DNA of 52,962 bases from an uncultured Bacilli bacterium. Lineage in GTDB: Bacteria; Bacillota_I; Bacilli_A; RF39; UBA660. The translations under genes were made by a program, and so were the position numbers. Under the pieces are notes generated by a model, which ran no database searches, had not been told where the DNA came from, and worked only from the letters and a program-made list of their open reading frames with translations. The DNA is taken from assembly GCA_944372055.1 (NCBI GenBank), contig CALVYF010000006.1, positions 1-52,962 on the forward strand, written 5' to 3'. Below, piece after piece: positions 1 to 52,962 of this stretch (within the stretch, counting starts at the first letter, position 1; every line of letters begins with the position of its first letter).

Positions 1-840
1 GTATCTATTAGAAAAAAAGAATCAGATCCGTTTGGTACGAAAGCAGAAATTAAAAATATCGGTTCTATTTCTAATGTAAAACTAAGTATTGATAAAGAAA
101 TAGAACGTCAAACAAATCTATATGATAATGGTGAGACATTTTTACCACAGACAAGGCGTTTTGATTCTAAACTAAATGATACAGTGTTAATGCGTGTCAA
201 AGAAACGGGAAATGATTATCGTTATTTTCCAGAGCCTGATATTCCATATGTTTATGTAACAGAAGAACAAATAGAAGAGGTAAGAAAAACAATTCCAATG
301 TTACCAGATGAAAGAAGAGAAAAATATCAAACTCTTGGTATTAGTGAAGTAAATGCAAAAAAACTAGTACAGAATAGATCTTTAAGTGATTACTTAAATG
401 AACTATTAGAAGAAAAAATAGATTTCAAAACAGCATCTAATTTATTATTAGGAGACATTTCTGCATATTTAAACAAAAATGAAACAGAAATTACAAAAAC
501 TTATCTTACAACAGAAAAGTTTATTGAGTTAACTAATAATATAAGCGATGGAACATTAACTAGTAAAAATCTAAAAGAAATACTAGATACCATCATGGAA
601 AGTGATAAAACAATAAAAGAGATTATTAAAGAGGCAGGAATAAAAAATATTACAGATGATTCAGCAATCAAAGAAATGATTAGTAAAGTAATCAGCGAAA
701 ACCCAGATAGTGTGGCAGATTATAAAGCAGGAAAAGACCGTGCTATAAAATATTTGATGGGACAAGTAATGAAAGAAAGTAAAGGTACACTAAACCCTAA
801 AATGGCTATGGACATTTTAATAGAAGAGTTAAACAAGTAA
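1..840 (+). CDS. gatB: Asp-tRNA(Asn)/Glu-tRNA(Gln) amidotransferase subunit B, 5'-truncated by window edge
   Basis: Frame 1 open from base 1 (VSIRKKESDPFGTKAEIKNIGS...TRRFD...MRVKE...DYRYFPEPD). C-terminal YqeY-like GKDRAIKYLMGQVMK motif. Confidence 0.97.
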   Translation, partial: VSIRKKESDPFGTKAEIKNIGSISNVKLSIDKEIERQTNLYDNGETFLPQTRRFDSKLNDTVLMRVKETGNDYRYFPEPDIPYVYVTEEQIEEVRKTIPMLPDERREKYQTLGISEVNAKKLVQNRSLSDYLNELLEEKIDFKTASNLLLGDISAYLNKNETEITKTYLTTEKFIELTNNISDGTLTSKNLKEILDTIMESDKTIKEIIKEAGIKNITDDSAIKEMISKVISENPDSVADYKAGKDRAIKYLMGQVMKESKGTLNPKMAMDILIEELNK

Positions 841-869
841 TTGAAAAAGCAATATACATAGTGTATAAT
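841..869 (+). promoter_or_regulatory. SigA-type promoter
   Basis: TTGAAA (841-846), 17 nt, TATAAT (864-869), upstream of ORF 894. Confidence 0.7.
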
Positions 870-893
870 TAAAATACTAGGATGTGATGATAA

Positions 894-1355
894 ATGAGTT
901 TTATAAGAAAAAATAAATTTGTAATTATAGCAATAGGAGTATTTTTAATATTAGTAGTTCTAGTCTTCCAAATAGCAACTATGTTTTTTCCAGAGGAAGG
1001 AACAGCATTATATGGAGATCGTCTAGATGGAATTGAAGAAGTAGAACTTTCCAATAGTAAATTAACAAAAATTGAATCAAATTTAAAATCAGATGGAGCA
1101 GTAAAAGAAGCAGAAGTAAGTGTTGCCGGCAAGATCGTAGAAGTAATTATTACAGTGCAAGATGACACCTCTGTAGATACTGCAAAAGCATTAAATACGA
1201 AAGTATTAGATTCCTTAAGTGATAAAGAGAAAAAATTTTATGATATTCAAATCTTTGTAAAAAAGGATAGCGAAGCAACTGATTTTCCTATTATCGGTTA
1301 TAAGCACCACGCAAAAGATACATTCTCATGGACCAAAGATAGGGGCGCAGAATAA
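894..1355 (+). CDS. Membrane-anchored hypothetical protein (153 aa)
   Basis: N-terminal basic residues plus one TM helix, then a small extracytoplasmic alpha/beta domain. Stop overlaps the next start (TAATG). Confidence 0.85.
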   Translation: MSFIRKNKFVIIAIGVFLILVVLVFQIATMFFPEEGTALYGDRLDGIEEVELSNSKLTKIESNLKSDGAVKEAEVSVAGKIVEVIITVQDDTSVDTAKALNTKVLDSLSDKEKKFYDIQIFVKKDSEATDFPIIGYKHHAKDTFSWTKDRGAE

Positions 1356-3394
1356 TGAAAAAGAAACTAATTATAATTATTCCTATTATAATAGCGATAG
1401 TTACATTTGTCTTTGTTTACCGTTATTACAATAAGGAAGATGAGACAACAACCCTAACGGTACGAGAAAAACAATGGGTACAAGAACATGCCGATCAAAC
1501 TTATGACTTCGAAGTAGTAAACAATTATCCTTTATATGGAACAAACGGAAGTGGAGTTATCTTCAGCTTCCTAGATGATTTTGAAGAAAATATTGGATTA
1601 GAATTCAATAGAATTCCATATCTAAAAGAATCTAAGACTTCAATTGATGGTTTTAGAATTAGAATATTAAATAATAATACTAAATTAACAGATAACGATT
1701 TACCATTATTTAATGATAATTATGTTGCTGTTGGAAAAACATATCAAAGAATCAATAATATCAAAGACTTTAAAAATGTCACTTTTGGTGTATTTAAAGA
1801 TGATTCTAGTGATATTAGTTATTATTTAAAAAGTGGAACCAATTTATCATTTAAGACTTATGATGAAATTGAAGATATATATAAAGCATTAGATAATGAT
1901 GAAGTTGATATGGTAATTGTACCAAACATTATGTATTTAAATTACACCATTGATAATGATAAATATTCAATTAATTATTTCTTTACAGAAATGCAAAAAC
2001 AAATTGTATTAACATTAAGTAAAGATAATGAAGAATTAAATAAGATTGTTACAAAATACTATAATAAATGGAGACAGACAAAGTATGTCCAAGAATATAA
2101 TGATGCATATTTAGATTATTATTTAGAAGAAAATGATTTAAATGCCAAAACAAAAGCAGAATTAATTTCTAAAAATTATACATATGGATACGTAGAAAAT
2201 CCTCCATATGAACAATTAGTAAATGGTAAAGTAGCTGGAATTGCTGGAGAATATGTAGATAGAGTAGCAAGACTTTCAGGAATTAACTTTAAATATAAAA
2301 AGTATGATACTGTAGAAGATTTAGAAAAAGCTATCGATAAAGGGGAAATAGATTTATATTTTGATTATTATAATTACAACAATAATAAATATAAATCAAC
2401 CCTATCAACATTTATTGAACAATATGTAGTATTAGGAAAAGAAGAAGATAATCATATCGTAACTTCTTTTGAAAGTATGAAAGATGAACCTCTAGCGATG
2501 CTAGGAAATGATTCTTTATATAATTATTTTTCAAATAATGCTAGAGCAAAAATCAAAACCTACGATAATATTGATGATTTAGTAAAAGAAAGTGGTAACC
2601 GCTTAATTGTTGTGGACCGAGAAATCTATACTCATTATCAAACTACAAAATTTAAAAAATTAAAATTATTGTATAATGATACAATGATGAATGATTATAA
2701 ATTTATGGTAAAGAATAATAATGAAGCATTCTATGATTTATTTAACTATATCATTAATACTAATTCTTACTATAATTACAGAAATAGTGGTATTACTAAT
2801 TTACATGCGTCTATATTAGAAAACTCTACTTTAGAGCAAGTATATACAATAGTTTTAACCATTATCTTTGTACCATTAATTATTCTATTAGCTGTTTATT
2901 TAATTATAAAGAAGAAAAAACAGATTAAGAAAGTAAAAGCCAGTGATAGACACAAATATACTGATATGCTTACTTCTTTAAAAAATAGAAATTATCTAAA
3001 TGCTAAAATGCCTGAATGGGAAGAATCCAAAGTATTCCCACAAGCAATAGTAATGGTAGATTTAAATAATGTTAAATACATTAATGATAATTATGGTCAT
3101 GAAGAAGGAGATGACCTAATTATCAAAGCTGCTGGTGTCTTAGTAAATACACAATTAGAGAATAGTGAAATTATACGTACAGATGGTAACGAGTTTTTGA
3201 TTTACCTAGTTGGTTATAGTGAAAGACAAGTTTCTACTTATGTAAAAAAACTAGGAAAAGAAATGAAGAATTTACCTCATGAATTTGGTGCTGCTATCGG
3301 TTACAGTATGATTACAGATGAAATTAAAACATTAGATGATGCTATCAATGAAGCAACATTAGAAATGATAACAGCAAAAGAAGAAATGAAGTAA
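1355..3394 (+). CDS. Membrane sensor: two extracellular solute-binding (PBP2-like) domains + TM + GGDEF domain with degenerate motif (DGNEF)
   Basis: N-terminal TM; NYPLY and ENPPYEQ...GIAGEY PBP motifs; second TM; DMLTSLKNR...DLNNVKYINDNYGHEEGD...RTDGNEF. Confidence 0.88.
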   Translation: MKKKLIIIIPIIIAIVTFVFVYRYYNKEDETTTLTVREKQWVQEHADQTYDFEVVNNYPLYGTNGSGVIFSFLDDFEENIGLEFNRIPYLKESKTSIDGFRIRILNNNTKLTDNDLPLFNDNYVAVGKTYQRINNIKDFKNVTFGVFKDDSSDISYYLKSGTNLSFKTYDEIEDIYKALDNDEVDMVIVPNIMYLNYTIDNDKYSINYFFTEMQKQIVLTLSKDNEELNKIVTKYYNKWRQTKYVQEYNDAYLDYYLEENDLNAKTKAELISKNYTYGYVENPPYEQLVNGKVAGIAGEYVDRVARLSGINFKYKKYDTVEDLEKAIDKGEIDLYFDYYNYNNNKYKSTLSTFIEQYVVLGKEEDNHIVTSFESMKDEPLAMLGNDSLYNYFSNNARAKIKTYDNIDDLVKESGNRLIVVDREIYTHYQTTKFKKLKLLYNDTMMNDYKFMVKNNNEAFYDLFNYIINTNSYYNYRNSGITNLHASILENSTLEQVYTIVLTIIFVPLIILLAVYLIIKKKKQIKKVKASDRHKYTDMLTSLKNRNYLNAKMPEWEESKVFPQAIVMVDLNNVKYINDNYGHEEGDDLIIKAAGVLVNTQLENSEIIRTDGNEFLIYLVGYSERQVSTYVKKLGKEMKNLPHEFGAAIGYSMITDEIKTLDDAINEATLEMITAKEEMK

Positions 3395-3409
3395 AAGGGA
3401 TGAAGAAAT

Positions 3410-4255
3410 ATGGAGCAAGTAACAGGATTTTTCAAAAAAGTCATTTCAATTATTACAAAACCTGAAATGAGAGTACTTCCTGGACAACTTGCTTTTTTCT
3501 TTGTACTCTCAATTATTCCTTTAGTTGCATTAATAGGTGCAATTGCTTCCAGGTTTTCAATACCAATGGAAGCATTAGATGAATATTTATTATCGGCTTT
3601 GCCAGGATCTGTAGCGGAGCTATTTACAAATGCAGTAACAAGAGATAGTATTAACTTCAATATTGTAGTATTTTTCTTTTCTGCTTTCCTTCTAGCTTCT
3701 AACGGAACACATTCAATGATTATAACTTCCAATGAAATATATAAAATAAAATCAGATAATATATTAAAAAGAAGACTAAAAGCAATAGGCATGACTTCAA
3801 TTTTACTTGGAATATTTCTATTCTTGATACTCGTTCCAGTTTGCGGAGACAATATTTTTGAAATCATAAAAGAGACATCAAATAATGAAGGATTTATCAA
3901 TTTTATTTATCGAGTATATCAAATTATAAAGTATCCAATTTCAATATTAGTTGTATACTTTAATATCAAATTATTATATGTATTAGCTCCTGATAAAAAG
4001 ATAAGAAGTAAAACAACAACAAAAGGAGCACTATTTACAACAATTAGTTGGATTTTAGCAACAGAGATATATACCTTCTATATAGGAACCTTCTCTAGCT
4101 ATGACGTATTTTATGGAAGTATTTCTAATATTGTAATTTTACTATTATGGATTTATATTTTATCGTATATATTTGTCGTAGGAATGGCAATCAATGCAGG
4201 AAATACAAAAGAAGAAGATATTGAAAGAACGGGAATGTTACTTACTAAAAAATAA
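3410..4255 (+). CDS. YihY/virulence factor BrkB family membrane protein
   Basis: QLAFFFVLSIIP near the N-terminus and YGSISNIVILLLWIY near the C-terminus; about 6 TM helices. Confidence 0.9.
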   Translation: MEQVTGFFKKVISIITKPEMRVLPGQLAFFFVLSIIPLVALIGAIASRFSIPMEALDEYLLSALPGSVAELFTNAVTRDSINFNIVVFFFSAFLLASNGTHSMIITSNEIYKIKSDNILKRRLKAIGMTSILLGIFLFLILVPVCGDNIFEIIKETSNNEGFINFIYRVYQIIKYPISILVVYFNIKLLYVLAPDKKIRSKTTTKGALFTTISWILATEIYTFYIGTFSSYDVFYGSISNIVILLLWIYILSYIFVVGMAINAGNTKEEDIERTGMLLTKK

Positions 4256-4276
4256 TTTTTATAAGGAGAAGTATTA

Positions 4277-4774
4277 ATGATAATAGCAGGGCAAATTTTA
4301 GGTTTTATATATTTAATAATTTTTGTTATTAGTTTTCAATTTAAAAAATTAGAAACTTTAATGAAAATTAGAATAGTGTCCAAAATAATAGCAACCTTGC
4401 ATTATTTGTTTTTAAGTGCTTATTCCGGAGCAGTTTCTCAATTTATTAGCATCTTCCCAAACTATTTTTCTTATAAATATCAAGGTCAAAAGAAAAACAA
4501 GATAATCGCTTTTCTATTTATTATAATATTTTTTATTTCAGGAATTATCACCTATCAAAATATATATGACACCCTTCCAATAATAGGATCGATATTAACT
4601 GTTATTGCAATATTTCAAACAAATACGAAATATGTTAGAGCATTTCAATTAATTATCTCACCATTCTTTTTAGTTTATAATATAGTCAGTCATTCTTATG
4701 CTGGAATCATTATGGAAATATTAGTAGTTATTTCATGTTTGATAGGAATGGTGAGATTAGATAAAAGTAAATAA
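4277..4774 (+). CDS. YgjV-family inner membrane protein
   Basis: Hydrophobic 165 aa with QILG...SFQ, HYLFLSAYSGA and YN...SYAG..ME duplicated motifs; RBS AAGGAG. Confidence 0.78.
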   Translation: MIIAGQILGFIYLIIFVISFQFKKLETLMKIRIVSKIIATLHYLFLSAYSGAVSQFISIFPNYFSYKYQGQKKNKIIAFLFIIIFFISGIITYQNIYDTLPIIGSILTVIAIFQTNTKYVRAFQLIISPFFLVYNIVSHSYAGIIMEILVVISCLIGMVRLDKSK

Positions 4775-4830
4775 GAAAGAAAATAAATACACTACGGTGT
4801 ATTTTTTTGATTTAAAGATTTGCGAAGTAA

Positions 4831-4859
4831 TTGAAAAAGTATAATAATAATGCTATAAT
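4831..4859 (+). promoter_or_regulatory. SigA-type promoter with extended -10
   Basis: TTGAAA (4831-4836), 17 nt, TG-C-TATAAT (TATAAT 4854-4859). Confidence 0.75.
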
Positions 4860-4906
4860 GTAATAAGCAAAGTTCGAGATGAGAAACATAAAAGCGAGGT
4901 TGGACA

Positions 4907-6997
4907 ATGAAGAATTTAAAGAATAGTTGGAATAGACTGATAAAGTCGTTACAAAAGAATTTAAAACGAGTAAAAGAAGAACACTTAATTAGAGAATATA
5001 TAAAGAACAATAGCTTATTCTTAACCTTCGTAATTACTTGTGTTATTAACTCAACAATGCTAAGATTTTTCTGTATTAATTCTACAGAAAACTATTTAGC
5101 AATTGCACCAATATTAGCGGATTTATCCATTGTAACAGTCGTTGGTGGACTTGGATATTTATTAAAGCCAAAGAATCGATTTGGATACTATTTAGGGTTT
5201 AGTATTTTCTTTTCCGCAATATGTTTAATTAATTCAATATATTATACATACTACACATCTTTTGCTTCAGTTTCTATGCTATCTTTAACCCAATATGTAG
5301 GAGATGTAGGAGATGCTGTAGTAGAACAAGTAATTAATTTTAAGGACTTTTTATACATCTTAGGACCAGTAATATTAGTACTTGTAAATACTAGATTAAA
5401 AAAGAAAAATTACTATAAAAAAGTGGAAATAAAGTCAGATAGAAAGAAAAGAACTATTAAAACTGTAGCAGTTGGAGCTGTAATTGCTATTATATTTATT
5501 TTAACACTAACTCCAACAGACATGTCTAGACTAGTAAAACAATGGAATCGTGAATACATTGTTATGAAATATGGTATTTATATTTATCAAGCAAATGATG
5601 TAGTAGCATCCATCCAACCAAAAATAAATTCATTATTTGGTTATGATCAAGCAAAAAAATTGTTTAAAGATTACTTTAAGGACAAAGAAGAACATCAGGA
5701 TAACAAATATACCAATATTTTTGAAGGGAAAAATGTGATTGTAATTCATGGAGAAAGTTTGCAAACCAATTTAATGAGCCTATCATTTAATGGTGAAGAA
5801 GTAACGCCGAATTTAAATAAATTGGCAGAAGAGGGAATGTTCTTTTCGAATTTTTATTCTCCAGTAAGTGTTGGAACAAGTAGTGATGCAGAATTGATGT
5901 TTAATACTTCACTTTTACCAACGAAGAGTGGAACTGCTTTTGTGTCTTATTCGGATAGAACTTATAATGCCACTCCAAAATTATTAGGAGAAAAGGGGTA
6001 TTATACATTTAGTATGCATGGAAATAATGCCGATTTTTGGAATAGAAGGAATATGCATAACAGTTTAGGATATGACCGTTTCTATAGTAAAACAGATTAT
6101 AATGTAACAAAAGAAAATACAGTTGGACTTGGAATCAATGACTATGCATTTTTCGATCAATCTGTAGAGAAATTGAAAAAAATTGCTAAAAAACATGATA
6201 AATGGTATGGTATGATGATGATGCTATCAAATCATACTCCATTTTCAGAGGTAGATAAATATGGAGATTTCCCAGTAGACATCAAGGAAACAGTAACTAA
6301 TGAAGATGGAACAACAGAAGAAGTTACTTATCCATATATGGAAGGAACAAAATTAGGAAATTATTTTAAATCTGCTCATTATGCCGATGGAGCGATTGGA
6401 GAATTAATAGAGAGATTAGATGAGGAAGGATTACTAGAAAATACCATAGTCGTTATTTATGGAGACCATGATGCTAGACTCCCAAGAGCAGACTATAATA
6501 GATTATATAACTATGATAAAGAGACAGATTCTATATTAGATAAAGATGATCCTAATTATAAAGAATATGATTCTTACCAATATGAATTGGGTAGAAAGGT
6601 TCCTCTAATAATTTGGAGCAAAGATATGAAAGGAACTGATTTAAATAAGGAATACACAAATGTAATGAGTATGTATGATGTAGAGCCAACCCTTGGTAAT
6701 ATGTTGGGTTATTCTAATGAATACGCCTTAGGACATGATATTTTTGATATTAAAGATCAAAATATTGTAGTATTCCCTAATGGAAATTGGCTAACAAATG
6801 ATGTTTACTACAATAGTCAAAAAGAAGAATATTTATCATTAACAGATAAACCAGTAACAGAAGAAGAAATTAAAAAGAATAACGAATATGCAAGTAGTCT
6901 ACTAGATGTTTCTAATGATATAATAATATTTGACTTGTTAAAGAAAGATCAAACAGATGAAAATAAGGTAATAGAAGCACAAGAGAAAGGGGCCTAG
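4907..6997 (+). CDS. ltaS: Lipoteichoic acid synthase family protein
   Basis: 5 N-terminal TMs, then sulfatase-like domain: NVIVIHGESLQ, EVTPNLN, GTSSDAE, HGN..FWNR, SNHTPF, YGDH. Confidence 0.9.
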   Translation: MKNLKNSWNRLIKSLQKNLKRVKEEHLIREYIKNNSLFLTFVITCVINSTMLRFFCINSTENYLAIAPILADLSIVTVVGGLGYLLKPKNRFGYYLGFSIFFSAICLINSIYYTYYTSFASVSMLSLTQYVGDVGDAVVEQVINFKDFLYILGPVILVLVNTRLKKKNYYKKVEIKSDRKKRTIKTVAVGAVIAIIFILTLTPTDMSRLVKQWNREYIVMKYGIYIYQANDVVASIQPKINSLFGYDQAKKLFKDYFKDKEEHQDNKYTNIFEGKNVIVIHGESLQTNLMSLSFNGEEVTPNLNKLAEEGMFFSNFYSPVSVGTSSDAELMFNTSLLPTKSGTAFVSYSDRTYNATPKLLGEKGYYTFSMHGNNADFWNRRNMHNSLGYDRFYSKTDYNVTKENTVGLGINDYAFFDQSVEKLKKIAKKHDKWYGMMMMLSNHTPFSEVDKYGDFPVDIKETVTNEDGTTEEVTYPYMEGTKLGNYFKSAHYADGAIGELIERLDEEGLLENTIVVIYGDHDARLPRADYNRLYNYDKETDSILDKDDPNYKEYDSYQYELGRKVPLIIWSKDMKGTDLNKEYTNVMSMYDVEPTLGNMLGYSNEYALGHDIFDIKDQNIVVFPNGNWLTNDVYYNSQKEEYLSLTDKPVTEEEIKKNNEYASSLLDVSNDIIIFDLLKKDQTDENKVIEAQEKGA

Positions 6998-7000
6998 TCT

Positions 7001-7627
7001 ATGAAACTAAAGAAAAAACCAAAAAGAATCCTAATTACCATCCTAGTTTTGGCTGCTATAGCGGCAATCGCTTTTGTCGGATATAACGTATTTTTTGGTA
7101 AACAAGAAGTAAAAGAAGCAAAAGTATTAAAAACAATAAAAGAATACGGGTATACATTAAAAGACAATAAAACAAAAAGATATCAAGAAATGTTTGGAGA
7201 ATTAGATAAAATATTAAAGAAAGACCCAGTAGATGAAGAAGAATATGTAAAAAAAATAACAGAAATGTTTATTTATGACTTTTATAGCTTAAATGATAAA
7301 AGTACAAAAACAGATGTGGGGGGAACAGACTTTATCTATGGTAATATTCTAGAAAACTTTTTAAGTAATGCAGAAGATACCTATTATAAATATGTAGAAA
7401 GTAATATGTATAATGATAGAAAGCAAGAATTGCCTGTAGTAGACGAAATAAAAATCGATAGTGTAGAACAAACAGAGTTTGCTTATGGCGAAGAGACGGA
7501 TGAAGAGGCCTATGAAGTAACAGTATCATGGACTTATACTAATAAAGAGTTTAATGACTATCAAAAAGAAGCAACATTAATCTTTATTCACGATGGTATA
7601 AAACTTTCTCTAGTAGAGCTAAAATAG
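7001..7627 (+). CDS. Membrane-anchored secreted hypothetical protein (208 aa), co-transcribed with ltaS
   Basis: Starts 3 nt after the ltaS stop; basic N-terminus + TM; acidic ectodomain (FIYDFYSL..K...DVGG). Confidence 0.85.
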   Translation: MKLKKKPKRILITILVLAAIAAIAFVGYNVFFGKQEVKEAKVLKTIKEYGYTLKDNKTKRYQEMFGELDKILKKDPVDEEEYVKKITEMFIYDFYSLNDKSTKTDVGGTDFIYGNILENFLSNAEDTYYKYVESNMYNDRKQELPVVDEIKIDSVEQTEFAYGEETDEEAYEVTVSWTYTNKEFNDYQKEATLIFIHDGIKLSLVELK

Positions 7628-7651
7628 AAGCATTGCTTCTATTTTCTTTTT
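7621..7651 (+). terminator. Intrinsic terminator
   Basis: AAAATAGAAGC-att-GCTTCTATTTT followed by a T-rich run. Confidence 0.75.
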
Positions 7652-7702
7652 GCTTTATAATAAAGGTAGCGATGAAAATCGCTATAGAAAGGATAGAATA
7701 AA

Positions 7703-8065
7703 ATGATTTTAATTGAATATCCCAAATGCTCAACTTGTAAAAAAGCAAAGAAATATTTAGAAGATAATTCTATAAAATATATAGATAGAAATATAATAAT
7801 GGAGACACCAACAAAAGAAGAGCTAAAAGAGTGGATAGAAAGATTCTCTTTTCCACTAGATAGACTATATAATACTAGTGGAATGAAGTATAGAGAATTA
7901 AACTTAAAAGAAAAAAGAAAAACAATGACTCTAGAGGAACAATTAGAGTTATTATCATCCGATGGGATGTTACTAAAAAGACCAATCCTAATAACAGAAA
8001 ATAAAATGGTAACAGGATTTAGAGAATTAGAATGGAATAAAGTAATTGAGGAGGAAAGAAAATGA
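7703..8065 (+). CDS. ArsC/Spx/MgsR family protein (YusI-like)
   Basis: YPKCSTCKKAKKYL, NTSGMKYREL and DGMLLKRP motifs. Confidence 0.92.
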   Translation: MILIEYPKCSTCKKAKKYLEDNSIKYIDRNIIMETPTKEELKEWIERFSFPLDRLYNTSGMKYRELNLKEKRKTMTLEEQLELLSSDGMLLKRPILITENKMVTGFRELEWNKVIEEERK

Positions 8066-8430
8066 AAGAATTAGTTTTAAAAAGATGTAAAAAATGTGGA
8101 GCACTAGTAAAAGTGTTAGAGGAAGGTGCTGGAAAATATATTTGTTGTGGAGAAGAAATGGAAATATTAAAAGCAAATAGTACAGATGCAGCATTTGAAA
8201 AACATGTGCCAACATATGAAAAGGAAGGAGAAAATATTCATATAAAAGTAAACCATGTAATGGAAGAAGAGCACTATATTGAATGGATTTTAGTAAAAAT
8301 GGAAAAAGAAAATAGAGAAGTATTACTACAGCCAGGAGATACACCAGAAATGATAGTACCATATGAAAAAGGAGCTTTAATCTATGCTTACTGCAATAAG
8401 CATGGTTTGTGGAAAACGGAGGTAGAATAA
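8062..8430 (+). CDS. dfx: Desulfoferrodoxin (class I superoxide reductase)
   Basis: CKKCG...CCGEEM desulforedoxin domain; EKHVP, H-x5-H (HVMEEEH) and CNKHGLW iron ligands. Confidence 0.93.
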
Positions 8431-9080
8431 TGAGTTTAGAAGCCTTAAACAACCTTAGCTATGGAATGTATATTGTCACTACAAAGCAAAACAATAAAAA
8501 TGTAGGTTGTTTCATTAATACAGCAATGCAAATCACTTCAAAAAATCCTATCATAGCAATTAGCTTAAATAAAGAAAATTATACAAATCAAGTACTAAAA
8601 GAAACAAGAAAGTGTGCGATATCTGTATTGACAGAAAAAGCAAGTCAAGAATTAATATCTAAATTTGGTTTTTTTTCATCAAGAGAAATTAATAAGTTTG
8701 AAGATAGAAATTTTCAATATGTAGAAGAACTACCAGTAATTTTAGAAGATACATGTAGTTATATCATAGGAGAAGTAATAAGAGTAATAGATGTAGAAAC
8801 TCACGATATATTCTTAATTCGTGTATTACAAGCAGAAAATGTATTAGATGATACACCAATGACATATAGATTTTACCATGAAAATTTAAAGGGAAAGGCT
8901 CCAAAGAAAGCACCAACGTATCAAGAAGAAAAAGTAGAAAATAAGGGTAATAAATACCAATGTGCTATCTGCGGATATATTTATGATGACAGTAAAGAAG
9001 ATATTAAGTTCGAAGATTTACCAGATGATTGGACCTGTCCAATGTGTGGAGTAGGAAAAGATAAATTTATAAAGTTATAA
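8430..9080 (+). CDS. Flavin reductase-rubredoxin fusion (high-molecular-weight rubredoxin, Hrb-like)
   Basis: Start moved to ATG 8430 (GGAGG RBS, TAATG overlap). LSYGMYIV...GCFINT...THDIF...PMTY flavin reductase domain; C-terminal CAICGYIYD...[11 protein letters not shown] rubredoxin. Confidence 0.92.
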
Positions 9081-9088
9081 GAGGTAAA

Positions 9089-9595
9089 ATGATAAAACCA
9101 GAAGAAGTAATGAAGACAATGGATGAAATATCGTATGGCTGGTTAGATATTTATGATAGGAAGCACATAAATACCATAGATAAACTAACAGAGCTATATA
9201 GAGTATCTTCTCCAGAAGAGGTATTGAAAAATAAAATAGGTATCTGCTTTGACCAAGTAGAGTTAGAAAGAAAACTATTTGAATTAGAGTATGAAACAAA
9301 ATCATATGCAATATTTACAAGTCTAATAGCTCATAGCTTTTTAATATTACATAACGATGAAACCTATATCTATTTTGAGCATTCATCACCTATGAGTAAA
9401 GGAATTTATTACTTTTCTACAGAAGAAGAAGCTATAGCTGATGCTACAAGAAGATTCAGAGAAAATCATCATATTAAAGACAGCAAAAAAGTCGAATTAA
9501 TATCATATCCACCTCTGGAGCAAGGAACTACATTTTCAGAAATCAAAGATATTGTATATAAAGAAAAAGAAAAAAGAGAAGGCAATAAAATATAA
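9089..9595 (+). CDS. Hypothetical protein, transglutaminase/cysteine-protease-like motifs
   Basis: SPEEVL...GICFDQVELER...AHSFL...YFEH suggests a Cys-His-acid triad; RBS GAGGT. Confidence 0.7.
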   Translation: MIKPEEVMKTMDEISYGWLDIYDRKHINTIDKLTELYRVSSPEEVLKNKIGICFDQVELERKLFELEYETKSYAIFTSLIAHSFLILHNDETYIYFEHSSPMSKGIYYFSTEEEAIADATRRFRENHHIKDSKKVELISYPPLEQGTTFSEIKDIVYKEKEKREGNKI

Positions 9596-9644
9596 CCTTC
9601 TTTTTTTTGTATAAAAAAAGCAAGCATTTCAGCTTGCACATAAT

Positions 9645-11678
9645 TTATCCAGTGGGATCTTCTACATCAGTAGGTGGAGTGGGTTCAGGTTCTGGCTCAG
9701 GTTCTGGTTCAGGTTCAGGTTCAGGTTCTGGTTCTTCAGGGTCTTTTATGCAAATTCCCTTAGAACTATCCCATGTATAACCATCTTGGCATTCTTTAGG
9801 AAGAGTTGTATTGCTATCTTCTTCCTCACTGTCGTCTTGACTTGCTTGACTACCACCTAAAGTCAATGTCACACTTCCACGAATTTTGTCGATTCTTTTG
9901 CCAGCAGGATACTCCTGATTGATAACATAACCGTTACCACCAACAAAAGTAACACTGATACCTAAACGGCTAGCAGTAGCTCTAGCTTGTGCCTCACTAT
10001 CACCAGTAAAATCAGGAAGTAGAGTATAAGCACTACCAGACTTATAAGGACCATATCCAATAACTTCTTTTTCATATGGTTCATTGATAGAGAAACTAAA
10101 TTCTTTAATTACTTTATGTTCTACCAAACCAAGATTTTCTTTCATTGCTCTAACAACATCTTTTTTACTTTGTTCATTAGGTACATAATTATATAAAACC
10201 ATTCTCATACGTTCATCATAAATCATTTGACCTTGACCTTGTAAATATAATTGCTGAATATTAATTAAATTAGAGGCTTCTTTAGAAGCACTACGCTTAA
10301 TAATATCTTTACCTACATTATAGAAAGATAAGATTTGCTTTGTTGTTAAATTAGTATCTAAACTATTTGAAATGGTATCTAAAATATCCATAAAACTAGA
10401 TACTTTAGTAATATTTTTCATTTTATCAAGTAATGCCATAACAATTTCTTGTTGATGTAGACCACGTCCAAAGTCTCCATTGACTAGCTGTTTTCTATTT
10501 CTTGCATAAACTAAAGCCTGTTCTCCGTTTAATGTTTGTAATCCGGGCTCAATACATACTTGGCTACCTCTAGATGAATCATCAGTACATAATGTTTGAG
10601 AAGCATCTACATTAACTTCAACTCCACCAACAGCATCAACCAATTTAACTAACCCTTTAAAGTTAATCTTAGCATAATAATCAATATTAATACCAAAATA
10701 GTTTTCAATAGTTTGCATCATACAATCAGTACCGTATCCAGCAGCATGAGTAATTTTATTTTCTGCCTTATCACTCCAGCAAGCAATTGGTACATAACTA
10801 TCACGTGGAATAGAAATCATAGTAGCATTTAATGTTTTAGGATTAAATGTAATTAATATTAAAGTGTCTCCATTAGCAATTGCATTTTTTTCTAGTACTT
10901 CATCAGTAGAATCAATTCCCATAAGTAACATAGTAAATGGTTCGGTAATAGATTTACCACTAGAGCTCAACTCTTCATCAGAAGTATCAGATTTCTTCAT
11001 TTTTTTATCTTTAGAAAGAATAATTTTTGTATCCGTTCCTACATCTTCATAACCAGTAACATTAGAAAACATATCTACATAGTTATCAGTGATAAAAATT
11101 GCATCAACATCTCCAGCATATAAGTCCACTAACATAGTAGAATAATCATCATATTTCTTGATTTCATTATCATCTTCTAATTTATTTTCTTTAATCATCT
11201 CCTGTGGAATAATATAGCCATCAGGAGAATCTTTATCATTTAAAATTCCAATAGTATAATCTTTAATATCATCAATTTTATTAGCTTCATTATCACTCAT
11301 AACAACAAGATCAGAAGTATAAGTAACATATTTTTTATTTAAACTGCTTAATTGCCCATAAGCATAGGCAATAACAAGACCAACAGCAAAACAAATAAGG
11401 GAATAAAGTAACATAAAACTTATTAATCCAATACGTTTACTTCGCTTTTTCTTTCTCTTTTTAGAAGCGATACGAACTTTAAGAAATAATATCAAATCGA
11501 TAAATATTAAGACTCCAATAACAATATATCGTATTAAAGTTTCAATAGAACTAAGTAAAAATATTTCATAAATAGCAAATCCACTACACGCAAGTGCTAT
11601 TATCAGAAATATAGATAACACAATTTTAATTTTTGATTTTTTTTCTCTCGTTTCATTTTCTAACTCATGTTTAGCCAT
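9645..11678 (-). CDS. LCP (LytR-CpsA-Psr) family wall-polymer ligase with CpsA-like accessory domain, PASTA-like domain and Pro/Glu tail
   Basis: 3 TMs; LLMGID...DTLIL...SIPRDSY...KITHA...INFKG...ALVYARNR...GDFGRG; C-terminal LPDFTG...V..QEYPAG; RBS GGAGG. Confidence 0.93.
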   Translation of the reverse strand: MAKHELENETREKKSKIKIVLSIFLIIALACSGFAIYEIFLLSSIETLIRYIVIGVLIFIDLILFLKVRIASKKRKKKRSKRIGLISFMLLYSLICFAVGLVIAYAYGQLSSLNKKYVTYTSDLVVMSDNEANKIDDIKDYTIGILNDKDSPDGYIIPQEMIKENKLEDDNEIKKYDDYSTMLVDLYAGDVDAIFITDNYVDMFSNVTGYEDVGTDTKIILSKDKKMKKSDTSDEELSSSGKSITEPFTMLLMGIDSTDEVLEKNAIANGDTLILITFNPKTLNATMISIPRDSYVPIACWSDKAENKITHAAGYGTDCMMQTIENYFGINIDYYAKINFKGLVKLVDAVGGVEVNVDASQTLCTDDSSRGSQVCIEPGLQTLNGEQALVYARNRKQLVNGDFGRGLHQQEIVMALLDKMKNITKVSSFMDILDTISNSLDTNLTTKQILSFYNVGKDIIKRSASKEASNLINIQQLYLQGQGQMIYDERMRMVLYNYVPNEQSKKDVVRAMKENLGLVEHKVIKEFSFSINEPYEKEVIGYGPYKSGSAYTLLPDFTGDSEAQARATASRLGISVTFVGGNGYVINQEYPAGKRIDKIRGSVTLTLGGSQASQDDSEEEDSNTTLPKECQDGYTWDSSKGICIKDPEEPEPEPEPEPEPEPEPEPTPPTDVEDPTG
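9681..9740 (-). repeat. Hexanucleotide (GAACCN) repeat encoding a (EP)n linker in the LCP C-terminus
   Basis: Plus-strand GGTTC(A/T) repeats; protein PEEPEPEPEPEPEPEPEPEP. Confidence 0.9.
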
Positions 11679-11716
11679 AATTACCTCCCAAGAAATCTTA
11701 TCATCTAGCTTTTACT

Positions 11717-11745
11717 ATTATACCTAAATTTAACTATTTTATCAA
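11717..11745 (-). promoter_or_regulatory. SigA-type promoter for the LCP gene
   Basis: Minus strand TTGATA (11745-11740), 17 nt, TATAAT (11722-11717). Confidence 0.7.
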
Positions 11746-11881
11746 CCCAGTAGAAAGGAATTCAATAATAAAAAAAATAGATTGTAAAATAATGTAAAAA
11801 CTAGTCGAAAAAAGTAGTTTTATGAAAAAAGTATTACCTAGATATTGTATAATATAATTGAGAAACTATAAGGAGGGGAAT

Positions 11882-14800
11882 ATGAAAAAGAAACTTTTAC
11901 TTTTAAGTCTAATTGTTTTAGGAATCATACTTTATCCAAAAGAGACATATGCATTCTCCTCTGAAGATTATAAAAATAAATCTTTATGTGGTACTTATGA
12001 AGTGGCAGGAATGCATGCTGACGGAGTAATTGATCCTGTTGCTTGCTTTAGTGGATTTGAAGATGCTCAAGCCTGGATGAGAAATAATGGAGCAGAAGAC
12101 TTAGTAATCTTTCATAGATTGAATGGGAAAACGGTAATATTAGATGCGAATATGGCTTTAGTAGATTTATCTGTTCATTCTGGAACATTAAATTTTTATA
12201 CAACGAAAGAAACTGCAGATGCTTATACTTACATGAATAATGAATCTACTTATGGTGGAACTGATGGAGCATTTATTGAAGCAGCATATTCAAATCTACG
12301 TCAAATATTTATGGCAAAGGTAAAAATTGCTAACTTCACAGGATGGGTTGCAGTAGATAATTATGAGATTGTTCCAATCACCTGGGTAAAGTCATCTAGC
12401 AGTTATACAGTAACCGAGGAAAGTATTCGTCACAACTATGTAACCAAAGTCCAAAACTCTTATAACGGAAATTCTGGCAATACAATAGGGCCAAAACCAG
12501 ACATGTTATCAACTGGTACTTATTACAGTTATGATGGGCATTTTTTCTATAAAGATAGAAAGACAATGTTAAAAGACTATAAGAATAATACGCACAATAA
12601 TGCTGTAAATAAAAATGATGAGTATTATAACTATTATATGTACTTATCAAATCATACAAGAACAAACTATTCTAGTCAAAATATAGATGAATATATTAGA
12701 AATAACATGGGCTATTATAGAGAAGTATTTGGAAATGCTGCATCTTCTGGAGCATCACGTCTATATGGAAAAGGACAATTTTTCTATTATGCACAAGAAA
12801 AACATGGAGTAAATGCTGTTTTATCTCTAAGCTTAAGTAGAAATGAAACAAGAAATGGAACAAGTAATTTATCCATTAACAAAAATAATGGATTTGGATT
12901 AGATGCAGTCGATAGTAGTCCAACAAACAGTGCAGATTGGTATGCTACATTTACAGAAAGTATCTTAGAATATGCCTCTCATTGGATTACCCAACGTTAT
13001 GCAGATGTTACACAATGGCACTACTTTGGTCCACAATTTGGAAACAAAGGTATTGGTATGAATGTAAAATATGCATCAGACCCATACTGGAGCGAAAAGA
13101 TGGCTGCAAATTATTATTCTCTAGATAAATCCAAAGGTTTACAAGATTACAATTACTACCAATTAGGAGTATTAAAACAAGGAGCTGTTATTGCTAGAAG
13201 TGATGCTAAAAATTCTGCGAAAGAAGTATATAAATTTCCAGAAGCAGAAGATGCAGTTGTCATTGTAGGTGAAAAAGAGGGAGATGTCGTAAATGGTGAT
13301 GCTACTTGGTATGAATTAGTAAGCGACTTAAACTTAGATGATAATTACAATGAACAAGCTGATGGAAAAGATTATAATTGGAATAAAACTGTGTATGTTC
13401 CTGCAACATATATTAAAAAGATAAATAAAGGTAAAAATGGTTATATTTCTCCAAATTCTGTAACTAAGTATCAAGATAGTGAATATGAATACGATTTATA
13501 TGTCGAAGATACTACTTTGAAACCAAAAGTTGCAAAAAGTGTAAAAGAAACAAGTTTTTATTATGATTCAGCATTAACAACAAAAAAAGATCAAAAACTA
13601 GTAAATAACCGTTATGTAATGGTTTATAGTGCAGCTTATGATAAAAATGGAGTAGCTGTATCTTACTTAGTAACATCAGATTATTGGCATGATCAAAAAG
13701 AATGGGTACCAGCGAATAGTATTACTTTTGTAACCAGTGATTATGGTAAATTCTCTGTAACGGCATCAGGTAACCAATATACCTGGGTAAATAGTAATAC
13801 ACAAGATATAGAAGCAACAAAGATTAGTGGACAATATCATAATTCATATGCTCCAATATTAGAAGAAAAAGTAGTAGATGGACAAACTTGGTATAGAGTA
13901 CCAGTAGATATCTCTGGAACAACAAATGAATTTGGTTGGACATTAGCTAGTGCACCAAATGTTTATGTAGAAAAGAGAAATGCCAAAGCGGAAAACACAG
14001 CACCAATCATTACTGCTAGCAACAAAACTATAGTACAAGGAACAAAATTTGATTATAAAGCTGGTGTAACTGCTACAGATAATGAAGATGGACCACTAAC
14101 AGACAAAATAGAAGTTGTAGAAGAAACAGTAAAAATAGATGTGGTTGGTTCTTATCAAGTAACTTATAAAGTAACAGATAAGAATAATGCAACAACAACG
14201 AAAACAATTACTGTAACAGTAACAGAAAATCAAAAACCAGTAATTAACGCAGAAGATAAAGAAGTAATTCAATATAGAGAACTAGATGAGTTAGATGGTG
14301 TAAGTGCAACAGATCCTGAAGATGGAAAAGTTGAAGTAAAGGTAAAAGAATCAACGGTTAAATTAGAGGAGCCAGGTACTTATGAAATTACTTATGAAGC
14401 AACAGACTCTTATAAACAGACAACAACAAAAACAATTAAAGTAACAGTAATCAAAGACGAAGCTCCAGTAATTAATGCAGAAGATAAAACAATTACTCAA
14501 GGAACGAAATTTAAACCATTAGAAGGAGTAACTGCAACAGATAAAGAAGAAGGAGAAATCAAAGACATTGAGGTAATTAAAAATGATGTCAATGAAAAAG
14601 TAATCGATACCTATGAAGTTACATATAAAGCTGTAGATAGTTACAAAAATGAAACGACAAAAACAATTAAAGTAACAGTAGTAGAAAACCAAAAACCAGT
14701 AATTAACGCAGAAGATAAAACAATCTATCTAAATGAAGAATTTGATCCATTAGAAGGAGTAACCGCAGAAGATCCTGAAGATGGTAAAATTAAAGAGATT

Positions 14801-15856
14801 GAAGTAGTAGAAAATAATGTTAAGACAGATGAAGTAGGAGAATATACTGTAATTTATAAGGTAGAAGACTCTTTCGGAAATGTTGTTGAAAAAGAAATCA
14901 CAGTTACTGTAGAAGAAAAGAAATTAGAGGAAAAAGATGGAACTTTCTATTTTGAATATTTAAAGAAAGTAAATGGAAAGTTGCAGATAAAAGGATACAA
15001 CGCTATAAAAGGTATTGATCATACTTTAGATACAGATATTTCATTCTATATAGTTTTTCAAGACTTAAAGACAGGAAAAGAGTATACACAAGAATTAACA
15101 AGAATCACTGATAAAGAAGAAATAACAAGACCTGTATATAGTACAGATGGTAAAGACTATACATATTCATGGTTTAAAGGAAACTTAGATATTGATAGCT
15201 TACCAGACGGAGATTATAATTTATACATAGTAACAGAAAGCAAAGATTACTATGCTAAATCAAAAGTAAATAATAAAGTATTAAAAGAGCAAGTAGCAGA
15301 ATATACTAGTGAAAAAACAGTAACAACAAGAAATGATTATAGAGATGTTGAGATGCCTTTACAATTTGTAATTAGAACAGAAAAAATAGCAGAAAAAACT
15401 GCAGACAGTTTATATAATCAATATACACAATATCGTACGTTCGCTATTGAAAATAACAAATTACATATAAAAGGTACTGCATATTCTATGGGAATGAATT
15501 TATCAACCAGTCAAAAAGTAACAAGAGAAATTATTTTTGAAAATCAAGATAATTATAAAACTTATAGTTATGATTTAGGAAGTATAACAAACGGTCTTTA
15601 TGAAGTAGGATCAGCTCTAAATGATGGATTAGATAAGACAAGAGCATGGTTTGATAAGACAATAGATATTAGTAATATTCCTACAGGAACATATACAATT
15701 TATATTGCAACTCAAAGTAATGTAAATGACTATAGTGAACTAACAGAGTTACTTTCTAGAAATCTAGATGATGTAATATTAGAAATCAACGGAAAAACTT
15801 ATAGTTTTACAATTGATACCAATGAAAGATTTAGAATTGAAATGAATGTAGAATAA
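11882..15856 (+). CDS. Secreted GH73-type endo-beta-N-acetylglucosaminidase (LytB/LytD-like) with four Ig-like (DUF5011-type) repeats
   Basis: Start ATG 11882 after AAGGAGGGG; signal peptide; GVNA...RNET..GTS...KNNGFGLDAVDS...GMNVKYASDPYWSEK; four ~77-aa P.I.AEDK...GVTATD.EDG...Y.VTY...D repeats. Confidence 0.88.
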   Translation: MKKKLLLLSLIVLGIILYPKETYAFSSEDYKNKSLCGTYEVAGMHADGVIDPVACFSGFEDAQAWMRNNGAEDLVIFHRLNGKTVILDANMALVDLSVHSGTLNFYTTKETADAYTYMNNESTYGGTDGAFIEAAYSNLRQIFMAKVKIANFTGWVAVDNYEIVPITWVKSSSSYTVTEESIRHNYVTKVQNSYNGNSGNTIGPKPDMLSTGTYYSYDGHFFYKDRKTMLKDYKNNTHNNAVNKNDEYYNYYMYLSNHTRTNYSSQNIDEYIRNNMGYYREVFGNAASSGASRLYGKGQFFYYAQEKHGVNAVLSLSLSRNETRNGTSNLSINKNNGFGLDAVDSSPTNSADWYATFTESILEYASHWITQRYADVTQWHYFGPQFGNKGIGMNVKYASDPYWSEKMAANYYSLDKSKGLQDYNYYQLGVLKQGAVIARSDAKNSAKEVYKFPEAEDAVVIVGEKEGDVVNGDATWYELVSDLNLDDNYNEQADGKDYNWNKTVYVPATYIKKINKGKNGYISPNSVTKYQDSEYEYDLYVEDTTLKPKVAKSVKETSFYYDSALTTKKDQKLVNNRYVMVYSAAYDKNGVAVSYLVTSDYWHDQKEWVPANSITFVTSDYGKFSVTASGNQYTWVNSNTQDIEATKISGQYHNSYAPILEEKVVDGQTWYRVPVDISGTTNEFGWTLASAPNVYVEKRNAKAENTAPIITASNKTIVQGTKFDYKAGVTATDNEDGPLTDKIEVVEETVKIDVVGSYQVTYKVTDKNNATTTKTITVTVTENQKPVINAEDKEVIQYRELDELDGVSATDPEDGKVEVKVKESTVKLEEPGTYEITYEATDSYKQTTTKTIKVTVIKDEAPVINAEDKTITQGTKFKPLEGVTATDKEEGEIKDIEVIKNDVNEKVIDTYEVTYKAVDSYKNETTKTIKVTVVENQKPVINAEDKTIYLNEEFDPLEGVTAEDPEDGKIKEIEVVENNVKTDEVGEYTVIYKVEDSFGNVVEKEITVTVEEKKLEEKDGTFYFEYLKKVNGKLQIKGYNAIKGIDHTLDTDISFYIVFQDLKTGKEYTQELTRITDKEEITRPVYSTDGKDYTYSWFKGNLDIDSLPDGDYNLYIVTESKDYYAKSKVNNKVLKEQVAEYTSEKTVTTRNDYRDVEMPLQFVIRTEKIAEKTADSLYNQYTQYRTFAIENNKLHIKGTAYSMGMNLSTSQKVTREIIFENQDNYKTYSYDLGSITNGLYEVGSALNDGLDKTRAWFDKTIDISNIPTGTYTIYIATQSNVNDYSELTELLSRNLDDVILEINGKTYSFTIDTNERFRIEMNVE
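13994..14915 (+). repeat. Four tandem ~230-nt repeats encoding Ig-like domains
   Basis: Recurrent CCAGTAATTAA(C/T)GCAGAAGATAAA and AAAACAATTAAAGTAACAGTA blocks; matching protein repeats. Confidence 0.85.
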
Positions 15857-15926
15857 AGCCTCAAATGAGGCTTTCTACATACTAGTTTGAGACAAAAAAA
15901 GCAATCCAAAACGGATTGTTTTTTTA
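15856..15926. terminator. Back-to-back terminators between convergent genes
   Basis: AAGCCTCA-aa-TGAGGCTTT and AAAAAAGCAATCC-aaaac-GGATTGTTTTTT. Confidence 0.7.
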
Positions 15927-17945
15927 ACCTTTATTAATCTTTAAAACATAAGTATCACAATGATTTAATTCATGTCCATCAATATCATCACTATTAACAA
16001 CTAATCCAATACCAGGACCATTAGATACATAACTACAACTAAAATGAACACTAGAATACTTATTTTTTATATTATTACATGTAGTATTAGGATCATTAGA
16101 AATCAAATCTGGATAAATCCATACTGTAGTTGTAATACTTTTATCGCAAGTTGGAGTAGGAGCAGGAGTAGGGTTGCTACTACCGCCAGATGAACTAGAA
16201 TTTGAACTTCCTGAACTGGAACTTCCAGAAGAGCTAGAATGACTAGAACTGCTGTTATCTTCGCGATATTCTGTCTGTTTTCCACTACTTATTGTAATAG
16301 TAATAGTAGTGCCACTACTAACTTTACTACCAGCACTAATAGATTGTTTAATAACAGTATTTTTTGATTTAGAACTACTTTGTGTTACAAAGTTATAATT
16401 AAGTCCAGCCTCTTCCAATGCTTCTGTAGCCTCTTTTTTACTCATACCAACGACATCAGGAACCTTACATTCTTTTCCATCTGAAATAGTAATAATAATG
16501 CTATCGCCATTCTTTATAGTGTCGCCTTTTTTATGAGAGTAAGAAATAACTTCTCCCTGAGGAACATCTTCACTGAATTCATGCTTTTCTTCATAAGCAA
16601 TACCATACTTATCGGCCCATGCTTTAAATTCATCTAAAGACTTAAATTTTTCCATCACTAATTTACCCTTAGAAATAACAACTTTAACAGTAGAGCCTTG
16701 TTCTATTTTATCACCTTTATCATAATTAGCAGAAATAACACAATTTTCTTTTATAGAATCATCATATTGGTTAGTAAACTCTAACTTTAATTTATTTTCT
16801 ATTACCCAGTTTGTAATTTCAACCATGCTCATATCTTTTAGATTAGGTACTTTAATACTTTTTCCTTTACTAATTGTAACAACAACTTTATCTTCATCAC
16901 TATTAACTTTTACCATAGTATTAGGTTGAATACTTTGATTAGAAACATTTCCACGTTCAATTTTATTAGAAAAATCTTTTTTGATTTCATATTTAATTTG
17001 ATGTTGTTTTAAATATAAAGTAGCAGCAAATTCACTCATATCAGTTAAATCAACAAGTTTAACATCACTAGTATCTGCTTCTTCTCCTAAAGAAAAAGTA
17101 AGTTCTAGTTTTTCACTTCGCCTCATAGAACCAGAATCACTTTGTTCAATTACAGTATCTTGTGGACTAATAGATTCTCTAAAGCTAACCTCTACATTAT
17201 TCAAATAATTATCTTCAACATAATTAATAACTCTCTCGGTATCCCAACCATTCATCTCTGGAACAATAATTTCTTTATCAGGATTAGGACCTTCACTAAC
17301 AGAGACAGTTAATTCATTGATGTCTTTTACTTTTGTACCTTGTTCCATATCTTGTGAAATAATGCTGTAGGCTGGAACCATATCGCTATACTCATAATCT
17401 TGATTTAATGTAATATCATTCTTTTCTGCCCAGCGAACAACTTCCGTTAAGCTTTTTCCCTGAAAATCAGCAACTTGTCCGATAGAAGGAACACTAACAA
17501 TCCCCAATGTAGTAAGCCCTCCAAATAAATTAAATAGTAATAAGAAAAAACTTCCCAAAAAGATAGTCCCTTTCTTACGATTAGGATTCGTAACACAAAT
17601 TGCTATAAACAAAATAGAAAATATTACTAAAAGAACACTATTGATTAAAGAACGAAAGAAATTAACACTATTTGATCCCGTCCATAGAGTAATACCAAAA
17701 TAAGCTAGGCTACTAACAAGAGTTAGAAATAAGAAAAAGTTAACAATAGGATGCTTCTTTTTCTTTTGAGACTCTCCCTTTTCTAAGGTAGAATTGTGAT
17801 TAATTTCCCTAGTAATTTCTTTTGCTACAGTATCTCTATTATCTTTTACATAGTCACGTTTTCTACTTTGATTGTGATTATGACTATGATTATAATTATT
17901 ATTTCGATAATTATTTTTATTATAATTATTTTTCTTCTGTGCCAT
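15924..17945 (-). CDS. Membrane protein with multiple PASTA domains and no kinase or transpeptidase domain
   Basis: N/H-rich N-terminus, 3 TMs, about six repeats of V(P/A)D..G.S.....S..V..G.VI.Q....G..V......SxG, Ser-rich linker, Cys-containing C-terminal domain; RBS GAGGTGA. Confidence 0.88.
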   Translation of the reverse strand: MAQKKNNYNKNNYRNNNYNHSHNHNQSRKRDYVKDNRDTVAKEITREINHNSTLEKGESQKKKKHPIVNFFLFLTLVSSLAYFGITLWTGSNSVNFFRSLINSVLLVIFSILFIAICVTNPNRKKGTIFLGSFFLLLFNLFGGLTTLGIVSVPSIGQVADFQGKSLTEVVRWAEKNDITLNQDYEYSDMVPAYSIISQDMEQGTKVKDINELTVSVSEGPNPDKEIIVPEMNGWDTERVINYVEDNYLNNVEVSFRESISPQDTVIEQSDSGSMRRSEKLELTFSLGEEADTSDVKLVDLTDMSEFAATLYLKQHQIKYEIKKDFSNKIERGNVSNQSIQPNTMVKVNSDEDKVVVTISKGKSIKVPNLKDMSMVEITNWVIENKLKLEFTNQYDDSIKENCVISANYDKGDKIEQGSTVKVVISKGKLVMEKFKSLDEFKAWADKYGIAYEEKHEFSEDVPQGEVISYSHKKGDTIKNGDSIIITISDGKECKVPDVVGMSKKEATEALEEAGLNYNFVTQSSSKSKNTVIKQSISAGSKVSSGTTITITISSGKQTEYREDNSSSSHSSSSGSSSSGSSNSSSSGGSSNPTPAPTPTCDKSITTTVWIYPDLISNDPNTTCNNIKNKYSSVHFSCSYVSNGPGIGLVVNSDDIDGHELNHCDTYVLKINKG

Positions 17946-18076
17946 TATATCACCTCATTATCTTATATATACATTATATAATATCAAAAAAGAAATAGAA
18001 ACAAATTACAAAAACTAGACTGTAAAGTATACAAAAAAAGTAGAGTATGATAAAATAAAAAAGGAAAGGTGAAAAT

Positions 18077-20392
18077 ATGAATGCTTGGTTAAAAAAGAAT
18101 TTCAATACATTATTAATTATTTTTATTTTATTGCAACCAATATTAGATTTAATTACCGGATTTGGAATCCATATATGGAAAATGGATATAACAATAGGAA
18201 TTATTATTAGAATGATATTTCTATTAGTTATTTTATATAGTGTGATGTTTGTCTACAAGAAAAAACAAAATTGGCTATATTATGGAATACTAATTGTTTA
18301 CGGACTCCTTTATGTATTAGGAATAATATTATTTAAAGATGGAGTAGGGCTATTCTCTGAAATACAAGGATTATGCCGAGTATTCTATTTTCCAGTATTA
18401 CTAATTGCTTTATATAGTATAAAAGATAAAATTAAAATTAGTAAAATGACTTTAATGGTAGTATTAGTTACATATTTAGTATGTATATTAGTACCAAATT
18501 GTCTAAATTTAGGTTTTGAAACTTACGAGATAACAAAAGCAGGAACCTTAGGATTCTTTAATTCAGCAAATGAAATTAGTGGTATCATTTCACTACTTAC
18601 ACCAATTATGATTTTAATATTTGTAAGCAGTAAAAAAATAATACCAGCAGTTATCATTTCGTGTATATATTTGTATGTAATTTTAACAATCGGTACGAAA
18701 ACGCCACTATTATCGTTAGGAATTACTATATTCTTTACTTATTTATGGTTTATTTATAATGCAGTAAAAGTAAAAAAATATAAAAGAATTGGAATTAGTT
18801 TAATAGCTTTAGTCTTATTTACAACAGCTTTAATCTTAATTTTACCAAAAACTACATTCTATAAAAATATTGAAACCCATCTAAATTATCTAAAACTAGA
18901 TAACGTAACAGAAGTGTTTGAAGATGAAAAATTAGTAGATCACTTTATCTTTAGTTCTAGACTAAAATTCATGAAGGAAAGACAACAAGATTATATGGAT
19001 GGAAATATTTATCAAAAACTATTTGGCATAGGATACCTAAATAATCAAAAAGAAGCAAAAGCTGTAGAAATGGATTATTTTGATATTTATTACAATCATG
19101 GAATAATAGGATTTATATTATTCTTTGGAATATATGGATATTTCTTCTACTTAATCATGAAAGAAAGACGAAAATTAGATTTTGAACAGTATATGCTATA
19201 CATCAGTATTTTACTAAGTATCTTTCTATCATTCTTCACTGGCCATATCATAACAGCACCAGCAGTCAGTATTTTAGTAACAGTCCTACTTTTAATGCTA
19301 GTAAAACAAAAGAAAAAAAGATTACTATTTACTGCTCATAGCTTAAATGTAGGAGGAATAGAAACTGCTTTAATAAATTTAGTAAATAGAATTAATTTGG
19401 AAAAATATCAAGTAGATATTTTATTAGAAAAAAAAGAAGGCATTTTCTTAGATAAAGTAAAAGAGGAGATTACAGTAAGAGAATTTAAAGTTTATAATAA
19501 TAAAAATGTAATCATAAGAAAAATATTAAACTTATCTAAACGATTAATTTATACAGCAACAGATTATCATACTTATGACTTTAGCTGCTGCTACGCTACA
19601 TACAGTTTAAGTGGAAGCAAACTATCTAAAATAGCATCAGTAAATAACAGTATATATATTCATAGTAATTATGAACATCTATATACAAAAGAAAAAGATT
19701 TTAGAGAATTTTTTGATAATCGAGATATAAGAAACTTCAAACATATTATCTTTGTATCTAATCAAGCTAAAGATTCATTCTTAAAGTATTATAAGGAAGA
19801 AGAAACAAAATGCTTAGTACTAAATAACTTTATTAATACAAAAGAAATAGAAGAAAAGAAAAAAGTAAAAATAGAAGAAAAAAAACCAAAAGATAAAACA
19901 TTATTTATGTTTATAGGTAGATTAGATGACACTTCTAAAAAGTTAGGAAGAGCAATTCATCTAATAAAAGAAATAAAGAAAGCAGAGTTATGGATTATAG
20001 GCGATGGAAAAGATAAAGATAAATATCAAGAAATGGTAAAAAAAGAAAAACTAGAAAATAGAATAAAGTTTTTAGGAGCAAAAAAGAATCCTTTTCCATA
20101 TATGAATATAGCAGACTATATTATCCTAACATCTGATTATGAAGGATTCCCTGTAACTTATTTAGAAGCAATAACTCTACATAAACCATTAATAACAACA
20201 ATAGATGTAAGTGATGATAAACTGGATATTGGAAAAGACTATGCATTTATCATTTCAAAAGATCAACAAGAAATGGTAAACCAAGTAAAAGAGATTTTAA
20301 AAGAAAATAAAAAGCCAAAGAAAATTGATGTTGAAAAACTACAATCTACCAGAATAGATGACTTTGAAAAATTATTTGACGGGGTGATATAA
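18077..20392 (+). CDS. Fusion of an O-antigen ligase/Wzy-like membrane domain and a GT4 (GT-B) glycosyltransferase
   Basis: N-terminal ~410 aa with ~12 TMs (QPILD, GFFNSANEISG, IGTKT, EMDYFD...GIIG); C-terminal LNVGGIE...GRLD...NPFPY...SDYEGFP..YLEA. Single uninterrupted ORF. Confidence 0.87.
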   Translation: MNAWLKKNFNTLLIIFILLQPILDLITGFGIHIWKMDITIGIIIRMIFLLVILYSVMFVYKKKQNWLYYGILIVYGLLYVLGIILFKDGVGLFSEIQGLCRVFYFPVLLIALYSIKDKIKISKMTLMVVLVTYLVCILVPNCLNLGFETYEITKAGTLGFFNSANEISGIISLLTPIMILIFVSSKKIIPAVIISCIYLYVILTIGTKTPLLSLGITIFFTYLWFIYNAVKVKKYKRIGISLIALVLFTTALILILPKTTFYKNIETHLNYLKLDNVTEVFEDEKLVDHFIFSSRLKFMKERQQDYMDGNIYQKLFGIGYLNNQKEAKAVEMDYFDIYYNHGIIGFILFFGIYGYFFYLIMKERRKLDFEQYMLYISILLSIFLSFFTGHIITAPAVSILVTVLLLMLVKQKKKRLLFTAHSLNVGGIETALINLVNRINLEKYQVDILLEKKEGIFLDKVKEEITVREFKVYNNKNVIIRKILNLSKRLIYTATDYHTYDFSCCYATYSLSGSKLSKIASVNNSIYIHSNYEHLYTKEKDFREFFDNRDIRNFKHIIFVSNQAKDSFLKYYKEEETKCLVLNNFINTKEIEEKKKVKIEEKKPKDKTLFMFIGRLDDTSKKLGRAIHLIKEIKKAELWIIGDGKDKDKYQEMVKKEKLENRIKFLGAKKNPFPYMNIADYIILTSDYEGFPVTYLEAITLHKPLITTIDVSDDKLDIGKDYAFIISKDQQEMVNQVKEILKENKKPKKIDVEKLQSTRIDDFEKLFDGVI

Positions 20393-21300
20393 TGCCAAAA
20401 TTTAGTATTGTAATACCAGTTCATAATGTTGAAAAATATTTAAAAAGAACTTTAGATAGTGTGTTTAATCAAACATATCAAGACTTTGAAGTGATTGTAG
20501 TAAATGATGGTTGCACAGATAAAAGTATGGAAATTGCTAAAAAATACAAAACAAAGATAATAGACCATAAACAAGTAGGAGTAAGTGAAGCCAGAAACAT
20601 AGGAGAAAAAGAGGCAAAAGGAGAATACTTACTCTTCTTGGATAGTGATGATTACTGGGATAAAGAACTGTTGGAAAAGATAAACGATAACTTAGATAAT
20701 AAGCCGGATTTAGTAAGGTTCCAAGTAAGAACAGTACAAGATACAGGAGAAGAAATGGATTACCCTGAAGTAGAATTTACAGGATTAAAGGGTGTAGAGG
20801 CATTTAATAAGATTGTAAACTTTCATTTTATAGAGAGTATATGGTGTTATGCTATTAAAAGGGAGTTTTATGAACATGCAAAATTTAAATTTAAAAAAGA
20901 TATGATACATGAGGACTTTGGATTAACACCACTAATTGTAATAAAAGCCAGTAAGGTAAACTCAATATCGTATATAGGATATAATTATTATAGAAGATCC
21001 GGAAGCATCATGAATACACCAGACTATAGTTGGACACAAAAAAAAGTGCATGATTTCTATTATCACTATAATTATTTAAGAAAAGAAATAGAAAAAGTAA
21101 AAGGGGACACATCAATATTTAAAAGTTATATAGCGAATAGTATGTTAAAAAAAATATGTGAATTAAATAAAGAGGATTATAAAAAGTATAAAAAAAGAGT
21201 AAAAAAGGACAAAGTAGCAACAGATTTATTAACAGATACATTACCAAGAAAAATAAAAAAGGTAATAGTATCTATAAGTCCAAGGTTATATTATAAATAG
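20392..21300 (+). CDS. GT2 family glycosyltransferase
   Basis: SIVIPVHN...VNDGCTD...ARN.G...FLDSDD...ED. Confidence 0.93.
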   Translation: MPKFSIVIPVHNVEKYLKRTLDSVFNQTYQDFEVIVVNDGCTDKSMEIAKKYKTKIIDHKQVGVSEARNIGEKEAKGEYLLFLDSDDYWDKELLEKINDNLDNKPDLVRFQVRTVQDTGEEMDYPEVEFTGLKGVEAFNKIVNFHFIESIWCYAIKREFYEHAKFKFKKDMIHEDFGLTPLIVIKASKVNSISYIGYNYYRRSGSIMNTPDYSWTQKKVHDFYYHYNYLRKEIEKVKGDTSIFKSYIANSMLKKICELNKEDYKKYKKRVKKDKVATDLLTDTLPRKIKKVIVSISPRLYYK

Positions 21301-21315
21301 AAGTAGAGGTGTCTT

Positions 21316-22311
21316 ATGAAAAAGGAAAATAAAAAAGAAGTAAAAGTAACAAATGAAAAGAAAGAAAAAATATCTATTATAGTTCCATGCTATAACGAAC
21401 AAGAATCATTGCCAATTTTTTATGAGGAAATCACAAAGATTGCCAAAGAAATGAAAAACCAAGAATTTGAATTTTTGTTTATCAATGATGGTAGTAAAGA
21501 TAATACTTTAAAAATATTAAAAGATTTAGCCAAAAAAGATGATAGGGTAAGATTTATATCTTTCTCTAGAAACTTCGGAAAAGAAGGGGGAATGTATGCC
21601 GGTCTAGAAAATGCAACGGGTGATTATGTCGCAATTATGGATGCCGATATGCAAGACCCACCATCAATGATTAAAACAATGTATCAAGATATTAAAGAAG
21701 AGGGATTTGATTGTGTCGCATTATGCAGTCCTAGTCATAAAGGTTATGGTATCGTACGAAAGTTCTTTACTAATTGTTGGTATAAATTAATCGGTAAAAT
21801 ATCATCAACTCCACAAGTGCCAGGAGCAAGAGATTTCCGTTTAATGAAAAGAAAAATGGTAGATGCTATCGTAAATATGAAAGAATATAATAGATATTCA
21901 AAAGGAATATTTAGCTTCGTAGGATTTAATACAAAATGGATAGAATATGAAGCACCAGATAGAGTAGCAGGAACATCTAAATTTAATTTCTGGAAGTTAT
22001 TTAAATATGCTCTAGAAGGAATATTAGCATTCTCAACTACACCATTAGTAATGGCTGCAATCATCGGATTGATTTTCTGTTTAATCGCTTTTATCGCAAT
22101 CATTGTAATTATTATAAAAACATTAGCCTTTGGAGACCCAGTAGGAGGATGGCCATCACTTGCATGTATGATAATGTTTGTTAGTGGAGTACAATTATTC
22201 TTCTTAGGAATATTTGGAATGTATATGTCAAAACTATATCTAGAAGTAAAGAAAAGACCAATCTATATTCCATCTGAAACAGAAAAAGATGTAAAGGAAG
22301 AAGAAAAATAA
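21316..22311 (+). CDS. GtrB/CsbB-like undecaprenyl-phosphate glycosyltransferase (GT2 + 2 C-terminal TMs)
   Basis: PCYNE, NDGSKD, FSRNFGKE, MDADMQDPP, DFRLM, R.AG.SKF, EVKKRPIY. Confidence 0.93.
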   Translation: MKKENKKEVKVTNEKKEKISIIVPCYNEQESLPIFYEEITKIAKEMKNQEFEFLFINDGSKDNTLKILKDLAKKDDRVRFISFSRNFGKEGGMYAGLENATGDYVAIMDADMQDPPSMIKTMYQDIKEEGFDCVALCSPSHKGYGIVRKFFTNCWYKLIGKISSTPQVPGARDFRLMKRKMVDAIVNMKEYNRYSKGIFSFVGFNTKWIEYEAPDRVAGTSKFNFWKLFKYALEGILAFSTTPLVMAAIIGLIFCLIAFIAIIVIIIKTLAFGDPVGGWPSLACMIMFVSGVQLFFLGIFGMYMSKLYLEVKKRPIYIPSETEKDVKEEEK

Positions 22312-22312
22312 T

Positions 22313-23263
22313 ATGATAGATATCAGTATTATTGTACCAATATATAATGCCGAGAGATATTTAAATAGATGTATAAAATCATTAATTAATCAAACAAAAG
22401 AAAACATAGAATTCATTTTAGTAAATGATGGATCAACAGACTCCTCTGAGGAAATAATAAAAAGTTATAAAGATAAAAGAATCAAATACTTTAAAAATAA
22501 AAATCAAGGTATTGGAAAAACTAGAAATTTTGGGATGAAAAAAGCAACAGGAAAATATATTATGTTCTTAGACAGTGATGATTATCTAGCAACCAATGCA
22601 TGTGAAGAATTATTTAATAAAGCAGAAAAAGATAACTTAGACTTAGTAATAAATAATTTTTATAGAGTAGAAGAAGAAACAGAAAAGAAAGTTGAAGTAA
22701 TTATTCCAGAATTTAAGAATACTACTTTAAAAGAAAATAAAAGGTTATTACTAGATGTTAACTTGGCCCCATGGAATAAACTATATAAAAGTGAGCTTCT
22801 AAAGGAAAATAAAATACAGTTTGTAGAAGATTTAAAATATGAAGATGCTCCATTTGTAGTAGAAGCTATGGATAAAGCTAAAAAAATAGGCTACATAAAA
22901 AAATTCTTAAATTATTATGTAATCCATAAAAATAGTGAAACAACAGTTAGAGATGAAAAAATATTTGATATTATAGAAATTGTTGATAAAATGAGAAAGT
23001 ATTTTTCTAAAAGAAAAGAATTCACAGAAACTGTGGATAAACTATCTGTAAGAATACTAACTAACTATACAATCCAACAAAGAGTGCAACAGGACAAAGA
23101 AGTAGGAATGCAATTTATTGATAGAGCTTTCCAATATATGAAAGAAAACATATCAGATTATAAAGATAACAAATATTATGAAAATAGAGGCTTTTTGCGA
23201 AGAACGATTGAAAAAAATCAATTCTTAACAAAGGTTTATTGCAAACATTACAAAAGCAGATAA
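22313..23263 (+). CDS. GT2 family glycosyltransferase
   Basis: SIIVPIYN, VNDGSTD, RNFG, FLDSDD, PWNKLY, YED. Confidence 0.93.
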   Translation: MIDISIIVPIYNAERYLNRCIKSLINQTKENIEFILVNDGSTDSSEEIIKSYKDKRIKYFKNKNQGIGKTRNFGMKKATGKYIMFLDSDDYLATNACEELFNKAEKDNLDLVINNFYRVEEETEKKVEVIIPEFKNTTLKENKRLLLDVNLAPWNKLYKSELLKENKIQFVEDLKYEDAPFVVEAMDKAKKIGYIKKFLNYYVIHKNSETTVRDEKIFDIIEIVDKMRKYFSKRKEFTETVDKLSVRILTNYTIQQRVQQDKEVGMQFIDRAFQYMKENISDYKDNKYYENRGFLRRTIEKNQFLTKVYCKHYKSR

Positions 23264-23280
23264 AGAATAGAGGTACTAGT

Positions 23281-24609
23281 ATGATAAAAAAAATAAAAAA
23301 CATAAAATTATCAAAGAAACAGCAAACTATTATCATTTTAGCAGCAATATTTATCATGATGTTAGTATTAAATTTATTAACTCCATTATTAGCTGATGAT
23401 TATTCTTATGGGATAGGTCTAGATAAGACGAGAATCGACAGTATAATAGATATTATTAACTTTCAGGTAAATCATTATTTAACGTGGGGAGGAAGAACAG
23501 TTGCTCATACAATTGCACAATGCTTCCTTCTTTTCCCTAAATGGATTTTTAGTATTGCCAATACATTTATTTATGTTGCACTAATATATTTAATATATTT
23601 ACATGCAAAGGGAGATAATACCAAGGATAAACCTTTACTATTATTATTAATTCATCTTGCATTGTGGTATTTATTGCCAGTATTTGGCCAAACCTGCTTA
23701 TGGTTGGTTGGATCATGTAATTACCTTTGGACAACAGTAATTATTTTATTTTTATTATTGCAGTATAGAAAGGACAATAATAAAAACAACTCACTAAAAA
23801 AAGCAGTAGCGATATTCTTATTAGGAATACTAGCTGCTTGGACCAACGAAAACACTTCTGTTGGTTTGTTAGTAGTAATTATAGGATTATTAGTTATAAA
23901 GAAATTAAAACATCAAAAGTTAAAAAAGTGGGAAATTAGCGGATTAGCTGGTTCTATACTAGGCTTTTTAATTTTAATATTAGCTCCAGGTAATTTTGTT
24001 AGGTCTGAAAGCTTTGAAGATAATACATTTATATTGGTAAAGTTAATAAAACGAGTAATAGAAGATACAACAGCAATGCTTAATTATACTATGCCGCTAT
24101 TGATATTAGGAGTGATATTAATTACTATCTATATTTACAATAGAAAAAAAATCAAGTCCGAAGTATTCGTATATATTTTAGCAGGCTTCTTAACAACTTA
24201 TGCTATGGTTTTATCTCCAACATTTCCAGCAAGAGCATGGACAGGAGTGTTTGTTTTTTGGATAATCGCTTGCCTACAATTAATATACAATTTAGATGAT
24301 ATAAATAAAATATTTAATCCTATAATAACAGATACTATTATAATTTTATCGCTTTTTTATATAATCCCATTTATAAACACAACAAGAGATGTATTGAATT
24401 TAAATAGAGTTTGGACATCTAGAGTGGAATATATAGAAAAAGAAAAGTCCAAAGGAAACAAAGATATAGAAGTAGAAGCTTATTATAACGGTGGAAATCA
24501 CAGTCCTAATTATGATGTGGCTGACATTGGAAGCTCAAAAAAAGGATGGCCTAATGAAGATGTTGCACATTATTTTAATATTAAATCAATCAAATCAATT
24601 AGCGAATAA
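23281..24609 (+). CDS. DUF6056-like GT-C membrane glycosyltransferase
   Basis: Start ATG 23281 after GAGGT; PLLADDYSY...WGGR, W..GSCNYLW, NEN, APGN..R motifs; many TMs. Confidence 0.78.
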   Translation: MIKKIKNIKLSKKQQTIIILAAIFIMMLVLNLLTPLLADDYSYGIGLDKTRIDSIIDIINFQVNHYLTWGGRTVAHTIAQCFLLFPKWIFSIANTFIYVALIYLIYLHAKGDNTKDKPLLLLLIHLALWYLLPVFGQTCLWLVGSCNYLWTTVIILFLLLQYRKDNNKNNSLKKAVAIFLLGILAAWTNENTSVGLLVVIIGLLVIKKLKHQKLKKWEISGLAGSILGFLILILAPGNFVRSESFEDNTFILVKLIKRVIEDTTAMLNYTMPLLILGVILITIYIYNRKKIKSEVFVYILAGFLTTYAMVLSPTFPARAWTGVFVFWIIACLQLIYNLDDINKIFNPIITDTIIILSLFYIIPFINTTRDVLNLNRVWTSRVEYIEKEKSKGNKDIEVEAYYNGGNHSPNYDVADIGSSKKGWPNEDVAHYFNIKSIKSISE

Positions 24610-24671
24610 TTATGTAGATTAAAAATAGAAAGGTATCAATGATAAACAACAAATATCATTGAGGTGAAAAA

Positions 24672-26429
24672 ATGAAAAAAAAGAAAAATAATAAAGATTG
24701 GAACAATATATGGAATGTATTTCAAGAATCATCACTTTTTTTATTAATAACAATTACACTAACATTAATTATAACCAATTTATTATTTGTTTTTAATATA
24801 ACAATTACCAAATTTCATTTACCAATTATATACATTCTTTCATCAATCAGTTATATAATTTGGAAGAGAAAGGAATGGAAGAAATCTATTGTTGTTATAT
24901 TAATTGCATCGATTGTATTTGTTGGATGTGCATACATTGCTACAGCAACATATGATGGAACTCCGGATGGTAACACGTATCATAAATTATCGGTAGGTGC
25001 TCTAAAAAATGGATGGAACCCACTTTATGAAAGTGTGGGGGATTTTAATAAAAAAGAAGGAAACCCATTTGATATTTATAAAGACAATGTAAACGTAAAT
25101 TGGGCAGATCACTATGCAAGGGGAACAGAAACATTCGGTGCAGTGGTTTATGCATTTAGTGGAAATATAGAAACAGGAAAAATGTTTAATCTATTGTGGA
25201 TTTATATAGGATTATTTATTATATTTGGATTGCTAAAACAAATGAATTTAAATACTTGGAAAAGTCTACTAGTAGCAATAATTCTAGCATTTAATCCTAT
25301 TATCTTAGTACAGATAGCTAACTATTATTTAGATGGTGTTTTAGCAATTAGTCTATTTATTATTATATTATGTTGTCTATTGCAATTTAAAAAGTTATCA
25401 AAAGAAGAAGAAAAAAACAACTATCTTATTTTAGCAATGTCAATTATATGGTGTTGCAATGCTAAATTTACTGGTCTAGCTTTTGCAGCAGTATTTTGTG
25501 GTATATATTATCTATACAAGCATATTAGAAACTACATAAGAAATAAAGATAGTTTTAAAAAAATATTTATTAAAGATACATTATTTTATATAGTTACCGT
25601 AATAATTGCTATTGTAGTGGTAGGAGGATCAACTTATACAAAAAATTTAATTGATCATGGGAATCCACTTTATCCATTATACGGAAAAGGTCATGTTGAT
25701 AATATGGTAATGATGGAAATTCCAAAATCATTACAAAAAGAAAATAGATTAACAATATTCTTAACAAGTATTTTTGCAAAAGGAGAAAATGTTTCGCCAA
25801 GTTACTCTAACGAAGGAAACGAACCGGATATAAAAATCCCATTAACTTTTTCTCAAAAAGAACTAGATAATTATTCTATACCAGATATTAGAATGGGTGG
25901 ATTTGGACCATTATTTAGTGCAATATTTATTCTAGGAATAATTGGCACCGTAATAATAGTTATAGAATATATTAGAAAAAAAGATTGGAACCAATTAATC
26001 CCTTATGGCATTACATTGGTATTGATTACGTGCTTAATTTTACTTTTAGATGGAGGATATTGGGCAAGGTATATACCATATTTCTACTTAGTTCCTGTAT
26101 TTGTATTAATTCATTACTTTCAAAAAGAATTTAAATTAAGTAAGGCTGCCAATATTTTTGCATTGATAATTGCTTTCATCTTCATAATAAATTCTGGTCT
26201 AATTTTAAGAACACAATATCACAGTATTACTAATAACAATTCATATGTTCAAATTAGATTAGATGAATTTCAAACATATGCAAAAGAAAACAAAAATAAA
26301 GAAATCTTAATTAATCTACAACATCATGGTATTCAAGGTGTGCAATATAATATTGATGATTTAGGAATTAAAAACTATAAATTAACAGATAAAAAACAGA
26401 AAAATGATGCTTATATGTTTACTTATTAA
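24672..26429 (+). CDS. Polytopic membrane protein, probable GT-C fold glycosyltransferase
   Basis: About 13 TMs; loop DG.TYH, YYLDG, KFTG, GNPLYP, DIRMGGFGPLF, WARYIP. Confidence 0.65.
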   Translation: MKKKKNNKDWNNIWNVFQESSLFLLITITLTLIITNLLFVFNITITKFHLPIIYILSSISYIIWKRKEWKKSIVVILIASIVFVGCAYIATATYDGTPDGNTYHKLSVGALKNGWNPLYESVGDFNKKEGNPFDIYKDNVNVNWADHYARGTETFGAVVYAFSGNIETGKMFNLLWIYIGLFIIFGLLKQMNLNTWKSLLVAIILAFNPIILVQIANYYLDGVLAISLFIIILCCLLQFKKLSKEEEKNNYLILAMSIIWCCNAKFTGLAFAAVFCGIYYLYKHIRNYIRNKDSFKKIFIKDTLFYIVTVIIAIVVVGGSTYTKNLIDHGNPLYPLYGKGHVDNMVMMEIPKSLQKENRLTIFLTSIFAKGENVSPSYSNEGNEPDIKIPLTFSQKELDNYSIPDIRMGGFGPLFSAIFILGIIGTVIIVIEYIRKKDWNQLIPYGITLVLITCLILLLDGGYWARYIPYFYLVPVFVLIHYFQKEFKLSKAANIFALIIAFIFIINSGLILRTQYHSITNNNSYVQIRLDEFQTYAKENKNKEILINLQHHGIQGVQYNIDDLGIKNYKLTDKKQKNDAYMFTY

Positions 26430-26448
26430 AATCCGAAGGAGGTAAAAG

Positions 26449-27546
26449 ATGAAAAAAGAAAGATTGCAATATTGTGATGCACTCAAGACAATTGCCATAT
26501 TTTTAATAGTAGCAATTCATGTTCTTGCCTTCTTCAGGGATACTTATGTTTCTACTAATAGATTATATTATACATTAATTACTTTTGTAGACGCTTTGAC
26601 TAGAGTGGGTGTTCCAATATTTTTTATGATTACAGGAACATTCATGCTTTCAAAAAAACGAGAAGAAAAATATTCGACATATTTATTAAAAAGATTACCA
26701 AAATTAGTGATACCTTTCTTTCTAATTTCTATTATTTATTATCTATATGAAAATAATAAAAATGGTATGACAGGCAGCTTACTAAACTTTTTGCAAGTAT
26801 TTACTTCATCTGGTGGAGTCAAATATCATTTTTGGTTTATGTATATTATTATAATGATATACATATTTATTCCATTTCTAAGAGTATTAGTACAGAATTT
26901 AAAGAAAAAAGAATTAAGAAATTTGATAATTATAATCTTTGTTTTAGGTAATGTTTTAAAAACAATTAATTACTATTTAGGAAATTATAATTATAATTTA
27001 TTTCGTGGCTTTTGTCTAAGTGATTTGGTAACATATATAAACTATGTTTTATTAGGATATTATTTATATACATATGAAGTTAATACAACTCTTAGAAAAA
27101 AAATTTATATATTAGGAATAATCTTTATTTTAATTCTACCATTTGCAGATATGCTATATATCGATAATGCTCGAAATGATGCTATGCTTACCTGTGTTTC
27201 TATTTTCCCATTTATTCCATCTATCGCATTTTATTTACTATTTAAGTATAATTATAATCAGTGGAAAGTACCAGCAATTATAACAAAAATAATTAATATA
27301 ATTGCTCCTGTCACTTTGTATATTTATCTACTTCATGTAATTATTATGGAAGTAGTCATGAAATTAATTAACAAATTTTGGTTTCCACAAAATATATTTG
27401 AAAATGCCATATATTACTTTGGTGTATATATAGTTACATTCGTTATAACAAGTATATTAGCTATCATATGCAATCGTACATATAATTTTTGTGAAACTAA
27501 GGTAAATGGAATAATCAAAAAGAAGGAGTCCGCAAATGAAAAATAA
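26449..27546 (+). CDS. Acyltransferase 3 family (polysaccharide O-acetyltransferase)
   Basis: D.LK.IAI..IV.IH, VPIFFMITG, HFWFM, YIYLLH. Confidence 0.92.
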   Translation: MKKERLQYCDALKTIAIFLIVAIHVLAFFRDTYVSTNRLYYTLITFVDALTRVGVPIFFMITGTFMLSKKREEKYSTYLLKRLPKLVIPFFLISIIYYLYENNKNGMTGSLLNFLQVFTSSGGVKYHFWFMYIIIMIYIFIPFLRVLVQNLKKKELRNLIIIIFVLGNVLKTINYYLGNYNYNLFRGFCLSDLVTYINYVLLGYYLYTYEVNTTLRKKIYILGIIFILILPFADMLYIDNARNDAMLTCVSIFPFIPSIAFYLLFKYNYNQWKVPAIITKIINIIAPVTLYIYLLHVIIMEVVMKLINKFWFPQNIFENAIYYFGVYIVTFVITSILAIICNRTYNFCETKVNGIIKKKESANEK

Positions 27547-29245
27547 AGCGATTAAATGGTTTAAAGAATATAAATGGATTATAATTGTAGGGACATTTCT
27601 CTCTATGCCAATGATTGCTAAACATTTTGTATTAGGACACGACAGCTTATATCATGTGGCTAATATTGATACTTTATCAACTGCAATTAAAGATTTGAAC
27701 TTTTCCAAAATCTCCCCAGTTATTGCGGGTAATTTAGGGTATGGAGGAGCAATATTTTATCCTAAATTACCACATTTTTTCTTAGCGATAATCACTGCAA
27801 TACTATCATGTTTTAATCTTGGCGCCTCAACAGCAGTTAATATAGGGTACATGATAATAATCATTCTATCTGGAATTTTTATGTTTAAATTATTAAAAAT
27901 TCTTTTTAAGAAAAAAAACATGGCCTTATTAGGAAGTGCAATATATATTACTATGCCGTATTTCTTAAGCGAAATGTTTGTTCGTTCCGCTTTAAATGAA
28001 GCGGCTTTGTATATTTTTATGCCACTGGTGTTTATTGGACTGTTATACTTAAAAGACTTAGACATTAAAAAGTTTTATATTTATTTCATTATAGGGTATT
28101 TTGGAATAATAAATTCTCATTTAGTCCTTGCAGTATATTTTACTATAGTTGTATCTCTATATTTGTTAATAAACATAAAAGATTATATTGCAAAAGAAAG
28201 GTTAAAGCATTTATTTATCAGTGCTGGTATACTACTTATTTTATCATTACCAACATTTGTACTAATGTTAGAACATAAAGCCACAGGAATATATGCAGTA
28301 TTCAATTCAGAAATAATGGGAAGTACAGTAGAAAATGTAAAGGCATATAGCTTAAATATAAATAGTTACCTAAATATGGATTTATTAACCGAAAATGTGA
28401 TTCATTACTTTATAAATATTGTAGTAATAGTTTTATCAATCATGGGAATTATATATCTTATATTTAAAGAAAAAAATAAAGACACTAAGATAAAAATTTA
28501 TGGATTTTTAGGAATACTAATTTTATCCTTAATCATGGCAAGTAGATTATTTCCATACGAATATATTCCTGAATTATTATTGTCAATTCAATTTGCTTGT
28601 AGAATAGAAACATTTATTTGTTTTGTATTAAGTATCATTGCAGCCTATAGCCTAAAGTGGATAACATCAAAAGTAACATTAACCAATATTGTAATAATAG
28701 TAACAATCTCATTTTCTTGTCTAATTGCAGCAGTAATCATAAACGGAGCACCATTTGCCTCAAATATATCATGGGATAAATATGCAGGGATGGGATTTCA
28801 AAAAGAATATTTAACAATGAATGGATTAAAAAACTTAGATTATATTGATAAGAGGGATACAGATATTAAAATTTTGTCAAAGGATAGTAACGTAAAAATA
28901 ACAAATATAAATAATCATATACCATATTTGTCATTTGACATATCCAAAAAGGAAGACAAGGAAACACTAAATTTAGAATTACCAAGGCTATACTATTTAG
29001 GATATAAAATCACACTAACAACAAAAAATGGAGAAAAAATAAATTTGAATTACAAAAATAATAAATATGGATTTATTAAAATAACAGTTCCAGAAAATGG
29101 CCATATAGAAATGAAATATACGGGAACTTTACTATATCAAGTGTTCTCATGGATTCGAAATATAACAATATTAATATTTATTGTTGTCGTGATAAAATAT
29201 AAATATAATCAGAAAAAAGAAAAGAGATTATCTAATAATTTGTAG
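27536..29245 (+). CDS. GT-C-type membrane protein (PTPS-related/YfhO-like)
   Basis: GHDSLYH, LGYG..IFYP, RSALNE, IQF..R, EY, C-terminal LELP.LYY.GY and terminal TM. Confidence 0.72.
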   Translation: MKNKAIKWFKEYKWIIIVGTFLSMPMIAKHFVLGHDSLYHVANIDTLSTAIKDLNFSKISPVIAGNLGYGGAIFYPKLPHFFLAIITAILSCFNLGASTAVNIGYMIIIILSGIFMFKLLKILFKKKNMALLGSAIYITMPYFLSEMFVRSALNEAALYIFMPLVFIGLLYLKDLDIKKFYIYFIIGYFGIINSHLVLAVYFTIVVSLYLLINIKDYIAKERLKHLFISAGILLILSLPTFVLMLEHKATGIYAVFNSEIMGSTVENVKAYSLNINSYLNMDLLTENVIHYFINIVVIVLSIMGIIYLIFKEKNKDTKIKIYGFLGILILSLIMASRLFPYEYIPELLLSIQFACRIETFICFVLSIIAAYSLKWITSKVTLTNIVIIVTISFSCLIAAVIINGAPFASNISWDKYAGMGFQKEYLTMNGLKNLDYIDKRDTDIKILSKDSNVKITNINNHIPYLSFDISKKEDKETLNLELPRLYYLGYKITLTTKNGEKINLNYKNNKYGFIKITVPENGHIEMKYTGTLLYQVFSWIRNITILIFIVVVIKYKYNQKKEKRLSNNL

Positions 29246-29268
29246 AAAAAAAGTTTATATGCTATAAT
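29240..29268 (+). promoter_or_regulatory. SigA-type promoter for wzt-wzm
   Basis: TTGTAG (29240-29245), 17 nt, TG-C-TATAAT (29263-29268). Confidence 0.65.
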
Positions 29269-29321
29269 GTAGTAGCAAACAAAAATAGCACAGTAATATA
29301 TTGGAGAAACGAGGTATTGAT

Positions 29322-30065
29322 GTGGAAAAAGATATTGCAATCAAAGTAACACATGTGTCAAAGACATTTAAGCTTTACTATGATAAAGCGAATACATTAA
29401 AAGAAAAAATATTATTCTTTTCAAAAAAAAGTAAAAGTAAAGATTCTATTTTACATGTGTTAAATGATATTAATCTAACCATAAAAAAAGGAGAAAGTGT
29501 TGCTCTAATCGGAACAAATGGTAGTGGTAAATCAACGTTATTAAAATTAATGACAAAAATTATTTATCCAAACAAAGGTAAAATAACTACTAATGGAAAA
29601 TTAACTTCACTTTTAGAATTAGGTGCTGGATTTCATGATGATTTTACAGGAAGAGAAAATATCTACTTTAATGCATCAATTTTTGGATTAACAAGAAAAC
29701 AAATTGATGAAAAAATTGATGAAATTATTGAATTTTCAGAATTACATGATTTTATTGATAACCCAGTAAGAACATATTCCTCAGGAATGTATATGAGATT
29801 AGCCTTTTCGGTAGCAATCAATGTACAAGCAGATATTCTTTTAATCGACGAAATATTAGCGGTTGGAGATCAACACTTCCAAGAAAAATGTTTCAATAAA
29901 CTAAAGGAATTAAAAAAAGAAGGAAAAACAATTGTTATTGTTACTCATAGTATGAATCAAGTCAAACAATTCTGCGATAGAGCTGTATGGTTATATAAAG
30001 GTGAAGTTAGAATGGACGGAAAAGTAGATAATGTATTAGAAGAGTACTTGAAGGTGTGTGGATAA
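29322..30065 (+). CDS. wzt: Polysaccharide/teichoic acid ABC exporter ATP-binding subunit (Wzt/TagH-like)
   Basis: GTG start after GAGGT; GTNGSGKST, ELGAGF...TGREN, YSSGM..RLAF, LLIDE, VTH. Confidence 0.93.
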   Translation: MEKDIAIKVTHVSKTFKLYYDKANTLKEKILFFSKKSKSKDSILHVLNDINLTIKKGESVALIGTNGSGKSTLLKLMTKIIYPNKGKITTNGKLTSLLELGAGFHDDFTGRENIYFNASIFGLTRKQIDEKIDEIIEFSELHDFIDNPVRTYSSGMYMRLAFSVAINVQADILLIDEILAVGDQHFQEKCFNKLKELKKEGKTIVIVTHSMNQVKQFCDRAVWLYKGEVRMDGKVDNVLEEYLKVCG

Positions 30066-30840
30066 AATGAAAGTATTTAAAGAGTTATATAATTATAGAG
30101 AATTATTAAAAACTAATATTAAGAAAGAGATTCGTGGTAAATACAAAGGATCTTGGCTAGGAGTTTTATGGACTTTCTTAAATCCATTATTAATGTTAGC
30201 TGTATATTCGTTTGTATTTCCATATATCTTAAGAGTAAATGTAGAAAACTATACAATTTTTATGATTGTAGCTTTAATCCCATGGAACTTCTTTACTGCT
30301 GCAATCCAAATGGGAACCGGTAGTGTAGTAGCCAATGGAGCAATCTTAAAGAAAGTATATTTTCCTAGAGAAATTATTCCAATCTCAATCACAACAAGTC
30401 AATTAGTAAACTTTTTAATAACTTGTATTATCATGTTTGCCTTTATTATTTTTAGTGGAGTAGGATTTTCAATTCATTTATTACTATTCCCAGTATTAGT
30501 ATTAATTCAATACCTTATTACACTAGCATTAACATTTATTTTATCAGCTATAACAGTCTTTGTTAGAGATATTGATCATTTTGTAAGTGTAATATTAATG
30601 CTTGGATTTTATGCAACACCTATTGTATATCAAGCTAATATGTTACCAGAAAAATTTCAATGGATATTAAACTTAAATCCAATGGCACAGTTAGTAGAAG
30701 CATATAGAGATATTCTTTATTATCATCAAATGCCTCATTGGTCAATATTAGGAATTTGGGGAGTATTAAGTATAGTATTGGTAATAATTGGATATTTAAT
30801 ATTTAAAAAGCTAGAAAAGAGCTTTGTAGAAGAACTATAA
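30058..30840 (+). CDS. wzm: Polysaccharide ABC exporter permease (Wzm/TagG-like)
   Basis: YKGSWLG.LW..LNPL, KKVYFPRE, RD, FYATPIVY, LNP; start GTG 30058 or ATG 30067. Confidence 0.93.
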   Translation: MDKMKVFKELYNYRELLKTNIKKEIRGKYKGSWLGVLWTFLNPLLMLAVYSFVFPYILRVNVENYTIFMIVALIPWNFFTAAIQMGTGSVVANGAILKKVYFPREIIPISITTSQLVNFLITCIIMFAFIIFSGVGFSIHLLLFPVLVLIQYLITLALTFILSAITVFVRDIDHFVSVILMLGFYATPIVYQANMLPEKFQWILNLNPMAQLVEAYRDILYYHQMPHWSILGIWGVLSIVLVIIGYLIFKKLEKSFVEEL

Positions 30841-30964
30841 ACAACCGATAGGTTGTTTTTATTTGTTTTTGTATTTTAAACATGTTACAATATTATTGTA
30901 AAAATAGAAAGCTAAGAAAAAGAAAATCAAAAAAGTGAATATGTATATATTGAAAGGAGAACAT

Positions 30965-33262
30965 ATGAAAAAGAAATCAATTTTTTTATTACTACTATTA
31001 TTATCACCAACAATTTCTGTATCAGCTGAAGAGATAGATACATCATCAGTGGTGGAAGATTATACAGAAATAAAAGAAACTATGCCCCCTACAGAATCAA
31101 CATCTCAAATAGTTAATGAAGAACAGAAAATAAAGCAATCAAAGGAAGCAACACAAACAGGATGGGTTGAAGAAAACGGCAAAAAATATTATTTGGAAAA
31201 TGGTTCTAAGGTAACAGGGTTTAAAAAAATCAACGAAAAGGTATACTTTTTTTCAAGGGATAATACTCAATATGGAGTAATGAGAACAGGAAAGTTTCAG
31301 ATAGGTAATTTTTATTACTGTTTCGATAATACAACAGGAGCAATGTTTACCGGATTATTTGAATATAATAATCAAAAATATTATGCAAATAATAATGGAG
31401 AACTACAGCTTGGATATCAAAGCGTAGATGGAAAAACATATTTCTTTTCAAGAGATAAAACAATGTATGGAGCTCTAAAAACAGGAAAGTTCGAAGTAGA
31501 TGGACAATATCGAATTTTCAATGAATACCTACAAACCGGATTATTTGAATATAATGGTCAAAAATATTATGCAGATGATGAAGGAAATCTTCAACTAGGA
31601 TTCCAAAATATAGAGGGAAAGAAATATTTCTTTTCAAGGGATAATACTCAATATGGAGTAATGAGAACAGGAAAGTTTCAGATAGGTGATTTTTATTACT
31701 GTTTCGATAATACAACAGGAGCAATGTTTACCGGATTATTTGAATATAATAATCAAAAATATTATGCAAATAATAATGGAGAACTACAGCTTGGATATCA
31801 AAGCGTAGATGGAAAAACATATTTCTTTTCAAGAGATAAAACAATGTATGGAGCTCTAAAAACAGGAAAGTTCGAAGTAGATGGACAATATCGAATTTTC
31901 AATGAATACCTACAAACCGGATTATTTGAATATAATGGTCAAAAATATTATGCAGATGATGAAGGAAATCTTCAACTAGGATTCCAAAATATAGAGGGAA
32001 AGAAATATTTCTTTTCAAGGGATAATACTCAATATGGAGTAATGAGAACAGGAAAGTTTCAGATAGGTGATTTTTATTACTGTTTCGATAATACAACAGG
32101 AGCAATGTTTACCGGATTATTTGAATATAATAATCAAAAATATTATGCAAATAATAATGGAGAACTACAGCTTGGATATCAAAGCGTAGATGGAAAAACA
32201 TATTTCTTTTCAAGAGATAAAACAATATATGGAGCTCTAAAAACAGGAAAGTTCGAAGTAGATGGAAAGTATCAAATTTTCAATGAATACCTACAAATTG
32301 GATTATTTGAATTTGAAGGAAACAAATACTATGCTAACAGTAAAGGAGTTTTACAAACGGGATTTCACACAATTAATGGAAAAAGATATTTCTTTTCTGG
32401 AGATAAAATTAGATTTGGAGTTATGAGATATGGTTGGATTCAATATAATGGGTATAGATATTATTTGGATTCAGATGGAACTGTAGTAACTGGTTATAAA
32501 AAAATTGACGGCCGTGAATACATGTTTGATGATCAGGGAAGAATGAACACCGGTTTTGTAACAATTAATGGAAATACATATTATTACTATGCTGATGGAA
32601 CATTTGCTAATGACTGGCTACAAATTGGAAATAAAAAATATTTTTTCAATTCCCTAGGAGTACAAATAGGAGCAAATGTAAAAAAAGTAATAGATGTTTC
32701 TTATCATCAAGGCATAATAGATTGGGATAAGGTTATAGCAGAAGGAAGCGTAGATGGTGTAATATTAAGGATTGCAGCCGGCTGTGAAGAAGAAGACACA
32801 CAGTTAGCTAGAAATATATCAGAATTAAAAAGGTTGGGAATCCCTTATGGTATTTATATTTACAGTTATGCAGAAAACTATAATGAAGGTAGATTATATG
32901 CTGAATTTACTGTAAATGTTATAAAAAAATATGGTATGAATCCAACTTTAGGAATATACTTAGACTTAGAATCAAATTCTGTAACTTCATATATGGGGGT
33001 TACTGAATATACAAATGTAGTAAATGGATATATGGATGTCATGAAAGCTAATGGTTATGGAAATAATACTAAAATATATACATATAAAAACTATGCAGAC
33101 ACAGCATTAAATAGTGAATATCTAAGGAGTCTAATCGCCTGGGTAGCACAATATAACCATTATTGTACATATACAGGAAGTTATGTTGGATGGCAATACT
33201 CTTCAACAGAAAAAATCCCAGGTATTAATACTAATGTTGATGTAAATGTATGGTTTAATTAA
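30965..33262 (+). CDS. Secreted GH25 muramidase with long array of cell-wall/choline/glucan-binding (YG-type) repeats
   Basis: ATG 30965 after GAAAGGAG; signal peptide; G.M.TG...YYF repeats; C-terminal IDVSYHQG.IDW...GIY.YS...LDLE...W.AQY...WQYSS...VD.N. Confidence 0.92.
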   Translation: MKKKSIFLLLLLLSPTISVSAEEIDTSSVVEDYTEIKETMPPTESTSQIVNEEQKIKQSKEATQTGWVEENGKKYYLENGSKVTGFKKINEKVYFFSRDNTQYGVMRTGKFQIGNFYYCFDNTTGAMFTGLFEYNNQKYYANNNGELQLGYQSVDGKTYFFSRDKTMYGALKTGKFEVDGQYRIFNEYLQTGLFEYNGQKYYADDEGNLQLGFQNIEGKKYFFSRDNTQYGVMRTGKFQIGDFYYCFDNTTGAMFTGLFEYNNQKYYANNNGELQLGYQSVDGKTYFFSRDKTMYGALKTGKFEVDGQYRIFNEYLQTGLFEYNGQKYYADDEGNLQLGFQNIEGKKYFFSRDNTQYGVMRTGKFQIGDFYYCFDNTTGAMFTGLFEYNNQKYYANNNGELQLGYQSVDGKTYFFSRDKTIYGALKTGKFEVDGKYQIFNEYLQIGLFEFEGNKYYANSKGVLQTGFHTINGKRYFFSGDKIRFGVMRYGWIQYNGYRYYLDSDGTVVTGYKKIDGREYMFDDQGRMNTGFVTINGNTYYYYADGTFANDWLQIGNKKYFFNSLGVQIGANVKKVIDVSYHQGIIDWDKVIAEGSVDGVILRIAAGCEEEDTQLARNISELKRLGIPYGIYIYSYAENYNEGRLYAEFTVNVIKKYGMNPTLGIYLDLESNSVTSYMGVTEYTNVVNGYMDVMKANGYGNNTKIYTYKNYADTALNSEYLRSLIAWVAQYNHYCTYTGSYVGWQYSSTEKIPGINTNVDVNVWFN
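31250..32311 (+). repeat. Near-identical 381-nt tandem repeat, ~2.8 copies
   Basis: TTTTCAAGGGATAATACTC at 31250, 31631 and 32012; identical antisense shadow ORFs at 31518 and 31899. Confidence 0.97.
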
Positions 33263-33273
33263 GGGGGATAGCT

Positions 33274-34203
33274 ATGGAAAAAGAAAAGATTTCAGTTATT
33301 ATCACAACATATAACAGAAGAACGTTTTTAGAAAAAGCAATAGAGAGTGTTTTTTCTCAAACATATCAAAATATAGAAATAATTATTATTGACGATTGTT
33401 CTAAAGATGATACAGCAAGTTTTTGCGAAAACTTAAAAGACCAAAGAATTAAATTTTATAGAAATGAGCACAATCAAGGGTGTGGCCCTAATAGAAAGAA
33501 AGCCTTAGAAAAGTACGCAACAGGAAAATACATCATATTTTTAGATGATGATGATAGTTTTACCAATAAGGATTATTTCAAAGCGGCTATAAAAATGTTA
33601 GAGAAAAACCAAAAACTGTCTATGGTATGTGCACCACATATCGTCTACGACAAGATGCACAATACAAAAACGGAAAAGCAATTTCCTTATAAGCAAATAG
33701 TAGATAACAAAGACTTTTTTCTCCATTTTGGAAATGAAAAATATCCAAAGCCGATAATCAGTATAGCTATTATTAGAAAAAAAGCCTTGGAATTCGCAGG
33801 GTATCAAGAAATGAAAATATTAAATGATACTACAATCTTTTTAAGAGCACTAATATATGGACCAATGGGATTTATAGACAAAATATCAGCACAATATTTA
33901 GTTCACGGTAATAATATCTCTTTTTCTTGTACTACAGATTTTATTATCGATAATCTTGAAGAAAAATATAAAGTTTATTGCAAAATACCAGAAAGCTTTG
34001 GTTTAAATAGTGAAGAAAAGAAACAATGGCTGATAAATCAATGTGATATTACAATTATATATTTTATTAAAGGATCAAAACCAAATTATTTTCACTTCAG
34101 GAAATTATTAACTTGGGTAAAGAAAAGATTGAAGGACAAGGCACTTATCAAGAATTATAAGGATATATATAAAGGAAATAAAAAATTAGAAAAAAGTATA
34201 TAA
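33274..34203 (+). CDS. GT2 family glycosyltransferase
   Basis: SVIITTYNR, IDDCSKD, FLDDDD. Confidence 0.92.
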   Translation: MEKEKISVIITTYNRRTFLEKAIESVFSQTYQNIEIIIIDDCSKDDTASFCENLKDQRIKFYRNEHNQGCGPNRKKALEKYATGKYIIFLDDDDSFTNKDYFKAAIKMLEKNQKLSMVCAPHIVYDKMHNTKTEKQFPYKQIVDNKDFFLHFGNEKYPKPIISIAIIRKKALEFAGYQEMKILNDTTIFLRALIYGPMGFIDKISAQYLVHGNNISFSCTTDFIIDNLEEKYKVYCKIPESFGLNSEEKKQWLINQCDITIIYFIKGSKPNYFHFRKLLTWVKKRLKDKALIKNYKDIYKGNKKLEKSI

Positions 34204-34265
34204 TCAAAGCAGGGCTGCAGTGCTCTGCTTTGATATTTGTAATAGTAATAAATATTTGATATAAT
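34203..34265 (+). promoter_or_regulatory. Terminator hairpin followed by SigA promoter
   Basis: ATCAAAGCAGGGC/GCTCTGCTTTGAT stem; TTGTAA (34237-34242), 17 nt, TG-A-TATAAT (34260-34265). Confidence 0.7.
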
Positions 34266-34313
34266 GAAAAGGAAGAATAAAAGGAACAGAATAATAATAA
34301 AAAGAGGTGGATT

Positions 34314-36644
34314 ATGGACTATAATTATCAAAAAAGACCTGGTAAAAAAATAGAATTAATAGGAGAAATAGAAAATAAAGAAAAACCAACTATCAGCATT
34401 GTTACCCCGTTTTATAATGGTGGAAAAACATTATTAGAAACTGCAAATAGTGTATTCAGTCAAACGTATCCATATTTTGAGTGGATAATTGTTGACGATG
34501 GTTCTAAAGATAAGGAATCGCTAAAAAAGCTAGATGAAGTAGCCAAGATGGATAAGAGAATTAAAGTATTTCATAAAGAAAATGGTGGACCATCAATTGC
34601 CAGAGATTATGGAATAGAGCATACTAGTAAAGATACGAAATATATATTTTTCCTAGACTGCGACGACATCTTAGATAAGACAATGTTAGAAGTTCTATAT
34701 TGGACATTAGAAACCCATCCAGAAGGTTCTTTTGCTTATACTACTATGGTGAATTTTGGAGAAAGAGAATTTTTGTGGGAAAGATATTTAACAGTAGATG
34801 ATCAAAAAGAAGAAAACCTAATTTGTATTAGTAGTATGGTAAGAAAAGAGGACCTACAAGAGGTTGGTGGTTTCGGCATTAAAGAAAAAGCAATGTATGA
34901 AGACTGGAATCTTTGGTTAAAATTATTGGAAAAGAAAAAAGTACCAATTCGAGTTAATTCACCAATTTTTTGGTATCGTACTAGTAACTCTGGAGAATTT
35001 TCTAGAGCAAATAAAAATAAAGAACAAGCAATGCGATATGTAAATGAGACAGCAAGTAGAATAACCGAAGATGTAGATATTATTCAATTCCCTAGAGAAG
35101 GAAAAAAATATGATACAGTAAAAGCACATCTTCAAATGGTACTGCCAAAATATAAAAAAAATAAAAAGACAAAAATTCTATTTATTATTCCCTGGGCGGT
35201 AACAGGAGGGGCTGATTTCTTTAATTTGGACTTAATAAAAAGATTAGATAAAGAAAAATATGAAGTAACTCTGTTAATGACAACACCAAGTGAAAATCCT
35301 ATTAGACAACAATTCGAAGAAGTTTGCTCTACAGTATATGATATGTCAACATTCCTAGAACGAAGTGACTATTTAAATTTTGCAGATTATATTATGGAAT
35401 CAAGAAATATAGATTTAGTTTTTGTAAGTAATACCCCATATGGATATTACATGATACCATATCTAAAGAGAAAATATCCAACTGTTCCATTTATTGATTA
35501 TATTCATTCTGTAGATTTAAGGGATCCAAGGGAAAGCTTTGGCAGATGCTCTATGGACGTAGATAGTTATTTAACCAAAACATATTGTTGTAATAATTTT
35601 ACAAAAAATCAATTGGAAAAAGATTACCATAGAACAAATGTAGAAACATTATATATTGGAACAGATGCTGATAAATTTAATCCAAAAAATTATGATAAAT
35701 ATGAAATGCGCAAAAAATATCATATTCCACAAGATAAAATAGTAATTTCATTTATCGCAAGATTATCTGAAGAAAAACGTCCAGAAATGTTTATAGAAAT
35801 CGGTAAGCGTTTATTGCAAAATAATCCAAATTTATTCTTTGTAATTGCAGGTGATGGATATTTATATAATCCTGTTAGCAGTAAAATAGATGAGAATTTT
35901 ACAATGCTAGGAATGGTTACAAGTGAAGATACAGTAGAAGTATATACTTTAAGTGACATGACATTAAACTGTTCATCATTAGAAGGATTAGCATTAACAT
36001 CATATGAATCATTAGCTATGGGAGTACCAGTAGTATCAACTGATGTTGGCGGTCAAACAGAACTAATTGATGATACAGTAGGAGGGATAGTTCATTATCA
36101 TAAAGATGCAACAGAAGAAGAATATGAAGAAGAGATTAATAATTATGTAAAAGAAACAGAAAGAGTAATAGAAAATTTAGACAAAATAAAAAGTAATTGT
36201 CGTAAAAAGATTTTAGATGGCTTTACCTTAAATATAATGGCAAATAAATTTGATAAAATATTTACAGAAAGCATAAAAAAAGAGAAAAATAAAAAGACTA
36301 CTTATCCAATAAATGATTATATGGAGTATAATTTAGCAATAGAAAGTCTATATACAGATTATTTCTTTACTGTAAAAAATTACTTGGAAACAAAATTTGA
36401 TATCTATTATGATCCAGACAGAAAGCCAAGAAAGAAAGGTAGAATTTACTATCTTAAAAGAAGATTATCCAAAGTTTTAAATAGAGCTCATGCTAAACAA
36501 GAAGCATTAAAAATTGCAAATGCTATAAGATGTCTATATAAGGTGTTTTATAATTTAGCATATTTCTTAAAATTCTTTATTTTATCGATACCAGCAGCTT
36601 TTGTATTATTTTATAAATTATTAATGAGAAATAGAAACAATTAA
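34314..36644 (+). CDS. Bifunctional GT2-GT4 glycosyltransferase (probable polymerising enzyme)
   Basis: N-terminal VTPFYN, VDDGS, FLDCDD, YEDW; C-terminal TGGAD, ARLSEEKRP, EGL.L..YESLAMGVPVV.TDVGG. Confidence 0.9.
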   Translation: MDYNYQKRPGKKIELIGEIENKEKPTISIVTPFYNGGKTLLETANSVFSQTYPYFEWIIVDDGSKDKESLKKLDEVAKMDKRIKVFHKENGGPSIARDYGIEHTSKDTKYIFFLDCDDILDKTMLEVLYWTLETHPEGSFAYTTMVNFGEREFLWERYLTVDDQKEENLICISSMVRKEDLQEVGGFGIKEKAMYEDWNLWLKLLEKKKVPIRVNSPIFWYRTSNSGEFSRANKNKEQAMRYVNETASRITEDVDIIQFPREGKKYDTVKAHLQMVLPKYKKNKKTKILFIIPWAVTGGADFFNLDLIKRLDKEKYEVTLLMTTPSENPIRQQFEEVCSTVYDMSTFLERSDYLNFADYIMESRNIDLVFVSNTPYGYYMIPYLKRKYPTVPFIDYIHSVDLRDPRESFGRCSMDVDSYLTKTYCCNNFTKNQLEKDYHRTNVETLYIGTDADKFNPKNYDKYEMRKKYHIPQDKIVISFIARLSEEKRPEMFIEIGKRLLQNNPNLFFVIAGDGYLYNPVSSKIDENFTMLGMVTSEDTVEVYTLSDMTLNCSSLEGLALTSYESLAMGVPVVSTDVGGQTELIDDTVGGIVHYHKDATEEEYEEEINNYVKETERVIENLDKIKSNCRKKILDGFTLNIMANKFDKIFTESIKKEKNKKTTYPINDYMEYNLAIESLYTDYFFTVKNYLETKFDIYYDPDRKPRKKGRIYYLKRRLSKVLNRAHAKQEALKIANAIRCLYKVFYNLAYFLKFFILSIPAAFVLFYKLLMRNRNN

Positions 36645-36661
36645 TTAGAAAGTGTGGTTTT

Positions 36662-37765
36662 ATGAAACGAAAGAGTTGTCTAGTAATAGGATATATGAAC
36701 TTAAATTTTGGAGATGATCTTTTTTTCTATATTTTATTTAAAAGATATCCACAAGTAGATTTTTACATGTATCCACCATCTGTATTATTGGATAAATATA
36801 AAAAATGTTATAAAAAGTTCAAAAATGTTAAATTTTATGAAGAAGAAGAGTATTATATTAATGTTAGAAAAGACATAGTAGATAAAAATACTGCTATTAA
36901 TTTATTTCCAATGATATGCGAAAGAGCAAAAAAAGTAGATTTTTACATCAATATTGGTGGAAGTATTTTTATTCAAAATGATAATTGGAAAAACGATGAC
37001 AGATTTATTTTAAAAGACTTATTAAATGATAAAAAATCATTTATCATTGGATGTAATTTTGGACCAGGGGATGATGAATTTACAGAATTTTATAAAAACT
37101 GGTTTGCTAAATTTGATGATGTGTGTTTTAGAGATAACAAATCTTATGAAATTTTTAAAGAATTGCCAAATACTAGAAAAGCTACGGATATCGTACTATC
37201 AAATTGTAAAAAGAATTTAATATCTAATGCATTATATAAAAAGAATATCGCAATATCAGTAATTGATATTACAAATAATAAAAATTTAAAAGACTACGTA
37301 GATTGTTATTATGAGTGGCATATAAAAGTAATAAAAAATTATATACATAGAGGATATAATATAAATTTATTTTCCTTCTGTACAACTGATGGCGATTTAA
37401 AAGCCATTAATGAAATTTTAAAAGGAATTAATGAAGAAGATAAAAAGCATATAAAAGTAATACAATATAATGGTTCAATATCTCGATTTTTAAATAAATT
37501 CAAAAGAAATAAATATGTTATTGGCACAAGATTTCATTCAATCATTTTAGCCATTATGAATAATCAAGAATTCATCCCAATTTCTTATAGCAAAAAGACT
37601 GACAACTTTTTAAAAGATTTAGAATCTAGTATAAAAGCAGTACAAATAAAGGACTTAAATAAAAAATCAAAAAAGAATTTAAAATTTTATCATGTAATAC
37701 AAGATTTTGACGCAGAAAAGCAATTTGAGAAAATAGATCAATATATAAAAAATAAGACACATTAG
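36662..37765 (+). CDS. Polysaccharide pyruvyl transferase family protein
   Basis: NFGDDL, IGGSIF, FGP, FRD..S, GTRFHS, ISYSKK. Confidence 0.9.
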   Translation: MKRKSCLVIGYMNLNFGDDLFFYILFKRYPQVDFYMYPPSVLLDKYKKCYKKFKNVKFYEEEEYYINVRKDIVDKNTAINLFPMICERAKKVDFYINIGGSIFIQNDNWKNDDRFILKDLLNDKKSFIIGCNFGPGDDEFTEFYKNWFAKFDDVCFRDNKSYEIFKELPNTRKATDIVLSNCKKNLISNALYKKNIAISVIDITNNKNLKDYVDCYYEWHIKVIKNYIHRGYNINLFSFCTTDGDLKAINEILKGINEEDKKHIKVIQYNGSISRFLNKFKRNKYVIGTRFHSIILAIMNNQEFIPISYSKKTDNFLKDLESSIKAVQIKDLNKKSKKNLKFYHVIQDFDAEKQFEKIDQYIKNKTH

Positions 37766-37780
37766 ATATGTGTCTTATTT
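37750..37780. terminator. Bidirectional terminator overlapping both convergent stop codons
   Basis: AAATAAGACACAT-tagat-ATGTGTCTTATTT perfect 13-bp inverted repeat. Confidence 0.75.
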
Positions 37781-39373
37781 ACATTTTCCTAGATTAACAC
37801 AAGAATCATAATAAGTTGAGCGTTTTTTTAGTTCTTTATCTATATAACTATTACCATATATTTCACTTAACGTTTTTTTATTACTGAATAAATTAGTACC
37901 TAATCCTAATCTATCACCTTTAATTTTTACACCTAAAGCTGCTAGAGCAGTAGGATAATAATCAAATGTAGTAAAATCACGATTTTTAGTATGATCTGTT
38001 TCAACCGCAGAATTTAAATAAACATTATAGACTCGTCTTTCATAGTCATCGGGTAAGTTATTAAATGAACTAGTATTCATACTAAGATGATCACCAGCTA
38101 AAATGACGGTTGTATTATCATAAAAATCTTGATCTTGAATCCACTCAACAAATTCTCCAAGTTGTCTATCAGAACAATAAATAGCATTTAAATAAGGATT
38201 ACTAGAATAATTTGGACAAAAATCACTTTCATACCCGTCAGGCATATGGGTGTCTACTGTTAACATAGTAAAATTGAATGGTTCATCACTGTCAGCAACT
38301 TTTTCTAATTCCTGTTTTGCATATTCATATAATATTTCATCTTCATATCCCCAGAAAACATAATAGTCATCAGGAATAATGCCATCCTCTTTGGCAGTAT
38401 AAAGGTCAAAGACCTGATAATCGCCATGTCTTTTATAATAGACTCTTCTACCACCAAAGGATAAGTCAGACCCCACCATAATAGATTGATGATATCCTTC
38501 TTCGGCCAATATATCACCAATTGCAGTAGCACCATTAACAAGTCCATTTTTATAATTTTTCTCTTGATTAGCATCATCTGCAATAAATGGTGTTTTTATA
38601 GGAATTCCAGCAGTAGCTGCCACCATACCACCCATCGTCCAAGAAGCACCAAAAGGCATATGAGCACCACCAACACCATCTGTATTAGAAAAATTAATAT
38701 AATCTTCAGCTAACTCTGTAAGATTTGGAATATAGTTATATGGATAACCACCACCACTTTCATAATCAGCATAAGTAGATTCCATAGATTCTAAATAGAT
38801 ATAAATTAAATTTCTTTTTTTCTTAGGAAATTCCAGTTTTACATCTGCAGGATTTACATATTCTTCTTCGAAAAAAGTAGAACTTTTTGCATTAGCTTCA
38901 ATATATTCATTTATATATAACTCATCCATTGCGTAAACAACGGAATCAGTCAAAGTATAGATTGGTATAAGACAAGCGATTAAGAAAATAAAAACTGCAA
39001 TATTAAATTTAATATGAAATTGTTTTTTTAATATAGTAACCTGTAACTGAATCTTACTATTCCTAAAGAAAACTCTATAAATAATATAAATAACAATAAA
39101 AAGTCCAAGTAAAATTAAAGTTGTTTGCAATGGAGGATAAATATTAGATTTAAAGAAGTCGTCTAATATATCCTTACTAGCAGTAGTAACAGAAGTACCT
39201 AAAGTATATAAAATTTCATCAAATGAAGTGAAACTATAATTCTCTATTGCCCAGTTTGTTCCAAGACGCAATGCCATGGAAAGAAAGATAGCTAAGAAAA
39301 ATAGTATAACAAAAAGAAGACTAATGCTTCCTTTTATAATCTGCACTATGATTTTTAGAACTTTTTTTAACAT
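37775..39373 (-). CDS. Phosphoglycerol transferase (OpgB/MdoB-like, LTA synthase superfamily)
   Basis: N-terminal TMs; NLIYIYLESME, P.L, SWTMGGM, WG.ED, TVDTH, GDH, LGLG.NL. Confidence 0.88.
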   Translation of the reverse strand: MLKKVLKIIVQIIKGSISLLFVILFFLAIFLSMALRLGTNWAIENYSFTSFDEILYTLGTSVTTASKDILDDFFKSNIYPPLQTTLILLGLFIVIYIIYRVFFRNSKIQLQVTILKKQFHIKFNIAVFIFLIACLIPIYTLTDSVVYAMDELYINEYIEANAKSSTFFEEEYVNPADVKLEFPKKKRNLIYIYLESMESTYADYESGGGYPYNYIPNLTELAEDYINFSNTDGVGGAHMPFGASWTMGGMVAATAGIPIKTPFIADDANQEKNYKNGLVNGATAIGDILAEEGYHQSIMVGSDLSFGGRRVYYKRHGDYQVFDLYTAKEDGIIPDDYYVFWGYEDEILYEYAKQELEKVADSDEPFNFTMLTVDTHMPDGYESDFCPNYSSNPYLNAIYCSDRQLGEFVEWIQDQDFYDNTTVILAGDHLSMNTSSFNNLPDDYERRVYNVYLNSAVETDHTKNRDFTTFDYYPTALAALGVKIKGDRLGLGTNLFSNKKTLSEIYGNSYIDKELKKRSTYYDSCVNLGKCK

Positions 39374-39692
39374 CCTTTTTACGTTCCTTTACATCAATAT
39401 TAATCTGTACTACTTTAGATATAATAAATAATAGACAACTAATTGCAATCGCAACAGCAAAACTTATTAACATGTATTGCATAGTAAAATCGATAGTAAA
39501 TAATTTAGAACTATACCAATTAATTTTACCAGTATGAATAAAATGATAAATAATAGTCATAATTAAATTAATAATAAAAGTATAACCAAGATAAGGAATA
39601 ACTAATTCATTAAGCTTTCTTTTTTCCTTTCTTAACTTTTCACTTACCAAGATAGAAATACTAGCAGGTAAGAATAAACACAAATATAACAT
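39321..39692 (-). CDS. Small membrane protein (123 aa) overlapping the phosphoglycerol transferase start
   Basis: 3 hydrophobic segments; RBS GAAGGTG; 53-nt overlap with the downstream gene. Confidence 0.75.
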   Translation of the reverse strand: MLYLCLFLPASISILVSEKLRKEKRKLNELVIPYLGYTFIINLIMTIIYHFIHTGKINWYSSKLFTIDFTMQYMLISFAVAIAISCLLFIISKVVQINIDVKERKKDVKKSSKNHSADYKRKH

Positions 39693-39868
39693 ACTGCACC
39701 TTCCTCATTATAATCTATCTTATGGATAGATAAAACAACAAAATTATATCAAAAAACTAGTGGAAAATCAATGAAAATTGTATGAAATATAATATCTTTA
39801 ACAAAATATAATAAAATGTACTAAAATAAAAGAATATGTTATAATATAGCTATCAAGGAGCGAAGACT

Positions 39869-40789
39869 ATGAAAAAATGTATCATTATTATGAATCCTGA
39901 AAGTGGTAAAGTCAAAAGTTTAAGTACGAAAAATGAATTTTATGATGTCTTAAGAAAACATGGTTATGATGCAGAAATTAAATATACTAAGGGACCAAAA
40001 GATGCCACTAGAATTGTAGAAGAACTAGAAGATGATGTGGATTTAGTAATCAGTGCCGGAGGAGATGGTACGTTGAATGAAGTAGTAACCGGAAATCTTC
40101 GCCGCGAAAAGAAACTTGTTTTAGCGAACCTCCCTATGGGAACAACGAATGATGTTGCCAATATGTATGGATATACAAAAGATTATCAAAAAAACTTGGA
40201 ATTACTATTAAACGGAGTAAGAAAAAAAGTAGATGTTTGCTATATTGATAATACGCCTTTTGTCTATGTCGCATGTCTAGGAGATTATATTGATATGGCC
40301 TATAATACTCCAAGAAATTTAAAAAAGAAATATGGTAAAATTGCTTATATTTTATATGGCTTAAGACAGTTACAAAATAAAATTCATAAGTATCATGTAA
40401 AATACAAAGTAGATGGAGTAGAACATGAAGGAGAATATTCATTTTTCTTTATTACTAACTCATCACGTGTAGCAGGTGTAGATGATATTTACTATGATGT
40501 AAAAATGGATGACAATATGTTTGAAGTGGCTCTCGCTAATCCAAAAACGAAACCAGATATTTTAAGAATGTTAGTTCAAGTAACTATGAAAGATGTAAAA
40601 GAAGTTCCAGGAATTACCTATTATCAAACCAACGATTTTGAAATAGAATTCTTAGACAAACCAAAAACTTCTTGGTGTATTGATGGCGAAGAATATGAAA
40701 CAAATAAAACTAAATATGAATTTAAAGTAAACCAAAGCATAAAAATGTTAATACCAAGAACAAATGCAAAGAAGTTATTTAATAAGTAA
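39869..40789 (+). CDS. Diacylglycerol/lipid kinase (YegS/Rv2252/BmrU, DgkB-like)
   Basis: NPESG, GGDGTLNEVV, PMGTTND, DGE. Confidence 0.93.
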   Translation: MKKCIIIMNPESGKVKSLSTKNEFYDVLRKHGYDAEIKYTKGPKDATRIVEELEDDVDLVISAGGDGTLNEVVTGNLRREKKLVLANLPMGTTNDVANMYGYTKDYQKNLELLLNGVRKKVDVCYIDNTPFVYVACLGDYIDMAYNTPRNLKKKYGKIAYILYGLRQLQNKIHKYHVKYKVDGVEHEGEYSFFFITNSSRVAGVDDIYYDVKMDDNMFEVALANPKTKPDILRMLVQVTMKDVKEVPGITYYQTNDFEIEFLDKPKTSWCIDGEEYETNKTKYEFKVNQSIKMLIPRTNAKKLFNK

Positions 40790-40798
40790 GGTGAAGTT

Positions 40799-41593
40799 AT
40801 GGCAAAAGAAAATAAAAAAGAAAAACGTCAATTAAAAATTAATATTGTTGTATATTTAGTACTAAGATTTTTAGTAATCGTATGTATGGTAGAGCAATCT
40901 TTAAAAGGGAACTGGCATAGTGTGGCACTATGTTTTCTAACATTAATATTGTTTACTCTACCAACAATTGCATCAAAAACTTTTAAAGTAAAATTACCAA
41001 CGACACTAGAAATTATCATTTATTTATTTATCTTTGGAGCAGAAATACTAGGAGAAATTCAAAACTTTTATGGAGTATTTAAACACTGGGATACTATGTT
41101 ACATACACTAAATGGTTTTCTATCAGCAGCAATTGGATTCTCACTAATCGATATTTTAAATAGAACAGAAAGATTTCATATCAAGATGACACCATTATTC
41201 GTAGCGCTAGTAGCTTTTTGTTTTTCTATGACAATCGGAGTATTATGGGAATTCTTTGAATTCACTGCAGATCGCTATTTTAATACGGACATGCAAAAAG
41301 ATAGAATTGTAGAAAAAATACAATCAGTAGAATTAAATAAAGAGAATAAGAATGATCCACTTATCATAGACGATATTAATAAAACCATTATCTATAGTGA
41401 TAACAATAAAAAAACGACAATTGAAGGTGGGTATTTAGATATAGGTATTATTGATACTATGAAAGATTTAATAGTCAATTTTATTGGTGCACTAGTGTTT
41501 TCCATTTTAGGTTTTTTATATATTAAAGACCGTGATGAATATAAGTTCATTGAAAGATTCTTACCAGTAATGAAGAAATTTAAAGAAGAATAG
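40799..41593 (+). CDS. Conserved integral membrane protein (DUF2238-like motifs)
   Basis: LGE...FY...WD.MLH, WEFFEF..D, DTMKDL..N..GA. Confidence 0.75.
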   Translation: MAKENKKEKRQLKINIVVYLVLRFLVIVCMVEQSLKGNWHSVALCFLTLILFTLPTIASKTFKVKLPTTLEIIIYLFIFGAEILGEIQNFYGVFKHWDTMLHTLNGFLSAAIGFSLIDILNRTERFHIKMTPLFVALVAFCFSMTIGVLWEFFEFTADRYFNTDMQKDRIVEKIQSVELNKENKNDPLIIDDINKTIIYSDNNKKTTIEGGYLDIGIIDTMKDLIVNFIGALVFSILGFLYIKDRDEYKFIERFLPVMKKFKEE

Positions 41594-41610
41594 CCTAGGG
41601 TTATTTTTTT

Positions 41611-41660
41611 TTGAAATTTTTAAGGAAGACTCCTACTTTTTTCGAATAATAAAGTAGGAG
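41611..41660 (+). promoter_or_regulatory. Putative promoter overlapped by a perfect 10-bp inverted repeat that includes the SD
   Basis: TTGAAA (41611-41616), 17 nt, TACTTT (41634-41639); CTCCTACTTT (41630-41639) / AAAGTAGGAG (41651-41660). Confidence 0.65.
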
Positions 41661-41668
41661 GTGAAATT

Positions 41669-42565
41669 ATTAAAAAATTTTATACATGCCGCTATGATAG
41701 AGCATTTAAAGAAGTATTCATGAACGAATCAAACAAAGACTTGTTAATTTATTTATTAGAAGGAATTCTAAAACTAAAAATAAATAACGTGGAATATCTC
41801 AATTTAGAACAAAATGTAGGAAATATCTACGTAAAAAGAAAACACTTCGATTTATTTTTAAAAACAGATATTGGAAATATCCAAGTAGAAGTAAATGCTT
41901 CTAATCTAAATTATGTAAAACCAAGAAATATGTCTTATATATGTGCAATATATTCTAACCATGTATTAAAAGGACAAAATTATAATCAAGATACTAAGAT
42001 TATACAAATTAATTTTAGTTATGGACTAGAAGATTCAGAAGAGAAAAGAGTATATTATGTACAAGATCAAAGTAATAAAAAATATGTGGAAAATTTTACC
42101 ATTTATGAAATCAATATGGAAAAATATATAAACTATTGGTATACTAAAAACAAAGAAAAAATAGAAGAAAATAAAGAAATAATTATGCTAGATTTAGAAT
42201 TAGAAGAATTAAAGCTTCTGTCAAAAGAAGATAGGATGGTGAAAAAATATATGAGTGAAATGGAAAAAATCAATAGTAATCCTGAATTTTTTGAATATAT
42301 GAGCGCAGAAGAAGATAATCGAAAGATAGAAAATTCTATTAGAAGAGAAATGATAGAAAGAGGATTAAAAGAGGGTTTAGAGCAAGGACTAGAGCAAGGT
42401 CTGGAACAAGGTCTGGAACAAGGTCTAGAGCAAGGTTTAGAGCGAGGACTAGAACAAGCAAAAATTGATATTGCTCATAATATGCTAAAAGATGGATTAG
42501 ATATTGTTACAATAGCTAAGTATACTGGTTTAGCTAAAGAAACAATCCAAGAAATGTCCAAATAG
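41669..42565 (+). CDS. Rpn family recombination-promoting nuclease / PD-(D/E)XK putative transposase, probable ATT start (41666 or 41669)
   Basis: SD AGGAGGTG (41656-41663) followed by in-frame ATT ATT AAA AAA TTT...; family N-terminal motif YDRAFKEVF lies upstream of the first ATG (41720); FD.....IQVEVN, (GLEQ)n, IAHNML..G...I...TGL. Confidence 0.85.
   Translation: MKKFYTCRYDRAFKEVFMNESNKDLLIYLLEGILKLKINNVEYLNLEQNVGNIYVKRKHFDLFLKTDIGNIQVEVNASNLNYVKPRNMSYICAIYSNHVLKGQNYNQDTKIIQINFSYGLEDSEEKRVYYVQDQSNKKYVENFTIYEINMEKYINYWYTKNKEKIEENKEIIMLDLELEELKLLSKEDRMVKKYMSEMEKINSNPEFFEYMSAEEDNRKIENSIRREMIERGLKEGLEQGLEQGLEQGLEQGLEQGLERGLEQAKIDIAHNMLKDGLDIVTIAKYTGLAKETIQEMSK
42362..42457 (+). repeat. Eight 12-nt repeats encoding (GLEQ)-type tetrapeptides
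   Basis: GGN YTR GAR CAA units; typical Rpn C-terminal variable repeat. Confidence 0.92.
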
Positions 42566-42579
42566 TGATAAAAGAGATT

Positions 42580-42616
42580 AAAAAAATAAAGTAAAATAAG
42601 CTTACTTTATTTTTTT
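42580..42616 (+). terminator. Intrinsic terminator after the Rpn gene
   Basis: AAAAAAATAAAGTAA-aataagc-TTACTTTATTTTTTT. Confidence 0.65.
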
Positions 42617-42658
42617 GTCGATTTTTGTCATACGAAACATTTGTCATGTTTTGTCGAA
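42616..42658 (+). promoter_or_regulatory. Two pairs of tandem Spo0A boxes upstream of the spoIIA-like operon
   Basis: TGTCGAT (42616), TGTCATA (42626), TGTCATG (42642), TGTCGAA (42652, perfect 0A box), each preceded by TT; spacing 10/16/10. Confidence 0.78.
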
Positions 42659-42709
42659 ATGCTAGAAAATATTTTCTATTTGTTTTATAGTGCAAATAGA
42701 GGTGAAGAC

Positions 42710-43048
42710 ATGCTAACAGTATCACGACAAGTAAACAGAGGAATCATATTTATTAGATTGGAGGGAGAACTAACTGCAAATAACTTCTATAAAGTGGCAG
42801 AAGAAATTAACTATTTATTATATAACCAAGGAATTTTAGTTTATGTATTTAACTTAGAAGACGTAAATAAAATAGATAAAGGCATATTGGAAAGTATTCA
42901 AAATAAGTTAACAGAAATCTTTTTAAAATGTGGTAGTGTTGCTATCTGTGGTATATCAACAAAATTAAGAAAAATGTTAGGAGAAAGAAAAAACGAATTA
43001 TTTTATGTAACAGAAGAAAAAGAAGTATTTCAATATATTAGTATTTAA
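42710..43048 (+). CDS. spoIIAA: SpoIIAA-like STAS protein (anti-sigma-F antagonist homologue), phospho-serine motif degenerate
   Basis: ATG 42710 after GAGGTGA; IRLEGELT...FNLEDVNKIDKGI; directly upstream of sigF. Confidence 0.75.
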   Translation: MLTVSRQVNRGIIFIRLEGELTANNFYKVAEEINYLLYNQGILVYVFNLEDVNKIDKGILESIQNKLTEIFLKCGSVAICGISTKLRKMLGERKNELFYVTEEKEVFQYISI

Positions 43049-43059
43049 AAGGAGAGAAT

Positions 43060-43695
43060 ATGGACAGCATATTGGAATATGAAGATATGATTTATAAAAT
43101 GATTGGTAGATACCGAAACTTTGATAAAGAAGACCTATATCAAGTAGCGATGCTTGGTTTAATGAATGCTAAAAAAAATTATAATCCAAATGAAAATACA
43201 AAGTTTTCAACTTATGCTTATTATTATATTTTAGGAGAAATTAATGCTTATATTAGAGCAAGTAATCCTGTAAAGATAAGTAGAGACCTTCTTCGACTGA
43301 ACAAAAGCTTAGAGCATGCAAAAGAAGTGATGGCACAAAGATTAAAAAGGGAACCAACAACAGAAGAGCTATCTATCTTTTTAGAAGTTCCCATAGAAAA
43401 AATAGAAGAAGCAACACTTGCAACTAGACAGGTAGAGAGTCTAGATTACACCTATAGTGATGAAGAAAGTGATTTATATAATTCTTTTGGACAAGAAGAA
43501 ACACAAATGACCGAAGACTTCTTAGATCTAAAAGATGCCATAAAAAATCTCCCAAGAGAAGAACAACAGTTAATTATTGCGAGATATTATACGGGACTAA
43601 CACAACAAGAAACAAGCGAGTCTCTAGGAATATCTCAAGTACAAGTATCAAGAAAAGAATCAAAAATATTACAAAAGCTAAAGACAACTCTATAA
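43060..43695 (+). CDS. sigF: Forespore sigma factor F, N-terminally shortened (211 aa)
   Basis: EDLYQV...GL...KFSTYA...I.GEI...VKISR, REPT..EL, RYY...TQ.E....LGISQVQVSR (QVQ is SigF-type; SigG has QAQ); spoIIAA and spoVA context. Confidence 0.85.
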   Translation: MDSILEYEDMIYKMIGRYRNFDKEDLYQVAMLGLMNAKKNYNPNENTKFSTYAYYYILGEINAYIRASNPVKISRDLLRLNKSLEHAKEVMAQRLKREPTTEELSIFLEVPIEKIEEATLATRQVESLDYTYSDEESDLYNSFGQEETQMTEDFLDLKDAIKNLPREEQQLIIARYYTGLTQQETSESLGISQVQVSRKESKILQKLKTTL

Positions 43696-43710
43696 AATAG
43701 AGTTTTTTTT
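43686..43710 (+). terminator. Intrinsic terminator after sigF
   Basis: AACTCTAT-aaa-ATAGAGTT + T run. Confidence 0.7.
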
Positions 43711-43847
43711 ATGAAAAAATGATATAATAAGGCTAGAAACATTCCATTGTGAGTGGTCGAGGAGGTGTTGAGAAGGAAGATGTGTTAAAAAGGGGGAAGT
43801 CTATATGAATAAATAATTTCATATAATGAAAAGAAGGAGTGTAAAAG

Positions 43848-45104
43848 ATGTATTGTAGTGAGTGCGGTGCAAAGAATGAAAAAGATGCTCTATTTTGTGA
43901 AGAATGCGGTGCAAAGTTAGAGCAACCAAAAGAGGATAAAACCCCTAAGAAAAAAACATCAAAAAAGAAAAGTACAAAAAAATTAAATAAAAAACAATGG
44001 ATTATAATCGGTATTATGATAGCTGTAGTAGTAATCTTATTTATCGTATTTCAAGTGTTAAAAACACAGACATCACCATCTAAGATTGTAGAAAATTATA
44101 TTGAAGCAATAAATAATAAAGATTATGAAAAGTTATATGATTATGCAAATTATACTGGAGACCAAACATTTATTAGTAAAAAAGCTTATACAGAGGCTGT
44201 AAAAGAAAAATTAGAAGGAAAAAGTACCATTAACAATTTTGTAGTTGGAACAACAACTTATGAAAACGGAGGACTTACAGCAGTAGTCACAGTAAATGCT
44301 GCTATGAGACTAGGAACCAGTACAACAACAGATTCATCATTTGAAATCAAATTAACAAAAGAAAAGGAAAAAGCATTTTTATTCTTTCCAAAATGGACAA
44401 TGGCAGATGATGAGTTATTAGGGATGAACACAACAGAAAATTATAATATTACAGTACCAAAAGATACAGAAATAACTTATGCAGGAGTCAAAGTAACAGA
44501 TAAATATCTTGATAAAAAAGAAAAAGAAGACTATACAGAAACATATATTCTACCACAAGTATTAACGACTTCTACAAATGTAGAATTCAAGTTACCTGGT
44601 GGATTAGAAATAGAAAAAGAGATTACCCCATCAAGTTATAGTAAAAGATATAGCTTAAGTATTACAAGTAGTGATCTTACGGATAAAACCAAAGAAAAAC
44701 TAACAAAAGAAGCAACAGAAACAATGGAGACAACGATGAAGGGAATTATGGATAATAAGAGTTTTGATGACATAAAATCTGTATTAGCTGAAAAACCAGA
44801 TTCTGAATATTATAAAGATTTTGCAGAAGAATATGCAGATTATTTAAAAGATGTTCAAGAAGATAGTAAAAAATTAACATCTTTCGATGTGGAAAGCATG
44901 ACAGTTTCATCCATCGGCTTTACAAGAGATTATGAGTTAAGCTTAAGAGTAAGAATGAGTTATTCTTGGACAGAGACAGAAAATGGTAAAGAAGAAGATG
45001 ATGATAGATATAATTATGTTACTTTCTATATGATTCCAGAAGAAGATAATTATAAAGTAGTAGGTATTTCTTCATTCCCTGCAACAGTTTCTTATTTATG
45101 GTAA
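43848..45104 (+). CDS. Zinc-ribbon membrane protein with large ectodomain (TcaA/YvbJ-like)
   Basis: MYCSECG...FCEECG, basic linker, TM, P...V..Y..A....DY and LFF.KW motifs. Confidence 0.8.
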   Translation: MYCSECGAKNEKDALFCEECGAKLEQPKEDKTPKKKTSKKKSTKKLNKKQWIIIGIMIAVVVILFIVFQVLKTQTSPSKIVENYIEAINNKDYEKLYDYANYTGDQTFISKKAYTEAVKEKLEGKSTINNFVVGTTTYENGGLTAVVTVNAAMRLGTSTTTDSSFEIKLTKEKEKAFLFFPKWTMADDELLGMNTTENYNITVPKDTEITYAGVKVTDKYLDKKEKEDYTETYILPQVLTTSTNVEFKLPGGLEIEKEITPSSYSKRYSLSITSSDLTDKTKEKLTKEATETMETTMKGIMDNKSFDDIKSVLAEKPDSEYYKDFAEEYADYLKDVQEDSKKLTSFDVESMTVSSIGFTRDYELSLRVRMSYSWTETENGKEEDDDRYNYVTFYMIPEEDNYKVVGISSFPATVSYLW

Positions 45105-45119
45105 AGAGAGGAGTAAACA

Positions 45120-45914
45120 ATGGCAAAATTTTGTAACAAATGCGGAAAACCATTAGTAGATGGCAAATGCTCACATTGTGAGCAAACTGAAAAAGAAGTA
45201 GTAGAGGCTACTTCTGAAGAAAATTTATTTATCGAATATCTTAATGTATTAAAAGGAATGTTCACCCATCCAGTTGCAACAATAAAAAAAGAGGCAACAG
45301 CAAAAAATCTTCCATTAGGAATTGTATCAATGGTAATTTGTGCAATATTATTTGGAATTTTCATACATGTATTATTAAGTAATATATTCTCATCTGTAGG
45401 TATGGATTTATCAGTAATCAGTACTATGATGGAACAATTAAATACCCAAATAGCAGCAACAGGATTGTCATTACCATCACTTTCAAATGTAGGAATAAAA
45501 ATGGCAATCATGTTTGCCATAGCATCAGTAATTATGGCAGGATTAATCTACTTAATGCATGCTGTAATATTTAAAAAGAAATTAGATTTTAAGAAAATAA
45601 TTTCTATGATAGGAATAATTGAAGTATCCTTTAGTGTACTTCTTTTAGCAGCAACCATATTATCATTTATTCATTATGTACTAGGTTTAATTATATTGAT
45701 ATTGGCAATAGCCTTCTTATTAGTACACTTACATCAAGGAATTTTAGTAATTTCCACAACAACTAAAACTCAAACAATTTATACAATTGCATTATGTGTA
45801 GGTATTGCGATTATCGCATTTACTTTATCATTAGTAACAGTACTAATATCTAGTATATTAGCACTAAGTCTTCAAACCACTAGTACCTCAATTAGTAGTG
45901 GACTAGGACTATAG
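45120..45914 (+). CDS. Zinc-ribbon, Yip1-like polytopic membrane protein (paralogue 1)
   Basis: MAKFCNKCGKPLVDGKCSHC; ~5 TMs. Confidence 0.78.
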   Translation: MAKFCNKCGKPLVDGKCSHCEQTEKEVVEATSEENLFIEYLNVLKGMFTHPVATIKKEATAKNLPLGIVSMVICAILFGIFIHVLLSNIFSSVGMDLSVISTMMEQLNTQIAATGLSLPSLSNVGIKMAIMFAIASVIMAGLIYLMHAVIFKKKLDFKKIISMIGIIEVSFSVLLLAATILSFIHYVLGLIILILAIAFLLVHLHQGILVISTTTKTQTIYTIALCVGIAIIAFTLSLVTVLISSILALSLQTTSTSISSGLGL

Positions 45915-45927
45915 AAAGGAGTAAACA

Positions 45928-46698
45928 ATGGCAAAGTTTTGTAATAAATGTGGAAAAGCATTAGTCGATGGAATTTGTCCTGATTGTTCTAAAAAAGAAG
46001 AAGTAAAAGAAGAACAAACAACAACAAGCAATTTAGGAAATGACTTATTAGATATTATAAAAAATATTTGGAAAAAGCCTATTGAAACAATAGAAAAATA
46101 TGTAAAAAAAGAAAATCTTCCATTATCATTTATTCTTTTAGGAATTGGTGTATTAGTAGGTGGAATATTCACATACTGTTATACAGATAGCATTGTAACT
46201 GGAATAGTTACACAAATAAATAATAAAATGGCAGGTATTGCTTCTATGATGGGGCAGTCTTATACTGCAACAACACCAATCACAACTATTCCATTTTTCC
46301 AATTGTTCTTATCAGGAATTTTAACTACAGCATTAGCCTATACATTCTTTATTCTTTTATCAAAACTATTTGTAGGAATTATCTTTAAAGGAAAAGCTAG
46401 TCTAAAACAATTTACTACAGCAGTTGCAACTGCTAGTGTATTTCCAACTCTATTTACATTAGTAGGGATTTTAACAAGTTTTATTTCATATCAATTGACA
46501 TCATTCGTTTATTTAATAGGTTTAATATTATTTATTGTAGTAGTTGTACAAAGTTTTATGGATGTATTAAAAGCAAAAGAAGAAAGATTAAGCTATGCAG
46601 TACCATTAACAGTTATTATCACTTATGTAGGTATTATTGTAATTAATATTATTGTTTTAGCCATAATCACATCAAGTCAAGTAACACCAATATATTAA
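45928..46698 (+). CDS. Zinc-ribbon, Yip1-like polytopic membrane protein (paralogue 2)
   Basis: MAKFCNKCGKALVDGICPDC; ~5 TMs. Confidence 0.78.
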   Translation: MAKFCNKCGKALVDGICPDCSKKEEVKEEQTTTSNLGNDLLDIIKNIWKKPIETIEKYVKKENLPLSFILLGIGVLVGGIFTYCYTDSIVTGIVTQINNKMAGIASMMGQSYTATTPITTIPFFQLFLSGILTTALAYTFFILLSKLFVGIIFKGKASLKQFTTAVATASVFPTLFTLVGILTSFISYQLTSFVYLIGLILFIVVVVQSFMDVLKAKEERLSYAVPLTVIITYVGIIVINIIVLAIITSSQVTPIY

Positions 46699-46702
46699 AT
46701 TC

Positions 46703-46730
46703 AAAAGAAGTGATTTCTCACTTCTTTTTT
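46703..46730 (+). terminator. Intrinsic terminator
   Basis: AAAAGAAGTGA-tttc-TCACTTCTTTT + T run. Confidence 0.8.
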
Positions 46731-46774
46731 GTATGAAATAAAAAAAACAGCAAAGAATATAAATGGTGATATAA

Positions 46775-47218
46775 ATGAAACAAGAAAAATATGAAATGAT
46801 TGCAAAAGAACATAAAGCAAAGAATCCTAAACTACAAAATGCAATTGTTGCATTTTTAATAGGTGGAGTAATTGGAATGATAGGAGAAGGAATTATAGAA
46901 TTATTATGTAATATTTTTCATATGTCTAGAAATAATGCGGGGACGATTATGATAGTAATTATGATTTTTATAGCATCTCTTTCAACTGCTTTAGGATTTT
47001 TTGACAAATTAGTAACAAAATTTAAATGTGGTCTTTTAATACCAATCACTGGATTCGCTCATTCGATGACAAGTGCTGCACTAGATTATAAAAAAGAAGG
47101 CCCTATTTATGGAGTTGGAGCCAATATTTTTAAATTGGCAGGATCGGTAATTTTATATGGAATCGTGGCTGCATGGTTTTTTGGAATGATTCGTTATCTA
47201 TTAGGAGGTAGAATATGA
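46775..47218 (+). CDS. spoVAC: Stage V sporulation protein AC
   Basis: AFLIGG.I..IG, G..IPITGFA.SM.S.AL, G..GVG.NIFKLAGSVI.YG. Confidence 0.93.
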   Translation: MKQEKYEMIAKEHKAKNPKLQNAIVAFLIGGVIGMIGEGIIELLCNIFHMSRNNAGTIMIVIMIFIASLSTALGFFDKLVTKFKCGLLIPITGFAHSMTSAALDYKKEGPIYGVGANIFKLAGSVILYGIVAAWFFGMIRYLLGGRI

Positions 47219-48207
47219 CATTTACTTATAATGATGTATATGTAAAAGATACCGCAACGATTGCAGGTCCATATGAGAAGAAAGGTCCATTAAAAAAGTA
47301 TTTTGATAAAACTTTTGATGATTTATACTATGATGAGGACTCCTGGGAAAAAGCAGAAATAAAATCAGTAAAAGAAAGTCTAAAGTTATTACATAAGAAA
47401 GTTGGAATCAAAAGAAAAGAAGTAGATGTTATTTTAGGTGGAGATTTATTAAATCAGATAGCAGCGACTACCTATGGGGCATATAATTTTTCTAAATGTT
47501 TTCTAGGACTATATGGAGCTTGTTCCACTTCTGTAGAAGCAATGATACTAGGAAGTGTATTAATTGATGCAAAGAAAGTAAAAAATGCTATTGTAACTGT
47601 TTCCTCACACAATATGGCGGCCGAAAAACAATTCAGAAACCCAACGGAATATGGTGCACCAAAACCAAAAAGTGCTACCTTTACTGCAACAGGTAGTGCT
47701 TCCATGTTACTAACAAAAGAAAAAACAGACATTAAGGTAGAGTCTTCTACCATTGGACAAATTATAGACCTAAATCAAAATAATCCTAACGACATGGGAA
47801 AAGTGATGGCACCAGCTGCGATTGATACGATTAAAAGGCATTTAAAAGATTTAAATAGAAAACCAGACTACTATGATTTGATTGTAACTGGAGATTTGGG
47901 TTTATATGGGAAAGAAATATTAAAAGATTATATGTTAGAGGAATATGATTTAGATTTAAAAGATAATTACAATGACTGTGGAGTTATGCTATATGATTTA
48001 AAAGAACAAGAAGAGTGTCTTGCTGGAGGAAGTGGACCTGTCTGTAGTGCCTTAGTATCCTTTGGATATATCTATCATGAAATGAAAAAGAAAAATCTAA
48101 AAAGAGTACTAATCGTCGCAACAGGAGCCCTATTTTCTCCAACTATGGTTTATCAAAAAGAAAATATTTATTCAATTGCGAATGCAATTAGTTTGGAGGT
48201 AGTCTAA
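47215..48207 (+). CDS. spoVAD: Stage V sporulation protein AD (DPA-binding)
   Basis: GP.E..GPL...FD, SWEKAE, GDLLNQ, GLYGACST, SSH...AE.QFR.P.EYG, TGDLG, GGSG..CS, ATGAL.SP. Confidence 0.96.
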   Translation: MTFTYNDVYVKDTATIAGPYEKKGPLKKYFDKTFDDLYYDEDSWEKAEIKSVKESLKLLHKKVGIKRKEVDVILGGDLLNQIAATTYGAYNFSKCFLGLYGACSTSVEAMILGSVLIDAKKVKNAIVTVSSHNMAAEKQFRNPTEYGAPKPKSATFTATGSASMLLTKEKTDIKVESSTIGQIIDLNQNNPNDMGKVMAPAAIDTIKRHLKDLNRKPDYYDLIVTGDLGLYGKEILKDYMLEEYDLDLKDNYNDCGVMLYDLKEQEECLAGGSGPVCSALVSFGYIYHEMKKKNLKRVLIVATGALFSPTMVYQKENIYSIANAISLEVV

Positions 48208-48557
48208 TGTTACTTGTAAATTCATTTCTATTCTGCGGAATAGTATGTATGATTGCTCAAATTATATTAGATAATACAAAATTAACTCCTGGACATGTAA
48301 CTAGTATGTTTGTAGTATTTGGAGCTGTTTTAGATTCATTTAGTTTTTATGACAAAATTATAAAAGTAGTAGGGGGAGGAGCTTTATTACCAATAACTAG
48401 TTTTGGTCATTCTTTAATTCATGGAGCATTAGCCAAGGCAAACGAATATGGAATTCTAGGAATTCTGATGGGAATGTTTGATTTAACTGCAACAGGTATC
48501 ACAGCAGCAATCATCTTTTCCTTTATATTTACTTTAATATTTAAACCAAAAAACTAA
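48207..48557 (+). CDS. spoVAE: Stage V sporulation protein AE(b)
   Basis: C.IAQ..LD.TKLTPGH....VV.G, GA..PITSFG, FKPK. Confidence 0.93.
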   Translation: MLLVNSFLFCGIVCMIAQIILDNTKLTPGHVTSMFVVFGAVLDSFSFYDKIIKVVGGGALLPITSFGHSLIHGALAKANEYGILGILMGMFDLTATGITAAIIFSFIFTLIFKPKN

Positions 48558-48588
48558 TAATCTATGATAAAATAGACTTGGTGATAGA

Positions 48589-49221
48589 ATGAAAGAAGAA
48601 GTAAGAAAAGTAATAGAAGAAGAAAGAGTAAAACCAAAAATAACTTATCAAAAACCATTTCTTATTTTATTAACAGGAAATGTAGGAAGTGGAAAGAGTT
48701 TAGTTTCACAAATATTATCCAAAGAATTAAATTTATATTTAATTAGTGGAGATTATATAAGAAATATAATAAAAAAGCGATATCCAGAAATAGATTTACA
48801 TAATGTAGAAGTCAGGCAAACGAATAATATAGTTTGCCTAGAAGAAATGAAATACTGTATAGATAATAAATATTCTATAATTCTAGACAGAAGCATATCG
48901 AATAAAAAGGATTTATCTACGATTACTGAAAGAGTAGATTTACCAATCATTTTGATTAAAATAATATCTTCTGAGGATGAAAATATAAAAAGAGTAAAAA
49001 ATAGACAAGAAGAAAAGGAAATGGTAATACCACACTATGGACATCAAGAATCAAAAAGCGGGGTAGTAACAGAAGAAGAATATAATAAGATAAAAGAAAG
49101 AAAAGTATATGATTTAGAGGATAGTATATATAATTATTTTATAAATACTAATACATCATTGGAAGAATTAAAAATAAATTTAAAGGATATGATAGAAGAT
49201 ATAAAGAAAAAATATAAATAA
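48589..49221 (+). CDS. P-loop nucleotide kinase-like protein (AAA_33/zeta-like fold)
   Basis: LLTGNVGSGKS Walker A, ISGDYIR, IILD, R...R lid motif. Confidence 0.8.
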   Translation: MKEEVRKVIEEERVKPKITYQKPFLILLTGNVGSGKSLVSQILSKELNLYLISGDYIRNIIKKRYPEIDLHNVEVRQTNNIVCLEEMKYCIDNKYSIILDRSISNKKDLSTITERVDLPIILIKIISSEDENIKRVKNRQEEKEMVIPHYGHQESKSGVVTEEEYNKIKERKVYDLEDSIYNYFINTNTSLEELKINLKDMIEDIKKKYK

Positions 49222-49249
49222 AAAAGAAATTGCTATTGCAGTTTCTTTT

Positions 49250-49555
49250 TTAATATTGATTAGATGAAAGTGAAATTATTAAATTCATATTATCGTCTTT
49301 AGCCATAATATTTTTATGATGTTCACCACATTTTTTACAATGATAAACAATTTTATAAGTATCCCTAAATTTTTCAATCCCAATTGGCTCTAAAATTCCT
49401 AAACAAGTATTTTGCCTATCTCCTGGCATAATATCAACATGCTTAGAACAAAGACAGAAAGGGCAATGATCTCTAGCGCTATATCCTAAAGGTAAGACTT
49501 TTTTACCACAAGCCTCACAAACAAATTCTTCATCTCTCATAGTAAATTTTTTCAT
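49250..49555 (-). CDS. RNHCP domain-containing protein
   Basis: F.C..CG...RDHCP.CL.SKHVD..PGDR...C.G...C..CG. Confidence 0.92.
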   Translation of the reverse strand: MKKFTMRDEEFVCEACGKKVLPLGYSARDHCPFCLCSKHVDIMPGDRQNTCLGILEPIGIEKFRDTYKIVYHCKKCGEHHKNIMAKDDNMNLIISLSSNQY

Positions 49556-49564
49556 AATTTCTCC

Positions 49565-50701
49565 TTATTTAATTTTTTTGTAATAATATTTATATGGTCT
49601 AGAATTACTTTCTTTACGATTAATCAAAATATTCATATAAGTGGAGAAAGCTTTTTTATAAGGTTTATATAAATATGAATAAAAAATAACATTATCTTCT
49701 TTCATAATTAAATAATGATCTTTCCAACGAATATTTTCAAAATTTGTAGACCCATCTTTATATAATTCTATAAATTCATATTTACTATCAATTTTTGTAT
49801 GAATCTTTTTAGGATTAAATAAATATGGAGGCTCTATAATTTCTCCCATCAATTTCCATTTACCAATAAAATCTTTTGGATGTACATTAGCAATATGTTT
49901 ATCTAAGTACATACGATGAGCTAGTTCATCCTCATTTTCTTGATTTAAATCGTATGCTTCAACATATATATCTATTTTATCATTATTATAAACTTCTTGA
50001 AAAGAACCTCTGATTTGAATATTATTTTCCTTAGCATATTCAATAATTTTTTTATAAGAATCCAAAATAGTAGTTTCAACAGTAGTGTGTAAAACATTTT
50101 TAATTTTCTGACTATTAATGATTCTAATACCTTTTTTATTATAATTATGTAGAGAGTTAGGATTAGATAAAATATAATCAGGCAATATCCTTCCAATAAA
50201 ACATCTAGTGTTTTCTTGTGAAAATCCTTTCTCATAATTTTCTACAATAAAAGGATATTTACTAAATTGTTCTTGCTTAATTTTTTTATCAACGGTTTTA
50301 AGAACATGTTCAATATCAGCTCTAGATTTAATAGTAGTAGAAATACCAACAATTGTAAAATTAGGGTTAACAATAAATTCCACTTTTTGTTTTGTCATAT
50401 TATTTTTCAATTTTTGCAGTATCATTATTTTTTTTGAGCTTTCATCCTCAATTTTTTTGATTTGTTCGTTTAATTTTTCTTTCTTTTCATCTTGTAATAA
50501 ATCTTTAATTTCATCTAAAGAAAATCCTGAAAGTTGCAAATCTTTTATTTTTTTTAAAGTATTGATTTGTTTTTCACTATAGTATCTATACCCAGTTAGC
50601 GGATTAATTTTCACAGGCTTTAGTAAATTAATCTTATCGTAATACCTTAAAGTTTTTATTGTAGTTTCACATAAATATGAAAACTCTCCAATTTGATACA
50701 T
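49565..50701 (-). CDS. MerR family regulator (BmrR/BltR-like effector domain) with extra C-terminal domain
   Basis: YQIGEFS...KTLRYYD...LL.P.....TGYRYY...GFSL.EIK; GyrI-like Y..I..Y...N......EVY; extra ~120 aa with FIGKW. Confidence 0.9.
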   Translation of the reverse strand: MYQIGEFSYLCETTIKTLRYYDKINLLKPVKINPLTGYRYYSEKQINTLKKIKDLQLSGFSLDEIKDLLQDEKKEKLNEQIKKIEDESSKKIMILQKLKNNMTKQKVEFIVNPNFTIVGISTTIKSRADIEHVLKTVDKKIKQEQFSKYPFIVENYEKGFSQENTRCFIGRILPDYILSNPNSLHNYNKKGIRIINSQKIKNVLHTTVETTILDSYKKIIEYAKENNIQIRGSFQEVYNNDKIDIYVEAYDLNQENEDELAHRMYLDKHIANVHPKDFIGKWKLMGEIIEPPYLFNPKKIHTKIDSKYEFIELYKDGSTNFENIRWKDHYLIMKEDNVIFYSYLYKPYKKAFSTYMNILINRKESNSRPYKYYYKKIK

Positions 50702-50724
50702 ACAAAATCTCCTTTCTTAATGAC

Positions 50725-50755
50725 AACTTATCACTCCCCATAAGGGGAGAGTCAA
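50725..50755 (-). promoter_or_regulatory. MerR-type promoter/operator (19-nt spacer with dyad)
   Basis: Minus strand TTGACT, 19 nt (CTCCCC-TTAT-GGGGAG-TGA), TAAGTT, upstream of the merR RBS AGAAAGGAG. Confidence 0.88.
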
Positions 50756-50839
50756 CCCTTTTTTATTATAAGTTATTATAGCATACAAGAAAGGTTTTAT
50801 GCTATAATAGAAAAGAAAATGATAGACGGAAGTGATAAT

Positions 50840-51559
50840 ATGCAATTTAAAATTAACGAATTTGAAGGACCACTAGATTTATTGCTGCACTTAATTAAAG
50901 AAAATAAAATGGATATTATGAATATTGAAATAGAACGTATTACAGAACAATATATTTCATATTTAGATGAGCAAGAAAAAATGAATTTAGAAATTGCTAG
51001 TGAGTACTTAGTAATGGCTTCCGAATTAATTGAATTAAAATCAAAGTTATTACTTCCAAATCAAAAAAATGAAACAGAAGAAGAGGAAGAAGCAGATCCG
51101 AGAGAAGAATTAGTAAATAGACTTTTAGAATATCAAGCTTATAAAGAAATTACTAAAGTATTAAAAGAGAAAGAAGAATTACGAAAAGAAATTTATACTA
51201 AATCACCGGAAAGTGTAAAAAATTATGTAGATGAAAATGCCAAATTATCAAGTGATATTACTTTAGATGATTTAGTAGAGGCATTTAAAAAGTATCTAGA
51301 AAGAAAAAAAGAGACAAAGCCACTAAAAACAAAAGTGACAACAAATGAAATTAGTGTGTCTTCTAGAAGATTAGAAATAAAAAGCATTTTGAGAAGTAAA
51401 CCAAGAGTTTCATTCTTTGAATTATTTCCAGTTCTAAATAAAGAATATGTAGTTGCAACTTTTTTAGCAATTCTAGAGATGGCAAAAAATAAAGAATTAA
51501 AGATTACACAAGATAAAAATTTCGATGATATTATATGTGAGGTGCGGGATGAAAAATAA
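50840..51559 (+). CDS. scpA: Segregation and condensation protein A
   Basis: FEGPLDLLLHLI, EYLVMA..L...KS, DPR.EL..RLLEY, TFLAILE; start ATG 50840. Confidence 0.96.
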   Translation: MQFKINEFEGPLDLLLHLIKENKMDIMNIEIERITEQYISYLDEQEKMNLEIASEYLVMASELIELKSKLLLPNQKNETEEEEEADPREELVNRLLEYQAYKEITKVLKEKEELRKEIYTKSPESVKNYVDENAKLSSDITLDDLVEAFKKYLERKKETKPLKTKVTTNEISVSSRRLEIKSILRSKPRVSFFELFPVLNKEYVVATFLAILEMAKNKELKITQDKNFDDIICEVRDEK

Positions 51560-52124
51560 AGCAGTATTAGAAGGATTATTATTTGTGGTAGGAGAAGATG
51601 GATTAACCCTAGATCAAATCGAAGAAGTATTAGAAATATCAGAAGATGAAGTAAAAGAACTAGTAAATGAATTAAAACATAGTTACGAAAAGGAAGACAG
51701 AGGACTAAGAATAGATTTTTTAGGGAATAGATTAAAACTAACTACGAAATTTGAACACAGAGAATATTATCAAAAATTATTAGAAAATCCTGAAACTAAT
51801 ATCTTGAGCCAAGCGGCTCTAGAAACATTAGCAATTATTGCTTATAATGAACCTCTTACCAGAATGCAAGTAGATAAAATAAGAGGGGTAAGTAGTGGTC
51901 AAATGATTCGTAAACTAGTTGCTAAAGGATTGATAAAAGAATCTGGTAGAAGTGATTTGCCAGGAAGGCCAATTCTTTATGAAACAACAAATGATTTTCT
52001 AGATTACTTTGGACTAAACAACATTCAAGAATTACCAGATATGGAAAAGTATATTGAAAAAGTAGAACAAGAACCGGATGATGAAAAAGATTTATACACA
52101 TCAAAATATAAAGAAGAAATGTAA
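51549..52124 (+). CDS. scpB: Segregation and condensation protein B
   Basis: LEGLLFV.G, LSQAALETLAIIAY..P.TR...IRGV, PGRP.LY.TT..FL.YFGL; start ATG 51549. Confidence 0.96.
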   Translation: MKNKAVLEGLLFVVGEDGLTLDQIEEVLEISEDEVKELVNELKHSYEKEDRGLRIDFLGNRLKLTTKFEHREYYQKLLENPETNILSQAALETLAIIAYNEPLTRMQVDKIRGVSSGQMIRKLVAKGLIKESGRSDLPGRPILYETTNDFLDYFGLNNIQELPDMEKYIEKVEQEPDDEKDLYTSKYKEEM

Positions 52125-52138
52125 ATAGAGGTATAATT

Positions 52139-52424
52139 ATGAATATTTGTGGTGAGTATGCAATTGCCCAAATTTTAGATACTCTTAATTCAGTAGTAAG
52201 CACAATACAAATGGTAATATTTCTACAACAAAAAAAGAATTTTTGCCAATTATTATACTAAAGGATTATGATAAACCTACATTAAATCGAGAATTGGTAG
52301 CTGTAGTCAAAAAATATGGTAAAAAGTTGTCGGAGCAAATAAAAATAATAATGGATATAGTTTTGAACATATAGATATTATAGCAAAGAAAACAAAAGAT
52401 AAAATTATTAGATTGAACAAATAA
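52139..52424 (+). pseudogene. Probable degraded small gene split across three frames
   Basis: RBS GAGGT + ATG 52139. Open frames 52139-52261, 52189-52374 and 52323-52424 overlap successively, ending just before terminator AACTAGATA/TATCTAGTT. Confidence 0.4.
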
Positions 52425-52427
52425 CTA

Positions 52428-52456
52428 ACTAGATAATGCACATATCTAGTTTTTTT
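52428..52456 (+). terminator. Intrinsic terminator closing the scpAB transcription unit
   Basis: AACTAGATA-atgcaca-TATCTAGTT + T run. Confidence 0.75.
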
Positions 52457-52492
52457 CATATATATCATATATATAAATATATAAAGTCAAAT

Positions 52493-52694
52493 AAAAGAGA
52501 TTCAATCGATAGTACTATTTAATAATACATCAATTGAATCTCTTTTTTATATATTTAAGATTCGTACTTTTAACACTACTTTTTTCTTATTCTAATTTTT
52601 CTATATAAACTCATAAAGTTCGAATATTTTCCAATAGTGCCATTGGAAAAGTTATTTACAGCTTGTTAACAATTTAATATAAGAAGCAATCACT
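52493..52694 (-). ncRNA. Candidate ~200-nt small RNA
   Basis: Minus-strand extended -10 TGTTATAAT (52709-52701), internal hairpin 52627-52650, 18-bp terminal hairpin 52493-52546; no ORF with an RBS. Confidence 0.35.
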
Positions 52695-52748
52695 ATTTAA
52701 ATTATAACATACATTCTTAAAATTTTATCAAAAACATTTCTTGTTCGC

Positions 52749-52777
52749 TTGTTTTATGAATATATTTATTATATAAT
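52749..52777 (+). promoter_or_regulatory. SigA-type promoter for the small hydrophobic ORF
   Basis: TTGTTT (52749-52754), 17 nt, TATAAT (52772-52777). Confidence 0.65.
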
Positions 52778-52840
52778 TCTAACAGGAACATTTGATGTGA
52801 GTGTCGTCCTCCAATCTTGAGAAAGAAAGGAGGGATAGAA

Positions 52841-52933
52841 ATGAAGAAAAGAACTTTTATAATAAAAGTCCTTCGTCTTATTGCTATCATTTTATTACTC
52901 CTTACCTTATTGGTAATAGCAATAAAAATATGA
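52841..52933 (+). CDS. 30-aa hydrophobic peptide, candidate type I toxin (MKKRTFIIKVLRLIAIILLLLTLLVIAIKI)
   Basis: Strong SD AGAAAGGAGG, ATG 52841, TGA 52931-52933; basic N-terminus + single TM helix. Below the ORF-track size cutoff. Confidence 0.75.
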   Translation: MKKRTFIIKVLRLIAIILLLLTLLVIAIKI

Positions 52934-52962
52934 CACTCTCTCATCTCTGATTGAGTGTCAAC

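Follow-up and report, generated by a model that had tools for sequence, protein, structure and literature searches.

A toxin-type Rpn nuclease gene with a predicted AUU start codon and a recurrent hairpin on its Shine-Dalgarno sequence in an uncultured Bacilli bacterium

Structures at the 5' end of transposase mRNAs that sequester the Shine-Dalgarno (SD) sequence are known from IS10, as fold-back inhibition, and from IS50. Secondary structure has likewise been described for the mRNA of IS200 and for the 5'-UTR of ISPpu9 (PMC8450116). Near-cognate start codons are documented in several bacteria: in E. coli, where infC and pcnB are examples, AUU, AUC and AUA work at 0.1-3% of the level of AUG (10.1101/063800), in S. 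aureus infC (AUA), cvfC1 (AUU) and ccpN (AUA) have extended SDs and about 10% of the expression of an AUG reporter (PMC13009471), and ebpA of E. faecalis starts at ATT and was wrongly annotated at a downstream ATG (PMC4447247). Rpn proteins, which occur as RpnL and RpnS, carry a hypervariable helix of 4-residue repeats in strain-variable number, and the reasons for the differing expression of RpnL and RpnS are not known (Zhong et al. 2023, PMC10400941).

We analysed an rpn gene in a stretch of 52,962 nucleotides from an uncultured Bacilli bacterium, hereafter the window. As in RpnL/RpnS (E. coli RpnA-E, plasmid RpnP2), the product is assigned to the PD-(D/E)XK nuclease family and has a C-terminal helix with strain-variable 4-residue repeats and a putative HTH-like C-terminal tail, and its candidate internal signals resemble the internal promoter and in-frame start found upstream of the repeats in those genes (PMC10400941). 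It differs in matching PDDEXK_2/TIGR01784, whereas E. coli RpnA is a Transposase_31 protein (PF04754; PMC5350276), in the distance from the candidate internal ATG to the repeats (about 38-43 residues against 8-20 for RpnS), and in the weak start codon and SD hairpin on the long form, neither of which is reported for RpnL in the portion of PMC10400941 available. With the AUU/AUA-start genes of Firmicutes it shares a near-cognate AUH codon spaced behind an extended SD and kept among relatives, with ebpA the mis-annotation at a downstream ATG (PMC4447247), and attenuation would be the expected effect here too; in contrast to the known AUH-start genes, a toxin-type nuclease is a new gene class, ATC is the commonest codon and a hairpin on the same SD is added. 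Like the leaders of IS10, IS50, IS200 and ISPpu9, that of rpn holds an inverted repeat that pairs with the ribosome binding site of a potentially harmful DNA-cutting enzyme, but here an element with defined ends is not evident, and a promoter inside the repeat and an antisense RNA are candidates at most. We consider it likely that rpn is the toxic long Rpn form, throttled at translation by the AUU at 41669 and the SD hairpin, with the antitoxin made separately. Sequence comparison establishes where the start codon lies and that it is conserved, that the codons ahead of the first ATG are constrained, that the hairpin recurs and that the repeats vary between strains.

Features of the rpn locus and the basis on which each was placed (positions are those of the window).
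Feature	Position	Strand	Basis
Stop of the upstream membrane-protein gene, terminator-like hairpin TAGCC/GGTTA and run of nine T	41591..41612	+	fold
Promoter-like hexamers TTGAAA (41611-41616), 17 nt, TACTTT (41634-41639)	41611..41639	+	8/12 matches
SD-sequestering hairpin	left arm (anti-SD) 41630-41639, loop 41640-41651, right arm 41652-41661	+	fold and leader comparison
Extended Shine-Dalgarno AGGAGGTGA	41656..41664	+	common to 27/32 distinct leaders
First ATT, most likely 5' untranslated spacer	41666..41668	+	ACT in conspecifics; variable in relatives
Proposed initiation codon ATT	41669..41671	+	7 nt after GGAGG; ATT/ATC in 29/32 distinct leaders
Full-length Rpn (RpnL-type) frame	41669..42565	+	298 codons and TAG stop; Pfam PDDEXK_2 1.7e-16, TIGR01784 6e-17
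First canonical ATG, gene callers' choice, read as internal Met codon	41720..41722	+	codons 3-17 before ATG constrained
Internal promoter-like site TGGAAA, 17 nt, TG-extended TATACT; candidate short-form promoter	42117..42145	+	17/17 full-length relatives
Candidate internal start region: SD-like AGGATGGTGA (42233-42242), start-type codon (42236-42238), ATG (42251-42253)	42233..42253	+	17 relatives
12-nt (4-residue, GLEQ-type) repeat array, 7.1 copies	42374..42458	+	repeat count

The gene is present once in the window's own genome. Its frame is closed upstream by a TAA (41621-41623), which remains a stop under any code altering TGA alone, and no in-frame ATG, GTG or TTG occurs before the ATG at 41720. 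This had been read from the letters by an earlier note on the locus, and the other elements it named are present as well: the SD AGGAGGTG at 41656-41663 with in-frame ATT codons at 41666 and 41669, a perfect 10-bp inverted repeat with a 12-nt loop, and the hexamers TTGAAA and TACTTT 17 nt apart. The note had also proposed an Rpn-family nuclease whose coding region, with the N-terminal motif of the family, begins upstream of the first ATG, and profile matches, codon constraint and relatives support this. The frame scored 61.1 bits with PF12784 (PDDEXK_2; cut-off 27.4) and 62.4 with TIGR01784 (cut-off 52.1). Read from the ATT, it reached the PDDEXK_2 profile from position 3; read from ATG 41720, from position 13 with 46.9 bits, the region upstream contributing 14.2 bits and profile positions 3-12. 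In the ATT/ATC clade, 24 leaders were compared over the 15 codons upstream of the first ATG (codons 3-17): the encoded residue is invariant at 13 of 15 positions, but third bases vary, with four codons used for Thr, four for Val and three for Arg; such synonymous variation under conserved residues argues that codons 3-17 are translated in the rpn frame. The opposite reading would have the protein start at ATG 41720, the upstream motif being a relic or the gene a pseudogene that has lost its start. Standard gene callers do take this ATG, 28 of the 120 best database cluster representatives begin at its Met or 3 residues after it, and the Pfam domain is still detectable from there. No SD precedes it, however, the codons upstream are under purifying, synonymous-only variation and add to the profile match as given above, and the frames are intact across relatives of 66-97% identity with repeat variation that looks functional, which makes this reading highly improbable.

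The claim of an ATT start held for an ATT that is served by a strong SD and kept in relatives, but the start is to be placed at the second ATT (41669) and not at the first (41666). Five conspecific assemblies (metagenome contigs) read ACT ATT at 41666-41671, an RNA-library contig of run X16 has T>C at 41667 and hence also ACT as the first codon, and among 24 leaders the corresponding position is GTT, ATT, AGT, AAT or ACT; the first ATT was thus ruled out as the start. By contrast, the codon homologous to 41669 is ATT in 7 and ATC in 22 of 32 distinct leaders, counts that overstate independence, the leaders being related copies, from about a dozen assemblies, whose ATT or ATC may go back to a single ancestral change. 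In every one of these 29 leaders the spacing from GGAGG to the codon is 7 or 8 nt; of the other three, L046 has ATT one codon earlier, and L034 and L053 have ATG. At the syntenic locus ATT is found in the window and in L033 and ATG in L034, and the distant ATG-start relatives L042, L053 and L008 fall into a common register, M-x-K-F-Y. An assembly error or a recent inactivating mutation is excluded by the five conspecific contigs, by the related leaders and by a contig of X4, a run from another study, which spans the whole stretch with the same letters as the window at the start. From these comparisons we infer that AUU or AUC is actually used for initiation.

Two further starting points were considered and rejected. 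No canonical start occurs between the closing stop and the conserved coding sequence in the window, L033, L052 and L046, and in the ATC group the sole canonical codon there is a GTG inside the SD, in frame two codons upstream in all 22 ATC leaders. Gene callers pick this GTG, but it was rejected on spacing alone, as there is no room between SD and GTG. The leader groups differ by 1 nt in length between the SD and the following codon, and owing to this indel only one of the two groups has the GTG in frame. A small frame from GTG 41661 to TGA 41721-41723, whose ATGA overlap would couple its translation to ATG 41720, was dismissed since such an overlap arises wherever Met is followed by Asn (ATG AAY), the GTG lies in the main frame in the ATC group and the codon variation fits the main frame. 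Among the best 120 database representatives, the 14 that begin at the GTG inside the SD, together with the 28 truncated to the internal Met or a point just beyond it, expose a systematic annotation error.

The window's own genome was scanned for GGAGG-type SDs. In total 280 GGAGG sites stand before frames of 100 codons or more that have a canonical start, and candidates with GGAGG and ATT, ATC or ATA are limited to rpn and infC (GGAGGTG-TTA-ATT), two others having canonical starts nearby; a genome-wide habit of starting at ATT or ATA was therefore rejected for sites of the GGAGG type, to which the scan was limited. In the wider family, 14 of 19 loci with an N-terminus have a canonical start, L003 and L012 are clearly without one (ATA behind an SD), L004 and L006 probably use ATA and L027 is ambiguous. 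A further 40 5' regions were retrieved; 6 yielded no hit, and visual inspection found an ordinary SD with ATG, GTG or TTG in about 31 of the remaining 34. The idea that Rpn paralogues generally have a weak start was rejected: more distant ones from the same bacterial family mostly use ordinary ATG, GTG or TTG, so it is not a requirement of the family. The comparison therefore points to a weak start that is clade-specific but recurrent. Run against 151 genomes of the bacterial family, one per genus, the leader model (R1) had a match in the window's own genome alone; it found 2-6 copies in each of five genomes holding related loci. Between the paralogues L031 and L032 of one genome, identity begins 53 nt upstream of the codon preceding the start, which indicates that the leader travels with the gene. 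Among open-access papers and preprints, none linking Rpn with a non-canonical start was found.

The extended SD AGGAGGTGA is degenerate in L034, L038, L039, L046 and L053. Its pairing with the 16S 3' end, which the assembly does not include, is presumed on the strength of the common bacterial consensus. The hairpin said to sequester it recurs in most related leaders with wobble-compatible changes, but is weak in 7 of 27. In the window it folds at -13.2 kcal/mol (z = -3.59; none of 200 shuffles as good), was listed as I3 by the inverted-repeat search (13 nt at 92%) and ranks within the top 1.4% of 278 SD regions from the genome. SD pairing of similar probability is, however, common in this T-rich genome: in 65-nt folds, 54 of 278 background genes have their SD paired to the same degree or more. 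Across the 32 distinct leaders 86.6% of the pairing cells are filled, against 83.3 +/- 0.8 in shuffles (0/500 reach 86.6%), and the value drops to 43-67% when the structure is slid along the leaders. With the MAFFT alignment as input, RNAalifold returned a different structure of near-zero energy in place of the hairpin, and conservation was accordingly scored by pair counts for the named structure. Of 27 leaders, 19 fold at -9.8 kcal/mol or better; the seven weak ones (-1.5 to -5.6 kcal/mol) stand on intact or apparently intact genes in five cases and on frames cut at 72 codons in two (L039, L041). The best Rfam match to the leader, at E = 0.25, was far below the gathering score, so that no known RNA family was assigned. 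Among 10 ATG-start relatives SD pairing is mixed, with no clear compensation between hairpin and weak start. The hairpin is presumed to lower translation.

The arms of different leaders differ mostly by C-to-U changes opposite an invariant G. Such C/T exchanges keep the RNA pairing and break the symmetry of the DNA, and thus favour an RNA structure over a DNA operator, although in a T-rich leader drift from C to T could pass for wobble conservation. The suggestion in the earlier note that the palindrome is an autoregulatory operator is disfavoured on the same ground. In its wider form, this alternative takes the inverted repeat as an operator for an autoregulator, for instance through the HTH-like C-terminal domain, or the loop as a minus-strand -10 element for an antisense RNA acting on the leader. 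Weak HTH-type Pfam hits at the C-terminus fit the first version. For the second, the invariant loop letters A36, A39, T40 and A41 (alignment A1) give TATNNT when read on the minus strand, 23 of 27 leaders have on that strand a promoter-like site of 8/12 or better (9/12 in 20) whose -35 overlies the start codon, and antisense RNAs control or stimulate translation of the transposases of IS10, IS200 and ISPpu9 (PMC8450116). However, dyad symmetry is lost where pairing is kept, TATNNT is common in DNA of 29% G+C, these letters may also make up a plus-strand -10, and the leaders, being homologous, do not count as independent. We hold either version to be very unlikely and retain the RNA hairpin as the preferred reading of the inverted repeat.

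According to the earlier note, rpn would be transcribed from its own promoter, TTGAAA-17-TACTTT, starting in the hairpin loop with the SD left free, while read-through from the upstream gene would fold and be blocked, as in IS10/IS50. The geometry in the window fits, as a start about 7 nt after 41639 lands in the loop, and around the SD, RNA from 41646 shows no significant folding (-5.0 kcal/mol, z = -0.09). The terminator-like hairpin ahead of the leader (41586-41616) folds at -6.7 kcal/mol, with 10 of 200 shuffles as good, and each related leader is preceded by a different hairpin and T-run. An RNA-library contig of run X16 bridges the end of the upstream gene, the whole hairpin and the 5' end of rpn, and one of run X18 ends at 41611, a weak hint, as contig ends cannot show 5' ends. 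The RNA evidence consists of contigs, from which neither 5' ends nor transcription can be proved; the X16 contig indicates at best that RNA with the hairpin may exist, and those parts of the stretch that no contig covers are likewise only hints. A variant of the promoter with the -10 in the loop (AATAAT/AATGAT) and TGGAAA as -35 reaches 8/12 in 8 of 27 leaders and would follow the same logic. Against the model, the hexamers match at 8/12, below the scan threshold of 9/12 and not above chance (the region holds 13 promoter-like sites at 9/12 against 10.0 +/- 2.9 in shuffles), and at that spacing they are absent from 25 of 27 distinct leaders, being confined to the window and the conspecific L076. 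The TTGAAA lies within a short stretch missing in the syntenic relative L033, and no plus-strand promoter-like sites were reported in the leaders of the window and four relatives. The promoter is thus not supported by comparison, and the model of a free own transcript and a blocked read-through rests on unverified hexamers in one species. The features that define the IS10/IS50 arrangement were not found either: the 8/12 hexamers at this place occur in 2 of 27 distinct leaders, and where one genome has two copies (one informative pair) their identity extends from 53 nt ahead of the gene to a point within its 3' part, without IS-like ends or shared flanks. Carriage by phage was also rejected, as no close rpn relative was found on viral contigs. 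We therefore regard the IS10-like model as unlikely, and the throttled long form remains our preferred reading of the locus.

Moreover, rpn bears the sequence hallmarks of an Rpn toxin with an intragenic antitoxin, namely strain-variable repeats and a conserved internal promoter-like site and candidate start, both of which show constraint at synonymous sites. The promoter-like site scores 9/12 plus TG in 16 of 17 relatives, even where residues change, and a Thr codon within it is ACT in 12 of 12. The codon at 42236-42238 is ATG in 14, GTG in 2 and TTG in 1 of the 17 relatives, the ATG at 42251-42253 is in frame and invariant in 17/17, and the rare codons AGG and GTG flanking the internal start are kept, the common choices being AGA and GTA. 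An RNA-library contig of run X15 covers 42223-42700 only, which is a weak hint. The repeat array has two copies fewer in five near-identical conspecific contigs (L076-L079 and L082), one fewer in the X4 contig and two fewer in an X15 contig, and repeat number and sequence vary among relatives. At residues 258-295 the C-terminus weakly resembles the C-terminal chain of RpnA (7th0_A, E = 0.69). The internal signals are presumably active and the long form toxic.

Together, these features suggest the following mode of regulation. The gene would encode a full-length nuclease of the PD-(D/E)XK type that acts as the toxic "long" form in an Rpn toxin/intragenic-antitoxin system and whose translation would begin at the weak near-cognate AUU 7 nt behind the extended SD, capping toxin synthesis at a low level. 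In transcripts that contain the left arm, pairing of the anti-SD (CUCCU...) with the SD would cut initiation further. The short antitoxin probably arises from the internal promoter-like site, with a canonical internal start at 42236 or 42251, and a separate promoter and canonical start for the short form would keep the antitoxin in excess over the toxin. The initiation factor IF3 rejects non-canonical starts. Beyond a brake, the AUU/AUC start might serve as the trigger of an Rpn defence system: lowered IF3 or a shut-off of host transcription, for example by phage takeover, would raise long-form initiation from existing mRNA, the supply of antitoxin would stop, the toxin to antitoxin ratio would flip and the nuclease would fire, at a threshold set by the hairpin, perhaps together with an antisense RNA made from the minus-strand promoter-like site in the loop. 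We regard such a trigger as quite unlikely. The throttling of the long form by its start codon and hairpin, if true, would provide, for one clade comprising this locus and about thirty related copies, a testable answer to the question of why the long and short forms of Rpn proteins differ in level.

We compared the rpn 5' end with related 5' ends drawn from one-per-species genomes, metagenome contigs and genomes reached via those loci (here given L numbers); scanning the collected sequences with a covariance model of the leader gave 43 hits, of which 32 are distinct. All sequence letters that the earlier note described at the rpn 5' end are present in the window, and the alignment of relatives that it had looked to for a conserved ATT places ATC (22) or ATT (7) at the codon homologous to 41669 in 29 of the 32 distinct leaders, always 7 or 8 nt downstream of GGAGG. 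Two of the 32 (L034 and L053) have ATG at this place, and in L046 the ATT sits one codon earlier. The codon preceding the conserved ATY varies between GTT, ATT, AGT, AAT and ACT (24 leaders); five conspecific contigs (97% protein identity) read ACT here, and an RNA-library contig carries 41667 T>C, hence ACT before ATT. Codons 3-17 (K-F-Y-T-C-R-Y-D-R-A/T-F-K-E-V-F) keep a constant residue at 13 of 15 positions with third bases free to vary, and the more distant ATG-start relatives L042, L053 and L008 have their ATG in the same register (M-x-K-F-Y). From this comparison we conclude that the predicted start of rpn is the ATT at 41669 and that the first ATT, at 41666, which is not conserved, would be spacer; the ATT start claimed earlier is thus retained for the second codon only. 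Leader groups differ by 1 nt in the distance from the Shine-Dalgarno sequence (SD) to the conserved ATY, so that a GTG within the SD shares the rpn frame in the ATC group but not in the window, L033, L047 or L052. As a start in the ATC group this GTG was rejected by inference alone, from its position within the SD, because no spacer would be left between SD and codon.

Features of the rpn locus in window coordinates
Feature	Position	Strand	Remarks
Upstream gene, 264 codons	stop TAG 41591-41593	+	followed by short hairpin, then nine T
TTGAAA	41611-41616	+	-35-like hexamer of the promoter proposed earlier
TACTTT	41634-41639	+	-10-like hexamer, 17 nt after TTGAAA
Perfect 10-bp inverted repeat	41630-41639 / 41652-41661	+	arms of the SD-sequestering hairpin
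Minus-strand promoter-like site	41646-41673	-	at least 8/12 in 23/27 distinct leaders
Shine-Dalgarno AGGAGGTGA	41656-41664	+	letters present
In-frame ATT codons	41666 and 41669	+	letters present
First in-frame ATG/GTG/TTG of rpn	41720	+	frame closed upstream by TAA 41621-41623
Promoter-like site TGGAAA-17-(TG)-TATACT	42117-42145	+	TG-extended, inside rpn frame
Internal start region	42233-42253	+	start-type codon 42236-42238, in-frame ATG 42251
12-nt repeat array, GLEQ-type repeats	42374-42458		C-terminal part of rpn, 7.1 copies

Read from the ATT, the product scores above the cut-offs of Pfam PDDEXK_2 (61.1 bits, profile positions 3-214) and NCBIfam TIGR01784 'Rpn family recombination-promoting nuclease/putative transposase' (62.4 bits), in agreement with its earlier assignment as an Rpn nuclease; from the ATG at 41720 the Pfam match is weaker, 46.9 bits, and covers the profile only from position 13 on. 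Zhong et al. (PMC10400941) describe strain-variable four-residue repeats as a hallmark of Rpn proteins, with a long form that acts as a toxic endonuclease and a separately translated C-terminal short form that serves as its antitoxin. The window's repeat array likewise varies between near-identical strains, with two units fewer in five metagenome contigs and in one contig of sequencing run X15, and one fewer in a contig of run X4. A weak similarity (E = 0.69) links the far C-terminal end to 7th0_A, the solved short form of RpnA. L042 and L045 carry the entire C-terminal module as a tandem duplication inside the frame.

In the window's genome, 280 GGAGG sites (exact matches only) have ATG, GTG or TTG 4-10 nt downstream opening at least 100 codons. 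Sites at which ATT, ATC or ATA opens such a frame all lie inside longer frames except for four; two of these are near a canonical start, which leaves rpn and infC, the classical weak-start case. The infC site (genome G000, contig C15, about 22871-22890; L075, 1470-1488) reads GGAGGTG-TTA-ATT-ATA; an ATG and a GTG, both in frame, overlap its SD, an arrangement matching that of the rpn leader. Most Rpn paralogues across the wider bacterial family have ordinary starts. L003 and L012 have ATA behind an SD and no canonical start ahead of the motif, and L004 and L006 probably start at ATA in the same way, which suggests more than one origin of the weak-start device among Rpn genes. In the ATG-start relatives L002, L043-L045 and L074 a remnant resembling the hairpin, CTTCTTTTGC ... 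GCAAAGGGAG, survives about 40 nt before the ATG and is followed by an inserted stretch with a new SD and ATG, which suggests a lineage in which the weak start was replaced.

The SD-sequestering hairpin described in the earlier note stands as a perfect 10-bp repeat whose helix is paired above shuffled expectation, and it is weak in seven leaders. Folded alone, the window hairpin reaches -13.2 kcal/mol (z = -3.59, matched by 0/200 shuffles). Across the 32 distinct leaders, copies that are mutually related, 86.6% of cells in the proposed helix are paired versus 83.3 +/- 0.8 in column shuffles (reached by 0/500); sliding the partner by 1-3 columns gives 43-67%, and on a MAFFT alignment of 27 leaders 85.6% of the helix cells pair. 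Leaders differ mostly by C/U exchanges in the left arm facing the invariant G of the SD, by which the RNA pair is retained and the DNA dyad broken. In four leaders the helix extends to 12 bp and covers GGAGGT. When 48-nt frames are folded, 19/27 leaders reach -9.8 kcal/mol or better, about the top 7% of 278 SD regions taken from the same genome as the window, among which the window leader is in the top 1.4%; in a longer fold, 54/278 background genes show SD pairing at least equal to that of rpn. RNAalifold did not recover the proposed helix from the leader alignment. Two of the seven weak hairpins, in L039 and L041, precede frames cut at 72 codons, possibly decaying copies. The weak leaders, the RNAalifold result, the background pairing and the kinship of the copies count against a firm claim; we take the hairpin as probably a second brake on translation, not a universal one.

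The earlier note had seen a promoter-like -10 in the left arm and likened the outcome to the protection of IS10/IS50 transposases from external transcription; leaders of transposase mRNAs in IS10 and IS50 sequester the SD. The letters of TTGAAA-17-TACTTT are present; these putative promoter hexamers match 8/12 (below the scan threshold of 9/12, hence unlisted), and their arrangement is limited to the window and conspecifics (2/27 distinct leaders). The syntenic relative L033 is without the short stretch that holds the window's TTGAAA, and promoter-like sites at threshold occur in the rpn region at chance frequency (13 vs 10.0 +/- 2.9). In every copy the conserved leader starts at GGAA, immediately 3' of a variable terminator-like hairpin and T-run; in one genome two copies share identity that sets in 53 nt before the codon preceding the start. 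A candidate plus-strand -10 in the loop scores 8/12 in 8/27 leaders. The minus-strand promoter-like site has as its -10 the reverse complement of the loop (TATNNT, from the four loop letters that never vary) and a -35 lying across the ATT start; an antisense RNA starting at the left arm would result from it. RNA-library contig X16 (41484-41763) spans the end of the upstream gene, the full hairpin and the rpn 5' end, and X18 ends at 41611; such contigs do not show transcript starts, and the libraries may contain DNA.

Inside the frame, the promoter-like site at 42117-42145 is retained in 17/17 full-length relatives, even across residue changes, its -10-like letters being TATACT, TATAGT or TACAAT for W-Y-T, W-Y-S or W-Y-N. 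Its Thr codon is ACT in 12/12, whereas all four codons serve for Thr close to the N-terminus. The short antitoxin form may be transcribed from this candidate promoter. Codon 42236-42238 is of start type in all 17 (ATG 14, GTG 2, TTG 1) though the residue changes between M, V and L; the rare codons AGG and GTG flank it, together forming an SD-like AGGATGGTGA, and the in-frame ATG at 42251 is invariant. These candidate signals would fit the internal promoter and internal start of E. coli rpn, as described in PMC10400941.

The source genome (1.35 Mb, 29% G+C, 63 contigs) has one rpn copy, versus 2-6 leader copies in each of five related genomes; the gene's relatives come from uncultured Bacilli / Mycoplasmatota of gut samples. 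Many leader copies (L141-L160, L050-L062) sit no more than about 250 nt from a contig end, and the gene body evidently acts as a repeat that breaks assemblies. Directly 3' of rpn (42641-43695, plus strand) are an STAS-domain protein of the anti-sigma-factor-antagonist type and a 211-residue factor of the sigma-70 family; on the 5' side are a gene of diacylglycerol-kinase type and a membrane protein of 264 residues that has no Pfam match.

The single elements are already known elsewhere. AUU/AUA starts with extended SDs occur in infC, pcnB, cvfC1, ccpN and ebpA (PMC13009471, 10.1101/063800, PMC4447247), near-cognate starts reach 0.1-3% of AUG in E. coli (10.1101/063800) and, with extended SDs, roughly 10% in S. 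aureus reporters (PMC13009471), and SD-sequestering transposase mRNA leaders occur in IS200 and ISPpu9 (PMC8450116). A literature search of open-access papers and preprints on Rpn and non-canonical starts listed no Rpn toxin that combines them; here the combination is kept in about thirty copies. We infer activities from an anatomy whose conservation the comparison demonstrates: the near-cognate start would keep toxin synthesis low and the SD hairpin would reduce it further, and the antitoxin would have its own transcription and a canonical start.

What the first reader, a model, noticed from the sequence alone, without database searches (positions are those of the whole stretch)
42616..43695. 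spoIIA operon with no spoIIAB and a non-phosphorylatable SpoIIAA: possible different way of controlling SigF
Seen: the STAS gene ends at 43048 and sigF starts at 43060, leaving no room for spoIIAB. The STAS protein reads KIDKGIL where SpoIIAA has FMDSSGL. The SigF is only 211 aa and lacks the N-terminal segment. By my by-eye alignment from memory, the region-3 SpoIIAB contact segment (SIHETV in B. subtilis) reads SLDYTY here. Known: in Bacillus and Clostridium the order is spoIIAA-spoIIAB-sigF(-spoVA), and SpoIIAB both inhibits SigF and phosphorylates SpoIIAA Ser58. Inference: loss of the kinase, its target serine and the contact surface together, while ORFs, Spo0A boxes and spoVAC/D/E remain intact, suggests a stripped-down sporulation programme. 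Forespore-specific SigF activity would then be set by something else, for example the STAS protein acting directly on SigF.
Basis: partly seen in the sequence, partly recalled or inferred. Interest (0 to 1): 0.85.

Follow-up and report, generated by a model that had tools for sequence, protein, structure and literature searches.

The report
Sigma-F operon without its partner switch
A small-genome gut bacterium, and the whole uncultured order it belongs to, keeps the first spore-specific sigma factor and a remodelled helper protein but has lost the kinase and the phosphatase that normally switch that sigma factor on in the forespore, so these bacteria must control it some other way.

Summary
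A 112-aa STAS protein (42710-43048) is followed 11 nt later by a 211-aa sigma factor (43060-43695), with no spoIIAB between them. No spoIIAB and no second STAS gene were found elsewhere in this 1.35-Mb genome, which is 92.9% complete. The STAS protein aligns without gaps to SpoIIAA, with Lys and Gly where SpoIIAA has Ser57 and Ser58.

The sigma factor is a SigF orthologue by tree and gene order. SigG, SigE-like and SigK-like genes lie elsewhere.

This is a trait of the order, not of one genome. In 151 sampled genomes, all at least 90% complete, spoIIAB was found in 0, SpoIIE in 0, SigF in 130 and the STAS gene in 116. Four class relatives that keep spoIIAB also keep SpoIIE and the DSSG motif.

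The STAS gene is under purifying selection (median dN/dS 0.23). It has lost every residue that canonical SpoIIAA keeps invariant for the phospho-switch, and it was lost at least three times while sigF stayed.

My reading is that the partner switch is gone, SigF is set mainly by Spo0A-driven transcription, and STAS is a dispensable accessory. Direct STAS-SigF binding is untested.

A 2024 paper already lists spoIIAB and spoIIE as reduced or absent in the order RF39. I rate this a new variant of a known kind.

The parts
42614..42658 (+). Four phased TTTGTC(G/A)-type boxes (42614-42622, 42624-42632, 42640-42648, 42650-42658), 10-16 nt apart, resembling Spo0A boxes.
   Evidence: Sequence. A TGTC[GA][AT]A box 57-61 nt before the STAS start is found in 25 of 33 relatives' loci with enough upstream DNA. 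Window-wide the 9-mer is not enriched: 7 matches against 3.7 expected. The 0A-box consensus TGTCGAA is recalled, not taken from a tool.
42663..42691 (+). Promoter-like TAGAAA-17-TATAGT.
   Evidence: One search gives 9 of 12 matches, but the number of such hits in the region is no higher than in shuffles. The TATAGT/TATATT element and its position are conserved in the genus alignment. Its function is inferred.
42710..43048 (+). STAS protein of 112 aa, derived from SpoIIAA and without the phospho-switch residues.
   Evidence: family and serine loss; AF2 pLDDT 87.7, best PDB match SpoIIAA 1th8_B, E 2.5e-8, TM 0.70; loss of the canonical invariant columns; dN/dS 0.23.
43060..43695 (+). SigF orthologue of 211 aa, lacking the segment before region 2.
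   Evidence: family and best structure match; clade with the SigF of G030, SH-aLRT 98, while SigG forms a separate clade at 100; dN/dS 0.14.
43688..43709 (+). AT-rich hairpin (CTCTAT/ATAGAG) followed by T7, a possible weak terminator of the two-gene operon.
   Evidence: Read by eye. It does not meet the terminator criteria, which needs at least 3 G-C pairs, so it is weak.
46775..48557 (+). spoVAC, spoVAD and spoVAE. In most relatives these follow sigF directly.
   Evidence: SpoVAC 104.7 bits, SpoVAD 414.9 bits; 116-aa SpoVAE-type ORF, named by likeness to the relatives' ORFs, not scanned; gene order in relatives.

Best explanation
This is the spoIIA locus of a reduced-genome, low-GC (29%) gut bacterium from an uncultured order of class Bacilli. 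The order is probably the one GTDB calls RF39. That is inferred from record titles and from the published pattern of gene loss, and is not verified.

Shown:
- The ancestral operon spoIIAA-spoIIAB-sigF has become STAS-sigF.
- No anti-sigma kinase SpoIIAB and no phosphatase SpoIIE were found in any sampled genome of the order.
- The STAS protein has lost every residue that canonical SpoIIAA keeps invariant for the phospho-switch. It keeps its fold and is under purifying selection.
- SigF is intact, and so is the downstream relay (SpoIIR, SpoIIGA, SigE, SigG, SigK).

Inferred:
- SigF is no longer held and released by a partner switch. Its activity is set mainly by when and how much it is made, from a promoter preceded by four phased Spo0A-like boxes.
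- The STAS protein has a phosphorylation-independent accessory role. That role is probably still linked to SigF, because the two genes are adjacent and apparently co-transcribed. It is dispensable, since several sister lineages dropped STAS and kept sigF.
For: Absence in the own genome.

Order sample of 151 genomes, all at least 90% complete, 87 genera:
- spoIIAB in 0 of 151 at E<=1e-15.
- SpoIIE in 0 of 151 at E<=1e-8.
- SigF-like in 130 of 151.
- STAS in 116 of 151. By my cross-reading of the two lists, 111-112 of the 130 SigF genomes keep STAS.
- In the ten top STAS rows that I compared by eye, the STAS match lies 8-45 nt upstream of sigF in 10 of 10.

Contrast in the class. In the class sample of 41 genomes, spoIIAB is over its cut-off in 4 (G029, G030, G033, G038), each time next to sigF. 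The same four have SpoIIE-like genes at E<=5e-37 and an FMDSSG motif.

Public loci. Of 80 loci, 57 of 57 outside the clade carry spoIIAB next to sigF and 23 of 23 inside it do not.

Loss of the switch surface (weighted conservation, canonical against clade): D22 1.00 to 0.48, F54 1.00 to 0.33, S57 1.00 to 0.25, S58 0.86 to 0.47, G59 1.00 to 0.35, G61 0.91 to 0.42, and S93/G94 0.79/0.90 to 0.29/0.31.

STAS is still constrained:
- NG86 dN/dS has a median of 0.23 over 105 genus pairs.
- STAS diverges 1.0-1.5 times as fast as sigF in the clade, against 1.0-2.3 times for canonical pairs.
- The AF2 model has pLDDT 87.7 and its best PDB match is SpoIIAA.

Cascade present:
- Spo0A 280 bits, over its cut-off.
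- SpoIIR 139.9 bits.
- SpoIIGA 106.6 bits, next to sigE.
- SigG 383.9 bits, over its cut-off; SigE-like 312 bits; SigK-like 294 bits.
- SpoIVA 685 bits and SASP 67 bits.

Promoter boxes are conserved in position in 25 of 33 loci.

STAS is dispensable. Nine of the 23 clade loci have sigF without STAS, in three separate places on the tree.

Weak hint of expression. Contigs from RNA libraries, 95-99% alike, cover the STAS gene in 4 of 4 runs from 3 studies. One 539-nt contig spans the STAS-sigF junction. DNA in those libraries cannot be excluded.
Against: - No member of the order is cultured, so spore formation itself is unproven. One classifier paper gave RF39 MAGs a 0% probability of sporulation (PMC12536801, passage read); spoIIAB was one of nine genes present in all 63 MAGs it predicted to sporulate.
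- Purifying selection on STAS, and its retention in about 86% of SigF-bearing genomes, fit an important role better than a merely accessory one.
- In B. subtilis, as I recall, loss of spoIIAB gives harmful, unrestrained SigF. A replacement brake would therefore be expected, and none was looked for systematically.
- The 0A-like boxes are a recalled consensus, and the promoter scan is not above chance.
- All genomes are MAGs. A gene that is systematically hard to assemble could be missed, though that is implausible here because the STAS-sigF junction is contiguous in every locus.
- dS estimates in a 29% GC genome are rough.
Confidence: 0.55

Rival explanations
1. The STAS protein has become the main regulator of SigF by binding it directly, as an inhibitor or holder, without phosphorylation. 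This would be a two-protein STAS-sigma module that replaces the three-protein partner switch. It is the first reader's proposal.
For: - The two genes are adjacent and co-oriented, with an 11-nt gap, in nearly all genomes that have both.
- STAS is under purifying selection and is no more relaxed relative to sigF than canonical SpoIIAA is.
- The old interaction surface is free to vary, while the hairpin K/R10-G11-I12-x-F14-x-R16 and the C-terminal helix are more conserved than in canonical SpoIIAA. The clade sample is shallower, so that second point is weak.
Against: - STAS was lost at least three times while sigF stayed.
- SigF shows no consistent change on those losses: 3 of 65 conserved columns change in two of the three loss groups, and none changes in all three.
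- I know of no STAS protein that binds a sigma factor directly. This is from recall; the searches found none.
Confidence: 0.22
2. An unrecognised anti-SigF factor, not homologous to SpoIIAB, exists elsewhere in the genome. The STAS protein antagonises it through a signal other than serine phosphorylation, for example redox state or a ligand.
For: - STAS is retained and its conserved surface has shifted.
- Recalled precedent: mycobacterial RsfA, an antagonist of the anti-SigF factor UsfX, is regulated without phosphorylation.
- The UsfX-RsfB complex 8ih8_A has the highest TM-score (0.79) among the single-domain STAS chains in the fold search.
Against: - No candidate was found. The gene after sigF (a Zn-ribbon membrane protein, 43848-45104) is present only in this species and one other locus.
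- There is no HATPase_c_2 protein.
- No conserved neighbour other than spoVA was seen.
- The search for a partner was not systematic.
Confidence: 0.13
3. The sporulation programme is decaying in this lineage, and STAS-sigF is a relic on its way out.
For: - Genomes are reduced (0.6-2.1 Mb).
- 21 of 151 genomes of the order have lost sigF.
- Some STAS copies carry in-frame stops: G073, G065, G045 and G124.
Against: - dN/dS is 0.14 for sigF and 0.23 for STAS.
- The pair is kept across 69 or more genera.
- SpoIVA at 685 bits, SigG over its cut-off, Spo0A over its cut-off, and intact spoVA.
- RNA-library contigs cover the locus.
Confidence: 0.07
4. Assembly or binning artefact: spoIIAB and spoIIE exist but were missed.
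For: The genome is a 63-contig MAG, 92.9% complete.
Against: - The STAS-sigF junction is contiguous sequence in the window.
- Both genes were found in 0 of 151 genomes at least 90% complete, some in 4-10 contigs.
- The control genomes and the class relatives are detected by the same searches.
Confidence: 0.02

Closest known systems
B. subtilis spoIIA operon with SpoIIE (the SpoIIAA-SpoIIAB-SigF partner switch)
   Same: Orthologous STAS and sigma genes in the same order, with spoVA downstream. Spo0A-type boxes lie upstream. The downstream SpoIIR-SpoIIGA-SigE relay is present.
   Different: There is no SpoIIAB, no SpoIIE and no phosphorylatable serine, and the invariant SpoIIAA switch residues are not conserved. 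SigF lacks the segment before region 2.
Order RF39 as described in PMC10868615 (Microb Genom 2024; passages read)
   Same: [quoted passage not shown] That matches this genome's pattern.
   Different: The paper works at the level of KEGG-orthologue presence and absence. The passages I read say nothing about a retained, serine-less SpoIIAA, its selection, its repeated loss, or the promoter. That this genome belongs to RF39 is my inference.
RsbV-RsbW-SigB and other STAS/HATPase_c_2/PP2C partner-switching modules
   Same: The STAS fold; 6m36 RsbV is among the top structural matches.
   Different: Only one of the three module components is present.
Mycobacterial RsfA/RsfB-UsfX-SigF (8ih8)
   Same: A STAS antagonist that, as I recall for RsfA, works without phosphorylation. 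8ih8_A has the highest TM-score, 0.79, among the single-domain STAS chains listed.
   Different: An anti-sigma factor (UsfX) is still present there. None was found here.
Vibrio fischeri SypA (PMC4517449; abstract start seen in the listing)
   Same: A single-domain STAS protein whose downstream target is not an anti-sigma factor and is unknown.
   Different: SypA is still controlled by a serine kinase/phosphatase (SypE) and is not linked to a sigma gene.

Membership tests
SpoIIAA (anti-sigma F factor antagonist, TIGR02886) | STAS fold | tested here: met
   Pfam STAS gives 31.9 bits against a cut-off of 22.6. The AF2 model has pLDDT 87.7 and its best PDB match is SpoIIAA 1th8_B, E 2.5e-8, TM 0.70.
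SpoIIAA (anti-sigma F factor antagonist, TIGR02886) | Score over the curated equivalog cut-off | tested here: not met
   31.6 bits against a cut-off of 114.75.
SpoIIAA (anti-sigma F factor antagonist, TIGR02886) | Phosphorylatable serine in the D-S-S-G loop | tested here: not met
   IDKGIL aligns to MDSSGL. The column is variable across 34 clade sequences.
SpoIIAA (anti-sigma F factor antagonist, TIGR02886) | Cognate SpoIIAB kinase/anti-sigma factor and SpoIIE phosphatase in the genome | tested here: not met
   for the own genome; 0 of 151 for each gene in the order.
SpoIIAA (anti-sigma F factor antagonist, TIGR02886) | Descent from spoIIAA: position directly upstream of sigF, and best sequence and structure matches | tested here: met
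   Orthology is inferred from gene order and best matches; no STAS tree was built.
Sporulation sigma factor SigF (TIGR02885) | Sigma-70 regions 2, 3 and 4 | tested here: met
   Pfam r2 38.8, r3 41.6 and r4 50.2 bits, all over their cut-offs.
Sporulation sigma factor SigF (TIGR02885) | Score over the curated cut-offs | tested here: not met
   spore_sigF gives 153.9 bits against 321.45, and SigBFG gives 171.5 against 234.35. Class relatives that keep spoIIAB score similarly low on SigBFG, at 165-200 bits, so the low score is a trait of the wider group.
Sporulation sigma factor SigF (TIGR02885) | Groups with SigF rather than SigG or SigB | tested here: met
   In a tree of 66 rows the clade joins the SigF of G030 at SH-aLRT 98; SigG is a separate clade at 100 and SigB lies outside. 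It is a quick tree, and the long branch L034 nests inside the clade.
Sporulation sigma factor SigF (TIGR02885) | Separate SigG, SigE and SigK present, and the SigF-dependent relay gene spoIIR present | tested here: met
Sporulation sigma factor SigF (TIGR02885) | Forespore-specific activity and the SigF regulon | not testable with these tools
   This needs experiments or stage-resolved transcriptomes.
Partner-switching module (STAS + HATPase_c_2 kinase + PP2C phosphatase) | All three components present | tested here: not met
   Only STAS is present. The one PP2C gene (247 aa) sits next to an rlmN-like ORF. Both names are mine (rlmN from recalled motifs, PP2C from a 16-bit hit); neither ORF was scanned against a family library. 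The only HATPase domains lie in four HisKA histidine kinases.

The most novel reading that the evidence does not exclude
In this order the SpoIIAA-derived STAS protein acts directly on SigF, holding or delivering it without any kinase, phosphatase or anti-sigma factor. Cell-specific activation of the first forespore sigma factor would then be achieved by a two-protein module of a kind not described before. It would follow that the SpoIIE-SpoIIAA-SpoIIAB switch, treated as core to endospore formation, is replaceable.
Probability: 0.2. Interest if true: 0.85.

Novelty: new variant of a known kind. Interest (0 to 1): 0.62.

Why it matters
The SpoIIE-SpoIIAA-SpoIIAB switch is the textbook answer to how asymmetric division turns on the first cell-specific sigma factor. 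[quoted passage not shown]

Here a whole order of likely spore-formers keeps SigF and the rest of the cascade without that switch. It is a natural experiment on what is minimally needed to activate SigF, and on what a STAS domain can do once it is freed from its kinase.

There is also a practical side. Tools that predict sporulation from gene content, spoIIAB among the genes, may misclassify these common gut bacteria (PMC12536801).

Tried and rejected
1. Complex prediction of SigF (alignment A4) with STAS (alignment A3). The verdict was 'no answer', with a score of 0.02 against a mark of 0.32, and the controls were not run. This is neither for nor against binding.

2. Downstream Zn-ribbon membrane protein (43848-45104) as a replacement membrane anti-sigma factor. 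Rejected as a conserved partner. It and its two paralogues lie between sigF and spoVAC only in this species and in locus L038. Most relatives go straight from sigF to spoVAC.

3. Weak tblastn hit of a relative's SpoIIAB N-terminus to a 250-aa ORF on contig C51 (E 0.005). The ORF has no Pfam or NCBIfam family. I treat it as chance.

4. The 247-aa PP2C hit. It sits next to an rlmN-like ORF (named from recalled motifs, not scanned), so I take it for the common Stp/PrpC type and not for SpoIIE.

5. SigF columns that change whenever STAS is lost. No consistent signal.

6. Regional relaxation of SigF after spoIIAB loss. None was seen; only 8 scattered columns differ.

7. Reads and contigs. None of the four RNA-library runs gave contigs over 42000-42670, upstream of the STAS gene. 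Runs with small shares were not used for habitat.

8. A look upstream of spoIIR for a SigF-type promoter. I could not match it with confidence to a consensus that I only recall, so I dropped it.

10. Searches for prior description were. Only PMC10868615 mentions the gene loss. Nothing was found on a serine-less SpoIIAA kept without SpoIIAB. Supplements of the papers were closed and may bear on this.

11. Rows left out of the tree. I used 6 of the 15 genus loci, all 27 other clade loci, 22 of the 61 canonical SigF loci, 6 SigG, 1 SigB, 2 FliA/SigD and 2 SigA.
Full report
WHAT IS THERE

The window is contig C6 of a 1.35-Mb assembly of 63 contigs. It is 92.9% complete, 1.24% contaminated and 29.4% G+C.

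At the finding, a STAS ORF ends at 43048 and a sigma-factor ORF runs from 43060 to 43695. The first possible start of the STAS ORF is TTG 42641. ATG 42710 follows AGAGGTGA, and all 33 aligned relatives start with ML at that point. I therefore take the protein to be 112 aa.

Pfam calls the first protein STAS (31.9 bits, cut-off 22.6) and finds sigma regions 2, 3 and 4 in the second. NCBIfam ranks SigB/F/G (171.5 bits) and spore_sigF (153.9 bits) first for the sigma, both under their cut-offs. It gives spore_II_AA only 31.6 bits for the STAS protein, against a cut-off of 114.75.

Against solved structures the STAS protein aligns without gaps to SpoIIAA (1th8_B, E 4.5e-5). IDKGIL lies opposite MDSSGL, so Ser57 is Lys and Ser58 is Gly. 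The best match of the sigma is SigF of G. stearothermophilus (1l0o_C, E 3.7e-28), starting at its residue 39. An AF2 model of the STAS protein is confident (pLDDT 87.7), and its best structural match is again SpoIIAA (E 2.5e-8, TM 0.70).

IS SPOIIAB REALLY ABSENT?

In the own genome, TIGR01925 matches only four long ORFs of 419-789 aa. All four are classical HisKA+HATPase_c histidine kinases. An HMM that I built from the SpoIIAB proteins of four class relatives finds the same four ORFs and nothing else. PF13581 gives nothing over its cut-off.

PF07228 (SpoIIE) gives no match. The only PP2C gene encodes 247 aa and sits beside an rlmN-like ORF (named from recalled motifs, not scanned), which is the common Stp/PrpC arrangement. 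The window's STAS is the only one in the genome over the Pfam cut-off.

IT IS A TRAIT OF THE WHOLE ORDER

In a first sample of 41 genomes, the SigF-like gene is present as follows:
- 20 of 20 other species of the genus, at 69-99% identity.
- 4 of 4 other genera of the family, at 39-43% identity.
- The one genome of a second family of the order, at 34% identity.

In that sample spoIIAB is over its cut-off in only 4 of 41 genomes. All four belong to other families of the class, and in each the gene lies next to sigF. The same four have SpoIIE-like genes at E 5e-37 to 5e-123, and their STAS proteins read FMDSSG.

In a sample of 151 genomes of the order (87 genera, all at least 90% complete):
- spoIIAB was found in 0.
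- SpoIIE was found in 0.
- SigF was found in 130.
- STAS was found in 116.

Cross-reading the two lists, 111-112 of the 130 SigF-bearing genomes keep STAS. One genome without SigF and 15 without STAS are not listed by name, so the figure is approximate. Four genomes have a STAS match but no SigF, and some of those copies carry stops.

In the ten best STAS rows that I compared, the STAS match ends 8-45 nt before sigF in all ten.

Among 80 public loci found with a SigF alignment, 57 of 57 outside the clade have spoIIAB beside sigF. None of the 23 inside the clade has it. Those 23 are MAGs titled Tenericutes, Mollicutes, Bacilli or Erysipelotrichaceae. Of them, 14 have STAS-sigF and 9 have sigF alone.

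IS THE SIGMA FACTOR SIGF?

The genome has separate SigG, SigE-like, SigK-like, SigH-like and SigA genes:
- SigG scores 383.9 bits, over its cut-off of 372.
- SigE-like scores 312 bits and lies next to a SpoIIGA-like gene.
- SigK-like scores 294 bits.

In a tree of 66 sigma factors, the spoIIAB-less sigmas form one group with the canonical SigF of G030, a 0.9-Mb class relative that keeps spoIIAA-spoIIAB-sigF and SpoIIE (SH-aLRT 98). SigG is a separate clade (100), and SigB, FliA and SigA lie outside. One very long branch (L034) nests inside the group, and its place is unsure.

Together with the gene order (STAS upstream, spoVAC/D/E downstream), this makes the protein a SigF orthologue.

Its low family score is not special to the loss. 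The SigF of relatives that keep spoIIAB scores 165-200 bits on the same SigBFG model, against 171.5 bits here.

WHAT HAPPENED TO THE STAS PROTEIN?

I compared 34 clade STAS sequences with 58 canonical SpoIIAA sequences, using sequence weighting. The columns that canonical SpoIIAA keeps invariant or nearly so are free to vary in the clade. Weighted conservation falls as follows:
- D22: 1.00 to 0.48.
- F54: 1.00 to 0.33.
- S57: 1.00 to 0.25.
- S58: 0.86 to 0.47.
- G59: 1.00 to 0.35.
- G61: 0.91 to 0.42.
- G65 and R66: 0.89 each, to 0.44 and 0.52.
- S93 and G94: 0.79 and 0.90, to 0.29 and 0.31.

The gene is nevertheless not decaying:
- Pairwise NG86 dN/dS within the genus has a median of 0.23 over 105 pairs. 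For sigF it is 0.14 over 104 pairs.
- Relative to SigF divergence, STAS changes no faster (ratio 1.0-1.5) than canonical SpoIIAA does (1.0-2.3).

Some positions are more conserved in the clade than in canonical proteins: the start ML, G11-I12, F14, R16, C80-G81 and the last helix. The clade sample is shallower, so I give that little weight.

SigF shows no comparable shift. Only 8 scattered columns are relaxed, and region 3 is poorly conserved in both sets. But relatives that keep spoIIAB share the S-[LM]-D motif, so it does not mark a lost contact surface.

CONTEXT

Spo0A (280 bits, over its cut-off), SpoIIR (139.9 bits), SpoIIGA (106.6 bits), SpoIVA (685 bits), a SASP gene (67 bits) and spoVAC/D/E are all present.

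Upstream of STAS lie four phased TTTGTC(G/A) boxes (42614-42658), then TAGAAA-17-TATAGT and a strong ribosome site. A box 57-61 nt before the start codon recurs in 25 of 33 relatives' loci. The 9-mer is not enriched in the window as a whole, and the promoter scan alone is not above chance. The Spo0A-box consensus is from my memory.

DNA runs labelled chicken gut metagenome hold the stretch. Some come from a study other than the possible source. Contigs from four RNA libraries of three studies, 95-99% alike, cover the STAS gene in all four runs, and one contig bridges into sigF. That is a weak hint of transcription, because DNA may be present in such libraries.

HOW IT MOST LIKELY WORKS

Shown: the partner switch is gone. 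The kinase/anti-sigma factor, the phosphatase, the target serine and the conserved switch surface are all missing, while SigF and its downstream relay persist under selection.

Inferred: SigF is controlled chiefly by Spo0A-dependent synthesis. The STAS protein has a phosphorylation-independent accessory role. It is kept in about 86% of SigF-bearing genomes, yet it was dropped at least three separate times with sigF retained. That argues against it being the indispensable SigF regulator.

Rivals:
- An unrecognised anti-sigma factor that STAS antagonises (about 0.13).
- Decay of the programme (about 0.07).
- An assembly artefact (about 0.02).

COMPARISON WITH WHAT IS KNOWN

[quoted passage not shown] It predicts spores with different regulation (PMC10868615, passages read; supplements closed). 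This genome fits that pattern. The record titles of its relatives (Tenericutes, Mollicutes) fit as well, but I could not verify the order's name.

The loss of the two genes is therefore already in print at the level of presence and absence. In five searches I found nothing on the following points:
- A SpoIIAA descendant is kept next to sigF across most of the order.
- It has shed the whole phospho-switch surface yet remains under purifying selection.
- It has been lost repeatedly.
- The promoter boxes are conserved.

VERDICT

I rate it a new variant of a known kind, with interest 0.62. It is surprising to sporulation specialists and testable by heterologous expression. The interest is tempered by prior mention of the gene loss and by the lack of cultured members.

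Noticed in passing
window 41720-42565: A PD-(D/E)XK_2 transposase-family ORF (Pfam 46.9 bits) with a (GLEQ)n repeat near its C-terminus lies directly upstream of the STAS promoter. Similar ORFs sit near sigF in L039 and L046, so it looks like a mobile or recurrent insertion.
   Followed up: partly
window 43848-46698: Three consecutive genes for membrane proteins with an N-terminal zinc ribbon (418, 264 and 256 aa; a TcaA-like N-terminus at 53.7 bits, a weak Yip1 hit) lie between sigF and spoVAC. They are found only here and in L038. Most relatives have sigF directly followed by spoVAC.
   Followed up: partly
L030 (G021) 1713-2879: In one sister genus a 388-aa ORF is inserted between STAS and sigF. 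Its N-terminus looks like S-adenosylmethionine synthetase; that is from recall and was not tested.
   Followed up: no
L028, L052, L053, L054, L056, L057, L059, L060, L072, upstream of STAS or sigF: A family of 360-626-aa proteins with a signal peptide recurs immediately upstream of the STAS-sigF or sigF gene in many lineages of the order. A typical start is MKK...AKTYYTEYSNFS. Its function is unknown.
   Followed up: no
G073:C21:1-309, G065:C15:10338-10637, G045:C44:2531-2779, G124:C4:19157-19477: STAS matches with in-frame stop codons. In G073 and G065 they occur in genomes with no SigF match, which looks like sporulation loss in progress within the order.
   Followed up: no
G030 (L032, L023): A class relative with a genome of only about 0.9 Mb keeps the full spoIIAA-spoIIAB-sigF operon and a full-length SpoIIE-like gene (408.9 bits). 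Genome reduction alone therefore does not explain the loss.
   Followed up: partly
G000 contig C62 5915-6742 (L140): An extra, divergent sigma-70-family ORF of 271 aa (sigma70-ECF superfamily, 65 bits) lies on a separate 22-kb contig. It may belong to a phage or mobile element.
   Followed up: no
window 42710-43048, residues 74 and 80: A C-G-x-V-x-x-C-G motif. Cys80 aligns with the Cys of canonical SpoIIAA. Cys74 is confined to this genus and its near relatives. Whether the pair could form a redox switch was not examined.
   Followed up: no
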